Of a DNA stretch of 64,000 bases, positions 1 through 64,000 are shown one piece after another. The stretch is taken from assembly GCA_023245765.1 (NCBI GenBank), contig JAHFJP010000005.1, positions 997 to 64,996 on the forward strand, in the 5' to 3' direction. Each line of letters starts with the position of its first letter. Position 1 is the stretch's first letter. The notes beneath the pieces were generated by a model. That model saw nothing but the letters and a program-made list of their open reading frames with translations, was not told the origin of the DNA and made no database searches. The DNA comes from Candidatus Peribacteria bacterium (GTDB lineage: Bacteria > Patescibacteriota > Gracilibacteria > Peribacterales > Peribacteraceae). A program made the translations under genes and the position numbers.

Positions 1-68
1 AAACCGTCGACTCGTACGGCACCAGTCGCTTCGCTCCGGTGCGTGGCAAGCCACTCGGCCACCTCTCC
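1..68 (-). ncRNA. tRNA-like RNA gene, 5' part only (runs off window edge); type-II (Ser/Leu-like) 5' end but no canonical D/anticodon arm visible
   Basis: Reverse complement of 1-68 begins GGAGAGGTGGCCGAGTGGC. This shares GGAGAGGTG and the GAGTGG D-loop with the tRNA-Ser at 22860. It ends GACGGTTT (T-arm-like) at the edge. TATACT (76-81, minus) lies 7 nt upstream. I could not fold a canonical cloverleaf by eye. Confidence 0.3.
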
Positions 69-107
69 GCGAATGAGTATACCGAAGGGTTGTTCTGTTT
101 ACCTCCA

Positions 108-1160
108 TCACGGAGCCGCCGGCGCTCCTCCCTGCAGCATCTGCCGTGCCTGGTCGGCCATGTTCTTCGCGATGGTCTGCACTTGCGTGGAAAGATCCTG
201 CAAACTGGGACTCAATGCCTTGGCTTTCTCGGCGAGTCCCCATGCGTCTTTGGTGAGCGTGATCACGTCCTGCAGTTTGCCGTCCGTTCCGGCCTTGTAG
301 GCCCGGACGAGTGCACGGAACGCTTCGGCGATCTTCACTGCCGCCTGCACGATCGGTGTGGTCGGCTTGCTCGTCAGTGCTCCACGGGCGGAGAGAAGCG
401 CGCGCGCGGAGGCCATATCGGCCTGTCCAAAATCCTTCGCCTCCAATGCCTGGAGGGTATGGACGAGATAGTCCTCTTCCGTCGAAAGGCCCGCCTGCGT
501 GCGCTTGTCTGCCTGGTACATGGCGAGGTAATAGACTTCCAGAGCCAGCTCCCCGCGCGTGAGTTCAAGATCAGGGCGAAGCTTACCGTCCGGTTCCACA
601 TGGATGATCACAGTCGAGACAGCGTAGCGCATGTACGGATAGAACCACTCGTCGGTGTTCGCAACATCCAGAGCCAGCGGTAGCTTGATCTCACTATAGG
701 CATTCGTATCGATGCTTTGGGATTTGAACAGGAGTTTGAGGAATTCCGCCCGGCGAACCGTGCGACTACCGTTGAACGTCGTTGCCTTTGGAGGACCATC
801 GATCAATCCCAGTTTGTTGAGCGCTGCTTCCACGTACGGCCTATACCACGCGTCCGCAGGAACATCTGTGTACGAGGTCTTGCTGAATGCAGCGATCTCC
901 TCTGCTGAAAGCTTGGATGCGACGAGAATCTTCACGGCCTCCGCGCGCGTTACTGCCTGCTTCGGCTTAAAGGTTCCATCGGGGTATCCCTGCATGATCC
1001 CTTTGGCTTTGAGAAATTCGACGGCGGGAAATTCTGGATTTTTGTCGGAGACATCGGAGAACGAGCCTGCCGCAGCCACAGGCATTGGAAAGAACGTAGC
1101 AATCACCACAGCCGTCGTGATGAGAGAAACGATGCGCGGAGATTGCCGAAGAGAAAACAT
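108..1160 (-). CDS. SLH-domain cell-surface protein (signal peptide, three N-terminal SLH repeats, Ala-rich helical C-terminus)
   Basis: 350-aa ORF. Signal peptide MFSLRQSPRIVSLITTAVVIATFFPMPVAAAG. SLH-like repeats FSDVSDKNPEFPAVEFLKAKGIMQGYPDGTFKP, YTDVPADAWYRPYVEAALNKLGLIDG and LDVANTDEWFYPYMRYAV. Confidence 0.75.
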   Translation of the reverse strand: MFSLRQSPRIVSLITTAVVIATFFPMPVAAAGSFSDVSDKNPEFPAVEFLKAKGIMQGYPDGTFKPKQAVTRAEAVKILVASKLSAEEIAAFSKTSYTDVPADAWYRPYVEAALNKLGLIDGPPKATTFNGSRTVRRAEFLKLLFKSQSIDTNAYSEIKLPLALDVANTDEWFYPYMRYAVSTVIIHVEPDGKLRPDLELTRGELALEVYYLAMYQADKRTQAGLSTEEDYLVHTLQALEAKDFGQADMASARALLSARGALTSKPTTPIVQAAVKIAEAFRALVRAYKAGTDGKLQDVITLTKDAWGLAEKAKALSPSLQDLSTQVQTIAKNMADQARQMLQGGAPAAP

Positions 1161-1900
1161 GGCGAAACGGATGCGACGATCGTAGCAAGAATTGTCGTAC
1201 GTTCAAATACGATACTGCGGCTCTTCCTTCTTGTTCGGGGCCGAACACATCCGATTACCCGGATCTCTGTGGACTTTTTAGGAAAAAGACATTCATTTGC
1301 TGTTCAGTGGAAGTTCAGGCAGATCATCAACAACACTGATAAAAAAAGGTGTTCGTGTCACACCCTTTCGTTGTCTCGAGAAAATGTACAAAGAATCTTC
1401 GGTCTATTTCGTTGAGATTGCATTGCCGGACGTGTGCTCCGTGAGCCCTTGCTTCTGCTGAAAGTTCAGACAGAGGTAATGCATTCGTTAGAGTGTGGAT
1501 TGTGACTGTTTGATGGAAATTTTGGAGTGCACCATCGGAAACAACATTCGTGAATACGTGCAGATGTTGCATTGGCTACCTCTGGCTGTTGCAGATGATC
1601 CAATTGAAAGATTCTTTCTGAAGAACAAAGTTCATACTGATTTGATACATCACATTTCTGTTGCGTGTTGAGCGGAATAATAGTCATCTAGCGAGCACGT
1701 TCACCTGTGTGCGGTTCTCAAGTTTATGGATCATTTTCTGCAATAAAGCAATGACAAGATCTCTATTCATGAAATGAAAGTTCAGAGTCAGATGATACAG
1801 TCTTTATACGTATATTAATCAATTCAAAAGCCATAAAATGGTCTATAGACACAAACTGTTCATATGGTTCAGATACATTATAGACATTTTAGTCATGAAA

Positions 1901-1909
1901 TGCTAAAAT
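1901..1909 (+). promoter_or_regulatory. extended -10 box TGCTAAAAT upstream of the HTH gene
   Basis: TGnTAAAAT lies in a roughly 28% GC stretch, 24 nt before ATG 1934. The same TGCTAnAnT form recurs at 5196, 6702 and 34377. Confidence 0.4.
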
Positions 1910-1933
1910 AGAGCAAAGACAAAAAAAATACAC

Positions 1934-2539
1934 ATGCCACTCCGGTGTCTCCATGCGCGACGGCAAGACATAACAAATCTCCTGCAACATGCGGAGTCGA
2001 TCGGTCTCAGTCGTGATGCTCGACGCAGACTCGCGTGGTTTTCGTACGCGCTGAGTCACGACGGCAACATCAGTCTCACGTGCCGATACTTCGGCATTTC
2101 CCGTTCCACGTTTCTGCGGTGGGCCAGGCGTTTTGATCCACGACGTCCGGAGACGCTCGAGGAACACTCACGCCGGCCACATCGCATGCGTGCACCGGAG
2201 ACGTCACAGGAGATTGTCGCACTGATTCGTGGCTACCGCACCGCGTTCCCCACCATGGGCAAGAACGCCATCGTACAGAAACTCCTCACCGAGCATTCCC
2301 TCACTGTGTCGGCCTCCACGGTTGGCCGCGTGATTGAGCGCCACGGCTTCTTTTTCGGTGACCGCCCATCACATCAACACAAGCGCTCCGGCACCGATTA
2401 CGCGCCGGACAGGACTTTGGCATCGCCGACTGCGACTGCGTCTTCTGCTTCCACACCAGCCCTTCGACAGGGCTCAGGGGAGACAGGAGAGGCAGGCGCC
2501 CTCCCTGCCGCAGATCAATTACCGCTCTTCGGATCGTGA
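1934..2539 (+). CDS. HTH protein resembling the N-terminal DNA-binding region of IS481/IS3-type transposases, without a DDE catalytic domain
   Basis: 201-aa ORF. GISRSTFLRWARRFDPRRPETLEEHSRRPHRMRAP ... VSASTVGRVIERHG matches the HTH plus RSRRPH region of IS481-like transposases. No rve/DDE region follows. Its stop overlaps the next start (GTGA at 2536-2539). Confidence 0.6.
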   Translation: MPLRCLHARRQDITNLLQHAESIGLSRDARRRLAWFSYALSHDGNISLTCRYFGISRSTFLRWARRFDPRRPETLEEHSRRPHRMRAPETSQEIVALIRGYRTAFPTMGKNAIVQKLLTEHSLTVSASTVGRVIERHGFFFGDRPSHQHKRSGTDYAPDRTLASPTATASSASTPALRQGSGETGEAGALPAADQLPLFGS

Positions 2540-3525
2540 GATTCTTCCGCACCCCCATCGGCTCTAGCCTCATCGCGATTGCGATCGTTGCTCTGTGCCC
2601 ATTCTTCATTCTTGAGAACGCACAGGCTCTGGAGAGCGCGTCGTTCCAGTTGCAGACGCAGAGTCCCGATTGGCGGCCTCCCATCACGGGCACGAATTTC
2701 CAGATCACCTTCACCGCGCCCGACGACCAAGTTGCGTCTTCCGCGCCCGGCGGCATTGCCAAGTTCTACAGACCGCCAGCTCCTCCTCCGCCCCCGCCTC
2801 CCGCTCCTGCCCCCTCGGCTCCCGCAGCTGCGCCCGCACCGGTCGCTCCGGCGGCACCTGTCGCTGCTCCTGTCGTTACGCCCACACCCGTCACGGCGCC
2901 AGTCGTCAAAGCAGCAACGCCCGTCACGTCGCCTGCCCCTGTTGTGAACACGAAAGCTCCCGTGATGATCAACGGCATTCCGCAACGCTACGCGGCTCCC
3001 GCACCCGCTGCGGTTCCCGCTCCCGCTCCCGTTCCGGTGAAGGCGGCTCCTGTGGTTCCCGCGCCGACGAAGTCCACGGTCACCGCTCCGGCGGCGCCGA
3101 CACCTGCAACGATACCCATCAACCAGATCACGAAACCAACTCTGTCCGCGCCACCCATAACTGCCCCTGGTTCTGTACGCAGGGCGACACCTGCCGCGCC
3201 TCTTCAAGTTCCGCAGGAGCCTGCCGGCAAAACATCGCCAAATGCCCTTCCGCCTGCCAAGACGTCATCCACACCTCTGGCGCAACGGATCAGTGCACGG
3301 CTGGATCAACGCCTGCGCGAACGAAGCATCGCCTTCGGCGCATCACTCCTTATGGATGGAAACGGGGATATGGATCCCGTCCGGTCGGGATTGCTCGCCC
3401 TCTGCCTCTTCCTTGTTGTGCTCCTCGCGCATACGCGCAGGCGTCTGCGTCTGATGTATCCCTCCCTCCGAACTCAACGCCGCGTCGGTCGCGGACCGTT
3501 TACCTCCCGTCGCATACGACCATGA
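2536..3525 (+). CDS. secreted Pro/Ala-rich protein with C-terminal transmembrane anchor (putative envelope-spanning stalk)
   Basis: GTG start. Signal peptide MRFFRTPIGSSLIAIAIVALCPFFILENAQA. N-terminal SASFQL / GTNFQI motifs. About 230 aa of PAPxP/APV low complexity. C-terminal hydrophobic helix GLLALCLFLVVLLA followed by HTRRRLR. Its stop overlaps the next start (ATGA at 3522-3525). Confidence 0.6.
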   Translation: MRFFRTPIGSSLIAIAIVALCPFFILENAQALESASFQLQTQSPDWRPPITGTNFQITFTAPDDQVASSAPGGIAKFYRPPAPPPPPPPAPAPSAPAAAPAPVAPAAPVAAPVVTPTPVTAPVVKAATPVTSPAPVVNTKAPVMINGIPQRYAAPAPAAVPAPAPVPVKAAPVVPAPTKSTVTAPAAPTPATIPINQITKPTLSAPPITAPGSVRRATPAAPLQVPQEPAGKTSPNALPPAKTSSTPLAQRISARLDQRLRERSIAFGASLLMDGNGDMDPVRSGLLALCLFLVVLLAHTRRRLRLMYPSLRTQRRVGRGPFTSRRIRP

Positions 3526-5099
3526 ACATTCGCCGTGTTATCGTCGGCCTCGTGTTCCCGCTCCTCATTGGCGGGGGACTCTTCATGCTCGCGTCCGAAT
3601 CCGCGGTTGCCGCAGCCACCGTGCCGCAGCGCATCCCGTACGCCGGATATCTGCTGACGGGGGGAGGGTCGCCTCTGAGCGGTCCGTATCGTCTTCGCTT
3701 CAGCTACTGGAATACCGCCGATGCCCTCTCGAGCGACAGGACCGCGAGTGGCGCTATTAATACCGATGCCGCGGGCTATCTCGGCTGGCAAGAAACCGAT
3801 GTCGTCACTCTGGGGAACAAGGGATCGTTCACGGTGTTCCTCGGAAGCGGCACGACGTTGCCCGACTTCTCGACGTTCCGTGCGGCGGATCTCCGCTCGC
3901 TCCATCTGCAGGTCGAGGTGAGGACCATCTACTCGACCGACGCCGATTATGAACTTCTCGACCCGAATCCCGGCGATCCGACGATCGACCGCTCGGCTGC
4001 TCTTCCCGCGTTCTCCGCAATCAATGCCGACCTTGTTGATGGTCACGATATCGGAACGGGTAGCGGATCGATTCCCATGCTCGGCAGCGGGGGAGTGCTG
4101 AGCAAAGCGCGCATCCCTAGCGGTACGAATGCCAATACGTTCACGATCGATGCCGGCAACAGCGCAGGAAGCACGATCAATCTGAAATTTGGCGAATCCC
4201 TGAACAAGGTCCTGTCGTACGACAAAGTGAACTCGTGGTTCAATTTCAACGCCTCTGTCCGTATCCAGGGTAATCTGATCCTGAATGGACTCGTGAATGG
4301 CGTCGATGTGACGAATCTCGTGCCTTCCACCTATACGCCGCTGCGTGTCGCGTCGGGAGCAGGTCTGCACGTTGACGTATCTCCCGGCAACTATCGCGTC
4401 AACGGCAATGTGGTCAATTTCAGCGGCGCCGGTCTCGATGTCCCCAACGATACCAACAGCTACGTTTTCTTCTCATCGACCGGTGCACTCCTCAATCGCA
4501 GCGCGTTCCCGACGAATCAGAGCTTTATCCCGCTTGCGACTGTGACGACGATCAGCGGCAACATCACCACTGTTACCGACAAGCGTGTCCTGCAGAGCGA
4601 TGATAGAGAACATTCCATCCTCGATGTTCTGCACCCCGGATACCCGTCTTCCGCCTATGATGCTGATGGCAGCAGTAATGTGGGCCAGCTCTCGGTGGAC
4701 CACGACGGCACCTCCAAGAATAACTTCTACCAGTGGACGACCTCCAAAGCAGCCCTGAATGACTACGATATCGTTGTTCGCTACACGCTGCCGCAGAAGT
4801 TCATCCGCTGGCAGACGACTCCCTTTAAGCTCTACTATCGGACATCGTCTGCCGATGCAGCCGTCAGCAAGGCAGATATCGAAGTCTACGATACCGCAGG
4901 AAATGCCGTGACACTCGTCGGTACCAGCACAAACCTGACCTCGACGTCGTGGACGAGTACGAGCCTGACCTTCGGTGGTTCGCCGGCGTGGACAGCCGGG
5001 CAGACCTTCATCATCAAAATCCGGTCCTCGGCCAAAAATGCTGCAACGGTGCACATTGGCGATCTGGAACTGTCGACCGTCGAATTGCAGAAGCAATAG
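3522..5099 (+). CDS. secreted tail-fibre-like surface protein, paralogue 1
   Basis: The in-frame ATG at 3522 within the 809-aa ORF gives 525 aa starting MNIRRVIVGLVFPLLIGGGLFMLASESAVAAA (signal/anchor). Motifs: IPYAGYLLTGGGSPLSGPYRLRFSYW, INADLVDGHDIG (tail-fibre-like) and the TIDAGNSAGSTINLKFG...IQGNL module shared with 5226 and 6730. The C-terminal domain FYQWTTSKAALNDYDIVVRYTLPQKF is homologous to the C-terminus of the 5226 ORF. Confidence 0.7.
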   Translation: MNIRRVIVGLVFPLLIGGGLFMLASESAVAAATVPQRIPYAGYLLTGGGSPLSGPYRLRFSYWNTADALSSDRTASGAINTDAAGYLGWQETDVVTLGNKGSFTVFLGSGTTLPDFSTFRAADLRSLHLQVEVRTIYSTDADYELLDPNPGDPTIDRSAALPAFSAINADLVDGHDIGTGSGSIPMLGSGGVLSKARIPSGTNANTFTIDAGNSAGSTINLKFGESLNKVLSYDKVNSWFNFNASVRIQGNLILNGLVNGVDVTNLVPSTYTPLRVASGAGLHVDVSPGNYRVNGNVVNFSGAGLDVPNDTNSYVFFSSTGALLNRSAFPTNQSFIPLATVTTISGNITTVTDKRVLQSDDREHSILDVLHPGYPSSAYDADGSSNVGQLSVDHDGTSKNNFYQWTTSKAALNDYDIVVRYTLPQKFIRWQTTPFKLYYRTSSADAAVSKADIEVYDTAGNAVTLVGTSTNLTSTSWTSTSLTFGGSPAWTAGQTFIIKIRSSAKNAATVHIGDLELSTVELQKQ

Positions 5100-5195
5100 C
5101 GGAAAATACAACACGAGGTGGGGGAGCCAATATAACTATATGATAATATTATTGGTATAAGTCAATATAAGACGTGAGCACGGAAACGGAAAATT

Positions 5196-5204
5196 TGCTA
5201 TACT
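5196..5204 (+). promoter_or_regulatory. extended -10 box TGCTATACT for fibre paralogue 2
   Basis: TTGCTATACT lies 21 nt before ATG 5226. It is homologous to TTGCTATAAT at 6701-6710. Confidence 0.45.
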
Positions 5205-5225
5205 GGTCGGAACCCCAAAATACAT

Positions 5226-6566
5226 ATGACACACACCATTCACCGTCGGTTCAGTTCAGCGGCTCGAATGATGCTTGCAGTGGTCACGAGTGTCACATTC
5301 ATGTTCCTTATTATGGGAGAGACGGCGCACGCCGCGTCGTCGTGGAATCCGACACTGCTTGTGAACACGGAATCCTTCCAGACGATCGATGCCGGTGACG
5401 CCACAACGAATATTGAACTTCGTTTTGGAGACGGAGCTGCATCACGTCTATTCTACGATATTACGGGCACGCGGTTCATCTTCACGAAGCCGCTGGTTGT
5501 TCAGGGCAATCTGACCGCGACCGGTTCACTCAGTGTGAAGAAGGCCATTTCCGGTGGTACATTGCGCATCGATGGAGGAGGCGATATCTGGGGAACACTC
5601 GGTGTTTCCGGTGCAACCGTCCTCAAGAGCACCCTGAATGTTACGGGCAATACGACTGTAGGCACGATCACTGCAACCACTCTCAAGACTCGTGGAGCAT
5701 TGTCCGGTACGACGCTGCACACAGACGGCAATGCCGATATCTGGGGGAACCTCTCTGCAACGGGATCACTCAGGACCAAATCCGGAGCGACCATCAATGC
5801 TGATAACGATACTAATGATGCCATCCTTCAATTCGGGAATACGACTGCGCCGCAGACATTGAAGTTCATGAACGCTCGCCAGCGTTTCCTCTTCAGTAAA
5901 GATGTGAGCGTGATCGGAACACTGTCGGGCTCCAGTCTGACGGTCGATAACCGCACCACGACCTTCGGCACGACGGCGTACACATGGCCCAGCGCGCAAG
6001 GTGCCGCAAGTACGTACCTGAAGAATGACGGTGCAGGTGGTCTCTCCTGGAGCACTGTGACTGTCGGCTCCTCCAGCGGCAATATTCTCTCACTCAGTCC
6101 GCAATACTCCAATGCCGTCTACTTCGCCTCCGGTTCCACCACGGTCGGTACGCTGACGTACGCTTCCTCGGGTGCGCTGGATAACTACTACCGTTGGACG
6201 ACAACGCGCAGTACTGCGCAGGATTACTGGATCTCGGTACGTGTGCAGGTTCCCAAGAACTTTACACACTTCGAGACGGCCTCCGGCATCCAGTTGCGAC
6301 TGCGGACCAACACGCTGGTGCCGACGGATAACAACGTGACCGTTCGCTTGATCGATACCGCCAATGCCTCGGTCGCCATCACCAACAACGTCAACCTGAG
6401 CGGCAGCTATGTGGGTGCATGGAGAACGAATTCCATCAGGAACGTGACGGCTGGTACCTACACACCAGGCGGCTACATCACCCTGCTGATGAAACTGGTG
6501 TCGAAAGCGGCCGGATATATCGACGTTGGCTCCGTCAAATTCAACTGGTCCACGACCACTCCATAA
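5226..6566 (+). CDS. secreted tail-fibre-like surface protein, paralogue 2
   Basis: 446-aa ORF with a signal peptide ending ETAHA/AS. SSWNPTLLVNTESFQTIDAGD...QGNLTATGSLSVKK...INADNDTNDAILQFGN is near-identical to the 6730 ORF. The C-terminal YYRWTTTRSTAQDYWISVRVQVPKNF domain resembles the 3522 ORF. A hairpin terminator follows. Confidence 0.8.
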   Translation: MTHTIHRRFSSAARMMLAVVTSVTFMFLIMGETAHAASSWNPTLLVNTESFQTIDAGDATTNIELRFGDGAASRLFYDITGTRFIFTKPLVVQGNLTATGSLSVKKAISGGTLRIDGGGDIWGTLGVSGATVLKSTLNVTGNTTVGTITATTLKTRGALSGTTLHTDGNADIWGNLSATGSLRTKSGATINADNDTNDAILQFGNTTAPQTLKFMNARQRFLFSKDVSVIGTLSGSSLTVDNRTTTFGTTAYTWPSAQGAASTYLKNDGAGGLSWSTVTVGSSSGNILSLSPQYSNAVYFASGSTTVGTLTYASSGALDNYYRWTTTRSTAQDYWISVRVQVPKNFTHFETASGIQLRLRTNTLVPTDNNVTVRLIDTANASVAITNNVNLSGSYVGAWRTNSIRNVTAGTYTPGGYITLLMKLVSKAAGYIDVGSVKFNWSTTTP

Positions 6567-6591
6567 TACTTTATCGCTGACAATTCAAGAA

Positions 6592-6617
6592 TGCGGCTTA
6601 CAGAAGCCGCATTTTTT
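6592..6617 (+). terminator. rho-independent terminator after fibre paralogue 2
   Basis: TGCGGCTT-ACAG-AAGCCGCA hairpin followed by TTTTTT. Confidence 0.7.
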
Positions 6618-6701
6618 ATGTTTGACTTGATTAACATTCATATATGAAGAGTCAATTCCCACATTCCTCAAGAATACCCGGAGGCCCAAATCGAGTTTTT
6701 T

Positions 6702-6710
6702 TGCTATAAT
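6702..6710 (+). promoter_or_regulatory. extended -10 box TGCTATAAT for fibre paralogue 3
   Basis: TGcTATAAT is followed by an AAGAGGAAA SD-like element and ATG 6730. Confidence 0.5.
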
Positions 6711-6729
6711 AAGAGGAAATACTCACATC

Positions 6730-9240
6730 ATGCCTTCACAAAAAATCCGTTGTTCGGCAGCGCTCCTGGTCCTGTGCATGGTGCTCGGTCTGTATCCCGG
6801 AAGACTCATTGCGAGTACCTGGAATCCGACACTTCTCGTGAATACGGAATCCTTCGAGACGATTGATTCCGGTGACAAGTCGACGAATATCGAATTCCGC
6901 TTCGGCGATAATGCGGACAAGAGAATCTCCTGGAACATCGTCGGAGCCGGCAGCGGTGCGTTCAAGTTCACGAAAGCGGCCTACATTCAGGGAAACTTGA
7001 CGGCGACCGGCTCACTCAGTGTGAAGAAAACAATCTCTGGCGCGACGCTGCGCGTCGACGGCAATGGTGACATCTGGGGAAGCTTCGCCGCAACCGGCTC
7101 GATCAAGACAAAATCCGGTGCGATCATCAACGCTGATAATGACACCAATGATGCCCTGCTTGTCTTCGGGAACTCGACAGCGAACCAGACGCTGAAGTTT
7201 GTGCATGCATCACAACGCTTCCAGTTCACCACCAACGTGAGCGTACTCGGCAACCTCTCCGGTGCTACTATCAACGTGAATAACCTGCGGAGTTGCGACA
7301 CGATTGATACCGATACTGCGGGACGCTTTACCTGCGGGACTGACACCGGGGGCAGTGGTCTCAGTGTAAGCGACGGGGATGCTCGATACCTCCTGAAGCA
7401 GGGAAACACGAAATGGAGCGCGATATCCGGTGCCCTCTTGATCTACAAAGGCGCAACGTCTCCCACCGTACCGCCGTTGGCCGATACGGGAGTGGTCCTG
7501 GAGGTGATCGGAACAGTTTCAGGTAGCGTTATCCATGCCCAGAACCGTCTCGAATCATCGGGATCGCTGCTTGTGACCGGCAACGGCAAGTTCGACGGCG
7601 GTACGCTCTGGATCGATTCGACGGCCAACAGAGTGGGCGTCAATAACCTCGCTCCGGAAAGCACACTGGAAGTCTCCGGAAACATGTCGGGTCGCCTGAT
7701 TCATGCGCAGAACCGGATCGAATCTTCCGGATCGCTCGTCATCCGGAGCAATCAAACTCAGCCCGTGCTTGCGAGTTCGGGCTCAAAAGTCGGCATTGGG
7801 AAGTCAGTGCCAAACAGCGCGCTCGACGTTGCCGGCACAATCTCTGGATCCGCATTGACCGTGAGCAGCTTGAAGGCGTGCAGCATCCTGCAGACGAACA
7901 CCGGTGGTGTTGTCTCGTGCGGCGGTATGGTGGTCAAGAGGAAGCCGACGACCCAAACCGTCAATAACACGGTTGTCCCGGTCCACGACGCATCGCAGTC
8001 GTTCAAGCTCGCGGCAAATGACACATGGGTGTTCCGGTTCAGTAACCTCGTCAGGGCCGCTACGGCAAGTCAAACAATGCGATGGCACGTCGCCGGTCCG
8101 CCGGGCTCTACCTGCATATACGGCGCTGTGGATATCGATACTGGCATCACGGGGACAGGTGCTACCGTGTGCAACTATGCCGTTGTTACGACTGCAGCGG
8201 CGAAAGCGAACAACATTTCCACCGTTGAGGTCTATGGAACAATTTTCAACGGTGCGACTGCGGGAAGCGGGTACATCCGGTGGGGTCAGCACATTGCGGC
8301 GGCAACCAATACCCAAGTGCTTTCGGGCAGTACGGTGATCGCTTTTAAGCCTGTCGGGTCCGACATTGCCGAGGTCTATCGCACGCGAGTGCCCAATCTG
8401 ATTCCCGGTTCCGTTGTGAGTGTCGATCCTAAACTCCCGTCAGGCGTCATTCGTAGCACCAGAGCGTATGACGAAAAGATGCTTGGTGTGATCTCCACAA
8501 AACCAGGAATGCTGATCGGAGGAGATGATCTACTCGATGGCAAAGGCGGTCTTCCGGTCTTCCTCGCGCTTGCCGGCCGTGTGCCCGTGATGGTGACCGA
8601 CGAGAATGGGCCCATTGCGCCCGGTGATTACCTCACGTCATCCTCCAAGCCGGGACTGGCGATGCGCGCAACCCGGGCTGGACCGGTCATTGGTAAAGCG
8701 CTGACGGGATTTAGTGGACCGGGTGATGGCGTCGTCACTGTGTTCGTCCAGAATTCTCTGTTGCCGGATTCTCTCAGTGACACGCCTGTGCGAGATCTCG
8801 CGGGGGATCTGGCGCTAGGCACTATTCCAGATTATGTGCTGCCTGTGGGCTCCCTCACTCGCGGGCGTACAGCACGCATTACAGCACGGGGAACGTACAG
8901 CACGGGGTCTGTTCCCGGCACTCTCTCGCTTCAGATTTTCCTCGGCTCGATTCCACTCTGTGATACCCGTGAAAACGCCTACGTTCCCAACGTTCGTGAC
9001 CGCAGTTGGACACTTGACTGCACATTCACGGTTCGTAGGAATGGAATTCTCGGAGAAATAGACGCGCAGGGACTGGCTATCCTCTCGACGACTCGCACCG
9101 AGGCTCAGACGATCGGCTTGGAAAATCTACAGACGATTCGCGTGAATACGGCGAAGGCAAACTCTCTTCGTTTCCGTTCAAACGCCAGTCCACCGCAGAA
9201 CGTGCATCTACGTCAAATGGTCGTGCAATTCCTCAACTAG
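6730..9240 (+). CDS. secreted tail-fibre-like surface protein, paralogue 3 (multi-domain, 836 aa)
   Basis: Has a signal peptide. Its N-terminal 180 aa are homologous to the 5226 ORF. Disulfide-loop motifs SCDTIDTDTAGRFTCG and ACSILQTNTGGVVSCG. VGIGKSVPNSALDVAGTISG and RVGVNNLAPESTLEVSGNMSG are tail-fibre-type motifs. A beta-sandwich-like middle domain is followed by the SDIAEVY...GRVPVMV...GDYLTSSSKPGLAMRAT...GKAL module and a 160-aa terminal domain. Confidence 0.8.
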   Translation: MPSQKIRCSAALLVLCMVLGLYPGRLIASTWNPTLLVNTESFETIDSGDKSTNIEFRFGDNADKRISWNIVGAGSGAFKFTKAAYIQGNLTATGSLSVKKTISGATLRVDGNGDIWGSFAATGSIKTKSGAIINADNDTNDALLVFGNSTANQTLKFVHASQRFQFTTNVSVLGNLSGATINVNNLRSCDTIDTDTAGRFTCGTDTGGSGLSVSDGDARYLLKQGNTKWSAISGALLIYKGATSPTVPPLADTGVVLEVIGTVSGSVIHAQNRLESSGSLLVTGNGKFDGGTLWIDSTANRVGVNNLAPESTLEVSGNMSGRLIHAQNRIESSGSLVIRSNQTQPVLASSGSKVGIGKSVPNSALDVAGTISGSALTVSSLKACSILQTNTGGVVSCGGMVVKRKPTTQTVNNTVVPVHDASQSFKLAANDTWVFRFSNLVRAATASQTMRWHVAGPPGSTCIYGAVDIDTGITGTGATVCNYAVVTTAAAKANNISTVEVYGTIFNGATAGSGYIRWGQHIAAATNTQVLSGSTVIAFKPVGSDIAEVYRTRVPNLIPGSVVSVDPKLPSGVIRSTRAYDEKMLGVISTKPGMLIGGDDLLDGKGGLPVFLALAGRVPVMVTDENGPIAPGDYLTSSSKPGLAMRATRAGPVIGKALTGFSGPGDGVVTVFVQNSLLPDSLSDTPVRDLAGDLALGTIPDYVLPVGSLTRGRTARITARGTYSTGSVPGTLSLQIFLGSIPLCDTRENAYVPNVRDRSWTLDCTFTVRRNGILGEIDAQGLAILSTTRTEAQTIGLENLQTIRVNTAKANSLRFRSNASPPQNVHLRQMVVQFLN

Positions 9241-9271
9241 GGCTACATGCTCTACAAACCCTCTTCGGGGC

Positions 9272-10219
9272 TTATGGTGCATTCAAATTCTCGACGAACC
9301 TATAGATCTGTCCCGATACTTCGCGTGCGAAATCCGAGATGCGCTGTTCTTGTCCTTTCTCCGCTTCGCCCAGTATGCACAGAATGTAGGGCCGCTTTGG
9401 AACGTAGACGATGCCGCAATCCAGGCGAACACGCTTGCCGGAGTTGGGCGAATCGTAAATGCCGATCTTGTGTGCAACCGGAACACTTGCGGGAACACCT
9501 GCAGGAATGCCATCGTGGAAAATGGTGTCTGTGAGGAAGGTGAGAATTTTCTGGGATCCTTCGTAACTCAGATAGCAGGAAAGGTAGAGGCAGCGGAAAA
9601 CAGACGAGTAGTTCTTTGGACTCACAACGGGTTGATCACTCGACCAATCAACGGGAATATCGAGTGCGTCATAGATCTTTCGTATTGGATCCGCTGACGA
9701 AAAATGGTCGAGTGCCAGAGCTGCCGTATTGTCCGACTCCCTTAGCGTAAGTTGCATGGCTTCATCAACCGTCAGCGTCGCGCCTTCGCCGCGTTTCCAC
9801 AGCGAACCGAAGTTCGGATCAAGGTCTTCTTTCTTGAGCGTGATGACCGTGTCTTTTGTCAATTGACCCGTCTCTATCATTTTATAGATGCCCATGATGA
9901 ACGGGACTTTTATGAGACTCGCAGAGATAAACTCGTCTGTTGCATTGACCCCGATGGAAACTCCCGAGGGCAGGTACTCGAAGTACACTCCGGTCCGCAT
10001 GTTCTTCTGAGCAGACACGAAGGCGTTGAGCTCGCTGCGCAAATCTGTGAAATTAATGATGATATCGTTTCGGTTCTGGATGAAAATACGTGGAGAGAGC
10101 AGTGGGTATCGGTCACGTTCATTTGTCATCTGACCAAGGAATTGTCCAGAACCGATCATGCCCACGATCGCGATGTTTAGCGCAACACTCGCTGCCAAAA
10201 ACCACCGAAGGTGCTTCAT
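9272..10219 (-). CDS. class A beta-lactamase-like serine hydrolase (membrane-anchored)
   Basis: 315 aa with an N-terminal TM segment. SxxK (SASLIK), SDN (ESDNTA) and a KTG-like motif (HKIG). Confidence 0.7.
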   Translation of the reverse strand: MKHLRWFLAASVALNIAIVGMIGSGQFLGQMTNERDRYPLLSPRIFIQNRNDIIINFTDLRSELNAFVSAQKNMRTGVYFEYLPSGVSIGVNATDEFISASLIKVPFIMGIYKMIETGQLTKDTVITLKKEDLDPNFGSLWKRGEGATLTVDEAMQLTLRESDNTAALALDHFSSADPIRKIYDALDIPVDWSSDQPVVSPKNYSSVFRCLYLSCYLSYEGSQKILTFLTDTIFHDGIPAGVPASVPVAHKIGIYDSPNSGKRVRLDCGIVYVPKRPYILCILGEAEKGQEQRISDFAREVSGQIYRFVENLNAP

Positions 10220-10231
10220 TGGCTCCGCATC

Positions 10232-12595
10232 CTACAGACTCGACTCATCTCCCCGCAAGCGCTTTAGGAGTGTGGCATTCGTCGGGAGCTTCTCCGCGGG
10301 AATGCTTCGCTTCTCCCACTGTTTCCGTAGTGCATCCAGATAGCCTTTTTCACCGATCAACCGGTCGATGAACTGTTGCGCTGTTTTGGCAAACCGGCTC
10401 TTCTTTCCGTTTTCGAGCAGTGAGTGAATGACGGTGACAAACGCGTCTTCACCACCGCGAACTTCGGCGCGCACATCATCCAGCACAGCGTCGAGGATAC
10501 TTTGCTCATCCAGGCCCGCGAGGAACTTGAGATCCTTGTCCGTCCCCGATGGGAAGTAGTGGTTCACGCCGAGACGGCGCAGTGAGCAGGGGAGCTGGAA
10601 GTCGGCGATGACGTCGGCAACCTGTGTTGCCAATCCTCCTTCACTGTGGTGATCCTCAACGACGATCAGGTGCGACGTCTCCAGCGCCGCGCGGATGATC
10701 TCGGACGCGTCGAACGGACGAATGCATCCGACGTTCAGCACGCGAACGCGTTTTTTTTCCTCGTTCCAAAGCCGGTCCGCCGCCGTTACGGCATCGTGCA
10801 CAGGAATCCCGATCGCGATGATCGTCGCGTCATCCGTTATGTCGCCGGCCCCGCGCACGACGTCAATCTTTCCGTCGAACGAATACTCTTTGCCGTAGAT
10901 GATCTTGCCTTTTGGTGTTTTCAACTGCTCATGGCCGGAGCGCGGGAAGAAGGCGTACACGCTCTGACTGCCATCGGCGACGATTTCCATTGCACGCTCG
11001 GCTGCGGCAGCTGCTTGATTCGAGTCTGCGGGCATCCAGATCTGCGTGTGGTCGAGCGGGATGTTGAGGTAGTTGCGTTCCTGGTGAGTCTCGCCGTCTT
11101 CTCCTACACTCAGTCCCGTGTGCGTGCAATCGTGTAAGACGCCGCAGCGGGTGTGGCCGCAGTTGACGTCGATCAATCGTGCACTGGCCCGTGCCTCATT
11201 CGTGCCGAACGCGGCGAACGTGTAGGTCACGGGGAGAAGGCCCGCCTGGCGCATGCCTGCGGCCATCATGTACATATTCGCTTCCGCAACGCCCACGTTG
11301 ATCACCCGATCGGGGAATTCTTTGCCGACTTTATCGAAGCCGCCGGAGCCCGCGAGGTCCGCATGCAGAACAACAATGCGCGGATCGGCCTTCATCAGCG
11401 CCTTCAGATGTACGGAGCCAAACTCCTGGCGTGCCGCACCTTTCTCGGTCGTGATGGTACGCGCGTAGCCCTTCAGGGTTTTCGTGGAAAAGGGGAGGGC
11501 GCTCGGGACCGGGACCGGGACGGGGCTCGGACGGAATTTCTCGTAGCCTTTGACGAGTTCAGGGAGCGACCGAAGATCTTTCAGAGCTGCCGCTGCAACG
11601 TCATCCTTCAGGGGGCTGCCGTGGAAGTTGGCGGCACCGGTGTTCGATCCGTCTTCCATGATCTTCACGCCATGTCCCATGGTTGTGTAGTAGCAGATGA
11701 AAATCGGATGACCTTTGCCCTTCTGGGCATCAGCGAGGTCGAGAGCGGCGACGACTTGTGCGGGATCGTTGCCGTTCTGCACTTCGATCACCGTCCAGCC
11801 TGCAGCAGCCGCAATCGCCGCCATGTCGGCCGCGACCACTTTGCTGGGCATGTCGGAGAGCTGGATGTCATTGAGGTCCAAATGGACGATCAAATTATCG
11901 ATCTGCAGATGTGACGCAAGACGCATTGCCTCCATCACTTGTCCTTCCTGACAATCGCCGTCGGCGAGCAGGACATCGACCGTTCCTTTCTTCTTCAAGA
12001 ACTTCAGCCCAAATGCTTCGCCGAGTGCATTGCTGACGCCTTTCCCGAGCGGCCCGGCGCCAAACGGAATATCGCCAATGCCGGCTTCCGCGTGCCCCGG
12101 CAATCCGGACGGCGTTCGGAACGTATCAATGATCGCCTGTGGGGACGCGAGACGCTTGTCACGACCCTCGCGATGCATCAGCCATTGCATGCCATAGGCG
12201 AGCAGACTCAGGTGTCCGGCGCTCATGCGGAAGGCTGGATCAATTCCTGGAGTCCTCCTCTTGTGGACGAAATACGTGAAGGTGAAGGCGGAGAGGGGAC
12301 CGCCAGGGTGGCCGGACTTGTGCTTGGTCGGCGCCTGGATGCACAGGTGCGCCATGATCAGATGTGCAAGTGTGTACGCCTCCAGATCGCCGCTGGAGAT
12401 CTTCTTCTCATCTTTCGGACCAATCCAATGTCGCTCGCCCGGGTGCGATGCCGCTGCGACGCGTTGGAGGGACATGGGGACGTCCTTTGGGTCCTTGCCA
12501 ACCAATGATTTCGGATCGGGACGGACGCTTGGCATGGGACGATTGTATGGATTTGGCGGATGAAATGCCATTGTCATCATCCACCCACGCATCAT
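10232..12595 (-). CDS. tkt: transketolase (long form, 787 aa, with N- and C-terminal extensions)
   Basis: Motifs GHPGGPLSAFTF, ADGDCQEGQVMEA (TPP/Mg site) and THTGLSVGEDGETHQ. There is an extra helical tail of about 100 aa. Confidence 0.85.
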   Translation of the reverse strand: MMRGWMMTMAFHPPNPYNRPMPSVRPDPKSLVGKDPKDVPMSLQRVAAASHPGERHWIGPKDEKKISSGDLEAYTLAHLIMAHLCIQAPTKHKSGHPGGPLSAFTFTYFVHKRRTPGIDPAFRMSAGHLSLLAYGMQWLMHREGRDKRLASPQAIIDTFRTPSGLPGHAEAGIGDIPFGAGPLGKGVSNALGEAFGLKFLKKKGTVDVLLADGDCQEGQVMEAMRLASHLQIDNLIVHLDLNDIQLSDMPSKVVAADMAAIAAAAGWTVIEVQNGNDPAQVVAALDLADAQKGKGHPIFICYYTTMGHGVKIMEDGSNTGAANFHGSPLKDDVAAAALKDLRSLPELVKGYEKFRPSPVPVPVPSALPFSTKTLKGYARTITTEKGAARQEFGSVHLKALMKADPRIVVLHADLAGSGGFDKVGKEFPDRVINVGVAEANMYMMAAGMRQAGLLPVTYTFAAFGTNEARASARLIDVNCGHTRCGVLHDCTHTGLSVGEDGETHQERNYLNIPLDHTQIWMPADSNQAAAAAERAMEIVADGSQSVYAFFPRSGHEQLKTPKGKIIYGKEYSFDGKIDVVRGAGDITDDATIIAIGIPVHDAVTAADRLWNEEKKRVRVLNVGCIRPFDASEIIRAALETSHLIVVEDHHSEGGLATQVADVIADFQLPCSLRRLGVNHYFPSGTDKDLKFLAGLDEQSILDAVLDDVRAEVRGGEDAFVTVIHSLLENGKKSRFAKTAQQFIDRLIGEKGYLDALRKQWEKRSIPAEKLPTNATLLKRLRGDESSL

Positions 12596-13224
12596 TCCCG
12601 TGGATTATTCCGGATGTATCGTCGTATGCGGTCCAATGCATCGTTGTCACGGATGATTCGGTCATGAAAACGCGGTTGCCATCCAAAATCGATGCCGTGT
12701 TTTGTTGCATACGATTTCACACCGATTTTGAATCCCCGGATGACCGATGCCAAATTCCGTGATTGGGGTCCGAAATGATTTTGATGCCCGCGTTGTAGAG
12801 ACGCAAAATTTTGCGTCTCTACGTCGCATGGATCATGGCAAATCCGCAAAATGCCGTGCACGTGATCCGGCATTACCACAAACGCATCCGGACGAACCAA
12901 CGGAAAATGTTCGGGAATCGATTCCCAACATTGCCATGCGATCGCGCCCATTTCGTTCACACACATAATGCGGTTCTGAATATGTCCGAATATTGGCATA
13001 CGATTACATGTACACATCGTCACAAAATACCAACCCGATGAATAATCATGGTCCCGCATTCGCGCGGATTCGACCCGGTATCGTTTATGGAAAAACGTCA
13101 TGAATTCATCATGTGCACCTCTGGCATATCCCGAAATACCCTCCTCAACATTTTCTTTTTGATGTCGCAGATTTATCGCTTGTGGAAGACACAAATTCGG
13201 TTCCACAACCCCGTGGAACATCAC
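12592..13224 (-). CDS. IS200/RayT-like HUH (Y1) transposase-family protein, standalone
   Basis: Motifs YSSGWYFVTMCT, FVVMPDHVHGIL (HUH), FGPQSRNLASVIRGFK and WQPRFHDRIIRDNDALDRIRRYIRNNP. The true start may be the internal ATG at 13101. It overlaps the tkt start by 4 nt. It contains the perfect palindrome at 12795-12822. Confidence 0.7.
   Translation of the reverse strand: MMFHGVVEPNLCLPQAINLRHQKENVEEGISGYARGAHDEFMTFFHKRYRVESARMRDHDYSSGWYFVTMCTCNRMPIFGHIQNRIMCVNEMGAIAWQCWESIPEHFPLVRPDAFVVMPDHVHGILRICHDPCDVETQNFASLQRGHQNHFGPQSRNLASVIRGFKIGVKSYATKHGIDFGWQPRFHDRIIRDNDALDRIRRYIRNNPRE
12795..12822. repeat. perfect 28-nt palindrome GTAGAGACGCAAAATTTTGCGTCTCTAC inside the RayT-like CDS
   Basis: Read directly from the sequence. 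It is translated in frame as VETQNFASLQ. Confidence 0.95.
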
Positions 13225-13970
13225 CGTTCTAGGATCACCATCGCCTTCTTCCCGCCGCGAATCTCCTCCTTCACCCCCGTCCAGTCATGAATGGCGTCCA
13301 GGAGCGTCTGCGCGCGATACGTGTACTGCTGTCCGCGCTTGGTTCCCGGGTCATTCGTGATGAAATAATCACCGGTCCACCCCGGCTTGTAGCCGATGAT
13401 GGTGAGCGCGTGGTACCAGGGACCCTCACCGCTGAAGTACGGATTTCCGAGATCGCGTCCCGCTGCGGGGATCACGATTGGGTTCCCGGCGGCGAGTTCT
13501 TCGATGATGGATTCTTCGGTGACGTCCGTCCTGACACGGGCACGCAGTCCGAATTTCGATCGCGCGACTTCCGCCATTTGCGCGGCGGTCAGATCATCTC
13601 CATATCCATGATCATGCTCCCATGCGACGAGATCCTGAATCTCATTTTCGGCGATCTGCGGCGTCAGCGGCTTCCCGTTGAAGTAATGAATAACCATCAG
13701 CATCGCCATCTCTTCACAAGATTCTTCATGCAGAGCATCCCAATTTGCAAAGGGGGCTTGGGAGGAGAAGGGGACGGGCAGAGGGGGGATTGATTCCCCG
13801 AGACTTTTTGATGTTTCACTTTTCGCGTCTGAAGCCGAGGAAATCGAAGAAGCCAAGGATGCCGAGGAAAAAGATTCCGAGGAAACCGAGGAATCCGAGG
13901 ATATTTCCGAGGAGGAGTTACAGCCTGTGAGAATCAGAACTCCGATAAAGATGAGTGGTAGGCGGCGCAT
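13221..13970 (-). CDS. peptidase C39-like (C39_2) lipoprotein
   Basis: The internal start gives MRRLPLIFIGVLILTGCNSS (lipobox LTGC), then a Ser-rich linker. VPFSSQAPFANWDALHEESCEEMAMLMVIHYF is typical of Peptidase_C39_2-type proteins. Confidence 0.65.
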   Translation of the reverse strand: MRRLPLIFIGVLILTGCNSSSEISSDSSVSSESFSSASLASSISSASDAKSETSKSLGESIPPLPVPFSSQAPFANWDALHEESCEEMAMLMVIHYFNGKPLTPQIAENEIQDLVAWEHDHGYGDDLTAAQMAEVARSKFGLRARVRTDVTEESIIEELAAGNPIVIPAAGRDLGNPYFSGEGPWYHALTIIGYKPGWTGDYFITNDPGTKRGQQYTYRAQTLLDAIHDWTGVKEEIRGGKKAMVILER

Positions 13971-13976
13971 AGGACA

Positions 13977-13984
13977 TGTAGAAT
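13977..13984 (+). promoter_or_regulatory. -10 box TGTAGAAT, 6 nt before the tal start codon (leaderless arrangement)
   Basis: TAGAAT at 13979-13984, ATG at 13991. Confidence 0.5.
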
Positions 13985-13990
13985 ACAGCC

Positions 13991-14635
13991 ATGAAGCTCT
14001 TCTTAGACACCGCCAATGTCGATTATGTCGCCGAAATTGCGGAGTGGGGAGTTCTGGATGGCGTGACCACAAATCCGAGTCTCGTCGCAAAAGAAGGCAA
14101 AGATTTCAAGCAGACCGTTCTCGGCATGTGCAAGCACGTCTCGTGTGTGAGCGCCCAGGTCACCGCGACCGATGCGAAGGGCATGATCAAGCAGGGTGAG
14201 GAGTACGCATCGTGGCACAAGCACGTCGTCGTCAAAGTCCCGATGACGACCGAAGGTCTCAAAGCTCTCAAGTATTTCCGCTCCAAGGGCATCAAGACGA
14301 ACACGACGCTCGTCTTTTCGGTCTCGCAGGCCATCCTTGCAGCGAAGGCCGGTGCCAATATCATCAGCCCCTTTATCGGGCGGCTGGATGATGCGTCTGA
14401 GGATGGCATGGGCCTGATCGCCGAAATCATGGAAGCCTGGAGTAACTACAAATTCGATTGTGAGGTTCTTGTCGCCTCCACCCGTCACCCCCGCCACATC
14501 GTCGACGCCGCGCGGCTCGGCGCACACATCTGCACGATTCCCTACGACGTGTTCAAAAAGCTCCCGATGCACCCGCTCACGGATAGCGGAGTGAAGAAGT
14601 TTTTAGAGGATTGGGAGAAAGTGAAGAAGGGTTAG
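13991..14635 (+). CDS. tal: transaldolase, short Fsa/TalC type
   Basis: 214 aa. MKLFLDTANVDYVAEIAEWGVLDGVTTNPSL and VVKVPMT motifs. Confidence 0.9.
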   Translation: MKLFLDTANVDYVAEIAEWGVLDGVTTNPSLVAKEGKDFKQTVLGMCKHVSCVSAQVTATDAKGMIKQGEEYASWHKHVVVKVPMTTEGLKALKYFRSKGIKTNTTLVFSVSQAILAAKAGANIISPFIGRLDDASEDGMGLIAEIMEAWSNYKFDCEVLVASTRHPRHIVDAARLGAHICTIPYDVFKKLPMHPLTDSGVKKFLEDWEKVKKG

Positions 14636-14982
14636 GATTGCGTTCTTTTGAGAAGAGTTCTGACTTGCTCATCTGCCTGAATTTGCTGAATCTCAATACG
14701 CCGAAGCAATACAGCGAGTTTCGATTCGTATTCGGGAGGGAAGACCATTTCTTCTATCGGACCTTTCTTTCCGTCTTCTAATTCACTCATTCGCTTAAAA
14801 TACACAAAGCAGAACAGCAAAGTGCGAATTTGCTTATTGGTGCGCGTCAACGAAGCGTAGATGTTGTTCACCTGAATTTGCAGAGCTGCAGCGTCCTTCT
14901 TATCGTTCACTTTGATCTCGCGTAGCTGCGGATGCTGCTGCTGCATTCTCTCCAATGCCTCTAGCAACTCTCGGACTTTCAT
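14632..14982 (-). CDS. hypothetical coiled-coil protein (low-GC insert between tal and gnd)
   Basis: 116-aa ORF at about 42% GC against about 57% in the flanks. No recognised motifs. Its stop overlaps the tal stop. Confidence 0.35.
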   Translation of the reverse strand: MKVRELLEALERMQQQHPQLREIKVNDKKDAAALQIQVNNIYASLTRTNKQIRTLLFCFVYFKRMSELEDGKKGPIEEMVFPPEYESKLAVLLRRIEIQQIQADEQVRTLLKRTQS

Positions 14983-15009
14983 GAGGTGAGGGTATCAGGA
15001 AGTGGAATA

Positions 15010-15018
15010 TGTTAGCAT
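15010..15018 (+). promoter_or_regulatory. extended -10 TGTTAGCAT, 6 nt before the gnd ATG
   Basis: TAGCAT at 15013-15018, ATG at 15025. Confidence 0.45.
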
Positions 15019-15024
15019 GTTGCC

Positions 15025-16422
15025 ATGCAACTTGGTGTCATCGGTCTCGGCACGATGGGGGCAAATCTCGCGCGCAATGCTGCCCGTAATGGCGCTCGCG
15101 TCGTTCTCTTCAATCGTACAACCGAGAAGACGAAAGAATTCCTCGAGAATTTTTCTGCAGAAGGGGAATTCGTTGCGACGGAAAGCCTGCGGGAGTTCGT
15201 CTCGGAAATGAAGGCGCCGCGGGCGATTCTTCTGATGGTCAAAGCAGGCGATGCGGTCGATGCGGTGATGGAGGAACTTCTGCCGATGCTCGAGAAGGGC
15301 GACATCATCATCGATGCCGGGAACAGTCACTACCGCGATACCGAGCGCAGAGAGGTGCGACTGAAGAAGATGGGCATTCACTTCGTGGGGATGGGTGTCA
15401 GCGGAGGCGAAGAAGGAGCGCTGCTGGGTCCGAGCATGATGCCGGGCGGGGATCCGGAAGCACTCAAGAAGCTCATGCCGCTTCTGATGAAGATGTCGGC
15501 ATCGGATGGCGCCAAAGGCAAATGCGTCACGTACATCGGGCCGGGCGGCGCAGGCCACTTTGTGAAGATGGTCCATAACGGTATCGAGTACGGGATCATG
15601 CAGCTGATCGCGGAAGCCTACGATCTCCTGAAGACCGTTGGGAAAATGAAGAATGAAGATCTCGCAAAACTGTTTGCCGATTGGAGCAAAAGTGACGATC
15701 TGGGATCATTCCTGATGGAGATCACGGCGCAGATCTTCACTGTCAAAGATCCGGCATCGAAGAAGTATTTGATCGATCTAATTGCCGATGTCGCGGGGCA
15801 GAAAGGGACTGGCAAGTGGACGACGGAAACGGCGATGGATCTGGGTATCGCGATCCCGACGATCAATGCGGCTGTCGACGCGCGCATCCTCTCGGGCGAA
15901 ACGGAACATCGTGCGCGACGTATGAAAGAGCTTCCGGAGTCACTTCCGAAAAATGCGAAGCTCCCCGCTGCCGCACTCACGTCGATGGTGCGTTCAGCGC
16001 TTGAGCTCTCGATCATATGCACCTATGCACAGGGGTTTGAACTGATGGCAAAGATGTCTTCAGAAAAGAAGTGGAATTTCGACCTCTCGGAAGTCGCACG
16101 GATCTGGCGCGGCGGATGCATCATCCGGTCGAAGTTCCTGACGATGCTGCAGCCTGCTCAAGATGACAACGCGGCAGCAAAGAAGGCCATTATCAAACGG
16201 ATGGACGGCAAGTCTCAACGGGAGTGGCGTGAACTCGTCGCGCTGGCGTTCTCGTGTGGAGTTCCCATTCCTGCACTGTCCGCGTCTCTTTGGTTTTATG
16301 ACACTGTCCGCCGTGAACGTCTCCCGCAGAATTTGATCCAGGCACAGCGGGACTTCTTTGGGGCGCACACTTATCAGAGGGTTGATAAGCCGGGGGCGTT
16401 TCATACGGAGTGGAGTCGATAG
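15025..16422 (+). CDS. gnd: 6-phosphogluconate dehydrogenase (decarboxylating)
   Basis: 465 aa. MQLGVIGLGTMGANLARN Rossmann motif, GMGVSGGEEGA and HNGIEYGIMQLIAEAY. Confidence 0.92.
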   Translation: MQLGVIGLGTMGANLARNAARNGARVVLFNRTTEKTKEFLENFSAEGEFVATESLREFVSEMKAPRAILLMVKAGDAVDAVMEELLPMLEKGDIIIDAGNSHYRDTERREVRLKKMGIHFVGMGVSGGEEGALLGPSMMPGGDPEALKKLMPLLMKMSASDGAKGKCVTYIGPGGAGHFVKMVHNGIEYGIMQLIAEAYDLLKTVGKMKNEDLAKLFADWSKSDDLGSFLMEITAQIFTVKDPASKKYLIDLIADVAGQKGTGKWTTETAMDLGIAIPTINAAVDARILSGETEHRARRMKELPESLPKNAKLPAAALTSMVRSALELSIICTYAQGFELMAKMSSEKKWNFDLSEVARIWRGGCIIRSKFLTMLQPAQDDNAAAKKAIIKRMDGKSQREWRELVALAFSCGVPIPALSASLWFYDTVRRERLPQNLIQAQRDFFGAHTYQRVDKPGAFHTEWSR

Positions 16423-16426
16423 CTAC

Positions 16427-16527
16427 CCAGCTTGTTAGCTTTTTAGCTTCTTAGGTTGTTATGATGTGTCCAGTCATCTGATGTAAAGGAAAAGCTAAGA
16501 AGCTAACAAGCTAAACAGCTAAAAGCT
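16427..16527. repeat. AGCTAA-rich inverted-repeat element, copy 1
   Basis: AGCTTGTTAGCTTTTTAGCTTCTTAG ... AAAGCTAAGAAGCTAACAAGCTAAACAGCTAAAAGCT. The 37-nt right arm matches 62488-62520 (33 nt identical; an extra A in copy 2 precedes the shared AGCT). Confidence 0.8.
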
Positions 16528-16532
16528 CGCCT

Positions 16533-17066
16533 ATGATCTTCTCCCCTCTCCCCGGCCGTCCCCTCATTACCCAGGGCTTCGGGCAGAATCCTGCGGACTA
16601 CGCCGCGTTTGGCATGGCTGGCCATAACGGGATCGACTTCGGCGTTGCTGAGGGGACAGTCATCTACGCTCCGCACGATGGCGTCATCACGGTCAAAGAC
16701 GAAGGCACGCAGAATTACGGTCTTAGCGTCACGATCGATGACGGCAAGCGCCGCAGTCTTCTCGCGCATCTCTCCCAGGCGAAAGTCACGAACGGGCAGA
16801 GCATTTCGCAGGGCGATCCCGTCGCACTGTCGGGAAAATCCGGCAACGCGACCGGGCCGCACCTCCACTGGACGTTCCGTCTGATCAAGAACGGCGTCGT
16901 GCAGAACAAGGACAACGGCTTCGACGGCGCGATGGACGTGAGCGAGTGCACGCGGCTGTGGCAGGAACAGAGCCTGCACAGTGATGCCGAGTACGCGGAT
17001 ACCGCGCAGGACTATCTGACGATGACATTTCCGGGGAACCAGTACATTAAACGGGTGATCGTCTGA
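16533..17066 (+). CDS. M23 family metallopeptidase
   Basis: Motifs GHNGIDFGVAEGTVIYAPHDGVI and GPHLHW. Confidence 0.8.
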   Translation: MIFSPLPGRPLITQGFGQNPADYAAFGMAGHNGIDFGVAEGTVIYAPHDGVITVKDEGTQNYGLSVTIDDGKRRSLLAHLSQAKVTNGQSISQGDPVALSGKSGNATGPHLHWTFRLIKNGVVQNKDNGFDGAMDVSECTRLWQEQSLHSDAEYADTAQDYLTMTFPGNQYIKRVIV

Positions 17067-17074
17067 GAACTTCC

Positions 17075-18340
17075 TCAGAAGGGCCATTTCTTGAGTAGCC
17101 ATCGCCAAAATCTTGTCATTGCGGGAACTTCTTTAAGACGGATATCCAAATTGGGTTCAGCTTCGCTCGGGGAATCAGAAGTCTGTGAGTCACGTCCGGG
17201 GAGCGGCTTTCCCCGCATGATTCCCTGGAGCTCGTGGAGCTCGACAATGCCGTGTGCATTGCGCACCTGACCGATCTCGCTCTGATCAAAACTCTCGGCC
17301 GGCCTGGGGAAATCGCTCGGATTCACCGCTTCCTTGCGGACACTCTCCCCCTGACTGACATCGAGGCCGATCCGGACTCCTGGCGGCACATACTGAACGA
17401 TCTGTCCTTGTTCGGGCGTCACGGTCATCGTGTTTTTACAGCCCGCATCGAAGAAGTAGAGTTGCCCTTTTTTGCGGATGATCCTGATCCCCGCGCGCGA
17501 GAACAAGTTATTTGTCCCCGTGTTGCAATGGGCGTCCAGCCTGAGCCCCACGGGCTCTCCAAAAATCTTCTCGGTGCCGAGAGATCTCCCAAGAATGACT
17601 GATTCACCGTCGCGGAGAAGATACTGCTGATGGATGAACCGTTTGCCAGTGACCTTGCCGGGATGCGTTTGTAGCGCATCGTCATCGGCACCGGTCTCCT
17701 GGTTGTATTCGATGAGGGAACAATCTTCACTTAATGGTGAAATGAATACGCGAGTCTCCTTTTTGCCTTTTTCTGACGTAATCATGCATTTGAGATTCGC
17801 ATCATGCGACGATGTGCGGTTTTTCGTCCACTGTGCGTCCATCATGTTGATTCCGTAGGGGTAGAGCGATCGTATGAGCAGCAGCGCTTCCTCCGCGAAT
17901 TCTTTGTCGAGTTCCGCGCTGCCGGGCATATCGAGATTGCCGCTGGCATCAAAGGTGGCGTTGGCCATGCCTCCGCTCAGTGTTCCGGTCTGGCGTTCGT
18001 GGATCGATGCGAGAATTCTGAGCGCTTCGCGCAGAGGACCCGACGCACCGGAAATCACCCGGTTCTTGCTTTCGACGAACGAAGGTTTTTCGCAATCCCG
18101 AACCGCGTTGAGCAGAACGACGAGCTCCCAGTAATCCCTATATTGCAATTTTTCCCGGATCAATTTGGTCAGCAGTCCGATGCCCATGAGTGCCGGACTG
18201 CGTTCCGGCTTTTCGATCAATCCGTAAATTCTCGCCGCCATCACGTCCGTCACCGTGCGAATATGAACTGCCGATGCATCGAGACCACCGAGATATGCGG
18301 CGATTTTCTCCATGCGGTTCTGGTTGAGTTCCGGGACCAT
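17075..18340 (-). CDS. hypothetical protein with C-terminal FHA-like domain
   Basis: SVILGRS...LFSRAGIRIIRKKGQLYFFDAGCKNTMTV resembles an FHA core. The start is placed at the internal ATG (MVPELNQ) so that it does not overlap the divergent sigma gene. Confidence 0.45.
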   Translation of the reverse strand: MVPELNQNRMEKIAAYLGGLDASAVHIRTVTDVMAARIYGLIEKPERSPALMGIGLLTKLIREKLQYRDYWELVVLLNAVRDCEKPSFVESKNRVISGASGPLREALRILASIHERQTGTLSGGMANATFDASGNLDMPGSAELDKEFAEEALLLIRSLYPYGINMMDAQWTKNRTSSHDANLKCMITSEKGKKETRVFISPLSEDCSLIEYNQETGADDDALQTHPGKVTGKRFIHQQYLLRDGESVILGRSLGTEKIFGEPVGLRLDAHCNTGTNNLFSRAGIRIIRKKGQLYFFDAGCKNTMTVTPEQGQIVQYVPPGVRIGLDVSQGESVRKEAVNPSDFPRPAESFDQSEIGQVRNAHGIVELHELQGIMRGKPLPGRDSQTSDSPSEAEPNLDIRLKEVPAMTRFWRWLLKKWPF

Positions 18341-18425
18341 CGTATAATTATACCACAAAACGACACTTTCCTGTACTTGTTGCGCAGAGGTTTCCCATGA
18401 CCCAATCCGTTGTACTATTGCTCCA

Positions 18426-18947
18426 ATGTCCTCTCCCCGCGATATTTTCGACCAGGCGTATGCCGATTTCGCGGACGCGATTTTTCGCCACTGTGCATTC
18501 CGGTTGATGAACCGTGAGCGCGGACGCGACCTGATGCAGGAGACGTTTTTGCGCTTCTGGTTGGAACTCAACAAGGGAACCGACGTTCTCAACATCCGTG
18601 CCTTTCTCTACAAAATCGCCAATAACCTGGTGATCGATGATGTTCGGAAGAAGAAGGAGAAGTCTCTCGACGAACTCCAGGAAGCCGGGTGGGATCCTGG
18701 AGAAGATCAAACGCAGAGCATGCAGGACCAGATGCAGTTCCGTGAGATCCTTCGCGTCCTCAAGGACATCCGTCCGGCGGACAGGGAACTGATCGTGATG
18801 CGGTTCATCGATGGGCTCACCCCCGCCGATATCGCCGAAGTGCTCCAGGAGGCCCCCAATACCGTCTCTGTCCGTTTGCACCGTGCGATCAAGGATCTGC
18901 GGACACTGGTCAACCCTTCCGGGAATTCTCTCGGTTCTTCCGTGTAA
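18426..18947 (+). CDS. ECF-type RNA polymerase sigma-70 family factor
   Basis: Region 2 (DLMQETFLRFW) and region 4 HTH (LTPADIAEVLQEAPNTVSVRLHRAIKDLR). Confidence 0.85.
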   Translation: MSSPRDIFDQAYADFADAIFRHCAFRLMNRERGRDLMQETFLRFWLELNKGTDVLNIRAFLYKIANNLVIDDVRKKKEKSLDELQEAGWDPGEDQTQSMQDQMQFREILRVLKDIRPADRELIVMRFIDGLTPADIAEVLQEAPNTVSVRLHRAIKDLRTLVNPSGNSLGSSV

Positions 18948-18980
18948 CCCTTCCTTCTTCTATCCGTCTTCCCTGCACCT

Positions 18981-19805
18981 ATGGACGACCGCGACCTCCA
19001 CGACTTCTTCGGCCCCGCAAAGCACCAGCGCCTGACGGTGCGCGAAAAGGAGCGCAGTTTCGACTGGCTCGATGACCGGATCGCCCGCGGACATGGGGAG
19101 CAAGCAGGCAGCTTCCTCTGGCGTACCGCGCACGCTGTCTTCTCCAGTTGGACGCCGGTTGCCGCGAGTGTGATCGTGTGCGTCGTCACGGGCGCAGGTC
19201 TTTCGTTTGCCCAGAATTCTGTCCCCGGAGATCCGCTGTATCCACTCAAGCGCTTCGGCGAGCAAATCCGGACGCACGTCTCGTTGGATGCCGAGTCGAA
19301 GGTGGAAGTACAAGTCGACCACATGGACGCGCGTCTCGAAGAAGCTGCGGTTCTCGAATCGAAAGGAACGTTGACCGAGAAAGCAGCGGTGAAGCTCGAT
19401 CAGGACTTCCAGAGCGAGCACAGTGAAGCGACTGTCCAAATCGAAACACTCGAGCGTCAGCCGCGTGCCGTACATCTTGAGGAGAAGATCGAGAAGATTC
19501 GCGAGCATTTAAAGAAAACCGAAGAGCGCTATGAGCGCACCCTCAAGGCGCACACGCAGCAGGCAATCCCTGCGCTCATGAACGCGGAGATCGAGAAAGC
19601 AATGGAGATGAAGATCAATGCGAAGGCGAAGATTGACGCAAAGATTGATGCCAAAATCGATGCGAAAATTGATGCAGCAATGGATGCGGCTGCGGGGATG
19701 CTCTCGGCAACCGGATCGGAACTACAGAAAAAACTCGACGATGTGAAGAAGATGTTGCCGAAGAAGATCGAAAAACCCCAAAAGCCCGAGGTGAAGCTTC
19801 CGTAG
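18981..19805 (+). CDS. putative anti-sigma factor, DUF5667-like, single-pass membrane protein
   Basis: TM segment VFSSWTPVAASVIVCVVTGAGLSFA, PGDPLYPLKRFGEQIR motif, helical ectodomain with an AKIDAKIDAKID repeat. Confidence 0.6.
   Translation: MDDRDLHDFFGPAKHQRLTVREKERSFDWLDDRIARGHGEQAGSFLWRTAHAVFSSWTPVAASVIVCVVTGAGLSFAQNSVPGDPLYPLKRFGEQIRTHVSLDAESKVEVQVDHMDARLEEAAVLESKGTLTEKAAVKLDQDFQSEHSEATVQIETLERQPRAVHLEEKIEKIREHLKKTEERYERTLKAHTQQAIPALMNAEIEKAMEMKINAKAKIDAKIDAKIDAKIDAAMDAAAGMLSATGSELQKKLDDVKKMLPKKIEKPQKPEVKLP
19626..19685 (+). repeat. 12-nt tandem repeat x5 encoding (A-K-I-D)n
   Basis: GCGAAGATTGAC GCAAAGATTGAT GCCAAAATCGAT GCGAAAATTGAT GCAGCAATGGAT. Confidence 0.85.
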
Positions 19806-19849
19806 TTGACCCTCCTCTGCGGTGGCGTACACTGTTGGCAGATCCCCGC

Positions 19850-22048
19850 ATGGAACTCTCTTCCACCCTGCCGATGGATCTCTGCGATAGCGTGGAGACA
19901 AGTGGCGGTTTCGCCGAGCTCCGGAAGCAAGTGAAGGAGGCAGGCCTGCTCAAGCAGCAGCCTCTCTATTACGTGTGGCAGGTGCTCTGGTGTTGCTCGC
20001 TCCTTTCTCTCAGTATCGCTGTTCTCACCTTCACCGAAAGCATCTGGTGGCATCTACTCGATGCGCCGCTCCTCGCCTTCGCTTTTACCCAGACCATGCT
20101 TCTGGGTCATGACGCCGGACACCGGCAAATCGGTCGCATCGGAACAGCGATCCTCTACGCCTGCTCCATGTGCGTCGGTATGAGCCCCCTCGCGTGGCTG
20201 GATGTCCACAATGCCCACCACGCGCATCCCAATCGTGAGGATATGGATCCGGACATCGAACAGCCGTTCCTTGCCTACTCCAACGAGCAGGTTCTGGAGA
20301 GAAAAGAATGGTGGCTCGCCCGTCTGGTGATGCGCAATCAGGCCGTGCTCTACTTTCCGTTGCTGACCTTCGTGGCCTGGAGCATCCGCAATACCGGTGT
20401 GCAATATCTGAAGAAGCTCCCGCTGCGACAGTCATGGCTCGACTGGCTCTCGTTCGTGATCCACTTCTCCCTGTATCTCGGCATTCTCTTCGTCTTGCTT
20501 CCGTGGTGGCATGCCGTACTCTTCATCGTCGTCCATCAGATCGTCTGGGGAATCTATGTGGGCTCGATCTTCGCGCCCAACCACAAGGGCATGGAGATGT
20601 TGGAGAAAGATCTGAAGATCGACTTCGTCCGTGAACAGGTCATGACTGCGCGCAATATCCGTCCGGGCTTCTTTATCGATCTTTGGTATGGAGGACTCAA
20701 TTATCAGATCGAACATCACCTGTTCCCGGTGATGCCGCGTAAAAATCTCCCCAAACTCCGCCTGCTTGTGCGCGAGCACTGTCGCCTCCACGGCATTCCC
20801 TACCACGAGACCGGTATCCGGCAGTCATACCGTGAGATTCTTACGATGATGAGTGAGATCGCAGCGTTCGCGCGTCGTCTTCCCGATGAGCGGTTGTCTC
20901 CGGTCTGGAATACTGAGGACATCATTCACAAGGTCAAGCTCACGCTTCTGGTCGTCCTTCCGTTTCTGGCAATGCTCCTGGCGATCATTCTCCTGTGGCA
21001 GCGGTACGTGTTCACGACGGATCTGGTACTGCTTGGCGTCTTCTATGCGATCTCGGTCTTCGGCGTCACCATCGGCTATCACCGCATGCTCACGCATAAC
21101 GGCTTCCATGCGCCGGCGTGGCTGCGGGCGGTTCTCCTCATCTGCGGATGCACGTCGTTTGAGACTGATCCCGCAACATGGGCCTCCATGCATATCAAGC
21201 ACCATGCGCATTCTGACGAAGAAGACGATCCGCACAGTCCGCTCCATGGATTTTGGCATTCGCACATGGGTTGGCTCTTCACACCGCACAATTATCTCGA
21301 TGCGAAGCAGTACGCTCCACATCTGCTCGAGGATCCTGTCGTCGTGTTCGTCTCGAAGACCTGGTTTGTCTGGGCGTTCCTCGGACTGCTCATTCCCGGA
21401 CTCATCGGCGGATGGACGGGATTCCTCTGGGGTGGGCTCGTCCGCCTCTTCCTGGTCAGTCACGCGACCTACAGTGTGAATTCCATCTGCCATACCTTCG
21501 GTCGCCGCACGTTTGAGACGACCGATGAGAGTCGCAACGAATGGATCGTCGGCCTGCTCGCGTTCGGCGAAGGGTGGCACAACAATCACCACGCGTTCCC
21601 GAGCAACGCCTTCCACGGCATGCGTTGGTGGCAGTTGGATATCTCGGGACTGATCATCCGTGGTCTCGAGGCCGTGGGGCTCGTCTGGGACGTGCAGCGC
21701 GTGGCTCCCGATGTGGAAGTTGCCCAACGATCTCGCATGCAGGCGATGCGAGACACAATGGGGCAGCTTCGCCAAAACGTCCTCTCATCGGTGACGTCGG
21801 CCCGTGACGAGCTTCTTAACCGCATGAGCCGCTTTACGGGTGAGCCGATCACGCACGAGCAACTGCAGGAATGCATACGGACGCATGAGCAGGCAATGGT
21901 TCGCTTCGATGCCATGGCGCAGAATATTTCGACATCAGCGAACCTCAAACGCCAGAAGCTGCTGCAGTATCAGAAGGAAGCCGACCGACTGATGGCGGAA
22001 TGCGGCAAGAAATGGGCCGTCGTGACCGGGAAGGCGACAACTGCATAA
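19850..22048 (+). CDS. fused fatty-acid desaturase: N-terminal front-end-type (QxxHH) domain plus C-terminal Delta9 acyl-CoA/acyl-lipid-type domain
   Basis: One continuous ORF (the track starts at TTG 19835; ATG 19850 is preferred). Domain 1 His boxes: HDAGH, HNAHHAH, QIEHHLFP. Domain 2 boxes: GYHRMLTH, HIKHHAHSDEEDDPHSP, GEGWHNNHHAFP. Followed by a helical tail of about 100 aa. Confidence 0.75.
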   Translation: MELSSTLPMDLCDSVETSGGFAELRKQVKEAGLLKQQPLYYVWQVLWCCSLLSLSIAVLTFTESIWWHLLDAPLLAFAFTQTMLLGHDAGHRQIGRIGTAILYACSMCVGMSPLAWLDVHNAHHAHPNREDMDPDIEQPFLAYSNEQVLERKEWWLARLVMRNQAVLYFPLLTFVAWSIRNTGVQYLKKLPLRQSWLDWLSFVIHFSLYLGILFVLLPWWHAVLFIVVHQIVWGIYVGSIFAPNHKGMEMLEKDLKIDFVREQVMTARNIRPGFFIDLWYGGLNYQIEHHLFPVMPRKNLPKLRLLVREHCRLHGIPYHETGIRQSYREILTMMSEIAAFARRLPDERLSPVWNTEDIIHKVKLTLLVVLPFLAMLLAIILLWQRYVFTTDLVLLGVFYAISVFGVTIGYHRMLTHNGFHAPAWLRAVLLICGCTSFETDPATWASMHIKHHAHSDEEDDPHSPLHGFWHSHMGWLFTPHNYLDAKQYAPHLLEDPVVVFVSKTWFVWAFLGLLIPGLIGGWTGFLWGGLVRLFLVSHATYSVNSICHTFGRRTFETTDESRNEWIVGLLAFGEGWHNNHHAFPSNAFHGMRWWQLDISGLIIRGLEAVGLVWDVQRVAPDVEVAQRSRMQAMRDTMGQLRQNVLSSVTSARDELLNRMSRFTGEPITHEQLQECIRTHEQAMVRFDAMAQNISTSANLKRQKLLQYQKEADRLMAECGKKWAVVTGKATTA

Positions 22049-22831
22049 ATGGAGTACGATCGCCATATCATTTCCCGATCAGCAACCGCTACCACGGGCG
22101 TCCGCAAGCGTAACCTCTTCGATCCTGCATCGGACGAGCCGTTCAAGCTGAGCCGCTCCAAACTCGAGCTCTTCCTGCAGTGTCCGCGCTGTTTTTACCT
22201 CGACCGGCGCTCGGGCATCGGACAACCGCCGGGTCCGCCGTTCACGCTCAACGTGGCGGTCGACGCTCTGATGAAGCGCGAATTCGATCTGCACCGCGCG
22301 CGCGGGGAGCCCCACGAACTCATGAAAGAGTTTGGCATCGATGCCGTGCCGTTCAGTCACCCGCATCTCGATGACTGGCGGACGAACTTCCACGGCGTGC
22401 AGGCCCTGCACAAGAAGACAAACTTTCTCTTCTTCGGCGCCGTCGATGATATCTGGCAGAGTCCAGGCGGTCAGCTGCACGTGGTCGACTACAAGGCGAC
22501 GAGTACGCAAAAGGAGATCAGTCTCGATGATCCCTGGAAGCAGGCCTACAAGCGACAGATGGAGATTTACCAATGGCTCCTGCGGGGGAACCGGCTGCCC
22601 GTGTCCGATCTCGGTTACTTCGTGTATGTGAACGGCGATGCAGCCCGGGAACATTTTGGCGCAAAACTTGAGTTCCATATGCAAATCATTTCCTACACGG
22701 GTGACGATTCCTGGGTGGAGGAGGCATTGAGTGAGGCGCATGCGTGTCTCTGTCGGGATCTTCCTCCGGCGGCCGCTCCCGGGTGTGAGTGGTGCGCGTA
22801 TAGGAAGGCTGCTCAGACAGTGGAATCGTGA
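22049..22831 (+). CDS. PD-(D/E)XK nuclease, Cas4/RecB-like with Cys clusters
   Basis: N-terminal CPRC, GAVDDI ... LHVVDYKAT (D...D-x-K), QMEIYQWLL (QxxxY), C-terminal CLC...CEWC. Its ATG directly abuts the desaturase stop codon. Confidence 0.65.
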   Translation: MEYDRHIISRSATATTGVRKRNLFDPASDEPFKLSRSKLELFLQCPRCFYLDRRSGIGQPPGPPFTLNVAVDALMKREFDLHRARGEPHELMKEFGIDAVPFSHPHLDDWRTNFHGVQALHKKTNFLFFGAVDDIWQSPGGQLHVVDYKATSTQKEISLDDPWKQAYKRQMEIYQWLLRGNRLPVSDLGYFVYVNGDAAREHFGAKLEFHMQIISYTGDDSWVEEALSEAHACLCRDLPPAAAPGCEWCAYRKAAQTVES

Positions 22832-22842
22832 AGGACTTGCTC

Positions 22843-22848
22843 TATACT
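22843..22848 (+). promoter_or_regulatory. -10 box TATACT for tRNA-Ser
   Basis: Lies 11 nt upstream of the tRNA 5' end. Confidence 0.4.
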
Positions 22849-22859
22849 GCACGTACCGC

Positions 22860-22954
<95 letters not shown>

Positions 22955-23010
22955 CCGGCTTCGTCCGTCCTTCGCTGCGCTCAGGACGAGACTACGCCGC
23001 GATTTGTGCT

Positions 23011-23589
23011 TCACCCTTCATTTCTGTTTCCAGCAGATACGGTGATTTTCTGCAGCGCGGCCTCTGCGTCATTCGTTGTAATGACGATCATCTTTTCCTC
23101 GTTCACGGTGAATGTTTTTTCCATGATATCCATGATGTCTTCGGTGACAACGATGCAGCCCATCGAGAAGTATCGATTGTCTTCCTGCATCCACTCGCTG
23201 ACTTTGTAGTAGCTGTGAATCCCGTACGGCGAGTTTTCGCCATTACGGAACAGACGAATGAAGCGGCCGCTGACGCCGAAGGTGCGCCGATCACCTTTGA
23301 TCTGCATCTGCTCAGCCGTCCAGGTACGAATGGGCGTTTCGGCCCGGTAGCTTCTGCCGATGTAGCGGACGGTTTCCTTGCGACCGGTGGCAACCGGGAA
23401 AGGGAGTGTCTCTCCGTTCTCATGGACCAGATAGCCAGTGTTCTTCGGAACATCGACGACGAAAACATCCCCGGCTGTCGGTTGCCACAGAGTTGTATGA
23501 GGTCTCTCTGCCGCGAACGCGGAGGGGGAACAGAGTGTCACCAGAAAGAAGCCGAAGAGGGGAGCGAATCTCTTGAGCAAGTGATACAT
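23011..23589 (-). CDS. L,D-transpeptidase (YkuD domain), secreted
   Basis: Signal peptide MYHLLKRFAPLFGFFLVTLCSPSAFA from the internal ATG (the ORF extends to 23631 with TTG). Catalytic YGIHS...SMGCIVV motif. Confidence 0.75.
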   Translation of the reverse strand: MYHLLKRFAPLFGFFLVTLCSPSAFAAERPHTTLWQPTAGDVFVVDVPKNTGYLVHENGETLPFPVATGRKETVRYIGRSYRAETPIRTWTAEQMQIKGDRRTFGVSGRFIRLFRNGENSPYGIHSYYKVSEWMQEDNRYFSMGCIVVTEDIMDIMEKTFTVNEEKMIVITTNDAEAALQKITVSAGNRNEG

Positions 23590-23701
23590 AATAATAGAAA
23601 ATACAGGAAAATCAATATGCTGTTTATTCAATTAATAAAGCCACAAAATGGCATTTTGATGTCAACAGAAAACAGCATATTGAATATATTTTGTATACAG
23701 T

Positions 23702-23707
23702 TAGAAT
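23702..23707 (+). promoter_or_regulatory. -10 box TAGAAT, 6 nt before the rsmH ATG
   Basis: TAGAAT at 23702-23707, ATG at 23714. Confidence 0.45.
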
Positions 23708-23713
23708 TGCCGA

Positions 23714-24637
23714 ATGCAACATGGCCACGTTTCGGTCCTTCATACAGAGGTGCTCGCTCTCCTTGCGCCGCGTCCCGGTGAGACGGTTCTCGACTGCACG
23801 CTCGGTCTCGGCGGGCATGCAACGACATTTCTCAACGTCACTGCTCCTGACGGACTACTGATCGGATTGGATGCGGACTCGGTAAATCTCACTGAGGCAC
23901 GCAAGCGTCTGCAACCCTATGGAAGCCGTTTGGAAACGCATTGCATGAACTTCCGTGACGCTCTCACCGTCCTCACCCATCCCGTCGATATCGTCTTTGC
24001 GGATCTTGGACTCAGCTCACCGCACCTGGATGACCCGGAGAGGGGATTCACGTTTCGGACCAATGCCCCGCTCGATATGCGCTACGATCGCTCGACCGGA
24101 GAGTCCGCCGCAGAGTTGCTCCTCTCGTCTTCTGTTGAACAGATCACGAAAGTCCTCCGGGAGTTCGGTGAGATCCAGCGCAGTCATCAACTCGCGAAGG
24201 AATTGCATCTTCATTTTCATTCTGATACTCGTTCTCTGAGTGACTGGAAGACCGATGATGTCGTGCAATGCGTGGAGAAAGTCTTTACTTATCGCGCTCC
24301 AAAAGTTCTGCCGCAGGTCTTCCAGGCGCTCAGGATCGCCGTGAATGATGAGTTGGGCGCTGTTACATCTCTTCTCGATACACTCCCCAGGCTTCTCAAC
24401 CCGGGAGGGCGTGTTGGTATCATCAGTTACCACTCGCTCGAAGATCGGCTGGTGAAGCACGCATTCCGGACTCTGAGTACCCCTGAAATCGATGAGCGCA
24501 CCGGCCAGGTTTCCACGGCAGCTTCGTGGGAACTTGTCACTCGCAAAGCCGTCACCCCCTCTGCACAGGAGCTCGAGGGCAATCCGCGCTCGCGCAGCGC
24601 GAAGTTCCGGGTTCTGCGGCGAGTCCCGCGGGCATAA
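23714..24637 (+). CDS. rsmH: 16S rRNA (cytosine1402-N4)-methyltransferase
   Basis: HVSVLHTEVLALLAPRPGETVLDCTLGLGGHA, ADLGLSSPHLD and ISYHSLEDRLVK. Confidence 0.9.
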   Translation: MQHGHVSVLHTEVLALLAPRPGETVLDCTLGLGGHATTFLNVTAPDGLLIGLDADSVNLTEARKRLQPYGSRLETHCMNFRDALTVLTHPVDIVFADLGLSSPHLDDPERGFTFRTNAPLDMRYDRSTGESAAELLLSSSVEQITKVLREFGEIQRSHQLAKELHLHFHSDTRSLSDWKTDDVVQCVEKVFTYRAPKVLPQVFQALRIAVNDELGAVTSLLDTLPRLLNPGGRVGIISYHSLEDRLVKHAFRTLSTPEIDERTGQVSTAASWELVTRKAVTPSAQELEGNPRSRSAKFRVLRRVPRA

Positions 24638-24699
24638 AGCCCGCTCTCCGTCGCAAAAATTTGCATCATTTACCACTTTCCTTCATACTTCCTCGCCAC

Positions 24700-25083
24700 A
24701 TGCTTCCGCTTCCGACCCTGCCCCGCATGTTCTCTCTTTCTTTTTTGGCGCCTGTTTCCGACATGCCCCGGCGTGCCTCTCTGGGACGCATGGTCAGCCA
24801 GAGCACGGCACTCTTGATGGTGTGCATCGGCACACTGATCCTGGGGCTTGCGCTCCTCATCCTGTTTCACGAGAACGCCAACGCGACGAAGGGGTATAAC
24901 CTCCGCAAACTCGAGAACCAGCGTTCGATTCTCCTGCTCCAGCAGGAAGTCCTCAACATGCAGATCGCCGAAGCTCAGGCACTTGAACATCTACAGGAAG
25001 ACCCGGCAATCGCAGCAATGATCCCGGCGGCGAAATTGCGGTACACCCAGCAGGATCCCGTGGTGGCGGTGGTGCGGGAGTAA
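24700..25083 (+). CDS. FtsL-like cell-division membrane protein (start uncertain)
   Basis: TM segment ALLMVCIGTLILGLALLILF followed by a coiled coil (LRKLENQRSILLLQQEVLNMQIAEAQ). Its position after rsmH matches the dcw order. Confidence 0.4.
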   Translation: MLPLPTLPRMFSLSFLAPVSDMPRRASLGRMVSQSTALLMVCIGTLILGLALLILFHENANATKGYNLRKLENQRSILLLQQEVLNMQIAEAQALEHLQEDPAIAAMIPAAKLRYTQQDPVVAVVRE

Positions 25084-25087
25084 TAGA

Positions 25088-26260
25088 ATGATAAAGATGA
25101 GTGCCCACAGAAACATCCGTCTGCTGACGTGGTTCAACTTCTTTTTGGATTTCGCGCCCTATAATCCAATCGCGGTCATTTATTTCTCCACGGTCACGGG
25201 ATCATTTGCTGCAGGCCTTTCCATTCTCTCGATTGTCAGCATTTCGTCATCACTGTGTGAAGTTCCGACAGGGATCTTTTCCGATGCGATTGGCCGAAGA
25301 AAGACGATCCTTCTCGGAAGTATGAGCGCCACCCTCGCGATTGTTCTCTATGCGATCGGCGGCTCGTTTTGGATGCTGGCAATGGGAGCGATATTGGCTG
25401 GTCTCGGGCAATCGTTTTTCAGCGGCAACAATGAAGCATTGCTCTTCGAGACGCTCAAAGAGGAAAATAATCAAAGTGAATACTCGACGTACTTGGGGAG
25501 AACGAGTTCTATGTATCAAGTTGGTTTGGCGATATCGGCGATCATCGGAGGATTTGCGGCGCAACATTCATTGTCTCTCGCTCTCTGGCTATCGGTGATT
25601 CCTCAAGTGATCTGCATCATTATCAGCTTCTTTTTCGTTGAGCCAAAAACACATGAGAAAGAACGCGCGAATGTATTCCATCATCTTGGTGAGGCGCTCC
25701 GTAAATTCAGAACAAACAAGAAGCTGCGTTCGTTGAGTCTCGCCTCGATTTTTGCATTTGGCATTGGCGAAACCATGCACCAGTTTGGTCCTGTCTTCAT
25801 CTCACTGCTGTGGCCGATATGGGCTCTCGGGATTGCACGCATGCTGAGTCACGTGTGTGCCGCCCTGGGCTTCTGGTTTTCGGGAAAAATCATCAAGCGG
25901 TTTTCCGCGCTGAAGGTCCTGTTTTCCGGTCAACTGTTCAATCGGGCCGGAAGCATGTTTGCCTATGGTTTCCCGACAATTTTTTCACCGATACTCCTGC
26001 CAGTGACATCGTTTTTCTTCGCCATGGGTCATGTTGCTCAAAATACTCTGCTGCAGGAAGAATTCAGCGATCAGCAGCGGGCAACCATGGGCTCGCTGAA
26101 TACCTTTCTCGGCAACATCGTATTCGCAGTCTTTGCCATCACCTTCGGTTCAGTCGCAGACAAGATCGGACCGGGGCACACGCTGCTCATTGGCGAAATT
26201 CTCTTGCTCCCGATTCTCTGCATCTACCTGCAAGTCTTCCGGCATGAGGCATCGGCCTGA
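25088..26260 (+). CDS. MFS transporter
   Basis: 390 aa with about 12 hydrophobic segments. GIFSDAIGRRKTILLG is an MFS loop 2-3 motif. An alternative start at 25097 lies 7 nt after TAGAAT. Confidence 0.75.
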   Translation: MIKMSAHRNIRLLTWFNFFLDFAPYNPIAVIYFSTVTGSFAAGLSILSIVSISSSLCEVPTGIFSDAIGRRKTILLGSMSATLAIVLYAIGGSFWMLAMGAILAGLGQSFFSGNNEALLFETLKEENNQSEYSTYLGRTSSMYQVGLAISAIIGGFAAQHSLSLALWLSVIPQVICIIISFFFVEPKTHEKERANVFHHLGEALRKFRTNKKLRSLSLASIFAFGIGETMHQFGPVFISLLWPIWALGIARMLSHVCAALGFWFSGKIIKRFSALKVLFSGQLFNRAGSMFAYGFPTIFSPILLPVTSFFFAMGHVAQNTLLQEEFSDQQRATMGSLNTFLGNIVFAVFAITFGSVADKIGPGHTLLIGEILLLPILCIYLQVFRHEASA

Positions 26261-26261
26261 C

Positions 26262-27689
26262 TCATGGAACCTTCCTCACCTGAATTGTACTGACATTCTC
26301 CTCATGCGCTTTCGCGTCCGTGACGAGCACAAACGTGTTGCCCTTTTTGAGCAGACCGGCTTTCCGTGCGAGCGCGATGCCTTCAACGACTGTCGCTTCC
26401 GGATCTTTTTTAAAGGGGACGACGAGAGGGAAGACACCGAACGAGAGCTGAAGAGTACGCTGAGTTCGTGCGTCCGGTGTGAAGGCAATGACCGGGAGGT
26501 GGGGCCGGAAGCGAGCAATTTCGCGAGCGGTCTGCCCCGTCCTCGTCATCACCGCGATCGCGGCTGCTTCCGCAGAAATTGCCTGTGTCACGGCGGCTTC
26601 GGCCTGTGCGTCGCGTTCCGTGCGGATCTCCGCATGGAGCATCTTCTGGGATGTTCCCAAGTGCCATTCGGTCTCGTGCAGCACGCGGTCCATCGCATCG
26701 AGCGCGAGCAGCGGATGTGCGCCGCTGGCCGTCTCTCCGGAGAGCATCGTGATATCGGTCGAGGTCATTGCCGCGTGGGCGATGTCGGTCACCTCCGCGC
26801 GCGTGGGGATCGGATTTTCGACCATGCTCTCGAGCATGTGGGTTGCAACAATCACTGGTTTGCCTGCCTTGCGTGACTCCGCAACCATCATGTCTTGCAC
26901 GACCGGCAGCTGCTCAAAGGGAATCTCGGCACCCAGATCGCCCCGCGCCACCATCATTGCGTCGGAGACGGCGATGATGTCGAGGAGATTTGCCACACCC
27001 TGGCGTGTTTCGATCTTCGCGATCAGACCGACGGACTTCTTTCGCTTCTCCAGCCACGCACGGACTTCCTCGACCTCCGATGCCTTGCGGATAAACGAGA
27101 GACCGACGAAATCCACACCTTCCGCCGCCGCGTTCGCGATGCTTGCCCAGTCTTCCTTGGTGATCGAGGGCATGTCGAGGTTCGCACCGGGGAGATTCAC
27201 GTGTTTGCGTGAACTAATGCTTCCTTCCTGCTTCGCGCGCGCCACCACTGACCCGTCTTTGTTCACGGAGACGAGCTTGAAGGCCATTTTGCCATTATCG
27301 AGCAAAATCTGCTCCGCATCGCGGGCATCCTTGGCGAACCCCTTGTGACTGACGATCACTACTTTCATTTTTTCTTTCGGTCGTGGATGCGGAGAAAACA
27401 CAACAAGTTCACCGCGTCGGATTTTGAGAGGAACATTCACAACGCCCGTCCGCACTTCGGCACCTTTCGTATCCAGCAGAATGGCGATGCACGACGGCCA
27501 TTTGCCCTTCGTAGCCAGCTTCTTATTCAGTGCCTGGACCAGGTGGATGGTCTTGCGGTGTTCGTCCCATGTTCCATGCGCCAAATTGATGCGGGCGATA
27601 TTCATCCCCCCGCGGGCGAGCGCCTCGATCTGCTGCGGCGTTTTGGCAGTCGGGCCGAGCGTACAGATGATTTTGGTGAGTCGTCGCAC
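26262..27689 (-). CDS. pyk: pyruvate kinase
   Basis: TKIICTLGPT, MNIARINLAHG and MVARGDLGAEIP. Confidence 0.92.
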   Translation of the reverse strand: MRRLTKIICTLGPTAKTPQQIEALARGGMNIARINLAHGTWDEHRKTIHLVQALNKKLATKGKWPSCIAILLDTKGAEVRTGVVNVPLKIRRGELVVFSPHPRPKEKMKVVIVSHKGFAKDARDAEQILLDNGKMAFKLVSVNKDGSVVARAKQEGSISSRKHVNLPGANLDMPSITKEDWASIANAAAEGVDFVGLSFIRKASEVEEVRAWLEKRKKSVGLIAKIETRQGVANLLDIIAVSDAMMVARGDLGAEIPFEQLPVVQDMMVAESRKAGKPVIVATHMLESMVENPIPTRAEVTDIAHAAMTSTDITMLSGETASGAHPLLALDAMDRVLHETEWHLGTSQKMLHAEIRTERDAQAEAAVTQAISAEAAAIAVMTRTGQTAREIARFRPHLPVIAFTPDARTQRTLQLSFGVFPLVVPFKKDPEATVVEGIALARKAGLLKKGNTFVLVTDAKAHEENVSTIQVRKVP

Positions 27690-27710
27690 GGAGGAAAGCG
27701 TACGCTGTTC

Positions 27711-29384
27711 TCACAGATTTTCCAACGCCTTGCGGATCTCCGGGAGACCGTCCAGCAACTGCGGTGCCAGTTCAAACGCGCGTTTGTATTCGTGCAGCGC
27801 CTCTGGATAGAGTTCCTTGCGGCCGAGCGCGGCGCCCAGGTTGATATGCGCTTGTGCGAACGTCTCACGGATGGCAATGGCGGAGCGGAATTCTGCAATG
27901 GCACCGTCGATGTTTCCTCGGTCCATCAGGATGCTGCCAATCGTGTTATGGGGATCCGGGAACCCAGGATCGGCTTCGATTGCCAGATGTAACTGCTCCA
28001 GTGCTTTGTCTGTCTGGCCCTGTTCGTTGTACAGGATTCCCAGATTACTGAGCGCCTTAGCGTAGTGCGGATCGAGCACGAGTGCCCTGCGGTACTGCGC
28101 CAGTGCCTCTGAGCGATTGCCTCTCCGGTGCTCGAGCACCGCGAGGTTATAGTGCATCACCACACTGCGGTCATTCTTCTGTAGTGCATCATGGTAGAGA
28201 GTTTCACTGTCATGCCACAGGAGACTCTGGGCGTGGGCGGTCCACGCGAGAGTTCCAATGAGGGCAAGAAGGAGCACTCCAATGACGGCGTTCATCGCCA
28301 GTCGGTTCCTCATCAAGATACGTTCGAATCCGTATCCCAACAGAAAAATCATGCCGATCTGTGACAGGTAAATGTACCGGTCGGAGAAGTAATAGATGTC
28401 ATCTTTCACGAAGTTGGAAAACGAGGGAAGGAGGAACAAGACGTAGAAGAGGGCACCGAACGCTATGACTCGCGTTTTGCGTATCGACCACATCACAAGA
28501 ATAGCGAGAACGCCGAGAATGATCAGAGGAAGAAAGAACTGCGCCAGCTTGATACTGATGGTATCTGTTTGAAGATAAATGGATGAGAGATTGGCAGGCC
28601 AGAAGAATTTCTGCAGTGAGAAGACCGAACTCTTGATCGCGAGGAGCAGAGTGTCCACCAGTGACAATGCACCGATGTTCTGCTGCTTGCCGTAGAGGCC
28701 GATCACAAGGAAGAGCGCACTGAGCGCGAAGAACGGGATGTTCTTGAAGATCTTGTTGCGCCGGATTACTCCATCGTCTTTCCAATCGAGAAGCAAGAAA
28801 ATCGCAGGCAGAACGATTGCGACGGGCTTCGAGAGAAGCGCCATCAGGAAGAAGAGCAATGTCACCCAGCGTAAGGGCGCGGCATGCCGCGCCCGAGACA
28901 GTGGATGAAGATAAAGCAGAAGGGCAGCCAGTGAAAAAATGCCAGCCAGAAGATCCTTTCGAGCGCTCACCCATGCGACTGCTTCGGTGTTGATTGGGTG
29001 AACAGTAAAAAGCAGAGCTCCGATGAATGCCGTCTTGCGTTCGAGACCGAGGCGTTCCAATAATAATAGAACGAGTGCCGCTGCGATGATGTGTAGCAGC
29101 AGATTGTCGAGGTGGAACAAGAAGGGATTAAATCCGACGAGTGTGTGTTCGATCTGGAAGCTGACGATCGTCAGTGGCACGTAGAGCTCGGGGTCATACG
29201 ATGTGAAAGCACCCCAGACATTTTTGAGTGTCATCTCCTGCGTCAGTGGATTTTGATAGACCAATGAATCATCATCCCAGATCACAAATTCATTCCTGAG
29301 TGACTGGCTGTAGATCAGCAGCGCAGAGATGGCGAGCAGGATGATCGGGAACGCCTGCCGTTGCAGAAGATGTTTGACGGTCAT
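27711..29384 (-). CDS. polytopic membrane protein with C-terminal TPR repeats (PMT/ArnT-like glycosyltransferase architecture)
   Basis: About 380 aa with roughly 10 TM segments, then TPR repeats (ALAQYRRALVLDPHYAKALSNLGILYNEQGQ...). Confidence 0.6.
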   Translation of the reverse strand: MTVKHLLQRQAFPIILLAISALLIYSQSLRNEFVIWDDDSLVYQNPLTQEMTLKNVWGAFTSYDPELYVPLTIVSFQIEHTLVGFNPFLFHLDNLLLHIIAAALVLLLLERLGLERKTAFIGALLFTVHPINTEAVAWVSARKDLLAGIFSLAALLLYLHPLSRARHAAPLRWVTLLFFLMALLSKPVAIVLPAIFLLLDWKDDGVIRRNKIFKNIPFFALSALFLVIGLYGKQQNIGALSLVDTLLLAIKSSVFSLQKFFWPANLSSIYLQTDTISIKLAQFFLPLIILGVLAILVMWSIRKTRVIAFGALFYVLFLLPSFSNFVKDDIYYFSDRYIYLSQIGMIFLLGYGFERILMRNRLAMNAVIGVLLLALIGTLAWTAHAQSLLWHDSETLYHDALQKNDRSVVMHYNLAVLEHRRGNRSEALAQYRRALVLDPHYAKALSNLGILYNEQGQTDKALEQLHLAIEADPGFPDPHNTIGSILMDRGNIDGAIAEFRSAIAIRETFAQAHINLGAALGRKELYPEALHEYKRAFELAPQLLDGLPEIRKALENL

Positions 29385-29998
29385 CGGAAACGAAAAAGAT
29401 TGGCCAGATCGCCGAGGAGCCCGAGCGTCGCGAAGACTGCTTTGAAGAAGGAACGAAAGAGCCAGTAGACTCCGAGTGCGCCAAGCAGATGCCCGATGGA
29501 GTAGGGGAGTGTGAAGGCTTCTCCCAGGCGGTCATTCAGCCATGGCAGAGGAAACAGGGCGATCGCGATATTCCTGTGAATGACGATCACCAGACCGGCG
29601 ATCCAGAGGACAACCAACAGAAAACGAACGACAAAGAGAATCCGGGAACGCAGCTGAGTCCGGTTTGCGGATCCCGCGTATTCGTCGTACAACTCGGGGG
29701 CCAGGGTGATCCACAGCAAGGTGCATCCAAGAATTACGTACAGAATCATTGTTCCGGGCTCCATCGCGATCGCGGTCCGTGTCGCGAGGATCGTCATCGC
29801 CGTGAGGAGAGCGTGGCCAACCGTGATGCGCAGGATGGCATCCATATCGCCGGGAAGCTGCATTTTCGTCCACGCCTTTCCGGCTGCGGATGTGATGATG
29901 CAGAGGATCCACGCGTATGCGATGCTCAGTAGCCCGAGGTGGAGCAAAAAGAGCACAAGCGACCGGTACCCTGCGGGAACCCACTCGAGAAGATACAT
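29381..29998 (-). CDS. hypothetical polytopic membrane protein
   Basis: 205 aa with 5-6 hydrophobic helices. 4-nt overlap with the downstream TPR gene. Confidence 0.45.
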   Translation of the reverse strand: MYLLEWVPAGYRSLVLFLLHLGLLSIAYAWILCIITSAAGKAWTKMQLPGDMDAILRITVGHALLTAMTILATRTAIAMEPGTMILYVILGCTLLWITLAPELYDEYAGSANRTQLRSRILFVVRFLLVVLWIAGLVIVIHRNIAIALFPLPWLNDRLGEAFTLPYSIGHLLGALGVYWLFRSFFKAVFATLGLLGDLANLFRFR

Positions 29999-30022
29999 AT
30001 GCCGAGTCTACCAGCTTTGCGT

Positions 30023-30454
30023 TCAGTAGCCTCCGAGGATCTGCCAGTCGACGCTCAGCGGTCCGGCACCGATCGTCGCGAGCGTGAAGGCCGAGCAGAG
30101 GATGATCAGATCGAATTCCCAGCCCATGGCACCCATTTTCGAGAACGGAACGTGCCACTTCTGGCTCTTGCAGTAGATCGCGCCGATCATGACGACGACC
30201 AGAGCCAGAGCGCCGATTTGCGTGAAGAGGCCGAGCAGGACCGACACTGCTCCGAGCGTTTCGAGGAATCCGACGAGTGTTACCATGCCCGGTGTCATGC
30301 CCATGTCTCCTGCCATCTCCTTGCTCTTCTGGATTTTTGGAGGACCGTGGACGAAGAAGATCGCTGCGAGCGCGATGCGAAGGGCCAAAATTGCCCAGGG
30401 CATCAGTGGGTAGAGGAGGGAGGACAGAAACATGGAGAGAAAGGGGAAGGTCAA
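30023..30454 (-). CDS. DoxX family membrane protein
   Basis: 143 aa with 4 TM segments. ALRIALAAIFFVHGPPKI is typical of DoxX. Confidence 0.65.
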   Translation of the reverse strand: MTFPFLSMFLSSLLYPLMPWAILALRIALAAIFFVHGPPKIQKSKEMAGDMGMTPGMVTLVGFLETLGAVSVLLGLFTQIGALALVVVMIGAIYCKSQKWHVPFSKMGAMGWEFDLIILCSAFTLATIGAGPLSVDWQILGGY

Positions 30455-30513
30455 CTGTGGATTCTACCCTTTCCCTATCTCAGCGCCATCGAAATAACCT
30501 GAAGAATTTTCTG

Positions 30514-31317
30514 TCAGTACTCTCTGATGTTTTCTGCGGTTGCAAAAATCTCCTGCAAGTCCTCCAGAGAACCCCTCATGAGCATCACGTAGGCGGAATA
30601 TCCTTGCTGCCGAACGAGTTTCAATGTGTCCGCTGCTTGACTGATACTATTGCGGCGAATCGTATCATCTGCTTCACCAGAAGGGAGATATTTGCTTGGG
30701 ACATTGTTCATGGTCTGCCAGTAGTCGCGGCTTTTGCCGTTTGTCACCCAGGTGATACCTGCATAGATCTTCTCCGGAGAAAGGTATCTTGTATTCTCTG
30801 TGAACGTTTCCAGAACCTGCGGATGAAACACGGGCTGTGTAAATGTGGCACTGACGATTCCGCGCTGCATTGCTTCATTCTTTCGTCGCCAACGCCCCCA
30901 TTCTGGCATATACAAATCCGCGCCCACCGCCAGTTCGATATTCTCTATCGGAGCTTGTATGCCTTCCAAGACATTGTGTGCACATGTAGCCGGCTCTTGA
31001 GTAGGATCGAAAGCGTCTCCCGTGACGAGAAGCGCAATATCGACTCCATGGTGTGCCAAGTGGTGAATGCGATCGATGTTCTGCGCAACATCTCGTTCCT
31101 GTGTTCGCAGATGCAGCGCAAGTTTTTTCCCACGTGCAAGTTCCCCTTGCTGTCGCATGGCCATCATCTGTTCGGGCGTCAGAAAGCTTGTCTTCGGCCT
31201 TTTGAGTTCGGGGAGATTGTATCCCTGGAATGCGATATTCATGGACTCAACTCGTTGCATGTCTGTCTGAAGTGATTCGCCTGATCGAGGAACCAATTCG
31301 ATGTACGTTTCTTGCAT
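30514..31317 (-). CDS. divergent methylenetetrahydrofolate reductase-like (MetF fold) protein
   Basis: Loose matches to MetF landmarks: YIELVPRS, HLRT, LLVTGDAF, LAVGADLYMPEW, FTQPVF. Weak call. Confidence 0.4.
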   Translation of the reverse strand: MQETYIELVPRSGESLQTDMQRVESMNIAFQGYNLPELKRPKTSFLTPEQMMAMRQQGELARGKKLALHLRTQERDVAQNIDRIHHLAHHGVDIALLVTGDAFDPTQEPATCAHNVLEGIQAPIENIELAVGADLYMPEWGRWRRKNEAMQRGIVSATFTQPVFHPQVLETFTENTRYLSPEKIYAGITWVTNGKSRDYWQTMNNVPSKYLPSGEADDTIRRNSISQAADTLKLVRQQGYSAYVMLMRGSLEDLQEIFATAENIREY

Positions 31318-31357
31318 ATTTTAATTAAAGCAAATTTTTAATTTTAGTCAATTTTGG

Positions 31358-31430
31358 TACCCCCGGTAGGAATTGAACCTACGGCCAACGGGTTAGAAAC
31401 CCGCTGCTCTATCCGCTGAGCTACGGGGGC
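31358..31430 (-). tRNA. tRNA-Arg (anticodon TCT); CCA encoded
   Basis: On the minus strand: GCCCCCG acceptor, anticodon arm GCGGG-TTTCTAA-CCCGT, T-loop GGTTCAATTCC. Confidence 0.9.
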
Positions 31431-31463
31431 ACGGAGAGCATTTTATCATGATAAACTCTTTCT

Positions 31464-31907
31464 ATGTCTTCAAATTTACTCCCCGACGAACGCACGAAGC
31501 GCTTTGTGGCCATTCTGAATAAGAAAATCGAGACCGGCAGGCTCATGAACGCGCTGGGGCACATGACTGCGGGACTTGCCGGAGGATCGGGCAAAGCTGA
31601 GGAGATGTGCTTTCTGCAGTATCACGATAAGGATGGCGGGACGCATCCGAACACATCACTTTTTCCCTTTATCGTGCTACAGGCCGATAACTCCAATCAG
31701 ATTCGCACTGTTCGCGGAGAGTGTCTGGCGAGGGGAATTCCCTTCACGGATTTCACGCATACGATGACCGAAGGTACCTCAGCGGAGCAGGTTGAGCGGA
31801 CCCGACAAACGCCCGAGGCAGATTTGGACTACTGGGGCATTTGTATGTTCGGTTCGACGGAAGACATTCGCGCTTTTACCAAAAAGTTCTCCCTGTTTAA
31901 GCAGTGA
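31464..31907 (+). CDS. DUF2000 family protein
   Basis: 147 aa. FVAILNKKIETGRLMNALGHMTAGLA and FPFIVLQADNSNQIR resemble DUF2000. Confidence 0.55.
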   Translation: MSSNLLPDERTKRFVAILNKKIETGRLMNALGHMTAGLAGGSGKAEEMCFLQYHDKDGGTHPNTSLFPFIVLQADNSNQIRTVRGECLARGIPFTDFTHTMTEGTSAEQVERTRQTPEADLDYWGICMFGSTEDIRAFTKKFSLFKQ

Positions 31908-31912
31908 GTGAA

Positions 31913-32413
31913 TTATTGTTCGGTTTCAAATCGTCTCGCTTCGATGTTCTTCCGCACATTGTCCCACGGAAATATTTTTTCTTGCATTGCGACAAAGACA
32001 CCCGGCGGCAAATTTTCAAGAGACTCGATGGCAAATGTGAGAGAAGACATGGCATCGTTGCCGTGGTCGTCACTCGGGAGCGTCATACAGCCTGTCAAGA
32101 CAACGGTTTTTCCCTGAATGTGAGGGCCAAGGAATTTTGCAGTTTGAGCCATCGTCTTGGTTCCGTGCGTGACCAGGATTCGTGATTCTGTTGATTGGAG
32201 GATGCGGCTGAGAATCTTCATTCGGTCGGCATCGGTGACGAACTGGCTGTCCTTCAGCATCATTTCTTCGATATCGAATAATCCTGAAAACCCCGATTTT
32301 TTCAGTAGCGATGGAATGAGGGATGGCCGGTGCGTCGGAGCATTCCGCTCATCGTCGTATTCCAGGTCATCAATCGTTCCCCCCGTTGTGAGCACCAAAA
32401 TCGTGTCTTTCAT
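31913..32413 (-). CDS. short L-asparaginase-like protein (N-terminal catalytic domain type)
   Basis: The internal ATG gives MKDTILVLTTGGTIDD (TGGTI threonine motif) and ILVTHGTKTM. The ORF extends to 32506. Confidence 0.55.
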   Translation of the reverse strand: MKDTILVLTTGGTIDDLEYDDERNAPTHRPSLIPSLLKKSGFSGLFDIEEMMLKDSQFVTDADRMKILSRILQSTESRILVTHGTKTMAQTAKFLGPHIQGKTVVLTGCMTLPSDDHGNDAMSSLTFAIESLENLPPGVFVAMQEKIFPWDNVRKNIEARRFETEQ

Positions 32414-32430
32414 GCTTCCACCATTGTACA

Positions 32431-32991
32431 TTGTTGAGTACACTGCACGGGATGGATCTTCCGGAATCGACTCCTCCTCAGAATCCTCCGCCGCCCCCCG
32501 CGGCACCCGCTCCCGTTTCCGACAAAGAGGACATCGAGAAGAACAAAGATATCGCTGCGTTTTCGTATCTCTGGATCATGTCGGTGGTCGTGTTCTTCCT
32601 GCGTCGTAATTCCCCGTTCGTCCGGTACCACGCCAAGCAGGCGATGCTGCTCTTCCTGCTCTCGATCATCGTCCTCTTTGTGCCGATCATCAGCAAGCTG
32701 CTTGAGCTTGGTATTCTCGGTTTGATGGTCCTTGGCTTCATCAACGCAGCACAGGGGCAGCGGAAGGATGTTCCCATAATCGGGCCGCTCTCGCGCCGCG
32801 AAATCGGTCTTCGTGACGCATGGAAACAGATCGTCGAGGCGATCGTGCGTTGTATAGATGCGCTCAAAGCAATCCGTGTCGGAGGCTTCCGCGCACCCTT
32901 CACGTCGACAGATCATGAATCCGCTGATACATCAAAACCTTCTTCACCACCCTCTTCTCAGCAACCGCCTCCTTCCTCGCCAGCAGCCTAA
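32431..32991 (+). CDS. DUF4870-like membrane protein with Pro-rich termini
   Basis: NKDIAAFSYLWIMSVVVFFLRRNSPFVRYHAKQAMLLF is typical of the DUF4870 family. Confidence 0.5.
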   Translation: MLSTLHGMDLPESTPPQNPPPPPAAPAPVSDKEDIEKNKDIAAFSYLWIMSVVVFFLRRNSPFVRYHAKQAMLLFLLSIIVLFVPIISKLLELGILGLMVLGFINAAQGQRKDVPIIGPLSRREIGLRDAWKQIVEAIVRCIDALKAIRVGGFRAPFTSTDHESADTSKPSSPPSSQQPPPSSPAA

Positions 32992-33020
32992 TTTTTCACT
33001 TTTCACTTTTCATTTTTCAC
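32992..33020 (+). repeat. TTTTCAC-type tandem repeat upstream of pyrH
   Basis: TTTTTCACTTTTCACTTTTCATTTTTCAC, read directly. Confidence 0.6.
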
Positions 33021-33030
33021 TCCCCCGCTT

Positions 33031-33735
33031 ATGTCCTACAAACGGATCATGCTCAAGCTCTCCGGCGAAGTGTTCTCCGGTAAACATTCCTTCGGCATCG
33101 ATAAGCCAACGCTCACACACGTCGCCAAGCAGATCAAGAGCATGGCGGAGATCGCCGAGGTCGTGGTGGTGGTCGGCGGAGGCAACATTTGGCGTTACCG
33201 GGATACCAAAGACAGTGGCATCGAGCGGACCGTCAGTGATGCGATGGGCATGCTTGCGACGATCATGAACTCCGTGGCGCTCCAGTCGGCGCTGGAATCC
33301 GGGGGAACGGACACGCGCGTCCTCTCTGCAATTGACGTCCCGCAGCTTGCGGAGCCGTTCATCAAGCGCAAGGCGCTCAATCACCTGGAGAAGGGGAGGG
33401 TCGTGATCTGCGCGGGAGGCACGGGCAATCCGTACTTTACGACCGACTCCGCTGCCGCGCTGCGTGCGCTCGAACTCAGCTGCGATGTGCTGCTCAAGGC
33501 CACCAATGTGGACGGTGTGTACGACAAAGATCCCAAGAAGTTCCGCAGCGCCAAAAAGTACGACTCGCTCACGTTCCAGGCCGCCATCGAGCAACACCTC
33601 AATGTGATGGACCAGGCAGCATTCAGTCTTTGTCAGGACCAGAACCTGCCGGTCGTCGTCTTTAACTTCTTCAAGACCGGCGCGTTGCTGAAGGCTGCCA
33701 GAGGTGAAAAGATTGGAACCATCGTTCACGGATGA
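33031..33735 (+). CDS. pyrH: UMP kinase
   Basis: YKRIMLKLSGEVF, VVVVGGGNIWR and VICAGGTGNPYFTTDSAAALRA. Confidence 0.92.
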   Translation: MSYKRIMLKLSGEVFSGKHSFGIDKPTLTHVAKQIKSMAEIAEVVVVVGGGNIWRYRDTKDSGIERTVSDAMGMLATIMNSVALQSALESGGTDTRVLSAIDVPQLAEPFIKRKALNHLEKGRVVICAGGTGNPYFTTDSAAALRALELSCDVLLKATNVDGVYDKDPKKFRSAKKYDSLTFQAAIEQHLNVMDQAAFSLCQDQNLPVVVFNFFKTGALLKAARGEKIGTIVHG

Positions 33736-33751
33736 TGTACACTCTGCTCCT

Positions 33752-34291
33752 ATGATCGATCCTCGAATCGCCACATTTCGCACCGATGCCGACAAAGTTC
33801 TCGCGCACCTGAAGAACGAATTCAGCAAGCTGCAGACGGGCAGAGCGAATGCCGCGCTCGTCGAGCACATCATGATCGATGCCTACGGGCAGAAGCAGGA
33901 TCTGCGGTCCATTGCCGGAATCAGCGTCGACCAGCGCAGCATCGTTGTTGCGCCGTGGGATCGATCGATCCTCGGCGCGGTCGAAAAAGCTCTTTCGCAA
34001 GCCGATCTTGGCGCCTCGCCGATCAATGACGGCGTCGTGATCCGGATCACGCTCCCTTCGATGACGGAGGAACGACGCAAACATCTGCAGAAGGTCGTCA
34101 ATCAGCTGGCCGAAGAAGCACGTGTGAGTCTCCGCAAGCATCGCCAGGTTGCCCACGATGCGATCAAACCGGAGAAGGACGAAGATGTGAAGGAAACGCT
34201 CAATCAGGAGCTCCAGAAAGGCGTTGATGAGTACAACGGTAGGATTGCGGAGATGGCAAAGGGGAAAGAGGAGGAGGTGATGAAGGTATAG
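33752..34291 (+). CDS. frr: ribosome recycling factor
   Basis: The internal ATG gives MIDPRIATFRTDADKVLAHLKNEFSKLQTGRAN. RITLPSMTEERRK. Confidence 0.9.
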   Translation: MIDPRIATFRTDADKVLAHLKNEFSKLQTGRANAALVEHIMIDAYGQKQDLRSIAGISVDQRSIVVAPWDRSILGAVEKALSQADLGASPINDGVVIRITLPSMTEERRKHLQKVVNQLAEEARVSLRKHRQVAHDAIKPEKDEDVKETLNQELQKGVDEYNGRIAEMAKGKEEEVMKV

Positions 34292-34324
34292 ATACGAGGA
34301 AAACGAAGAAAACAATGCAAACAA

Positions 34325-34348
34325 GGAAAACGAGGATCCTCGTTTTCT
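34325..34348 (+). terminator. palindromic hairpin after frr within a GAAAAC-rich repeat
   Basis: GGAAAACGAGGA/TCCTCGTTTTCT centred on GGATCC, followed by a T-rich tract. Confidence 0.5.
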
Positions 34349-34376
34349 TCGATTTCTTCGTTTGCCTCGTTTGCTT

Positions 34377-34385
34377 TGCTACAAT
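34377..34385 (+). promoter_or_regulatory. extended -10 TGCTACAAT, 6 nt before the purQ ATG
   Basis: TACAAT at 34380-34385, ATG at 34392. Confidence 0.5.
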
Positions 34386-34391
34386 CCTTGC

Positions 34392-35615
34392 ATGCGAACG
34401 CCCGTTATCGCCATCGTTTCGTTTCCCGGAAACAACGGTGAGGTGGAATCCATGCGGGTGATTCGTCGCGTTGGGATGGAACCTGTTTTTTTTCGATGGA
34501 ATGATGACCGTGCGAAGTTGAAAGATGTCGACGGCTACTTCATTCCCGGGGGATTTTCCTACGAAGACCGTGGGCGCAGCGGGATGGTCGCAGCGCGCGA
34601 TTCGTTGATGGAGTTCATCGGTGCTGAAGCGAGCACGGGCAAGGTCGTCATCGGAATCTGCAACGGCGCACAGGTGCTGGTGGAAAGCGGATTGATTCCG
34701 AATGCCCAGGGGTTGCAGATGTGTCTCGCTCGCAATGCCATCCAGACGTCACAGGGAGTGCAGGGGCTCCCGCTCCTCAGTGAATGGGTCTGGATTACGA
34801 GATCGTGCAAAAAAGGCCGCTGTGCCACCGCACATTGGGACGGCGTGATGCAGATTCCGATTGCCCATGGAGAGGGGCGGTTCACCACGAAGGATCCCGA
34901 TCTCCTTGCAGAACTGAAGAAGAACGATCAGATTGCGTTCTCCTACTGCGATGCCCAGGGAACAGTCAGTGAAGATCCGACAATCACGCCGAACGGCTCC
35001 ATGCTCGCGATGGCTGGTGTCTGTAATCCTGAGGGCAACGTGATCGCGTTGATGCCGCATCCAGAGCGGGCGGGAGGCGCTGGAGACGCGTACTTTGCCT
35101 CGATGAGAGAGTGGATAGAGAAGGGACCGAAGGCACCGACGGGACCGAAGAGACCGAGGCAGATGGGTGTTTCACAGGATCGCATACAGTTGCCTGTTCG
35201 TTCCTCAAAAAATGTGGAGATCTTCATTGAGACGATCATCACAAACAATGAAGAGCGGACGGTCGAGCAGGCGGTAAGGAGAGTGGCGCCGGCGTTGCGT
35301 CTCAAGCAGTGGAAGTATCTTTCTGTTCCCGAGACCGCAGTGAAGAAGGTGCTCGCGGATTTGACGATCTTCAATGCGAATAAAGAGCGTGCGTTCATCA
35401 AGAAAGGCACGAGTGGTACAGAGTTCATCGGCAAACGCACCGTCCTCGTCCGTCGTGATATTCCGGATACCGGTGCGGCTGCGTGGGGGAAAGGTGCGGA
35501 GACGGGAATTGCTTATGGCATAGAGGGAATATCAGAACAAGAAATGTGTTCAGGAAAGCTCCTTGAGGTGTTTGGCAATCCCCATGCGAGTACGCTCGAA
35601 CGTCTGCATCTATGA
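34392..35615 (+). CDS. purQ: FGAM synthase glutaminase subunit PurQ fused to a C-terminal tandem PurS-like region
   Basis: PurQ part: VIAIVSFPGNNGEVE, GICNGAQVL, MPHPER. An extra C-terminal region of about 170 aa has two PurS-like repeats (…LTIFNANKE…, …TVLVRRDIPDTGAAAWGKG…KLLEVFGNPHASTLE). Confidence 0.75.
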   Translation: MRTPVIAIVSFPGNNGEVESMRVIRRVGMEPVFFRWNDDRAKLKDVDGYFIPGGFSYEDRGRSGMVAARDSLMEFIGAEASTGKVVIGICNGAQVLVESGLIPNAQGLQMCLARNAIQTSQGVQGLPLLSEWVWITRSCKKGRCATAHWDGVMQIPIAHGEGRFTTKDPDLLAELKKNDQIAFSYCDAQGTVSEDPTITPNGSMLAMAGVCNPEGNVIALMPHPERAGGAGDAYFASMREWIEKGPKAPTGPKRPRQMGVSQDRIQLPVRSSKNVEIFIETIITNNEERTVEQAVRRVAPALRLKQWKYLSVPETAVKKVLADLTIFNANKERAFIKKGTSGTEFIGKRTVLVRRDIPDTGAAAWGKGAETGIAYGIEGISEQEMCSGKLLEVFGNPHASTLERLHL

Positions 35616-36067
35616 AGCGCCGCATCTGCCTTGTCGCGTACAACGTCCGTTCCCTCTGGAACGTCGGTTCGTTCTTCCGGACGGGAGACGCCTTTAACGT
35701 CGAAAAAATTTATTTGACGGGATACACCGGCCAGCCCCCCCGCAAAGAAATCACAAAAACCGCTCTCGGTGCCGAGGAGTTTGTTGCGTGGGAACATGCC
35801 GATGATCCGTTGGACGTCGTCAAGAAACTCAAGAAAGAAGGCTGGTCCATCGTGCCGTTGGAACTCACGGACGATGCGATTGACCTGAAGACGTTCAAAG
35901 CCCCGGAAAAAATATGTCTGATCGTCGGCCATGAACTCTCCGGTGTGCCACAGGACATCATCGCGATTGCCGATCAGGTCATCAAAATCCCGATGCTCGG
36001 TAAGAAAGAGTCATTGAACGTTGCTGTGGCTGCTGGGATCGCGTTGCATTATCTACGAACTACATAG
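35612..36067 (+). CDS. SpoU/TrmH-family RNA 2'-O-methyltransferase
   Basis: RNVGSFFRTGDAF, LIVGHELSGV and IPMLGKKESLNVAVAAGIALH. Confidence 0.75.
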   Translation: MKRRICLVAYNVRSLWNVGSFFRTGDAFNVEKIYLTGYTGQPPRKEITKTALGAEEFVAWEHADDPLDVVKKLKKEGWSIVPLELTDDAIDLKTFKAPEKICLIVGHELSGVPQDIIAIADQVIKIPMLGKKESLNVAVAAGIALHYLRTT

Positions 36068-36101
36068 CATGTCATCCTGAGCGTAGCGAAGGACGACATG
36101 C
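36067..36101. repeat. GTCATCCTGAGCG..GCGAAGGA.GAC hairpin element, copy 1, between convergent stop codons (probable bidirectional terminator)
   Basis: GCATGTCATCC-TGAGCGTAGCGAA-GGACGACATGC. It is related in reverse orientation to 40732-40759. Confidence 0.7.
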
Positions 36102-36722
36102 CTACTTCCCCCCTTCGAGACTCTTCCTCGCCCATGCGCCGCCGACGGCACCGACGATCGGGCCGAGGATTTCGATGGGACCGAAGGAGCTGATCCCGAG
36201 TGCCACCGCGGGATTCAGGATGGCGTTACTGAAGTGATACGCAATGTAGGTTCCCATCAGGAGTGATCCGCCGACCACAAAGCCGTTGGCTGCTGGTGGA
36301 ACTTTTTGCAGAGTGACAGACATCACGGCGAAGGTGAGAAAGAACGCGCCGAGTGCTTCGGCGATACCGGCAACGAGTGTCGTATCGGCAGCAACCGATG
36401 CCACGCCTCCCGTGAGGAGCCGACCAAGAGTCATTGCGACGGCCGCCCCTGCGAGCTGGCAGACGACGTACATCACGGCGTCGTTGGTCTTGAGTTTCCC
36501 TGCACTTAGAATGCCGATAGAGACGGCAGGGTTGAGATGCGCTCCACTGATGCCGCCAACCATGTACACGAAGAGTCCGAGCGTGATGGAAGCGAGCACC
36601 GCCGTCGTCATGAACGGCATCTCGAAGATCACCGAGAGCCAGACGCAGAAGGTGAGTGCGAACGTGCCGAGGAACTCAGCGGCGTATTTCTGGTACTGCA
36701 TAGAAGGAGGGGAATTAGGCAC
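36102..36722 (-). CDS. aquaporin/MIP family channel
   Basis: Two NPA boxes (HLNPAVSIG, ILNPAVALG). Confidence 0.85.
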   Translation of the reverse strand: MPNSPPSMQYQKYAAEFLGTFALTFCVWLSVIFEMPFMTTAVLASITLGLFVYMVGGISGAHLNPAVSIGILSAGKLKTNDAVMYVVCQLAGAAVAMTLGRLLTGGVASVAADTTLVAGIAEALGAFFLTFAVMSVTLQKVPPAANGFVVGGSLLMGTYIAYHFSNAILNPAVALGISSFGPIEILGPIVGAVGGAWARKSLEGGK

Positions 36723-36786
36723 AACGCTACCGTTCTTCCCGTTCTGTTGCCAGTCACTCGCGTGTCATGTCACGCCAATCGTCAAG

Positions 36787-38928
36787 TTAGACTGTGTCGA
36801 GCGGATCGACGTCAACGACGACGTCCCGCAGCGTGATTTGCTGTAACAGTGAGCGTACGTCGGTGCCACGTAGGAGTACATGCCACTCACGACCGGCACC
36901 GAAAAGCGTGGGGGCCGAGGAGATTTTACAGGTTCCGCCGAGACGCAGATTGAAGCCCGAAAGTTCCGTGTGGAGTCTCTTGGCTCTCGTTGCGGCATCC
37001 GGTCCGCGCAGCAGCAGCCGGATCATGGACGTTGCCGGCGGGTATCCCGCATGGATGCGCATCTTCAACTCATCTTCCAAATACTTCTCGGATTCATGAC
37101 TCGCGGCGGCGAGCACTTCCAGTGCATCGGGCCGGAACGTCTGGATGATCACGTCACCTGGTTTGCTGCGACCCGATCTGCCCGTCAGTTGTGTGAGGAG
37201 CTGCCAGATGCGCTCCCCGGCGCGGAAGTGGGGGAGTGAGAGACCGATATCGGCGATCAAGACCGCAGCGAGCGTCACATTCGGCAAATCCAATCCCTTC
37301 ACGACGGTCTGTGTGCCAAGGAGGATGTCGGCTTCGCCGTTCTTCATTTTTTGCAGAACGCTGCGCATTTGCTCGGGTGTTTCAAGAGTATCTGTATCCG
37401 CTCGCAGGATGCGTGTTCTCGGAAAGATTTTCTTCATCAGCGATTCCAGACGCTGCGTCCCGGCGCCGACTTCGTGCAGTTTGGCGCTGCCGCAGTGGGG
37501 GCAGAGTGCGGGCACCGGTGCTCTGGTGTTGGTCGAATGGTCCTCGAGATACGGCTTCCCATTGCGATCATGATGAACGGTGAAGGGCAACTGTGACTCG
37601 GGTGAAATCACGCGGCGGCGGCACTGCAGGCACAGGAGCGCGCTCGCCATACCGCGCCGATTGAGGAAGAGGACGCATTGTTCCTTGCGCGCTAGTCTTT
37701 CACCGATTGCAGAAATCAGTTGTTGGGAGAACGGATAGTTATCGTTGAATTCGGTTTCGACGAGATCGATGATCTTCACCTGCGGGAGAGTGCCGGTGCC
37801 GTAACGATCGGGAAGCCGCGCGAGATGATAGGTTCCAGTCTTCGCGCGTGACCAGGACTCAAGCGACGGTGTTGCGCTCCCCAGCAGGAGTTTTGCTCCC
37901 GCATGCCGGCACAGCGCTTCGGCGGTCTCCCGCGCGTGGTAGCGCGGCGTTTGCTCGTTCTTGTAGGTCCACTCATGTTCTTCGTCGAGGATCACCAGCC
38001 CGAGATTCTGGCACGGCGCGAAGAGTGCACTACGGGAGCCGATCACAAGGCTCACGTCACCATTGTGAATGCGTTTCCATTCTTCTTTTCGCTGTCCTGG
38101 CTTCAGGCGGCTATGGAGAATCGCGATTCTGTCCGGTGGCAATAGTTTTTCAAAGCGCTCAATGACGTTCTCCGTCAGGAAGATTTCCGGGACGAGTAGA
38201 ATCGCCTGCTTGCCCTTCTGCACAGTCTCTTCGATCAGAGATGCGTAGATTTCGGTTTTGCCGCTCGAGGTGATGCCGAACAAGAGGCTCGGGCGCGGAT
38301 TCGCTTTGATCGATTCGAAGGCTGATTGCTGCGCTGGGGTAAGTGTGGGTTTTTCAAGTATGGTATTTGTTAATTGGTTAATTGGTTTATTTGATTGTGC
38401 AAAGTCTGTTTTTTTCATAAGCAAGTTTTGCTGATCCAACCTTTTCAGAACTGCGACACTTGCGCCTGTTTCATGCATGATTTGATCGCGTGACTTCCAT
38501 TCTCCGTCCGTCAAAAATTCCATCACCGCTTGCGCCTTTTTACCGCGCGGCAAAACGCGCGTCGAAGACGCACGCGGTGTTCGATACATGATCACTTCCG
38601 CCGGCAGCAACCGTGACCAGGGCGGAGGTGGAAGCCAGACCTGCAGTGACTGGCGCAGCGAGCAGCAGTAATAGTCCGACATCCAGCGGACAGTTTTCAT
38701 CTGTGCTTCGGTGAGGAGCGGACGATCACCGAGGACGGAGTTGATCGAACGAAGATCGAATTCGGTCTGAAGTTTTTTGTCCATCACTTCGATGACGATC
38801 CCTTCGATCAAACGTTTGCGAAGAGGAACTCTGACTGCTGACCCCGGCGTGACGTTTGCGTCCGATTCGTACGTCAAGCCTTTGCCGATGGCTCCGGAGC
38901 GCGATGAAGTGACGACGGTGAGGAACAT
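36787..38928 (-). CDS. priA: primosomal protein N' (replication restart helicase PriA)
   Basis: LLFGITSSGKTEIY (Walker A), ILDEEHE, Cys-rich zinc region CLQCRRRV...CPHCGS. Confidence 0.88.
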   Translation of the reverse strand: MFLTVVTSSRSGAIGKGLTYESDANVTPGSAVRVPLRKRLIEGIVIEVMDKKLQTEFDLRSINSVLGDRPLLTEAQMKTVRWMSDYYCCSLRQSLQVWLPPPPWSRLLPAEVIMYRTPRASSTRVLPRGKKAQAVMEFLTDGEWKSRDQIMHETGASVAVLKRLDQQNLLMKKTDFAQSNKPINQLTNTILEKPTLTPAQQSAFESIKANPRPSLLFGITSSGKTEIYASLIEETVQKGKQAILLVPEIFLTENVIERFEKLLPPDRIAILHSRLKPGQRKEEWKRIHNGDVSLVIGSRSALFAPCQNLGLVILDEEHEWTYKNEQTPRYHARETAEALCRHAGAKLLLGSATPSLESWSRAKTGTYHLARLPDRYGTGTLPQVKIIDLVETEFNDNYPFSQQLISAIGERLARKEQCVLFLNRRGMASALLCLQCRRRVISPESQLPFTVHHDRNGKPYLEDHSTNTRAPVPALCPHCGSAKLHEVGAGTQRLESLMKKIFPRTRILRADTDTLETPEQMRSVLQKMKNGEADILLGTQTVVKGLDLPNVTLAAVLIADIGLSLPHFRAGERIWQLLTQLTGRSGRSKPGDVIIQTFRPDALEVLAAASHESEKYLEDELKMRIHAGYPPATSMIRLLLRGPDAATRAKRLHTELSGFNLRLGGTCKISSAPTLFGAGREWHVLLRGTDVRSLLQQITLRDVVVDVDPLDTV

Positions 38929-38939
38929 GGGAGGTCATG

Positions 38940-40250
38940 TTACACCTTCGAGACCGGCGCTTGCCGAAGCCGTTTCTTTACAGTCATCATCCTGTCTCTC
39001 ACCTCAGCTTCAAACCCTCGGTCGCTCGGCTCATAGAAGTTCTGCGGCTGCATGCCGACGGGGAAGTAATTTGCTTCGACGACAGCTCCTTCATGATTGT
39101 GCGGATACTGGTAGTCGACGCCGTAGCCCTGTTGCTTCATTCCTTTGACCGGCGCATTACGCAGATGATTCGGTACTTCAATCGTTGGAGCGTCATGAAT
39201 CGCCCGCCTGGCTGAACCCATCGCGCGCGTTACGGCGTTGCTCTTGGGTGCCTGGGATACATAGACGCACGCGTGCGCGAGGAAGAACTCACCCTCGGGC
39301 ATTCCGATCAATTCAAACGCCTGCCACGCCGAGACGGCCACCTGCAGAGCGCGTGGATCAGCATTGCCAATGTCCTCAGATGCGAAGATCGCCATGCGGC
39401 GGAAGAGAAACCGCGGATCTTCTCCGCTCTCGAGCATACGGTACATCCAGAGCAGGGCAGCATCCGGATCCGATCCTCGCATGGATTTGATGAAGGCTGA
39501 GATGACGTTGTAATGATCTTCGCCGGACTTGTCGTAGCGCAGGGATTTCTGTCGCAGGATCTTCTCGGCATTCGCGAGCGTGATCTTCTTTCCCGCAGTC
39601 ATCGCCGTCAGCTCCAGTGTATTGAGTGCGATGCGGCCATCGCCATTTGCGATGTGTGCGATTCGTTCCAGGACGGTATCGTCAACCGTCAGCTTCCCGT
39701 TGAAGCCACGCTCATCGGTCAGTGCTCGCTTCAGGATGGTCGTCAGATCTTGGATTGAGAGTGGCTTGAGCAGCACGACTTGCGAGCGGGAGATCAACGC
39801 TGCATTCACATCGAAGTACGGATTCTGTGTTGTTGCGCCGATCAGAATCACGCTGCCGTTTTCGACCGATGGCAGCAGCGCATCCTGCTGGCCGCGGTTG
39901 AAGCGGTGAATTTCGTCGACGAAGAGGACTGTCCGCTGTTTGAGATTCTTGAGCATTTCCTCCGCCGCGCGGCAGATCTCCTTGAGTTCTTTCACGCCGC
40001 TTGTGACCGCGTTCACCTGTACGAACTGCGCTTGCGTGACATTCGCGATCACATGCGCGAGCGTCGTCTTACCTGTTCCGGGAGGTCCCGAAAGAATCGC
40101 TGAGCTCAGCTGATCCTTCTCAATGGCTGTGCGGAGCGCCGTTCCCGGCCCGACGATGTCCTCCTGTCCGATGAATTCCTCAAGCGTGCGGGGACGCATG
40201 CGGAATGCGAGAGGTGCGTCGGCGACGGTTTGTGGTGATTTCACAGTCAC
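38940..40250 (-). CDS. rarA: replication-associated recombination protein A (AAA+ ATPase)
   Basis: ILSGPPGTGKTTLA, LFVDEIHRFN and the C-terminal MgsA motif YQYPHNH. Confidence 0.9.
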   Translation of the reverse strand: MTVKSPQTVADAPLAFRMRPRTLEEFIGQEDIVGPGTALRTAIEKDQLSSAILSGPPGTGKTTLAHVIANVTQAQFVQVNAVTSGVKELKEICRAAEEMLKNLKQRTVLFVDEIHRFNRGQQDALLPSVENGSVILIGATTQNPYFDVNAALISRSQVVLLKPLSIQDLTTILKRALTDERGFNGKLTVDDTVLERIAHIANGDGRIALNTLELTAMTAGKKITLANAEKILRQKSLRYDKSGEDHYNVISAFIKSMRGSDPDAALLWMYRMLESGEDPRFLFRRMAIFASEDIGNADPRALQVAVSAWQAFELIGMPEGEFFLAHACVYVSQAPKSNAVTRAMGSARRAIHDAPTIEVPNHLRNAPVKGMKQQGYGVDYQYPHNHEGAVVEANYFPVGMQPQNFYEPSDRGFEAEVRDRMMTVKKRLRQAPVSKV

Positions 40251-40369
40251 CGGGAAACTCTGAACCAGGATTGCCGTGATGTACAGATTGTATTGCAGCT
40301 TTGGTAAATTTGATTGCGACGGTACTTCGTTTTGCTAGTGTATGAGGAAATTCCTTCCCCCTTCTTCCT

Positions 40370-40720
40370 ATGGGTGCTCTCGTTAGCCCTCTTACCCGCA
40401 TTCTCGGGGTGGTCCTCGTCATCGTCGGACTCCTCGGGTTCTTTATGCCGAGCCCGTTGCTCGGAATTTTTGAAGTGGACATGCTCCACAACATTATTCA
40501 CCTCGCGTCCGGCGCCATCGCTCTCGTGGTCGGCGGCAATCACGCCATGGCACGCATGTTCCTTATCATCTTCGGCCTCGTGTACGCGGGTGTCGCTGTG
40601 ATCGGTTTCTTGCAAGGAGACACCGTTCTCGGTCTCTTCGGCGTCAACATGGCCGACAACCTGCTCCACGTTGCCATTGGTGGTGTCTGCTTGGTTGTTG
40701 GATTTGGGAGCAAGTCTTGA
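40370..40720 (+). CDS. DUF4383-like small membrane protein
   Basis: 116 aa with 4 TM segments. MLHNIIHLASGAIALVVG and DNLLHVAIG motifs. Confidence 0.55.
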   Translation: MGALVSPLTRILGVVLVIVGLLGFFMPSPLLGIFEVDMLHNIIHLASGAIALVVGGNHAMARMFLIIFGLVYAGVAVIGFLQGDTVLGLFGVNMADNLLHVAIGGVCLVVGFGSKS

Positions 40721-40731
40721 CCCTTCGTTCC

Positions 40732-40759
40732 GTCATCCTTCGCTCACGCTCAGGATGAC
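40732..40759. repeat. GTCATCCTGAGCG..GAAGGATGAC hairpin element, copy 2 (reverse orientation)
   Basis: GTCATCC-TTCGCTCACGCTCA-GGATGAC. Confidence 0.7.
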
Positions 40760-40781
40760 AGACACATCGTTCATCAGAAAA

Positions 40782-40805
40782 GCGGGTCCCATGGGCCCGC
40801 TTTTT
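40782..40805. terminator. bidirectional hairpin terminator between the DUF4383 gene and yhhQ
   Basis: GAAAA-GCGGGTCC-CATG-GGCCCGC-TTTTTAT. Confidence 0.6.
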
Positions 40806-41520
40806 ATGAGTTTAACGAAAACGGATTGAAGTTCGTGTTCCGGTCATAGTAATCCTCATGCTCCGCACGCTTGAGGAAACCGGTGACGGCGTAGGTCACG
40901 GGCGTGAAGAGGACTTCGATGCCGACCTTGTACAGGTAATTGCAGAGCAGTAGCGTCCAGAACAGTTCCCAGGGGAAGACACCGAAGAGGGTGGCAATGA
41001 GAATAAAGCTCAGTGTGTCCAGTCCTTCGCCGACGACCGTTGAACCGATGGTGCGGGTCCAGAGCCATTTGCCTTCTGTCCAGATCTTCATCTTGGCAAG
41101 TATGTAGGAATTGCTGAATTCGCCGACGACGTACGCCGTGAGACTCGCGACAATGATCCCGCCACTGCTGACACCGCCGAGGATCGCCGCGTACGCGCTA
41201 TCCCCCGCGTAGCCCTGCCACTGCGCCTCGCCCGGCAGGTGCTGGATTCCCCAGAAACAGAATGCCATCACGGCCGATGCCGCGAAGCCGACCCAGATCA
41301 CCCGGCGGCTCTGCCGGTAGCCGTACACTTCGGTCAAAATGTCATCGAAAATGTAGCTCAGTGGAAACATCAGCGTGCCGGCATCGAAGGCGAGCGGCAG
41401 TCCGTGGATGCTCAGTCCCCAATCAACAATCTTCGCGGATGACGCAATATTGCTGATGAGTAGAATCGTGACGAACGCGGCCATCACGAGATCGAGGTAG
41501 CGGTAGGAGCGGGGGGTCAT
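40804..41520 (-). CDS. yhhQ: queuosine precursor transporter (YhhQ/DUF165 family)
   Basis: SYIFDDILTEVYGYRQSRRVIWVGF and the polytopic topology. Confidence 0.8.
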   Translation of the reverse strand: MTPRSYRYLDLVMAAFVTILLISNIASSAKIVDWGLSIHGLPLAFDAGTLMFPLSYIFDDILTEVYGYRQSRRVIWVGFAASAVMAFCFWGIQHLPGEAQWQGYAGDSAYAAILGGVSSGGIIVASLTAYVVGEFSNSYILAKMKIWTEGKWLWTRTIGSTVVGEGLDTLSFILIATLFGVFPWELFWTLLLCNYLYKVGIEVLFTPVTYAVTGFLKRAEHEDYYDRNTNFNPFSLNS

Positions 41521-41537
41521 AATGGAAATACGTGGAA

Positions 41538-42158
41538 TTATTCGATGATGAGAACCTCACCATCTCGGAGAGTTTTGAAAGGGAGATCGTGCTCAATACA
41601 GTACTGTACTTCTCTCTCGATGTCTGCCGACTCCGGATGATTGCTCTCGAAGTGCGGCAGAAAAACAAAATCGATCAGGCCCAAACCTTCCCACACTTGC
41701 TCCCGTTGTTTGGGATACGGTAAGTCCTTGGCATCATCGACGATAGCGTATGCATCGAGGCGTGGAGAGAGAACACACCCGGCTGCGCTGTATCCTCCGT
41801 AGACAAAGTCACTGTCCTTCAGATCCTCGGTAAGGATTCTGTCGAGTCCTGAGAGCTTCATTGACTGACGAAGAACGAACACGTTGCCGCCGGAGATCCA
41901 CAAGCCTTTTAGTTCGAGAAGTTTGTTCCGCAACGCTTCGGGCTTTTCGAAATATGCTTTCAAGTCCAGATCTTTCAGGTTCAGACCTGCTTCACGCAAT
42001 GCATTCATGTCTGATCGTATATAGTCTTTCTTTTTTTGTTCTTCGCTCCATGAATCCAGGGCATTTGATACATATGCAATGGCGCCATCGCCTCTGAGCC
42101 ATTGTTGTAGAAGGTCGCCTCGGTCGCCGAGCTTGAACGAGGACAAATAAAATTTCAT
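41538..42158 (-). CDS. peptidase S51 / type-1 glutamine-amidotransferase-like protein
   Basis: The internal ATG (MKFYLSSFKLGD) avoids overlap with tRNA-Pro. LWISGGNVFVLR and GYSAAGCVL motifs. Confidence 0.55.
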   Translation of the reverse strand: MKFYLSSFKLGDRGDLLQQWLRGDGAIAYVSNALDSWSEEQKKKDYIRSDMNALREAGLNLKDLDLKAYFEKPEALRNKLLELKGLWISGGNVFVLRQSMKLSGLDRILTEDLKDSDFVYGGYSAAGCVLSPRLDAYAIVDDAKDLPYPKQREQVWEGLGLIDFVFLPHFESNHPESADIEREVQYCIEHDLPFKTLRDGEVLIIE

Positions 42159-42165
42159 AGAATGG

Positions 42166-42239
42166 TCGGGACGGAGGGACTTGAACCCACGGCCTCCTGG
42201 TCCCAAACCAGGCGCTCTAGCCAACTGAGCTACGTCCCG
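42166..42239 (-). tRNA. tRNA-Pro (anticodon TGG); CCA encoded
   Basis: On the minus strand: CGGGACG acceptor, CCTGG-TTTGGGA-CCAGG anticodon arm, GGTTCAAGTCC T-loop. Confidence 0.9.
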
Positions 42240-42282
42240 ATGAATGAAGAATAGTCGGAATTTCTCAAAATAACGAGTCGAT

Positions 42283-42306
42283 AAAAAGCGCCATCGTGGG
42301 CCGCTT
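42283..42306 (-). terminator. hairpin plus T-run after the 42323-42607 gene
   Basis: On the minus strand: AGCGGCCCACGATGGCGCT followed by TTTTTAT. Confidence 0.45.
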
Positions 42307-42322
42307 TGAACTGCGCAGACGT

Positions 42323-42607
42323 TTAGTGATCGTGGCCGTATCCAACTCCATAACCAGGACCAGATTCTCTGTAATGCTCTTCGATAAGTCTATCTGCCTC
42401 TGTTCTATCGGGAATCATTTGGCGTACTTTACCCGGTCCTTCGAAGCCTCCTTCTCTATCGAGTAGTTCCGAAACAGCCAGGCCCACGACTTGTTCAACA
42501 GAGTAAATGTTTGCAGCGGACAGAGCTCCGGATTCGGCCAAGGCCTCGGGCACTTTCGGATACTGCTTTTTCAACTCGATCATTATTTCCGCAGGGATTT
42601 TTGCCAT
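42323..42607 (-). CDS. hypothetical small protein (94 aa)
   Basis: The ORF has its own TATAAT about 31 nt upstream (minus strand) and a downstream hairpin terminator. No recognised motifs. Confidence 0.4.
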   Translation of the reverse strand: MAKIPAEIMIELKKQYPKVPEALAESGALSAANIYSVEQVVGLAVSELLDREGGFEGPGKVRQMIPDRTEADRLIEEHYRESGPGYGVGYGHDH

Positions 42608-42774
42608 ACATACAAGAGGGTAAGATTTAATAACATTATATCTTATTTTAAAAATAAAGTAAAGGAACGATAAACAAGGACGGAAAGGATCGACGCATGG
42701 TGTTGGCGTGGTCTGTAGTATGTCTTCCGCGAGGAAGGAAGAGAGTACGAAGAGGAAAATACAGCGAAGCGTAA

Positions 42775-43251
42775 TTATGGAATATCAATTTTCCGGTTCG
42801 GCAGTCCGTCGAAGATCTTCTTTAGCTCCTGCACATTCGTCTGGATCGTCTTCGTCGTCACGCCGGGCGAGAACAGATAGTCTGTATGCGTGAAGAGTGT
42901 GGGATCGAGCAGAATTGTGATGTCGCTGGAGAATCCGAACGGAGCGACACAGCCGGGGACGCATTGTGCCACTGCGCGCACGTCGTCTTCGGATGCGATG
43001 GAGAGTTTGACGCCGAGGAGCTCCTTCAGCTTCTTGAAATCGACCCGCTGTCCCTGGAACGTCACGAAGACGTAGTACGTGCTGTCGTCGCCCTTCATGA
43101 AGACGTTCTTACTCTCGGTGCCGGACCACTGGAACTTCTGCTTCTGCTTTTCGGCATCGTCGTAGTTGAGGATCGGCTCATGGTCGAATTCCTTGTAGGG
43201 GATCTGGTGCTGCCGGAGGAGGCCGATGATCGCGTCGTAGACAGAAGCCAC
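42775..43251 (-). CDS. YbaK/ProX-type aminoacyl-tRNA editing (deacylase) domain protein
   Basis: 158 aa. CVPGCVAPFGF is typical of the YbaK/ProRS-associated domain. GTG start. Confidence 0.65.
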   Translation of the reverse strand: MASVYDAIIGLLRQHQIPYKEFDHEPILNYDDAEKQKQKFQWSGTESKNVFMKGDDSTYYVFVTFQGQRVDFKKLKELLGVKLSIASEDDVRAVAQCVPGCVAPFGFSSDITILLDPTLFTHTDYLFSPGVTTKTIQTNVQELKKIFDGLPNRKIDIP

Positions 43252-43257
43252 GCATTC

Positions 43258-43263
43258 ATTTTA
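43258..43263 (-). promoter_or_regulatory. -10 box TAAAAT, 6 nt before the GTG of the YbaK-like gene
   Basis: On the minus strand: TAAAAT-GAATGC-GTG. Confidence 0.4.
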
Positions 43264-43345
43264 TGGCATTCCCTCCATTAATCCATGAATCGATGGGAGT
43301 AGAATATTGGCTTTGCGACGGAGAAAATGTATATTCCACCCCTTT

Positions 43346-44698
43346 ATGGCAAATCTTGAAGGACTGCTGGCATATACCGAACAGGTGGTTCACTTCACTC
43401 CTCCGGAGCTCGGTGAACTAGTCGATCATTTCGGATTCCCCGTGAATCTCGCAGCGGAGTACGTCAAAGCGACTGACGCTGATTTGGATGCAAAGAAGCG
43501 ATTAGAGAGCGCAAAGAAGGCGTTGCAGTTGATCGATCACATGCGGAGCGGTGAGAATGGCCTCCGCGGAAAAATATTCGACGTTCTTACCGCTTCGATG
43601 TTGGCGACGGCGTCGACTCTTTCGATTCATCTATATGAATCGATGCCCATGGCGGACGTTCCTTGCGACGAAGCATATCGCATCACTGCGGAGACTCTGC
43701 GGGGAGCAGCTGGTCCGGAGTGGCGATCGGTGAATAGACTCAATGGCTTTGCCGACGAATTCGATTGCATTGGCAGAACACTTATCGATGCGGACATCAA
43801 ACGGAATCCGACGCATGGTGCGAATCGTATGCCCGATTACGTTGATGCCATTGTGAACAAAAGAGTCAATACGAGTGGCGTCGTCTCGGTGAAGCGGTCG
43901 CGTAATGACTTCATGCGCTTTGACGGTGCGGCAAACTTTGGACAGGTGGGGGTTCAGATTGCCCTTCAGGAGGCGATGCGCCGCGCGAAGGGCCGTTCCT
44001 TCACCGTCGCGGGCCGCAATATGTATCACGCGGGCAGACTGGAATTCTTCGTACGACAGGCTGTGCAACAAGGATTCCTCTGCATTGCTATGCTCAATAC
44101 CGGAGGGAGAGGCCGTGTGTCGAGTTATCCCGACGGACTGGATCCGATCATGGGCACAAATCCGTTTTCCTTTGGAGTCCCCGATGGGAAGAACGGGATT
44201 GTGTTCGACATGGCGACGAGCGCGCAGACGGAAGGTCTGGTGAACGTCTGCAAGGCGAACGGTCTCGTTTTACCGATGTGGATATTACGAGGTCACGACA
44301 ATCGGCCGACCACAAATCCTGCGGATCTCTATCTAGCCCAGAACCCGGCCATTCTGTTGCCCGCCGGAGCGCACAAAGGAACCGGTGCGGCGGAAATGGT
44401 CGAGCTGATGATTGATCAGACGAGTGGACGGCAAGTGGGGCAATCGCCTCCGGCAAAGACAAATGCTTTCTATCTGCATCTTTTGGATCTGAAGGGAATA
44501 GCGGACATAGGAATCGTGGCAGAATTCGCGAACAAGGTCGCAAGCATTAATACTGCGTCAGGCAAGCCGGGTCGTTTGCCAGGCACGCGAGGGCAAGCGG
44601 CTCTCGAGGAAGCTCACAGAACGAATATCGTTCGCATACCACTGGAAAGCTGGAATGCTGTTCTGACACTTCATAAAGAGCATTGTACAAAGGCGTAA
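43346..44698 (+). CDS. Ldh_2 family (malate/L-lactate/sulfolactate-type) oxidoreductase with a unique N-terminal extension
   Basis: GTNPFSFGVP and AGAHKGTGAAEMVELM are core Ldh_2 motifs. The first 110 aa or so are not recognisable. The ORF opens at TTG 43307; ATG 43346 is preferred. Confidence 0.65.
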   Translation: MANLEGLLAYTEQVVHFTPPELGELVDHFGFPVNLAAEYVKATDADLDAKKRLESAKKALQLIDHMRSGENGLRGKIFDVLTASMLATASTLSIHLYESMPMADVPCDEAYRITAETLRGAAGPEWRSVNRLNGFADEFDCIGRTLIDADIKRNPTHGANRMPDYVDAIVNKRVNTSGVVSVKRSRNDFMRFDGAANFGQVGVQIALQEAMRRAKGRSFTVAGRNMYHAGRLEFFVRQAVQQGFLCIAMLNTGGRGRVSSYPDGLDPIMGTNPFSFGVPDGKNGIVFDMATSAQTEGLVNVCKANGLVLPMWILRGHDNRPTTNPADLYLAQNPAILLPAGAHKGTGAAEMVELMIDQTSGRQVGQSPPAKTNAFYLHLLDLKGIADIGIVAEFANKVASINTASGKPGRLPGTRGQAALEEAHRTNIVRIPLESWNAVLTLHKEHCTKA

Positions 44699-44713
44699 GT
44701 TCGCTGAGCGCGC

Positions 44714-44719
44714 TATACT
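44714..44719 (+). promoter_or_regulatory. -10 box TATACT, 6 nt before the bcp ATG
   Basis: TATACT at 44714-44719, ATG at 44726. Confidence 0.45.
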
Positions 44720-44725
44720 CTTTGC

Positions 44726-45202
44726 ATGTTGCTCATAAAAGGAACTCCAGCTCCAGACTTCTCATTAACCGATCAAGACGGTGCTACACATTCTCTGACT
44801 AGCCAGCGCGGCCACTGGGTGCTCATCTACTTCTACCCCAAAGACGACACGCCGGGGTGTACGACGGAATCGTGCGGCTTTCGCGATCATTTTCATGCGC
44901 TCAAAAACAGCGGCGTGACCGTCTTTGGTGTCAGCAAGGATTCCGTGGAGAGCCACAAAAAATTCGCCGGGAAGTACGCGCTTCCCTTTCCGTTGCTCGC
45001 TGATCCGGAAATGTCGATGATCGAGGCCTACGGTGCGTGGGGACAGAAGAAATTTTTAGGCAAAACATACGATGGCATTCTGCGGATCTCGTACCTGATT
45101 GATCCGGACGGGAAGATCGCGAAAGTGTACGAGAAAGTGAAACCCGAGGAGCATCCAGCGGAAGTGGTACGCGATATTGCCGCTCTCCAATCCGGCCAGT
45201 AG
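44726..45202 (+). CDS. bcp: thiol peroxidase Bcp (peroxiredoxin)
   Basis: YFYPKDDTPGCTTESCGF. Confidence 0.88.
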   Translation: MLLIKGTPAPDFSLTDQDGATHSLTSQRGHWVLIYFYPKDDTPGCTTESCGFRDHFHALKNSGVTVFGVSKDSVESHKKFAGKYALPFPLLADPEMSMIEAYGAWGQKKFLGKTYDGILRISYLIDPDGKIAKVYEKVKPEEHPAEVVRDIAALQSGQ

Positions 45203-45215
45203 AGTGACTGCCGAT

Positions 45216-45416
45216 ATGCCATCCAAAAAACTGGAAAAAGCATCTTCTCGAAAGGAAACAGAGCGGCCAAACCGGCGAAAAGTCATTGAGCGTTCACGGT
45301 CGAAGAGAGGATTGATCCTCGGCGGACTTGGCGTCGTGGGGGTTCTGGGTGCGGCGGGAGGAGCAGCGTGGTTGTATCTTGCGGATAGGTTGGGTCAGCT
45401 GAGCGGGAGGCGGTAG
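45216..45416 (+). CDS. hypothetical small basic single-TM protein
   Basis: 66 aa. A Lys/Arg-rich N-terminus is followed by GLILGGLGVVGVLGAAGGAAWLYL. A terminator follows. Confidence 0.3.
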   Translation: MPSKKLEKASSRKETERPNRRKVIERSRSKRGLILGGLGVVGVLGAAGGAAWLYLADRLGQLSGRR

Positions 45417-45422
45417 TTCGTG

Positions 45423-45467
45423 ACCCCCTCACACTAGTCCTCAGGGGGTGTTTTGTTTTGTTTTTTT
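45423..45467 (+). terminator. hairpin plus long T-tract
   Basis: ACCCCCT-(13 nt loop)-AGGGGGT followed by GTTTTGTTTTGTTTTTTT. Confidence 0.55.
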
Positions 45468-45486
45468 GTCTAGAATGGCGTTCCCT

Positions 45487-46359
45487 ATGAAAGGTCGAAA
45501 CATTCTCGGCGAAGACCTGGCCCGCATGCTCAAGGGCGGCGTGATTATGGATGTGGTGACGGCCAAGCAGGCGGTGATCGCCGAGAAGGCGGGTGCCTGC
45601 GCGGTCATGGCGCTCGAGCGCGTGCCATCCGACATTCGCGCGCAGGGAGGAGTCGCGCGGATGAGCGATCCCAAGTTGATCAAAGAGATCCAGAAGGCCG
45701 TGAGCATCCCCGTGATGGCGAAGGTCCGTATCGGGCATACCGCAGAAGCGAGAATTCTCGAAGCGCTCGAGATCGATTTCATCGATGAGTCCGAGGTTCT
45801 CACGCCCGCCGATCCGTTTGCGCACGTCGAGAAGCGTTCGTTCAACATTCCTTTCGTCTGCGGCGCGACCAATCTCGGTGAGGCGCTGCGGAGGATCAAC
45901 GAAGGTGCGGCGATGATCCGCACGAAGGGTGAGGCGGGGACGGGCAATGTGGTCGAGGCCGTTCGGCATCTCAAAATGATCAAAAAGGAAATCGCAGATC
46001 TGCAGAAGATGTCGCCGGGGCAATTGAAGAAGTGGGCGACTGAGCAGCGAGTGCCAGTCGATCTTCTTTTGAAGGTCAAGAAGGCGCAGAGGCTTCCCGT
46101 CGTCACGTTTGTCGCCGGAGGCGTTGCCACTCCCGCTGATGCAGCACTCCTCATGATGCTTGGAGCCGAAGGAGTCTTTGTTGGTTCAGGAATCTTCAAA
46201 TCAGCAGATCCCCGCCGGACCGCAGAAGCGATTGTGCAGGCGACGGTGCACTACAACGACGCGAAGAAGCTGGCGGAGGTTTCTACAGGGCTTCCGCAGC
46301 CGATGGCGGGTCTGGAGATTTCGGCTTTGGGAAGCCGAATGCAGGAAAGGGGGTGGTAA
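45487..46359 (+). CDS. pdxS: pyridoxal 5'-phosphate synthase lyase subunit PdxS
   Basis: [31 protein letters not shown] and [11 protein letters not shown]. The start is chosen 10 nt after TAGAAT (45471-45476). Confidence 0.9.
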
Positions 46360-46409
46360 AATTATTGTCTGAAGTTGACCGTATAACAAAAATAATCTAT
46401 AGATATCAT

Positions 46410-46955
46410 ATGTCTGAGTCACAACGCATTGTTGCTCATACGGCTCATGGGGATGTTATTCAGGTTCCGGGGCCAGCAGACTCGGGGACCGTTATTCGAT
46501 TTCCCACCGTATGTACGTTGGGGGATTTGGAGGATGCACATCAGCCCCAAAAGACGGATAGCGGAGATCCCGGCCCGTCGAGAATTTCCGTTTCAGGGAC
46601 TCGTTTGAAATCCTTGCTTACGGATCCGGGAGATTACTCTGTTATCGCTCCTGGAACTGGGAGGGATTTCAATGCTTTTTCCGTCGATGATTTTCAGAAA
46701 GAAGTGAAGAGGATGTGGGGTCATGAGTGGGATCTAGCACCTGCTACCGTTCTTTTGGCGGCACTCATCATGCAGATGCGCAGAAGAGTGGTGGGTAATT
46801 CAAATTTTGTCTCGTCCGAAGGCGCTGTGCTGCATACGTTCGATGCACAGTCCTCGGGTCCCCGTATAGAAGTCTTTCAGCCCTCTGAGGCACTCGGTAT
46901 AACAAAAGTAATCAGTCATTATGTTGCTGCGTGCAAGAGAATAACGAATGCGTGA
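46410..46955 (+). CDS. hypothetical protein inserted between pdxS and pdxT
   Basis: 181 aa from the internal ATG (MSESQRIV...). About 45% GC. No recognised motifs. Confidence 0.45.
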   Translation: MSESQRIVAHTAHGDVIQVPGPADSGTVIRFPTVCTLGDLEDAHQPQKTDSGDPGPSRISVSGTRLKSLLTDPGDYSVIAPGTGRDFNAFSVDDFQKEVKRMWGHEWDLAPATVLLAALIMQMRRRVVGNSNFVSSEGAVLHTFDAQSSGPRIEVFQPSEALGITKVISHYVAACKRITNA

Positions 46956-46987
46956 AAAGGAAAGTACATCTGTTAGGATGCTTTTCC

Positions 46988-47551
46988 ATGGCAATTGGAG
47001 TCTTAGCATTTCACGGCGACTTTGCGGAGCATCTGGAGATTCTCCGGACTCTCACGGTTACAGGGCTCGAAGTCCGCTCACTCGATGATCTCAAAAAAAT
47101 TGATCGTCTGATCATTCCGGGTGGCGAGAGCACGGTGATCAGTCGCTTTCTCGCCGAGACTGGAGTCGGAAAGGAAATCATTCGTCGCGTGCACGAAAGC
47201 ACACTCGCTGTTTATGGGACCTGTGCAGGAGCAATCCTCATTGCACGGAACATCACCGGGAAGAATGCACCGCGACCACTTGGACTCATCGATATCACGA
47301 TTGATCGCAACGCGTATGGGTCGCAGATGCAGAGTTTTGAAACGGAGATCATCGTGAAGGGAATTGCCAAGAAGCTTCCCGTTGCCTTCATTCGTGCGCC
47401 GATCATCACGAAGGTAGGGACTGATGTGCAGATTCTCTCAATGCATAAAGGCCATCCGGTCCTCGTACAGCAGGGAAGAATTCTTGCGGGAACGTTTCAC
47501 CCGGAGGTCAGGGAACAGTTTGCGGTCCATAAACTCTTTCTACGCCTTTAG
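46988..47551 (+). CDS. pdxT: pyridoxal 5'-phosphate synthase glutaminase subunit PdxT
   Basis: MAIGVLAFHGDFAEH, IIPGGESTV, GTCAGAILI and FHPE. TGTTAGGAT lies 8 nt upstream of the ATG. Confidence 0.88.
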   Translation: MAIGVLAFHGDFAEHLEILRTLTVTGLEVRSLDDLKKIDRLIIPGGESTVISRFLAETGVGKEIIRRVHESTLAVYGTCAGAILIARNITGKNAPRPLGLIDITIDRNAYGSQMQSFETEIIVKGIAKKLPVAFIRAPIITKVGTDVQILSMHKGHPVLVQQGRILAGTFHPEVREQFAVHKLFLRL

Positions 47552-47557
47552 TTTGAG

Positions 47558-47599
47558 AACCCTCACCCCTGCCCTCTCCCTTAAAAGGGAGAGGGTGCC
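47558..47599. repeat. CCCTCACCC / CCCTCTCCC-loop-GGGAGAGGG hairpin element, intergenic copy
   Basis: AACCCTCACCCCTGCCCTCTCCC-TTAAAA-GGGAGAGGGTGCC. It is related to 57744-57795. Confidence 0.8.
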
Positions 47600-47632
47600 T
47601 TGCGAGTGTTTTTCGTCTACCATATGAGCCCA

Positions 47633-49450
47633 ATGGACATCCGTAACTTCTGCATCATCGCGCATATTGATCATGGGAAGTCGACCCTCTCCGACCGCAT
47701 GATTGAGATGACGGGCACGCTCCAAAAGCGGGAGATGAAAGAACAGACGCTCGACATGATGGATCTGGAGCGCGAGCGCGGCATCACGATCAAGCTCACG
47801 CCGGTTCGTATGGAATGGAAGGGCGTTGAACTGAATCTGATCGACACTCCAGGTCATACCGATTTCCGCTACGAAGTCAGTCGGTCGCTTGCCGCTTGTG
47901 AGGGAGCCGTGCTGCTCATCGACGCGTCACAGGGTATTCAGGCCCAGACGCTTGCAGTCCTCTACATGGCGCTTGAGCACAATCTGACGATCATTCCTGT
48001 TCTCAATAAGATTGATCTGCCGGCAGCGGATCCCGAGCGTGTCAGCGAGGAAGTTGTCAAACTCATCGGATGCAAAAAAGAAGATATTCTCCTCATTTCC
48101 GCAAAAGAGGGTAGGGGAGTCACCGATGTTCTTCAGGCCGTTATTGATCGCATTCCACAGCCGAAATTGCATGGAACAGGCGCGGGGAAGACGCGCGCGC
48201 TTATCTTCGATGCGATTATGGATTCCTACCGTGGAGCTGTCGGGTACATCCGTGTGATTGAAGGCGAAATCAAGAAAGGACAGAAGGTTCATCTCCTCGG
48301 AACAAAAACGCCGTTTGAAGTCCTGGAGGTAGGCCACTTCGCACCCAAGTACGTTGCCGACGATCTCCTCTCCGAAGGACAAATCGGGTACGTGGTCTCG
48401 GGTCTCCGCGATGTGAAGGGACTGCGGGTCGGCGATACCATTTCGTCATCACAGGAGCTGACGATGCTCCCCGGTTACAAACAAGTGCAGCCGATGGTCT
48501 TTGCGGGTCTCTATCCGACGGAAGCGGATGATTACCCACAGCTTCGGGAGGGGATTGAAAAACTGTCGCTCAATGATGCTGCACTTCAGTGGGAACATGA
48601 GCGCAACGGCGCACTGGGCAATGGTTTTCGCTGTGGATTCCTCGGTCTGCTGCATCTCGATATCATTCAGGAGCGCCTGGAGCGCGAATACAACTGCAAC
48701 CTGATTGTCACAGCCCCGAGCGTGCTCTACGAAGTGAAATTAACCTCGCGCAATCCGGCCGAAGTCGTCAGGGCTAGTCTCCTCAAAACTGATGAACCGG
48801 GAGTCGCCCGCATCAGTAATCCCGCGGATATGCCCGATCCATCCGTGATCGATGAGATTCGAGAGCCCTGGGTGAAGCTCGAGATTGTGTGTCGTGAGAA
48901 GGATGTGGGAGCATCCATGAAGCTTGTCCAGGACCGGCGAGGTATCAACAAGGCGATGCAATTTTTGGATGCAGACAGGGCTCTTCTCGAATTTGAAATC
49001 CCTCTCCAAGGTATCGTTTTGGACTTTTTCGATCACCTCAAGTCCGCATCCTCCGGGTACGCATCTATGAGCTATGACCATCTGGGATATAGAGCCGGTG
49101 ATCTGGTGAAGCTCGATCTATTGTTGATGGGTGAGCCAGCCGACGCCCTCTCGACCGTTGTGCATCGTAGCGAAGCGCATGATGTGGGCAGCGTCATCTG
49201 CAAGCAACTCAAAGAAGTCCTACCCAAGGCGCAATTCCCCATCGCGATTCAGGCAGCCATTGGCGGGAAGATCGTCGCGCGTGAGACTGTTCAAGCGCTC
49301 CGGAAAGACGTCACAGGGTATCTGTACGGAGGGGACGTGACGCGGAAGAACAAGCTGCTCGATAAGCAGAAAAAAGGAAAGAAGCGGATGAAGATGATGG
49401 GGAAGGTAAATCTTAGCCAAGAAGCGTTCTTGGCGGTGCTCAAGCGCTAG
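47633..49450 (+). CDS. lepA: elongation factor 4
   Basis: MDIRNFCIIAHIDHGKSTL, DTPGHTDF, NKID. The ORF opens at 47600 and ATG 47624 is also possible. Confidence 0.92.
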   Translation: MDIRNFCIIAHIDHGKSTLSDRMIEMTGTLQKREMKEQTLDMMDLERERGITIKLTPVRMEWKGVELNLIDTPGHTDFRYEVSRSLAACEGAVLLIDASQGIQAQTLAVLYMALEHNLTIIPVLNKIDLPAADPERVSEEVVKLIGCKKEDILLISAKEGRGVTDVLQAVIDRIPQPKLHGTGAGKTRALIFDAIMDSYRGAVGYIRVIEGEIKKGQKVHLLGTKTPFEVLEVGHFAPKYVADDLLSEGQIGYVVSGLRDVKGLRVGDTISSSQELTMLPGYKQVQPMVFAGLYPTEADDYPQLREGIEKLSLNDAALQWEHERNGALGNGFRCGFLGLLHLDIIQERLEREYNCNLIVTAPSVLYEVKLTSRNPAEVVRASLLKTDEPGVARISNPADMPDPSVIDEIREPWVKLEIVCREKDVGASMKLVQDRRGINKAMQFLDADRALLEFEIPLQGIVLDFFDHLKSASSGYASMSYDHLGYRAGDLVKLDLLLMGEPADALSTVVHRSEAHDVGSVICKQLKEVLPKAQFPIAIQAAIGGKIVARETVQALRKDVTGYLYGGDVTRKNKLLDKQKKGKKRMKMMGKVNLSQEAFLAVLKR

Positions 49451-49451
49451 A

Positions 49452-49922
49452 TCACTCCCACGTCGTTGATTGACCTTGCCATTGTTTCTTTCCCAAAGAA
49501 TCACGAGTATCAACGTATACTTCGATGCCATTTCCGTCGGGATCTTCAAAGTACACAGCTTTGCTGATCCCATGATTCACAGCACTGAATGAGACCCTGA
49601 GTGAGCCGAGTCGATCGCGGAGGCTTCGAAGCTGATCGATATCCATCAGCTCAACGGCGAAGTGATAGAGTCCAACATCTTCGGATCGTGGGCTCTTCGC
49701 GTCGCTTCCAACTTCGTTCAGCGCGATGTCGTGGTGCGCATTACCAAAGCTCAGGAATGCGAATGTGCCAACACGTTCAGTCATTTGCATACCGAAAACG
49801 CTCCGGTAGAACTCAATCGAGCGGTCAAGCATTCGAACTTTCAAATGCACGTGGCCGATGCGGGCATGTTTGAGGTTATCCACAGTCTGGATGATGCCTG
49901 CTGCATATGATACTGCAAGCAT
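49452..49922 (-). CDS. VOC (glyoxalase/bleomycin-resistance/extradiol dioxygenase) family protein
   Basis: IGHVHLKVRMLDRSIEFYRSVFGM and LYHFAVEL. Confidence 0.7.
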   Translation of the reverse strand: MLAVSYAAGIIQTVDNLKHARIGHVHLKVRMLDRSIEFYRSVFGMQMTERVGTFAFLSFGNAHHDIALNEVGSDAKSPRSEDVGLYHFAVELMDIDQLRSLRDRLGSLRVSFSAVNHGISKAVYFEDPDGNGIEVYVDTRDSLGKKQWQGQSTTWE

Positions 49923-49938
49923 ATGCCGCCGTTTCCTT

Positions 49939-50229
49939 TTACATTCGTATATTTTTTTTCTGCAGTTTCTTGAGCCGAGCTGCCAGCGCTCCGTTCTCGT
50001 AGCGCATTACGCGCGCGCAGCGGCTCACTTTGGCGATGCTCGTTCGCGCGGCCTTCGCAATTGTGCGATGCGAAACGCCTGCGGCAACGCTGCGCATGAT
50101 CTGCCAGCGCTTGGCGATGTAGTTGATTTCGGCAGGGGAAAGAAGATCCCGTAACAGACGCTCAGCGTCCTTCTGGTCCCGAATGGAACTAAACAGCCTG
50201 TATAGCTCTTTATGCTGTGGATCTGTCAT
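49939..50229 (-). CDS. TrpR-like YerC/YecD family DNA-binding protein
   Basis: 96 aa. LLSPAEINYIAKRWQIMRSVAAGVSHRTIAKAARTSIAKVSR. Confidence 0.7.
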   Translation of the reverse strand: MTDPQHKELYRLFSSIRDQKDAERLLRDLLSPAEINYIAKRWQIMRSVAAGVSHRTIAKAARTSIAKVSRCARVMRYENGALAARLKKLQKKNIRM

Positions 50230-50293
50230 GAACGCAGTATAGCATGTCTATTGGCCTTTTCCAAGCCAGTGTGATACCACGTACTAGTACATC

Positions 50294-50460
50294 TTGACAG
50301 CACTTTCCAGGCATGAAACACTGTCGGCCAATGTTCAATTTCTCCACGACGGCCGGTTCCTATTACGCCTTCTCCATCTGCGGAGAGAGCGCGGCATCGT
50401 GACAGAAATCCCCACGACCGATATCGCCCCCTCTCCGTAGCGAGAGGGTTTTATTATTTT
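50294..50460 (+). promoter_or_regulatory. candidate leader-peptide attenuator: promoter, 23-codon leader ORF, alternative hairpins and terminator upstream of the TauD-like gene
   Basis: TTGACA (50294-50299), then 17 nt, then AACACT. Leader ORF 50331-50402 (MFNFSTTAGSYYAFSICGESAAS). Segment pairs: TCTCC (50371-75)/GGAGA (50383-87), GGAGAG (50383-88)/CTCTCC (50431-36), CCCTCTC (50429-35)/GAGAGGG (50442-48) followed by TTTTATTATTTT. Confidence 0.4.
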
Positions 50461-50474
50461 CACTAAAATCTATT

Positions 50475-51176
50475 ATGCCAAACATACTAAAATCATTGGT
50501 AGACAAGGATGTTCTAGCTAACAGAGGGTACGTTCTAGTGCATGGCCTAGACACAAATTGCGCACGAGAAGAATTGCTTCGCATTCTCGGAGACGTCGCA
50601 AACCCAGTCGCATTTTTTGATCAGCCGATGATTATGGATGTCACCCCTTTGGAAGGTGCCCAGCCTACGTCATACGCGGGGAAAGGACAGTTCGATTTAC
50701 ACACAGATCTAACATTTCACGATGCCCCACCGGCACATATGGCCATGTTTTGCATCGCAGCTGACGAAGTTGGAGGAGACTCAGTCCTTGCCGATGGATT
50801 TTCCGTGTTCGATTCTTTTTCTCTAAATGAACAGCAAATGTTTAGAGAGTCACTCATCCCTTTTCCCCAGCCAAAACACATCAATGGAGGCAGGCCAGTT
50901 CTCAGGCCGATTATGAGTGGTACTGATGACATACGATTACTACGTTTCAGATTGGATATGCTCGATCTTGCTTCTCTCCCGGCAGATATTCGGAATTTGC
51001 TCGTAGAATTCCGAAAAAGAGCCGAGCAAACCATGATGCAATTCCACATGCAACCGGGTGAGCTGCAATTGGTGAATAACCATCGTATGCTGCATGGGAG
51101 AACAGCCATCACCACTATTCCCTCGAAGAGACATCTATTGAGGGCATATGGTTCACTTCCGATGCCTACTGCTTGA
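50475..51176 (+). CDS. TauD/TfdA-family Fe(II)/2-oxoglutarate dioxygenase
   Basis: HTDLTFHDAPPAHMAMFC (HxD) and NHRMLHGR (distal His and Arg). Confidence 0.6.
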   Translation: MPNILKSLVDKDVLANRGYVLVHGLDTNCAREELLRILGDVANPVAFFDQPMIMDVTPLEGAQPTSYAGKGQFDLHTDLTFHDAPPAHMAMFCIAADEVGGDSVLADGFSVFDSFSLNEQQMFRESLIPFPQPKHINGGRPVLRPIMSGTDDIRLLRFRLDMLDLASLPADIRNLLVEFRKRAEQTMMQFHMQPGELQLVNNHRMLHGRTAITTIPSKRHLLRAYGSLPMPTA

Positions 51177-51203
51177 TGGCGAACCGTTCAACATCGAATA
51201 TGC

Positions 51204-51752
51204 ATGAAAATGAATCTCATCTTCCCCCTCCACTCAGCCTTCCTCGCAATTCCTCTCAAGGGCCCCGCGAAGGCGGTGTATCAAGAACTCCAACACCGCC
51301 TGAAGAATTTTGATGACATTCTCCGCTACCAAAATCCAGAGTCGCCGCATCTCACGCTCCAGTTCTGGAAGGAGGTAATGGAGATCGAGTATTACCAGAT
51401 CATTCCGCAAAGCAAGAAGATTGCCGATACATCCTCACCGTTCACTCTCAAAGTCCAGGGGGTCTCTACATTCGGATCACGCGGTGAAGATCGCGTCCTG
51501 TATCTCGATATCCCATTCAGCGACGAGCTCGCGCGTCTCAAGAAGCGCTGCCCGTGGCCCAATATCGATCCATTTACGCCGCACATTACACTCGCGCGAA
51601 TCAAGCACCCGCAGAAGTTTGCCGTGCACAAGAAAAAAATTATGAAGCTCTTGGATGATGTGGAGTTCGAGATGATCGTGGATCGCGTTCGTTTGTATGC
51701 CGAAATTCAGGGTGTGAAGCAAACAATGCTCCAGGACTTCATTTTCGCATGA
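51204..51752 (+). CDS. thpR: RNA 2',3'-cyclic phosphodiesterase (2H/LigT family)
   Basis: Two HxT motifs: PHLTLQF and PHITLAR. Confidence 0.75.
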   Translation: MKMNLIFPLHSAFLAIPLKGPAKAVYQELQHRLKNFDDILRYQNPESPHLTLQFWKEVMEIEYYQIIPQSKKIADTSSPFTLKVQGVSTFGSRGEDRVLYLDIPFSDELARLKKRCPWPNIDPFTPHITLARIKHPQKFAVHKKKIMKLLDDVEFEMIVDRVRLYAEIQGVKQTMLQDFIFA

Positions 51753-52460
51753 TCATTCGTCTTCCGAGTCCTTCTTGTCAGCTTTCTTCGGCAATTCGAG
51801 TAAATCCAAAAACGGCTCAAAAACCGTCTGGAGAATGCTCACGGAAAGACCCTGGAGAGATTCAAACGGTGCTGTGCGACCACCGCCTTCTTTGGATTTG
51901 AAGAATTCCTGCAGAATGAACGTGGTGAGCTGCAGGACCGTTCCGTCAATATTGCCTTCGTCAACCATCAGCTTCTGGAGAATTTTGGCGGCTTCAAGAG
52001 CCATGACCATCTGCATGCGCGTGATCCAGGCGATGAGGATGCGGTTGGTGTGCATGTCGATCGATTCTCCCGTCATGACCTGCATGTTGTCGTCGAACAC
52101 TTCCGCCGATGCCTCCTTCATTTCGGTCCGCACTTCCTCCAGATATTCTTTCACAACACCGCGGGACTCTTCGTCGATGAGCGAGAGAATCGCCAGAATG
52201 AAGACAGACGGACAATCACGGGCAACGAGGCGCGAGATCAGCACGAACAGGTGCGCGTAGCGGTCATCATTCAAAAACTTGATGATCGTCCGTGCAACAC
52301 GCGTATCACGCTTCTTGCTCTTCTTCTCCTCGCGCTGAATCGCCTGCATCGCTGCCGCTGCGGCGGCAAACCGCTGCTTGGCTTCTTCGCTGAGAGCCTC
52401 GGGAGCTCCGGATGAGCCTTCGCCTGGCGCGCCGATTTCAATGCCTCCTGCTTCGGACAT
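51753..52460 (-). CDS. hypothetical acidic helical protein
   Basis: 235-aa ORF with no recognised motifs. Abuts the thpR stop with 0 nt between them. Confidence 0.45.
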   Translation of the reverse strand: MSEAGGIEIGAPGEGSSGAPEALSEEAKQRFAAAAAAMQAIQREEKKSKKRDTRVARTIIKFLNDDRYAHLFVLISRLVARDCPSVFILAILSLIDEESRGVVKEYLEEVRTEMKEASAEVFDDNMQVMTGESIDMHTNRILIAWITRMQMVMALEAAKILQKLMVDEGNIDGTVLQLTTFILQEFFKSKEGGGRTAPFESLQGLSVSILQTVFEPFLDLLELPKKADKKDSEDE

Positions 52461-52483
52461 GAATCAATTGTAGCGAGAAAATG

Positions 52484-53017
52484 TCAGGTCTGCTTTCTTT
52501 TTGGGCCAATCTGCTGGAGCAGCTGCTCGATGCTCCTGGCCGTACTGCCTGCAAACGTGCGAAGTATCGGTTTCTGATCTGTTTTGAACAAACGACTCTG
52601 CAGTAGCAATGCTATTGAGATGAGAAAATTTCCCGCATGTCGGTTGGCTGTCGGATAATCAGATTCCTCGAAGTACTCGCCGTTGATCTGAAGTGTCGGG
52701 GTAGTGTCCTTTCTATGCATCTCAACATTGAGTCTGTTTTGCCATAATGAGGAACCATCTCCTTGCTTGTCCATGATGTCGTCGTCTTCAATGATCGAAA
52801 GTCTGCCACTGTTCCATGCACCACTGTCATCCACAGCAATGTTGCTGAAAACGCACAGTCTCGCTGCGTGAATGAGTTGCGCTGTCGTCAGAATTTTCAA
52901 TTCGCCAGTGCCGCTCTCAACAGCTTCACTCGAGCCCAGTGTCGTTATCTTCCCAGGAAGTGCGGCAATGCCCACGTCGACTAATTCTTTTCCCAGCAGC
53001 AGTGTTCGTCCGGCCAT
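52484..53017 (-). CDS. hypothetical protein
   Basis: 177-aa ORF at about 46% GC. Co-directional with 51753-52460 and 23 nt upstream of it. Confidence 0.45.
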   Translation of the reverse strand: MAGRTLLLGKELVDVGIAALPGKITTLGSSEAVESGTGELKILTTAQLIHAARLCVFSNIAVDDSGAWNSGRLSIIEDDDIMDKQGDGSSLWQNRLNVEMHRKDTTPTLQINGEYFEESDYPTANRHAGNFLISIALLLQSRLFKTDQKPILRTFAGSTARSIEQLLQQIGPKRKQT

Positions 53018-53096
53018 AAAGAGAATATAGCATAATTACTATATTCATCAAACTCTCCATTTCGCGACTAAAAACATCGTTTCAATCATTTTTTGG

Positions 53097-53171
<75 letters not shown>

Positions 53172-53241
53172 CGAGGATGTGATTCTGAAGCAGGAGTTTT
53201 GCTCTTGCAAGCAATAAAAACCTCATTAGAATGTCCCCGCT

Positions 53242-53529
53242 ATGGCGCATAAAAAGGCAGGTGGGTCTACCACAAATGGCAGAGACAGTCGGTCAAAGCG
53301 ACGCGGCGTAAAGCGCTTTGGTGATGAGAAGGTGAATGCCGGATCAATCATCGTTCGTCAGAAGGGTTTCTGGTACTTTCCGGGGAAGAACACGCACCTT
53401 GGAAAGGATTGGACCATTCATGCCGATGTTGATGGAGTTGTGAAGTACGCACAGAAGCGGCGTCTGAAGTTCAACGGCAACCGCGATCGCTGCACGATGG
53501 TGTACGTAGAGCCTGTTGCAGTGAAGTGA
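53242..53529 (+). CDS. rpmA: 50S ribosomal protein L27
   Basis: [33 protein letters not shown] lies 9 nt upstream. Confidence 0.95.
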
Positions 53530-53533
53530 AGCG

Positions 53534-53980
53534 CTATATCCCCCGCTTCAATTCTTCAATCTTCTCTTTTTCGAAGAAGTAGAGTTTCCAGTGCAGATAG
53601 ACGGGCATTTGACGGAGTGTTTCTTCGAATGCGGCTGTTTGCTGTTCGCTCACGGAAAAATCAGGTCCGGGATTGATATCCAGCGAAGGCGGCTTTTGCG
53701 TGATGATCAGGAGCTTTTCACCGGGGTTCAATTTGCCAAGCGTTTCCTTTGCGTACTTGTCCTTGTACTGCGCGGAGCGGTAGTAATCGAGATCACCCTG
53801 CTCGGAATCAATATGCTTCTGCAACATGTCGTTCTGCTCGCCAATCTCCATCAAATGCGTATCGAACAAGATATTGCGGTAGTACGAGAGAGCGAGGCCG
53901 AACGCCATGAATCCCACGACCGTAAGGCCGACGACAATCGTCAGCTGTTTGCTCATCGGTTCTAAATCTCTGTACGCCAT
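53534..53980 (-). CDS. FtsB/DivIC-like (septum formation initiator-type) single-TM coiled-coil protein
   Basis: TM segment LTIVVGLTVVGFMAFGLALSYY followed by a coiled coil. Weak call. Confidence 0.4.
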   Translation of the reverse strand: MAYRDLEPMSKQLTIVVGLTVVGFMAFGLALSYYRNILFDTHLMEIGEQNDMLQKHIDSEQGDLDYYRSAQYKDKYAKETLGKLNPGEKLLIITQKPPSLDINPGPDFSVSEQQTAAFEETLRQMPVYLHWKLYFFEKEKIEELKRGI

Positions 53981-53984
53981 TGCA

Positions 53985-53992
53985 TGTAGAAT
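53985..53992 (+). promoter_or_regulatory. -10 box TGTAGAAT, 6 nt before the murC GTG
   Basis: TAGAAT at 53987-53992, GTG at 53999. The octamer is identical to the one upstream of tal. Confidence 0.5.
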
Positions 53993-53998
53993 ACCATT

Positions 53999-55294
53999 GT
54001 GAAGATCTACTGTTCAGGAATCGGCGGCATTGGTTTGAGCGCATATGCATCGCTGCAGCGTGCGGCGGGTCATGATGTGTTAGGCAGCGATCGTGCTGTA
54101 GGGGCGCAGCATGCTGCGCCCTTGTTGGATGATCTCCGCTCGCAGGGCATCACCATCACGTTGGATCAATCTGGAGCATCCGTGCCTTCCGATGCCGATG
54201 TATTCGTCTATTCCGAAGCGATTCCTGTGGAGGCTCCTGAGCGGAAGCGCGCAAAAGAGCTTGGCATTCCGCAGAAGTCGTATCCTGAGGCTCTCGGAGA
54301 CCTCTCAAAAGGCCATACCGTCATCGCCGTCTGCGGTACGCACGGGAAATCGTCCACGACGGGAATGGCGGCACGCCTGTTGATGCATAGTGGGCGCGAT
54401 CCGACCATTGTCGTTGGAACCAAACTCAAGGAATTGGAGGGCAGGAATTGGCGAAAGGGAAGAGATGGAGGCATTTTCCTCCTCGAAGCCTGCGAATACC
54501 GTAACTCGTTCCATCACTACAATCCATCGATCATCCTGATGACCACGTGCGATGGCGACCACTTCGACTTCTACAAATCGATCGAGGACTACCGTGCGTC
54601 GTTCATCGCATTCATCCACCGGCTTCCCAGCAATGGCACGTTGATCACACATCTGGGCGATCCCGATTGCCGTGCCATCGCCGATGCGTCCGACCGTACA
54701 GTCATTGATGCCGACACAGAGCCGCTGATTGCCCTCAAGACCCCCGGACGGCACATGCAGGGCAATGCGCAGTTGGTGCTCGCACTCGCAAAGCTCTTGG
54801 GCATACCGGACAAACAGGCACAGTCGGCCGTGTCCGGATACGCGGGGAGCTGGAGACGCCTGGAGTTGAAAGGTACGTTCGGCAACGGCATTCCGGTGAT
54901 CGACGATTACGGACACCACCCGCGCGAAATCCGGGCGACGCTCGATGCGCTCATAGCGGAGTATCCCGGCCGGCGCATCATCTGCGCGTTCCAGCCCCAT
55001 ACGCATGACCGGACACTCAAGTTGTATCAGGAATTTACGGAATGTTTCCGTGGCATCGATACCGTGGTCGTTACCAATGTCTATGAGGCGCGAAAGGACA
55101 TCGAAACAGAGAAGGTGGATCTTCCGGCCTTCATCAAGGACATCGAAAAAGCCAGCCATGTGCGGTGTGTGGATGGGTGTGGGATCGCCGAAACAGAGAA
55201 GATGCTTAAAGGGGAGGTCCTGCGTTCAGGCGATGTCCTCGTCTGCATGGGCGCCGGCGATATCACCGGTCTTGCATCATCCATGGTCGCCTAG
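53999..55294 (+). CDS. murC: UDP-N-acetylmuramate--L-alanine ligase
   Basis: IYCSGIGGIGLSAYA, VCGTHGKSSTTGM and DDYGHHPREI. Confidence 0.9.
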   Translation: MKIYCSGIGGIGLSAYASLQRAAGHDVLGSDRAVGAQHAAPLLDDLRSQGITITLDQSGASVPSDADVFVYSEAIPVEAPERKRAKELGIPQKSYPEALGDLSKGHTVIAVCGTHGKSSTTGMAARLLMHSGRDPTIVVGTKLKELEGRNWRKGRDGGIFLLEACEYRNSFHHYNPSIILMTTCDGDHFDFYKSIEDYRASFIAFIHRLPSNGTLITHLGDPDCRAIADASDRTVIDADTEPLIALKTPGRHMQGNAQLVLALAKLLGIPDKQAQSAVSGYAGSWRRLELKGTFGNGIPVIDDYGHHPREIRATLDALIAEYPGRRIICAFQPHTHDRTLKLYQEFTECFRGIDTVVVTNVYEARKDIETEKVDLPAFIKDIEKASHVRCVDGCGIAETEKMLKGEVLRSGDVLVCMGAGDITGLASSMVA

Positions 55295-55296
55295 AC

Positions 55297-56571
55297 CTAC
55301 CGTCCTGCAGATGATGACGATGCGGCCTGGTATTTTTCGTAGACCGTGATCAGGATCTTCGAGATCTCCGCGCGCGTGATCTGCTCCGACGGGTGGAAGA
55401 GGCCGGTTGGTTTGCCATCGGGGCCGGTAGAGCCGGAGACGATTTTTTCGGCTGCGGCGGTCTCGATTGCACCGCTGTACGGAGTTTTTCTCAAAACATC
55501 GGTGAACACCGTTCCCGTTGGCCACTTCGCAGGGACGTCGAACAGCTGCAACAGGGTCGTCACGACTTCGGCTCGTGTCGCTGGGCGGTTGGGGTCGATG
55601 GAGCCATCGAGGTAAATGAGCCAGCCCCGTTCCTCCGCGGAGGCGATGTACCGCGTAAACCACTGGCCACGTGCAAGGGGATTCTGTGGTGCTGACATGA
55701 ACTCATTCTCATTCAGTTTCAGTGCAGTATGGGCAATCTTCGCGAGTTGTGCGACCGTCACAGGGTCGCCGGGCCCGAATTTGCCAGTTGAAACGCCATT
55801 CATGTCCGTATATCCACCCATGACACCACGCTTCGTGACAGTCGCGACGTACGGGGCAAACCACGAATCGTATGGGACGTCGGTGAATGTGAGCGTCTCA
55901 CCGCCGATTTTTGTGCTGATGTGCTCCGGGGCGTTGTCGGTTTCCACCGGACGAAACGATTTACAGACGATTTCAACATTGAAGTTCACGCGGTCATCCT
56001 TCTGCAGCAATCCCGATTGTGCTGGTGGCTGCGGACAGCCGTCTGGACGATACGTGACGCTGTAATTGCCGATCGGAAAGGGTGAAAATTCCGCTGGAGT
56101 CACGCCTTTCTTCGTCATGCTGTTTGGTCCCACCAGTACGAACGGAACGCCCGAGGGAATGCTGTTGACCCCAACTTTTCCGGAGATCGTCAGCGTGTAA
56201 CTGACGGCGATCCTTAGTGTCATTTTATCGGCGAGATCGAACGTGATTTGCGGGGTCTCGGACGTCGCAAGGACCTCATCGCCGAGAAAGAGATCAATAT
56301 GTGTGCTTGTCCCGTTGGGCGCATTTGCGAGGAATGTGTATTTGCCCGGGAGCATATCCGGCATCGTCAGTTGCTTATCCGTTCGCTTGAACGATTCCTG
56401 GTTCGGCTGGAGCATCGTCCAGTCGCCCACCGCGTCGAGCTCGCTCTTCTGTTCAACGATGATCGTACCGCCGGTCAGGTCATTCTGGGTGTCCTGCGCA
56501 AACAACGGCAGTGCTGCTACAAGCAGAACGGCGAAGAGAGGCAACGTGAGACGAGTGGTGAGGGTGCGCAT
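55297..56571 (-). CDS. secreted PEGA-like / C-terminal SLH-domain surface protein
   Basis: Signal peptide MRTLTTRLTLPLFAVLLVAALPLFA from the internal ATG (the ORF extends to 56595). PEGA-like VNSIPSGVPFVLVG. SLH repeats FTDVPYDSWFAPYVATVTKRGVMGGY and FTDVLRKTPYSGAIETAAAEKIVSG. Confidence 0.7.
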   Translation of the reverse strand: MRTLTTRLTLPLFAVLLVAALPLFAQDTQNDLTGGTIIVEQKSELDAVGDWTMLQPNQESFKRTDKQLTMPDMLPGKYTFLANAPNGTSTHIDLFLGDEVLATSETPQITFDLADKMTLRIAVSYTLTISGKVGVNSIPSGVPFVLVGPNSMTKKGVTPAEFSPFPIGNYSVTYRPDGCPQPPAQSGLLQKDDRVNFNVEIVCKSFRPVETDNAPEHISTKIGGETLTFTDVPYDSWFAPYVATVTKRGVMGGYTDMNGVSTGKFGPGDPVTVAQLAKIAHTALKLNENEFMSAPQNPLARGQWFTRYIASAEERGWLIYLDGSIDPNRPATRAEVVTTLLQLFDVPAKWPTGTVFTDVLRKTPYSGAIETAAAEKIVSGSTGPDGKPTGLFHPSEQITRAEISKILITVYEKYQAASSSSAGR

Positions 56572-56575
56572 GATG

Positions 56576-59071
56576 TCAGTATACCTGTTGCTCAAGAGCC
56601 ATTGGCAATGCCTGTTCCCAGATTTTCTTCAGTTCTTCAATGTCTTGGGACAACAGATCATGTACACCGTTTTTAACGTGGAGCGTTTTTGCACCCGTCA
56701 CAATCCCGATGGCATGTGCGCTCACCGAATGCTTTTTGCAGAGGGCGAGAAATGTCTCATTGTTGTTGGGAGCAACTTCGACGACAAATCCCGGGGTTTG
56801 CGTAAAGAGAAGTTTATCCACGCTCAGGGAGCTCTTGAGCGATCCCACGTCGATCGTCACGCCGAGTGATCCACCGATCTTGCGCTGTGGCATGAGCATT
56901 TCAAACAGCGTGAGGAGGAGCCCTCCGTCGCTGATGTCGTGTGAGGAGAGAAGGAGTCCGCTCCCTACAGCGTCGATGATGAGCGTCATTTGCTTCGTGA
57001 CTTCATCGAAGTCCGGGTGTGGCAATTGCGAGCCGAGGAGTTCGTTGCGCGCAGCTCCAGTGGCCGCTTCCAGGATTTCGTAGTACGCCGAGCCGCCGCA
57101 TTCATCCTTCCGCTCGCCAATGAGGTACAGATGCGAGCCGGCCTTTTTGATCTGCATTGTGATGGCTTTCGTCGCATCTGCAATCGCGCCGATGCAGCAG
57201 ACAATTGCTGAGGGCGGGATCGAACTGCCATCCGGAAGCGAATTGTAAAGACTCACGTTCCCGGAGATGACCGGCACACATTCCCCCTTGAATGTGACTG
57301 TTCTCGCCGCGTCACTGATGCCGCGAACGCCCTCTTCCAGTGATGCCAGTTGGGCGGGAATCTCGGGATTGCCGTAATTCAGGCAGTCCGTGAGCGCGCG
57401 GGGAGTTCCACCGACTGCAGCGACGTTCATCATCGATTCGACGGATGCGAGGACGCCCTGCCAGTATGCGGAAATTCTTCCGTACCGGGGATTCCCGTCT
57501 CCGGCGAATACCGCGCCTGTCCGTTCTTCTTGTTCCGTCAGCTGCCAGCCGGGATGCGTACCGCCAGGAAGATACGACAGGAGATCCGTCAGCGGCGTAA
57601 TCACGGATGCGTCGGCCTCGCCGGCGTCGATGATGGTGTTGCCGATCACAGACTTGTCGAAGTGGCGGAAGACGCGGGATTTTGATGCGTGGTTGGGATG
57701 ACTCAAAAGTAAATGAAAAACACTGGTGATGCTTAATTTTATGCCCTCACCCGGCGCCGCGACGGCGCCACCCTCTCCCGCAAGCAGGAGAGGGGACTGT
57801 ACCGTGATTGTTCCTTTTTCGTCGCAATGAATCTCCGGTTCCTTCCTCTTCGCTTCCATGAGTTTTGTCGGGCGGGTGTAGAGAAGGCCGCTCGTGATGT
57901 CCTGTGATTTTGCCTTACAGACAGTCACTCCTTTGTGGGTCAGATGGTAGATGCCGGAGTCGTTCACCGTTCCAATCACGCTCGCACGCGCACCCTCAGC
58001 GACGCTCGGCAGATCCCAGTCAACGTTGTAGTGCTTCAGAATTTGCTGTGTGAGTGACGGATGGCACATCCAGCAAAAGCGTTCCTGCGTTTCGGCACAC
58101 GCGATCACCTCCGGCGGGAGATTGGGGATGGAGACATGGACCTTGTCGAGCTGTACATCGGCTCCGAAATTCTTCCCCGCAACTTGTTCGACCGTTGCAC
58201 AGACGACGCCCCCGGCACCGAGATCTTTGAAGCTCACGCGATGCAGATGTTCGGTTGCTGCGAGCCAGTCGAACAGCGCGTATGTCGAGATCAGTATGTG
58301 GCGCTCCAGGAAGGGGTTGGGCTCCTGCACGGCTCCCGTGTTCTGTTCCTTCTTGTCTTCTTCAATACTCAAACTCGCGAATGCCGCACCGCCGAAACCA
58401 CTGCGGTCTGTCGGTTTTCCGATGAGAATGATGTCGTACTTCTCCTTCGCGGCTTCCTCCGGTACTTCGCTGTGGATCACTTCGTCTTCGCGGACGATCC
58501 CGATTGCGATCGCGTTCACGAGGCAATTGCTGTTGAAACCTGCGTCGAAGACCGTATCACCGCCGAGGTTTGGAACACCGAGGGGATTGCCGTACCCGCC
58601 GATGCCGCGCATGACCTCCTTTGCGATACTCTTCGATTCAGCACTCTTGAGATCACCGAGGCGCAGTAAATCCATGCATCCCACAACGCGCGCACCCATG
58701 CAGGCGACGTCTCTCACCGTTCCTCCAACGCCGGTCGCTGCACCTTCAAATGGCACGATCTGCGAGGGATGATTGTGCGATTCGTGTGAGACTACAATGC
58801 CCCAGCGCTTCCCTGGAGGACCATCGGTCAATGCGACGATGCCACTATCTTCCTTCGGTCCAAGAATGACGTGCTTGCCGGTGGTTGGGAACATTTTCAA
58901 AAAGCGGCGTGATGATTTGTAGCTGGAGTGCTCACTGCCCTGTATTCCCCAAATGACTGCTTCGACCACGGTTGGAGCTCTTCCGAGCAGTGTTTCGATC
59001 TTGCGTGCTTCCTCAGCTGTGAGTCCGATGGAGTATTTCTTGAGCGATTGCTTCACGTCCGCGTCGCTCAT
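56576..59071 (-). CDS. purL: phosphoribosylformylglycinamidine synthase subunit PurL
   Basis: GLTAEEARKIETLLGRAPTVVEAVIWGIQGSEHSSYKSS, SHNHPS and GGDTVF. The ORF extends to 59140 and ATG 59071 is preferred. It contains the in-frame hairpin element at 57744-57795. Confidence 0.9.
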   Translation of the reverse strand: MSDADVKQSLKKYSIGLTAEEARKIETLLGRAPTVVEAVIWGIQGSEHSSYKSSRRFLKMFPTTGKHVILGPKEDSGIVALTDGPPGKRWGIVVSHESHNHPSQIVPFEGAATGVGGTVRDVACMGARVVGCMDLLRLGDLKSAESKSIAKEVMRGIGGYGNPLGVPNLGGDTVFDAGFNSNCLVNAIAIGIVREDEVIHSEVPEEAAKEKYDIILIGKPTDRSGFGGAAFASLSIEEDKKEQNTGAVQEPNPFLERHILISTYALFDWLAATEHLHRVSFKDLGAGGVVCATVEQVAGKNFGADVQLDKVHVSIPNLPPEVIACAETQERFCWMCHPSLTQQILKHYNVDWDLPSVAEGARASVIGTVNDSGIYHLTHKGVTVCKAKSQDITSGLLYTRPTKLMEAKRKEPEIHCDEKGTITVQSPLLLAGEGGAVAAPGEGIKLSITSVFHLLLSHPNHASKSRVFRHFDKSVIGNTIIDAGEADASVITPLTDLLSYLPGGTHPGWQLTEQEERTGAVFAGDGNPRYGRISAYWQGVLASVESMMNVAAVGGTPRALTDCLNYGNPEIPAQLASLEEGVRGISDAARTVTFKGECVPVISGNVSLYNSLPDGSSIPPSAIVCCIGAIADATKAITMQIKKAGSHLYLIGERKDECGGSAYYEILEAATGAARNELLGSQLPHPDFDEVTKQMTLIIDAVGSGLLLSSHDISDGGLLLTLFEMLMPQRKIGGSLGVTIDVGSLKSSLSVDKLLFTQTPGFVVEVAPNNNETFLALCKKHSVSAHAIGIVTGAKTLHVKNGVHDLLSQDIEELKKIWEQALPMALEQQVY
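57744..57795. repeat. CCCTCACCC / CCCTCTCC-loop-GGAGAGGG hairpin element, copy inside the purL CDS
   Basis: CCCTCACCCGGCGCCGCGACGGCGCCACCCTCTCCCGCAAGCAGGAGAGGGGA. Read on the gene strand it encodes SPLLLAGEGGAVAAPGEG. Confidence 0.75.
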
Positions 59072-59195
59072 TGCCGAAAACTGGAGTGTCGGGGCTTCTA
59101 TGGGGGAAGGATATGGAGAGCGCGCAGCGCAGGCAAGCATCTCGAAAGGACCGCAGCATTGCTGCTGCGGCCTTCCGTAGGTGACGATGGGGAAA

Positions 59196-59777
59196 TCATT
59201 CCTCCTGGCTGAACCGGCAGATCAACTTCTCACCGATGCTCAGCATAAAACCCTTCTCTCCTCGAATGATGTAGACCTCACTGGGTCCGGAAATGATTCC
59301 CGGGCTAACGACCGTCACGTTTTTTGTGCGGAGCGTGACGTCCGTGCCGCGGAGATCCATTTCGACCATGAAGTCATACTTTTCGGCCGGAGTGATCTTC
59401 ACATCCGGTGCCGCCTCAATGACGACTTGTTCTTTGAAGCGGTAGAACTTCACAACGACCTGGCCCTTTGGCCGGAATTCCTTTTCCTTCGGTTTCTTGG
59501 CGCCGGGTTGGTCCTCAACGTTGAACGGCACCAAGCGGCCAATTTGCGGATCGCCTGGCTTCTTCGCCGGCTCGACTTCCTTGAGGACGCCCTCCGGCCC
59601 GATGGCCGGGGGCTTCGGCTCCGCCTTTTGATAGTGGATGAACAGCGGAGCAGTGGTTTTTTCCAATTGCTGCATTTCCTCGCAGCGGAGGTGACGACGG
59701 CATTTCAGCAGTTGAGCGTCGGCTTCCACCGAGCCCAACAACAGAAGCGCCATGCAGGCCAAAATAAGGCGGTTCAT
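59196..59777 (-). CDS. hypothetical secreted protein
   Basis: Signal peptide MNRLILACMALLLLGSVEA, Lys/Pro-rich middle region, no recognised domain. Confidence 0.45.
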   Translation of the reverse strand: MNRLILACMALLLLGSVEADAQLLKCRRHLRCEEMQQLEKTTAPLFIHYQKAEPKPPAIGPEGVLKEVEPAKKPGDPQIGRLVPFNVEDQPGAKKPKEKEFRPKGQVVVKFYRFKEQVVIEAAPDVKITPAEKYDFMVEMDLRGTDVTLRTKNVTVVSPGIISGPSEVYIIRGEKGFMLSIGEKLICRFSQEE

Positions 59778-59974
59778 GATTTCCTCCTTTCGCTGTGCCC
59801 CACGGACATGATCTCCTAGCCCAGTTGCTCGAAGATCATGTGATTCCGAGAAATGGGGCCGTGAAAATCATGAGTACAGGGGCACGTGAATTGACAAAGA
59901 ACTCATATAGAATTTTATATTATTTTTAAATTTTGTCAATACGCTCACAGGGCTGAGCCCTGCATGCTGTTTGG

Positions 59975-61327
59975 GTGAAATTGCCTCAATTTCTTCAACA
60001 GCACCGCCTGATGGGTGGTGCAATCGTTCTTGCGGTGACGGGATTCTCCGCGTCATTCGTTGGGCTGATTCGCGATAATCTTCTGGCCCGAACGTTCCCT
60101 GGTCTTGGCGTCGTTGACGTATACGTGAGCGCGTTCCGCCCGAGCGATCTGCTTTTTCAGGTGTGCATCATGTCCGCGCTCGGGACGGTCTTTGTACCGA
60201 TTCTTGCAGCGCACAAAGCCCATGGTAGGCGCGACGAAATCAACAGCGTACTGACCGGGACGATGGCGATGGGAGGTGCACTGTTCGCACTCATCGGTCT
60301 CGGTTTGGCACTCGCGTTCCCGTGGATCGCACACTACATGGTGAAGTTCACGGGTGAAGAGCTCGCGCTCTATATTCGCTTCGGGCAACTGGCGCTCCTC
60401 ACAAACTTCCTCTTCGTTTTCGGCAACTCCTTCGGGCAGTACCTCATCACCGAGCAGCGCTACTGGATCTACGGCATCACGCCGATTGTCTATACGCTCG
60501 GGACGATTGCTGGGACACTCTGGCTCACGCCGTTTTTTGGTGTCTATGGACCGATGGTTGGCACGGTCGGCGGCGCAGTCCTCTACGTGCTCGTCCGCGC
60601 GGCTGCGGTGTTCCACTACGGCTTCCGGTTTCCACCCTTCGGCTCCGCTCAGGGTCTCTGGCATCCCGATCTCCATGAGATGGGCCTGCTCATGCTCCCG
60701 CGCATGTTCGCCCTCGGCGCACTCCAGCTCCAGTTGCTGCTCTTCGATACGATCGCTTCGGGTCTCGATACCGGATCAATCACGATCAATGCCTATGCAC
60801 GGAACTTCCAGGGAGTGATTGTCGGAGTCGCCGGCGTTGCACTTGCTCAGTCTGCCTATTCGTTGCTCGGCCAAGCCGCGGCGAAAAACGAATGGCTGCG
60901 CTTTAAAGTCTATGTGGAAAAAGGTATTGGGATGATGCTCGCGCTTACTCTTCCTGCGGCACTCGGACTGATCATCTGTGCGCCCATTGCTGCGCGCCTG
61001 GTCCATCTGCAATCTGACGCATGGTACCCAGCATTCCGGATGAGTTTGATTCTGTACGCACTCAGCGTGCCCTTCGAAAGCACAGCACACCTGCTCCTGC
61101 GGTCGTTCTATTCTCTCAAGAACACGATGATCCCCGCGGTGCTTGGTGTCGGCTCCGGTCTCTTTGCCGTCGCAATTGCCTGGCAACTCTCACCAACCTA
61201 CGGCGTCTTCAGCCTCCCCCTCGGCTACACGCTGGGCCAGGTCACGGAGACAATGATCCTGGGAGTGCTGCTCATGAGGACGATCAAGATGCGATCTCAA
61301 ACGACGCATACGGTTTCTCATCCGTAG
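59975..61327 (+). CDS. murJ: lipid II flippase MurJ
   Basis: 450 aa and polytopic. FSASFVGLIRDNLLARTF is typical of the MurJ N-terminus. GTG start. Confidence 0.85.
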   Translation: MKLPQFLQQHRLMGGAIVLAVTGFSASFVGLIRDNLLARTFPGLGVVDVYVSAFRPSDLLFQVCIMSALGTVFVPILAAHKAHGRRDEINSVLTGTMAMGGALFALIGLGLALAFPWIAHYMVKFTGEELALYIRFGQLALLTNFLFVFGNSFGQYLITEQRYWIYGITPIVYTLGTIAGTLWLTPFFGVYGPMVGTVGGAVLYVLVRAAAVFHYGFRFPPFGSAQGLWHPDLHEMGLLMLPRMFALGALQLQLLLFDTIASGLDTGSITINAYARNFQGVIVGVAGVALAQSAYSLLGQAAAKNEWLRFKVYVEKGIGMMLALTLPAALGLIICAPIAARLVHLQSDAWYPAFRMSLILYALSVPFESTAHLLLRSFYSLKNTMIPAVLGVGSGLFAVAIAWQLSPTYGVFSLPLGYTLGQVTETMILGVLLMRTIKMRSQTTHTVSHP

Positions 61328-61553
61328 AGGTCACCGTCACGTTCGCTACGATCGCTCTCGGTGGCCCCTCCCAGCACCACTGCTCGAGCTCTTTCAGCTT
61401 GTCCTCAGGGCCTTCGGCATGAATTTCTACACCACCATTATCGGTATTCCTCACCCAGCCCGTGATGCCGAGTTCGTCAGCTTTCTCTTTGGTTTGAGCT
61501 CGGTAGAAGACACCTTGGACGAGGCCGGCGATATCAAAATGTCGAGCTACCAT
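61284..61553 (-). CDS. acyP: acylphosphatase
   Basis: GLVQGVFYR and GWVRNTDNGGVEIHAEG. TATAAT (61560-61565, minus) lies 6 nt before the ATG. Confidence 0.85.
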   Translation of the reverse strand: MVARHFDIAGLVQGVFYRAQTKEKADELGITGWVRNTDNGGVEIHAEGPEDKLKELEQWCWEGPPRAIVANVTVTSTDEKPYASFEIAS

Positions 61554-61559
61554 GAAAAT

Positions 61560-61565
61560 ATTATA
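61560..61565 (-). promoter_or_regulatory. -10 box TATAAT, 6 nt before the acyP ATG
   Basis: On the minus strand: TATAAT-ATTTTC-ATG. Confidence 0.45.
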
Positions 61566-61588
61566 GGCTGAATATCGTTGTTGATAAT

Positions 61589-61625
61589 CGCGGCCTTCGG
61601 CCGCGTACGCAGGCAGAATGCCTGC
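61589..61625 (-). terminator. two tandem GC-rich hairpins directly after the nusG stop (no U-tract)
   Basis: CGCGGCC-TTC-GGCCGCG and GCAGGCA-GAA-TGCCTGC. Confidence 0.35.
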
Positions 61626-61626
61626 G

Positions 61627-62172
61627 CTATTTCTTTTTTACTTGCGTGAAGTCAAGTTCGACCGGCGTCTCGCGGTCGAAAATCAAGACTGCCACGTTCA
61701 ATTTGCCCTTGTTCACGTCGACGCTCTGGACGCTGCCTTCGTAGTTTTTGAAGGGCCCGTCGATGATGATCACGAGGTCGCCGACTTGGAAGTCGCTGCG
61801 GAACTTCGCCTGCTCTTCGCCGACTCTTCGTTCGATCACGCCGAACTCCTCGGGGCTCACGGCGACCGGAATGTTGCCCGAGCCGACGAATCCGGTGACA
61901 TTGGGAGTGTTGCGAACCACGTACCAGGAATCATCCGTGACGATCATGTCGACGAGCACGTAGCCGGGGAACAGCTTTTTCTCCTCCTCGACCGGTTCGC
62001 CCTTCTTGAACACCAGCTGCTTTTCCTTGGGAACCATGACACTGAAAATATAATCCTGCATGCCAAGCGACTCCACGCGCTGTTCGAGCGCCTGCTTCAC
62101 ACTATCTTCATATCCGGAGTACGTGTGCAGCACGTACCAGTTTCGGCCAGCGCGGGGGTCCTGCTTGCCCAT
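61627..62172 (-). CDS. nusG: transcription termination/antitermination factor NusG
   Basis: NWYVLHTYSGYEDSV and the KOW motif GDLVIIIDGPFKNYEGSV. Confidence 0.93.
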   Translation of the reverse strand: MGKQDPRAGRNWYVLHTYSGYEDSVKQALEQRVESLGMQDYIFSVMVPKEKQLVFKKGEPVEEEKKLFPGYVLVDMIVTDDSWYVVRNTPNVTGFVGSGNIPVAVSPEEFGVIERRVGEEQAKFRSDFQVGDLVIIIDGPFKNYEGSVQSVDVNKGKLNVAVLIFDRETPVELDFTQVKKK

Positions 62173-62174
62173 AC

Positions 62175-62369
62175 TCAGGCGACGAAGGAGAGGAGGAATC
62201 GGACGACCTGGCTCAGAAGGAAATCGACGAGACCGAAGATCGCGGAAGAGACCAGGGTGAAGGCGAGGACGATCACGGAGAGACGCACCGCCTGCTGGCG
62301 CGTCGGCCAGCGTACGAGCTCGAGTTCCTGGATCGCTTCGTTGATGTAGGTGCTGACGGCTGTGAACAT
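62175..62369 (-). CDS. secE: preprotein translocase subunit SecE
   Basis: The internal ATG gives a 64-aa protein (…EAIQELELVRWPTRQQAVRLSVIVLAFTLVSSAIFGLVDF). Its position upstream of nusG fits. Confidence 0.8.
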   Translation of the reverse strand: MFTAVSTYINEAIQELELVRWPTRQQAVRLSVIVLAFTLVSSAIFGLVDFLLSQVVRFLLSFVA

Positions 62370-62463
62370 GGCGCTCAGATATGAAAAAATCCCCAAGGGG
62401 ACTGTCTTTATTCTATAGGAATGGCAATCGTGTGCAAGGGAAAATGACGCGAGAAATGGCTGC

Positions 62464-62537
62464 ATAGCTTTTTAGGTTCATTGAATGAAAGCTAAGAAGC
62501 TAACAAGCTAAACAGCTAAAAAGCTAAAAAGCTAAAG
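62464..62537. repeat. AGCTAA-rich inverted-repeat element, copy 2
   Basis: AGCTTTTTAGGTT...AAAGCTAAGAAGCTAACAAGCTAAACAGCTAAAAAGCTAAAAAGCTAAAG. It overlaps the lepB stop codon. Confidence 0.8.
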
Positions 62538-63167
62538 TCCGTATTCCGGTGCCTCCAGTGCATGAATCTTCGTGATCGGCAGGGCGATAAACCAGACGCG
62601 GCCTTTGATCTCGTTTTCGGCAACGAAGGGGATCGGCTTACCGTTCTCGGCGGTGAAGCTGCGCGAATCCAGACTGCCTTGTCGATTGTCGCCGAGGAGA
62701 AAGTACTCTCCGGCCGGAACCTCGTAAGTGGCTGCCGTGCGGTCTCCACTGCTTGGCGGATGACGGAAGGTATGGCCGAGATTGTGGGGATTCAGGTAGC
62801 CCGACTCGTCGAGCTTTTGGCTTTCCTTCTCACCGGCTTTCTTGAGAAACACATATCCATCTTTGATCGTCACCGTGTCGCCCGGCATGCCAATGACCCG
62901 CTTCACATAATATTTTTTCATATCGCTCGGCGGCCGGAACACGACCACGTCCCCGCGTCCCGGCTGGCCGAGAAGATAGGCGAATTTGTTGATGATGATG
63001 TATTCCTTATCGCTGAGCGTATCGACCATCGAGCTGCCTTCCACCTGGAACGGCGAGACGAGAAACGTGCGGATGGCAGCGACAATCGCCACGATCACGA
63101 CGATGTTGAAAAGGACATCGAGAAGGTGGTACCAGAATCCGTGTTTTTGGAGCTTCATCTGGCGCAT
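62532..63167 (-). CDS. lepB: signal peptidase I
   Basis: VEGSSMVDTL (Ser box), RGDVVVF, VKRVIGMPGD (Lys box), GDNRQGSLDSR. Start placed at the internal ATG (MRQMKLQK). Confidence 0.85.
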   Translation of the reverse strand: MRQMKLQKHGFWYHLLDVLFNIVVIVAIVAAIRTFLVSPFQVEGSSMVDTLSDKEYIIINKFAYLLGQPGRGDVVVFRPPSDMKKYYVKRVIGMPGDTVTIKDGYVFLKKAGEKESQKLDESGYLNPHNLGHTFRHPPSSGDRTAATYEVPAGEYFLLGDNRQGSLDSRSFTAENGKPIPFVAENEIKGRVWFIALPITKIHALEAPEYGL

Positions 63168-63228
63168 TCTAGGAGCCGTACTGCCCGGTGTACAGCGCTT
63201 TACAGAGCATTGCGCTACACTACTGCCC

Positions 63229-63894
63229 ATGGACGCGTTCCTGTTCAAAAAGCACCTGGAGGACGACGAGCACATCAGCATGGTCGTGCATAAACATTGG
63301 TTGTTTGGCTTGCGATATCTCTTCTTCCCGTCGGTATCATTTTTAGCGTCGTGGCTTCTGCTCTCGATTCGTCACACACAGGCGATGATTGTCATTATCG
63401 GGCTCTGGAGCATGGTGTCGCTCATCTGGTGGCTCAGGAATTTTTTCGACTACTACCTCGATGCCTGGATTATCACCGATCACGGAGTCATCGACCTTGA
63501 ATGGCTTGGGTGGTTCCATCGTCAGTCTTCGCGGATTCTCTACAGCGACATTCAAGGTGTTTCGACCGAGACGCACGGGATCGCCGGCACACTCCTGCGC
63601 TATGGCACGGTGTCGGTTGAGAAAATTTCCACTGGCGCGGCTGTTTCCCTCGAGTGTGTTCCGCGCCCCAGGCGTGTCGAGTCCGTGATCTTGAAAAATA
63701 TGGAGGCGTATTTGCATACGAAGAACCTCAAGAACGCCAAGCACATCGAAGAACTACTCTCGCAGTTTGTTGCGGAGCACATCCAGGAGGATGGCTTCCA
63801 CAAGGGCAAGAAGTCGTCGAACGAACAGGTCAAAGATCCTTCGGCGCGCCCGACGAAGAAAAGCTTCACGTCTTCCAAGGTCGGCGGACAATGA
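63229..63894 (+). CDS. membrane protein with bacterial PH (bPH_2/YdbT-like) domain
   Basis: The internal ATG gives [24 protein letters not shown]. Two TM segments are followed by [30 protein letters not shown]. Confidence 0.45.
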
Positions 63895-64000
63895 AGCCCC
63901 ACCTCGTCATTGTCGGCCTCGGAAATCCCGGAAAGGAACATCAGAAAACGCGGCACAACGCAGGGTTTCAGTCGGTCGATCTGCTCTCGAAAGAATTTGG
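63891..64000 (+). CDS. pth: peptidyl-tRNA hydrolase (5' part, runs off window)
   Basis: [30 protein letters not shown] overlap with the upstream stop. Confidence 0.8.

What the first reader, a model, noticed from the sequence alone, without database searches (positions are those of the whole stretch)
1934..9240. Five-gene co-directional locus: transposase-derived HTH, Pro/Ala stalk protein and three tail-fibre-like secreted paralogues (candidate uncharacterised surface-fibre/adhesin system)
Seen directly:
- The first three genes are joined by 4-nt overlaps (GTGA at 2536-2539, ATGA at 3522-3525).
- Two further genes each have their own TGCTATAnT promoter.
- Gene 2 has a signal peptide, about 230 aa of PAPV low complexity and a C-terminal TM helix followed by an RRR cluster, which fits an envelope-spanning tether.
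- Genes 3-5 all have signal peptides and share a module (TIDxGD..NIxxxFG....F.F......QGNL..G).
- They carry motifs I associate with phage tail fibres and tail-fibre-domain surface proteins: IPYxGxL, INADLVDG, VGIGxxxPxxxLxVxG.
- Genes 3 and 4 end in homologous beta-sandwich-like domains ((F/Y)Y(Q/R)WTT....DY.I.VR..P..F).

No capsid, terminase, portal or integrase genes are present, so this does not look like a prophage.

Inference: in a small-genome, possibly episymbiotic organism, a tethered trimeric fibre with exchangeable tips would be a plausible host-attachment apparatus. None of the five products has a function I can name.
Basis: partly seen in the sequence, partly recalled or inferred. 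Interest (0 to 1): 0.72.

Follow-up and report, generated by a model that had tools for sequence, protein, structure and literature searches.

The report
Conserved Peribacteria surface-fibre gene cluster
This is a real gene cluster, conserved across the uncultured Peribacteria, that encodes phage-tail-fibre-like surface fibres, a membrane-anchored proline-rich stalk and a small DNA-binding protein derived from a transposase; it probably lets these tiny bacteria bind sugars on other cells, though no function has been tested.

Summary
In detail: five co-directional genes, GTGA/ATGA overlaps, three TG-extended -10 boxes, a Pro/Ala stalk protein and three paralogous secreted proteins.

The organism is a Peribacteria/Peregrinibacteria (CPR) bacterium. 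The locus is not a prophage. It sits between an SLH wall-protein gene and class-A beta-lactamase-like/transketolase genes, and that layout recurs in most of 80 species-level genomes.

- G3 is a lineage-wide orthologue (38-63% identity over most or all of its length). It has a phage tail-fibre-like segment and a carbohydrate-binding-module-like tip.
- G4 and G5 are variable fibres with a shared N-terminal module.
- G5 carries a phi29-gp12-type autocleaving chaperone domain, with predicted cleavage at S544|D545.
- G2 belongs to a conserved family with no Pfam or PDB match.
- G1 is an HTH-only descendant of an IS481-type transposase under purifying selection (dN/dS 0.16).

The five genes are functionally linked. 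In relatives, G2-G3, HTH-G2-G3 and HTH-TM-fibre occur as single polypeptides.

The closest known analogue is the Bdellovibrio MAT fibre repertoire. I read this as a new variant of phage-derived surface fibres. The attachment function and the role of the HTH remain inferences.

The parts
108..1160 (-). SLH-domain wall-binding protein (350 aa, three SLH repeats). It is the constant, divergently transcribed neighbour of the locus.
   Evidence: Pfam SLH E 1e-31, 3 stretches. A homologue lies divergently upstream of G3 in 67 of 69 related loci with enough upstream sequence.
1866..1909 (+). G1 promoter region: element GGTTCAGATACATTATAGACA (1866-1886, containing the -35-like TAGACA) and TG-extended -10 box TGCTAAAAT (1901-1909).
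   Evidence: Consensus scan scores 10 of 12 with TG. The element is unique in the window. It is conserved upstream of G1 only in the nearest relatives.
1934..2539 (+). G1: 201-aa cytoplasmic HTH protein. HTH_28/HTH_32 at aa 31-143 equals the N-terminal DNA-binding part of an IS481-type transposase. It has no DDE domain and no TM segment, and ends in a low-complexity tail.
   Evidence: dN/dS is 0.16 against the L006 orthologue.
2536..3525 (+). G2: 329-aa stalk protein. Signal peptide (2536-2628), short SASFQL...TNFQIT domain (2629-2721), Pro/Ala/Val/Thr-rich run (2761-3321), TM segment (3379-3435) and a basic tail.
   Evidence: Collinear with the N-terminal 361 aa of P0122, 40% identity, E 2e-38. 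Family HMM hits in 68 of 80 related loci and weakly in the window. No Pfam or PDB match.
3522..5099 (+). G3: 525-aa conserved fibre. Signal peptide (3522-3614), N-terminal beta domain (3633-4001), NADLVDG linker plus shared module (4128-4295), phage tail-fibre-like segment (4329-4634) and carbohydrate-binding-module-like jelly roll (4608-5087).
   Evidence: 113 homologues at 38-63% identity. PDB 8kec_A E 1.1e-6. PHROG tail collar E 1.2e-7. AF2 mean pLDDT 79. Foldseek matches.
5196..5204 (+). TG-extended -10 box TGCTATACT of G4.
   Evidence: Conserved in front of the G4 orthologues in L006 and L007.
5226..6566 (+). G4: 446-aa variable fibre. Signal peptide (5226-5333), N-terminal module beginning ASSWNPTLLVNTE (5334-5555), bactofilin-like beta-helical repeats, and a C-terminal domain homologous to that of G3 (6093-6548).
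6587..6616 (+). Intrinsic-terminator-like hairpin plus T run after G4.
   Evidence: 13-pair stem; sequence.
6702..6710 (+). TG-extended -10 box TGCTATAAT of G5.
6730..9240 (+). G5: 836-aa variable fibre. Signal peptide (6730-6813), shared module plus repeats (6814-7344), VGIG-type repeats, jelly-roll knob (about 7987-8319), predicted autocleavage site S544|D545 (8359-8364), Peptidase_G2-type intramolecular chaperone (8362-8769) and an unassigned C-terminal 156 aa (8770-9237).

Best explanation
The region is a lineage-specific cell-surface fibre locus of Peribacteria, built from domesticated phage receptor-binding-protein parts.

Shown here:
- G3, G4 and G5 carry N-terminal hydrophobic, signal-peptide-like segments and have phage tail-fibre or tailspike features.
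- G3 is the conserved core fibre, with a lectin-like (CBM-type) tip.
- G4 and G5 are variable fibres. They share an N-terminal module that starts right after the signal-peptide-like AxA site, and they carry different tips.
- G5 has a phi29-gp12-type C-terminal chaperone domain.
- G2 has a signal peptide, a short beta-rich head, a long Pro/Ala-rich spacer and a C-terminal membrane anchor.
- G1 is an HTH-only descendant of an IS481 transposase kept under purifying selection.
- The five parts are linked by conserved gene order, by 4-nt overlaps and by in-frame fusions in other genomes.

Inferred:
- The fibres fold as trimers.
- G5 cleaves itself at S544|D545 and sheds its chaperone.
- G2 spans the wall and holds or positions G3, which is made in 1:1 ratio with it.
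- G4 and G5 dock on the surface through the shared module.
- The tips bind glycans on partner cells or particles, so the system works as attachment apparatus.
- G1 is the locus-specific transcription regulator, and in the fused variants it works at the membrane.
For: Phage-fibre nature:
- G3 aa 270-371 matches the cyanophage A-1(L) tail fibre 8kec_A at E 1.1e-6 and PHROG 31611 'tail collar' at E 1.2e-7.
- The G3 model (pLDDT above 90 over aa 363-522) matches CBM61, CBM86 and CBM11 (TM 0.43-0.56 normalised to the target) and tailspike C-terminal domains. In the viral library it matches host-specificity, tail-fibre and CenC-like proteins.
- The G5 aa 530-690 profile hits the tailspike chaperone Dpo31-D4 (E 8e-5) and phi29 gp12 (3gqh E 6.6e-4; 6qz9 residues 689-746).
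- 5 of 9 family members hit Pfam Peptidase_G2 (best E 3.5e-7).
- Fold match to 3gqh has TM 0.52.
- D545 aligns with gp12 D692, the residue after the end of mature gp12* (1-691) (PMC6542822).

The five genes form a system:
- 114 species-level genomes encode G3, almost all Peribacteria or Peregrinibacteria.
- SLH gene upstream in 67 of 69 loci; G2 adjacent in 63 of 77; G1 upstream in 41 of 75; module-bearing fibre downstream in 65 of 70.
- The same flanks are seen in L001, L007 and L008.

Fusions:
- G2-G3 share one stop-free frame in 37 loci, and HTH-G2-G3 in 7 (P0145, P0122, P0132 and P0139).
- 16 HTH-TM-fibre proteins were found, including 9 of the 150 best 50%-identity representatives.

G1 is not decaying:
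- About 47 stand-alone HTH-only homologues exist without an rve domain.
- dN/dS is 0.16.

Not phage-borne:
- No relatives were found on IMG/VR contigs.
Against: - No experiment exists, and all relatives come from metagenome assemblies.
- Trimer formation, surface display and ligand binding are untested.
- Only monomers could be modelled. The shafts have low confidence, and the G5 model is poor overall (mean pLDDT 57.7) outside aa 540-670.
- The G5 match to Peptidase_G2 is below Pfam's cut-off for G5 itself (E 0.38) and rests on the family profile.
- The CBM assignment rests on TM-scores of about 0.5.
- G3 is unusually conserved for a host-range determinant (about 47% identity floor across the class). 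That would fit binding to a conserved ligand, or to the cell's own wall, as well as it fits host attachment.
- G1 is missing upstream of G3 in 34 of 75 loci, so the HTH is not obligatory.
- The candidate operator upstream of G1 is conserved only in the nearest relatives.
- No G2-fibre contact has been shown.
Confidence: 0.6

Rival explanations
1. Self-directed envelope structure. The fibres are not adhesins for other cells but a constitutive surface coat or wall-associated scaffold. The CBM-like tips of G3 and G4 bind the bacterium's own secondary wall polymers alongside the SLH protein, and G2 acts as a wall-spanning spacer.
For: - G3 is a single-copy, class-wide orthologue with 43 invariant residues and an identity floor of about 47%. 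That is unusual for a host-range determinant.
- The SLH wall-binding gene is the most constant neighbour, in 67 of 69 loci.
- A class-A beta-lactamase/PBP-like gene is also a frequent neighbour.
- Peribacteria invest heavily in wall and surface polymers (PMC4736985).
Against: - G4- and G5-type proteins are mosaic and variable in their tips. This is the pattern of receptor-binding proteins, not of a coat.
- Autochaperone-matured knobs are typical of phage receptor binders and of the Bdellovibrio MAT prey-recognition fibres (PMC10769870).
- No S-layer family matches G3-G5.
Confidence: 0.2
2. Trans-membrane signalling device. The HTH is the output domain of a membrane-tethered sensor whose ectodomain is the fibre. 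Contact or export is reported to the chromosome by proteolytic release of the HTH. In the window the same logic is split into separate, translationally coupled genes.
For: - 18 independent fused proteins have the order HTH, basic stretch, single TM, AxA, then fibre or G2-G3.
- The charge distribution places the HTH in the cytoplasm.
- There is precedent: signal peptidase acts as the site-1 protease of the membrane anti-sigma factors RsiV and RsiP (PMC4183432, PMC8844934).
Against: - In the window and in about 47 other genomes G1 is a free soluble protein with no TM segment.
- Fusions could be tolerated accidents of 4-nt-overlap genes.
- No cleavage, DNA site or regulon is known.
- 34 of 75 loci lack the HTH upstream of G3.
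Confidence: 0.15
3. Defective prophage or tailocin remnant. The fibre genes are leftovers of an integrated phage, and G1 is a fragment of an insertion sequence that landed nearby.
For: - Phage-type domains are present in G3 and G5.
- G1 matches transposase families.
- A REP-associated tyrosine transposase-like ORF lies 3 kb downstream.
Against: - The cluster has the same position and order between SLH and beta-lactamase/transketolase genes in many species.
- dN/dS is 0.13-0.23 for G1, G3, G4 and G5.
- No capsid, terminase, portal, sheath or baseplate match was found among the five genes or the flanking genes examined.
- No relatives lie on viral contigs.
- G1-type proteins lack the DDE domain in about 47 genomes.
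Confidence: 0.03

Closest known systems
Bdellovibrio bacteriovorus MAT (mosaic adhesive trimer) fibre proteins (PMC10769870)
   Same: - Several paralogues per genome.
- Each has a signal peptide, then a conserved N-terminal beta-rich domain, then a beta-helical shaft, then diverse C-terminal tips.
- Some members have an autoproteolytic phage-type chaperone and others have a beta-sandwich tip instead.
- MAT fibres are surface-located and bind glycans of other bacteria.
- The G5 model gives a weak Foldseek hit to the Bd2133 fibre (8ond).
   Different: - No sequence match of G3-G5 to any MAT structure in the PDB.
- The chaperone is Peptidase_G2/phi29-gp12 type, not S74.
- The organism is a CPR bacterium with SLH-type wall proteins, not a Gram-negative predator.
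- The locus carries a dedicated HTH gene, a stalk-protein family and an SLH neighbour. In relatives these are fused to the fibres; the passages of the MAT paper read here mention nothing comparable.
Phage receptor-binding proteins with intramolecular chaperones: phi29 gp12 pre-neck appendage (3gqh, 3suc, 6qz9) and cyanophage A-1(L) tail fibre (8kec)
   Same: - Sequence-level similarity of G3 aa 270-371 to 8kec.
- Profile-level and fold-level similarity of G5 aa 540-680 to the gp12 C-terminal fragment, with the D-x-A-E motif at the cleavage position.
- Knob followed by chaperone order.
   Different: - The genes are chromosomal, syntenic across a bacterial class and have signal peptides.
- There are no virion attachment domains and no other phage genes.
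- G5 has 156 extra residues after the chaperone.
Membrane-tethered regulators cleaved by signal peptidase (RsiV, RsiP) and sensors with extracellular carbohydrate-binding modules (RsgI); ToxR-type one-component membrane regulators
   Same: The fused relatives have a cytoplasmic regulatory domain, a single TM segment, an AxA site and an extracellular domain that includes glycan-binding-type folds. RsgI and ToxR are cited from my own knowledge.
   Different: - The cytoplasmic part is a transposase-type HTH, not an anti-sigma or OmpR-type domain.
- The ectodomain is a long phage-type fibre.
- In the window itself the HTH is a separate soluble protein.
- No proteolysis or signalling has been shown.
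IS481-family transposases
   Same: G1 aa 32-143 aligns with positions 2-109 of the 284-position NCBIfam model at E 1.7e-21. True IS481 transposases appear as distant homologues.
   Different: - Score of 77 bits against a cut-off of 224.
- No rve/DDE domain.
- About 47 orthologues of 157-220 aa sit at a fixed chromosomal position under purifying selection.
- This is a domesticated DNA-binding domain, not a mobile element.

Membership tests
Peptidase_G2 / intramolecular chaperone of phage tailspikes (Pfam PF11962; phi29 gp12 C-terminal fragment) | Sequence match to the family model or to solved members | tested here: inconclusive
   G5 alone scores E 0.38 against PF11962, below the cut-off. However, 5 of 9 aligned homologues match (best E 3.5e-7). 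The 9-sequence profile hits Dpo31-D4 (E 8.4e-5), 3gqh (E 6.6e-4) and 6qz9 (E 0.003).
Peptidase_G2 / intramolecular chaperone of phage tailspikes (Pfam PF11962; phi29 gp12 C-terminal fragment) | Cleavage-site motif (small residue | D-x-A-E-aromatic) at the start of the domain | tested here: met
   D, A and E are invariant in the 9-sequence alignment. G5 reads GS|DIAEVY at aa 543-550. D545 aligns with residue 1 of chain 3gqh_A and with residue 692 of gp12. Mature gp12* ends at residue 691.
Peptidase_G2 / intramolecular chaperone of phage tailspikes (Pfam PF11962; phi29 gp12 C-terminal fragment) | Fold of the chaperone domain | tested here: met
   G5 aa 540-670 is modelled at pLDDT 80-92. Foldseek finds 3gqh_A (TM 0.52 on the target, probability 1.00) and 3suc. 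The match is of modest strength.
Peptidase_G2 / intramolecular chaperone of phage tailspikes (Pfam PF11962; phi29 gp12 C-terminal fragment) | Autoproteolysis coupled to trimer folding | not testable with these tools
   This needs expression of G5 and an S544/D545 mutant.
MAT superfamily (Bdellovibrio) | Homologous ~130-aa N-terminal domain directly after the signal peptide | not tested
   G4 and G5 have a conserved module in the same position. No MAT N-terminal sequence or structure was available to compare. PDB sequence searches gave no MAT hit.
MAT superfamily (Bdellovibrio) | Intertwined trimeric beta-helix shaft with variable tips, with or without an S74 chaperone | tested here: inconclusive
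   Variable tips and repeats are present. Only monomer models were possible and the shafts have low confidence. S74 is absent from the window's genes but present in some relatives (PF13884 in P0116 and P0119).
IS481 transposase | N-terminal HTH DNA-binding region | tested here: met
   HTH_28 and HTH_32 score above the Pfam cut-offs. NCBIfam IS481 model positions 2-109 are matched.
IS481 transposase | DDE (rve) catalytic domain and full-length score | tested here: not met
   G1 is 201 aa and scores 77 bits against a cut-off of 224. No PF00665 match was found in G1 or in about 47 close homologues.
Bactofilin (PF04519) | Score above the gathering threshold; cytoplasmic polymer-forming protein | tested here: not met
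   G4 scores 13 bits against a cut-off of 27.9. The proteins have N-terminal signal sequences. 'Bactofilin/CcmA' labels on relatives reflect a beta-helical repeat resemblance only.
Prophage / tailocin | Capsid, terminase, portal, sheath/tube or baseplate genes next to the fibre genes | tested here: not met
   The flanks are SLH, class-A beta-lactamase-like, transketolase and C39 peptidase genes, in the window and in relatives. No relatives lie on IMG/VR contigs.
Sortase-anchored wall proteins | LPXTG-type motif before the C-terminal hydrophobic segment and basic tail | tested here: not met
   The G2 C-terminus reads ...LLMDGNGDMDPVRSGLLALCLFLVVLLAHTRRRLRL..., with no LPXTG-like motif. Read directly from the translation.
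Type IV pilin / pseudopilin (one relative is labelled PulG) | Class III signal peptide (G|F-x-x-x-E) at the N-terminus | tested here: not met
   G3 starts MNIRRVIVGLVFPLL... with an AxA-type site. P0220, labelled PulG by JGI, shows only the TM-loop-TM leader of the G2-G3 type. The CofB pilin hit is E 0.006, below the cut-off.

The most novel reading that the evidence does not exclude
The transposase-derived HTH is a regulator delivered by the export pathway itself. In the fused relatives, the HTH, linker and TM segment form an oversized signal peptide in front of AxA|SSWNPTLLVNTE. Signal peptidase would free the fibre outside and leave one membrane-anchored HTH per exported fibre. Intramembrane proteolysis would then release the HTH to the chromosome. 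The window's G1-G2-G3 (GTGA and ATGA overlaps) would be the split form of the same device. This would be a previously undescribed way of coupling surface-fibre export or contact to transcription in bacteria that have few classical signalling systems.
Probability: 0.15. Interest if true: 0.85.

Novelty: new variant of a known kind. Interest (0 to 1): 0.62.

Why it matters
Peribacteria and their CPR relatives are abundant and uncultured. They are thought to depend on other cells, yet how they recognise partners is largely unknown. Type IV pili are the only well-studied attachment device in this radiation (papers listed).

This locus supplies a concrete, class-wide candidate:
- a conserved lectin-tipped fibre;
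- exchangeable phage-type fibres;
- a wall-spanning stalk family with no known relatives;
- a dedicated regulator.

It extends the idea that bacteria recruit phage receptor-binding modules for cell-cell recognition, from Bdellovibrio MAT fibres to the CPR. It also offers defined reagents for finding hosts, because tip domains could serve as probes. The recurrent fusion of a transposase-derived HTH to the signal anchor of exported fibres is, as far as my searches went, undescribed, and it is testable.

Tried and rejected
- Direct family searches of G2, G4 and G5 (Pfam, NCBIfam, PHROGs, PDB sequences) gave nothing above threshold.
- A profile of the G2 N-terminal domain found no solved structure or Pfam family.
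- The 'bactofilin', 'PulG' and 'CofB pilin' leads were checked and rejected (see the membership tests).
- Scans of IMG/VR for G3 and G5 relatives found none. That method needs short conserved peptides and is not very sensitive.
- I looked for a G1 operator shared by the three promoters. The 21-nt element upstream of G1 is unique in the window, absent from the G4 and G5 promoters, and conserved in only 4 of 43 related loci. It is therefore not evidence for regulation.
- The G5 full-length model was poor (mean pLDDT 57.7). Its last 160 residues, which have only one homologue, stayed unassigned.
- A G2-like gene on the minus strand between the SLH gene and G1, as seen in L006 and L007, is not present in the window.
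- Literature searches for this locus or for Peribacteria surface fibres found nothing specific.

Full report
**Observation**

The five co-directional ORFs exist as described: G1 1934-2539, G2 2536-3525, G3 3522-5099, G4 5226-6566 and G5 6730-9240. The GTGA and ATGA overlaps are at the stated positions.

TGCTATACT and TGCTATAAT lie about 20 nt upstream of the G4 and G5 start codons. A third such box, TGCTAAAAT (1901-1909), precedes G1. The pattern TGCTAWAMT occurs only four times in the 64-kb window against 0.38 expected, and three of the four are these sites. A strong hairpin terminator follows G4. The locus therefore looks like three transcription units: G1-G2-G3, G4, and G5.

A hydropathy scan gives the following:
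- G1 has no TM segment.
- G2 has an N-terminal hydrophobic segment and a C-terminal TM (aa 282-300) followed by RRR.
- G3, G4 and G5 each have one N-terminal hydrophobic segment.

G2 residues 76-290 are 24% Pro and 21% Ala. Paralogy is real: G4/G5 N-termini E 2e-54, G3/G4 E 3e-16 including the C-terminal domain, G3/G5 E 4e-7. No further copies exist in the window.

**Organism and context**

Homologues of G1, G3 and G5 come almost only from Candidatus Peribacteria/Peregrinibacteria and a few other CPR groups.

The flanks in the window are an SLH-domain protein (108-1160, minus strand), a class-A beta-lactamase-like protein, transketolase, a REP-type tyrosine-transposase-like ORF and a C39-like peptidase. 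The same neighbourhood is seen in a 1.39-Mb Peribacteria genome and several other contigs. There, SLH is transcribed divergently, then come HTH, G2, G3 and fibres, then beta-lactamase-like and transketolase genes.

A scan of one genome per GTDB species found G3 relatives in 114 genomes, and 80 loci were analysed. The counts, over loci with enough flanking sequence, are:

| Feature | Loci |
|---|---|
| SLH gene divergently upstream of G3 | 67 of 69 |
| G2-type ORF directly upstream of G3 | 63 of 77 (2 more on the other strand) |
| G1-type HTH upstream on the same strand | 41 of 75 |
| Gene carrying the G4/G5 module within 1.2 kb downstream | 65 of 70 |

No phage structural genes flank the cluster, and no relatives were found on IMG/VR viral contigs. 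This is a chromosomal, vertically conserved locus and not a prophage.

**The parts**

*G1.* It matches HTH_28 and HTH_32 above Pfam's cut-offs, and positions 2-109 of the 284-position IS481 transposase model, but it has no DDE domain. About 47 stand-alone homologues of 157-220 aa share 49-81% identity. Real IS481 transposases with rve domains appear only as distant hits. Against the nearest orthologue G1 is 80.6% identical with dN/dS 0.16. It is a domesticated DNA-binding domain and not an IS remnant.

*G2.* It has no Pfam, NCBIfam, PHROG or PDB match. It is nonetheless a real gene: it aligns end to end with the N-terminal 361 residues of P0122 (40% identity, E 2e-38). Its family is recognisable by four features:
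- a signal peptide;
- a roughly 55-aa head with two or three S-x-S-F-x-L motifs and a conserved Trp;
- a low-complexity spacer;
- a C-terminal TM segment with a basic tail.

The window's copy has a shortened head (SASFQL...TNFQIT).

*G3.* It is a class-wide orthologue, with 113 hits at 38-63% identity, most of them over nearly the full length. In a 48-sequence alignment, 43 residues are invariant. Residues 270-371 match the solved cyanophage A-1(L) tail fibre (E 1.1e-6) and a PHROG tail family.

The AlphaFold model (mean pLDDT 79) has a confident N-terminal beta domain, a low-confidence shaft, and a confident C-terminal jelly roll at aa 363-522. The jelly roll resembles carbohydrate-binding modules CBM61, CBM86 and CBM11 and tailspike C-terminal domains. 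In the viral library the model matches host-specificity and tail-fibre proteins.

*G4.* It shares this C-terminal domain with G3 and shares its N-terminal module with G5.

*G5.* The segment at aa 530-690, aligned with eight homologues, hits the chaperone domain of a tailspike and the C-terminal fragment of phi29 gp12. Five of the nine sequences match Pfam Peptidase_G2, and the modelled domain (pLDDT 80-92) matches 3gqh.

The invariant D-x-A-E motif places G5 D545 opposite gp12 D692, the first residue after mature gp12* (1-691). I therefore predict self-cleavage at S544|D545. The region before it (about aa 420-530) resembles trimeric jelly-roll knobs of phage decoration and receptor-binding proteins at modest confidence. 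The last 156 residues remain unassigned.

**Fusions link the parts**

- In 37 related loci G2 and G3 lie in one stop-free frame, and in 7 loci HTH, G2 and G3 do.
- Called proteins show this directly. P0122, P0132 and P0139 are G2-G3 fusions. P0145 reads HTH, TM, G2 head, spacer, TM, basic loop, signal-like TM, then G3, in 884 aa.
- Sixteen further proteins have the G1-type HTH, a basic stretch, one TM segment and then the G4/G5 module. These include 9 of the 150 best representatives of the module family.
- In all of them the TM segment ends in A-x-A directly before (A)SSW(N/S)PTLLVNTE, the same junction as in unfused G4 and G5.

These topologies are all consistent with a cytoplasmic HTH and extracellular G2 head and fibres. 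This is Rosetta-stone evidence that the five genes work together.

The module family is small and lineage-restricted: 319 representatives at E ≤ 0.001 among 1.84 billion clusters.

**How it most likely works**

Shown:
- N-terminal hydrophobic, signal-peptide-like segments on the fibre proteins;
- phage-type fibre, lectin-type and autochaperone domains;
- a membrane-anchored low-complexity stalk protein;
- a conserved HTH;
- tight genetic linkage of all five.

Inferred:
- G3, G4 and G5 form trimers.
- G5 sheds its chaperone.
- G2 spans the wall from its C-terminal anchor and positions G3, with which it is co-translated or translationally coupled in 1:1 ratio.
- G4 and G5 dock through the shared module.
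- The tips bind glycans of partner cells.
- G1 regulates the locus.

The main rival is a self-directed coat, which the strong conservation of G3 and the SLH neighbour would also fit. A bolder reading is that the HTH-bearing signal anchor reports fibre export or contact to the chromosome after cleavage. This has a precedent in RsiV and RsiP, which are cleaved by signal peptidase. It applies to the fused relatives and is untested.

**Comparison with known systems**

The closest known system is the Bdellovibrio MAT fibre repertoire (PMC10769870). It has the same logic: signal peptide, conserved N-terminal domain, beta-helical shaft, diverse tips, and an optional autoproteolytic chaperone.

Homology of the N-terminal domains was not testable here. 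The chaperone type differs (G2, not S74), and the passages of the MAT paper I read describe no HTH, stalk or SLH partners. The proteins are not members of the bactofilin, pilin, sortase-substrate or IS481-transposase families (see the membership tests).

**Verdict**

It is a new variant of a known kind: phage-derived surface fibres. Two of its elements, the G2 family and the HTH-signal-anchor fusions, were not described anywhere in my searches.

Limits:
- Everything is computational.
- All relatives are metagenome-assembled.
- Models are monomeric.
- Several assignments rest on profile-level or TM ≈ 0.5 matches.

Noticed in passing
window 3522-5099 (G3) compared with L006/L010 and P0122-P0128: G3 is mosaic relative to its nearest relatives. 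The C-terminal domain is 74-89% identical, but the N-terminal and middle parts are only 45-55%, which is the family-wide floor. Neighbouring G1, G4 and G5 are 78-84% identical. Only P0122, which shares the window's PA-rich G2 type, reaches 60% in the N domain. In L006 and L007 the G2-like gene sits on the opposite strand upstream of the HTH gene. This suggests exchange of a G2 plus G3 N-part cassette.
   Followed up: partly
relatives P0329, P0343, P0374, P0383, P0395 and P0080 (linker between HTH and TM): The HTH-TM-fibre fusions carry a conserved Cys motif (H-x-C-P-F-C-R ... W) just before the basic stretch and the TM segment. This could be a metal-binding or redox element. It is absent from the window's G1.
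   Followed up: no
window 12592-13224 (-): A 210-aa ORF resembling a REP-associated tyrosine transposase (NCBIfam NF047646, E 4e-15, below the cut-off) lies between the transketolase and C39-peptidase genes.
   Followed up: partly
window 49939-50244 (-): The only other TGCTATACT box in the window lies 6 nt upstream of the ATG of a 96-aa YerC/YecD (TrpR-like) HTH ORF. This suggests a leaderless or very short-leader transcript.
   Followed up: partly
window 1839-1890: Two TATAGACA copies 35 nt apart (1844-1851 and 1879-1886), and a 10-nt palindrome GTCTATAGAC, lie just upstream of the G1 -10 box. The flanking element GGTTCAGAnACATnaTAGACA is conserved only in the closest relatives, 4 of 43 loci.
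   Followed up: partly
window 2001-4000: GC content is 63% against about 54% elsewhere, caused by the Pro/Ala-rich G2. As a result the G3 reading frame stays open back to 2670, and a 230-aa Arg-rich ORF runs on the minus strand. Both appear to be by-products of composition.
   Followed up: partly
relatives P0329 (4019 aa) and P0342 (2853 aa): Giant proteins begin with the same G1-type HTH, TM segment and SSW-PTLLVNTE module. The HTH-signal-anchor arrangement is therefore also used for very large surface proteins.
   Followed up: no
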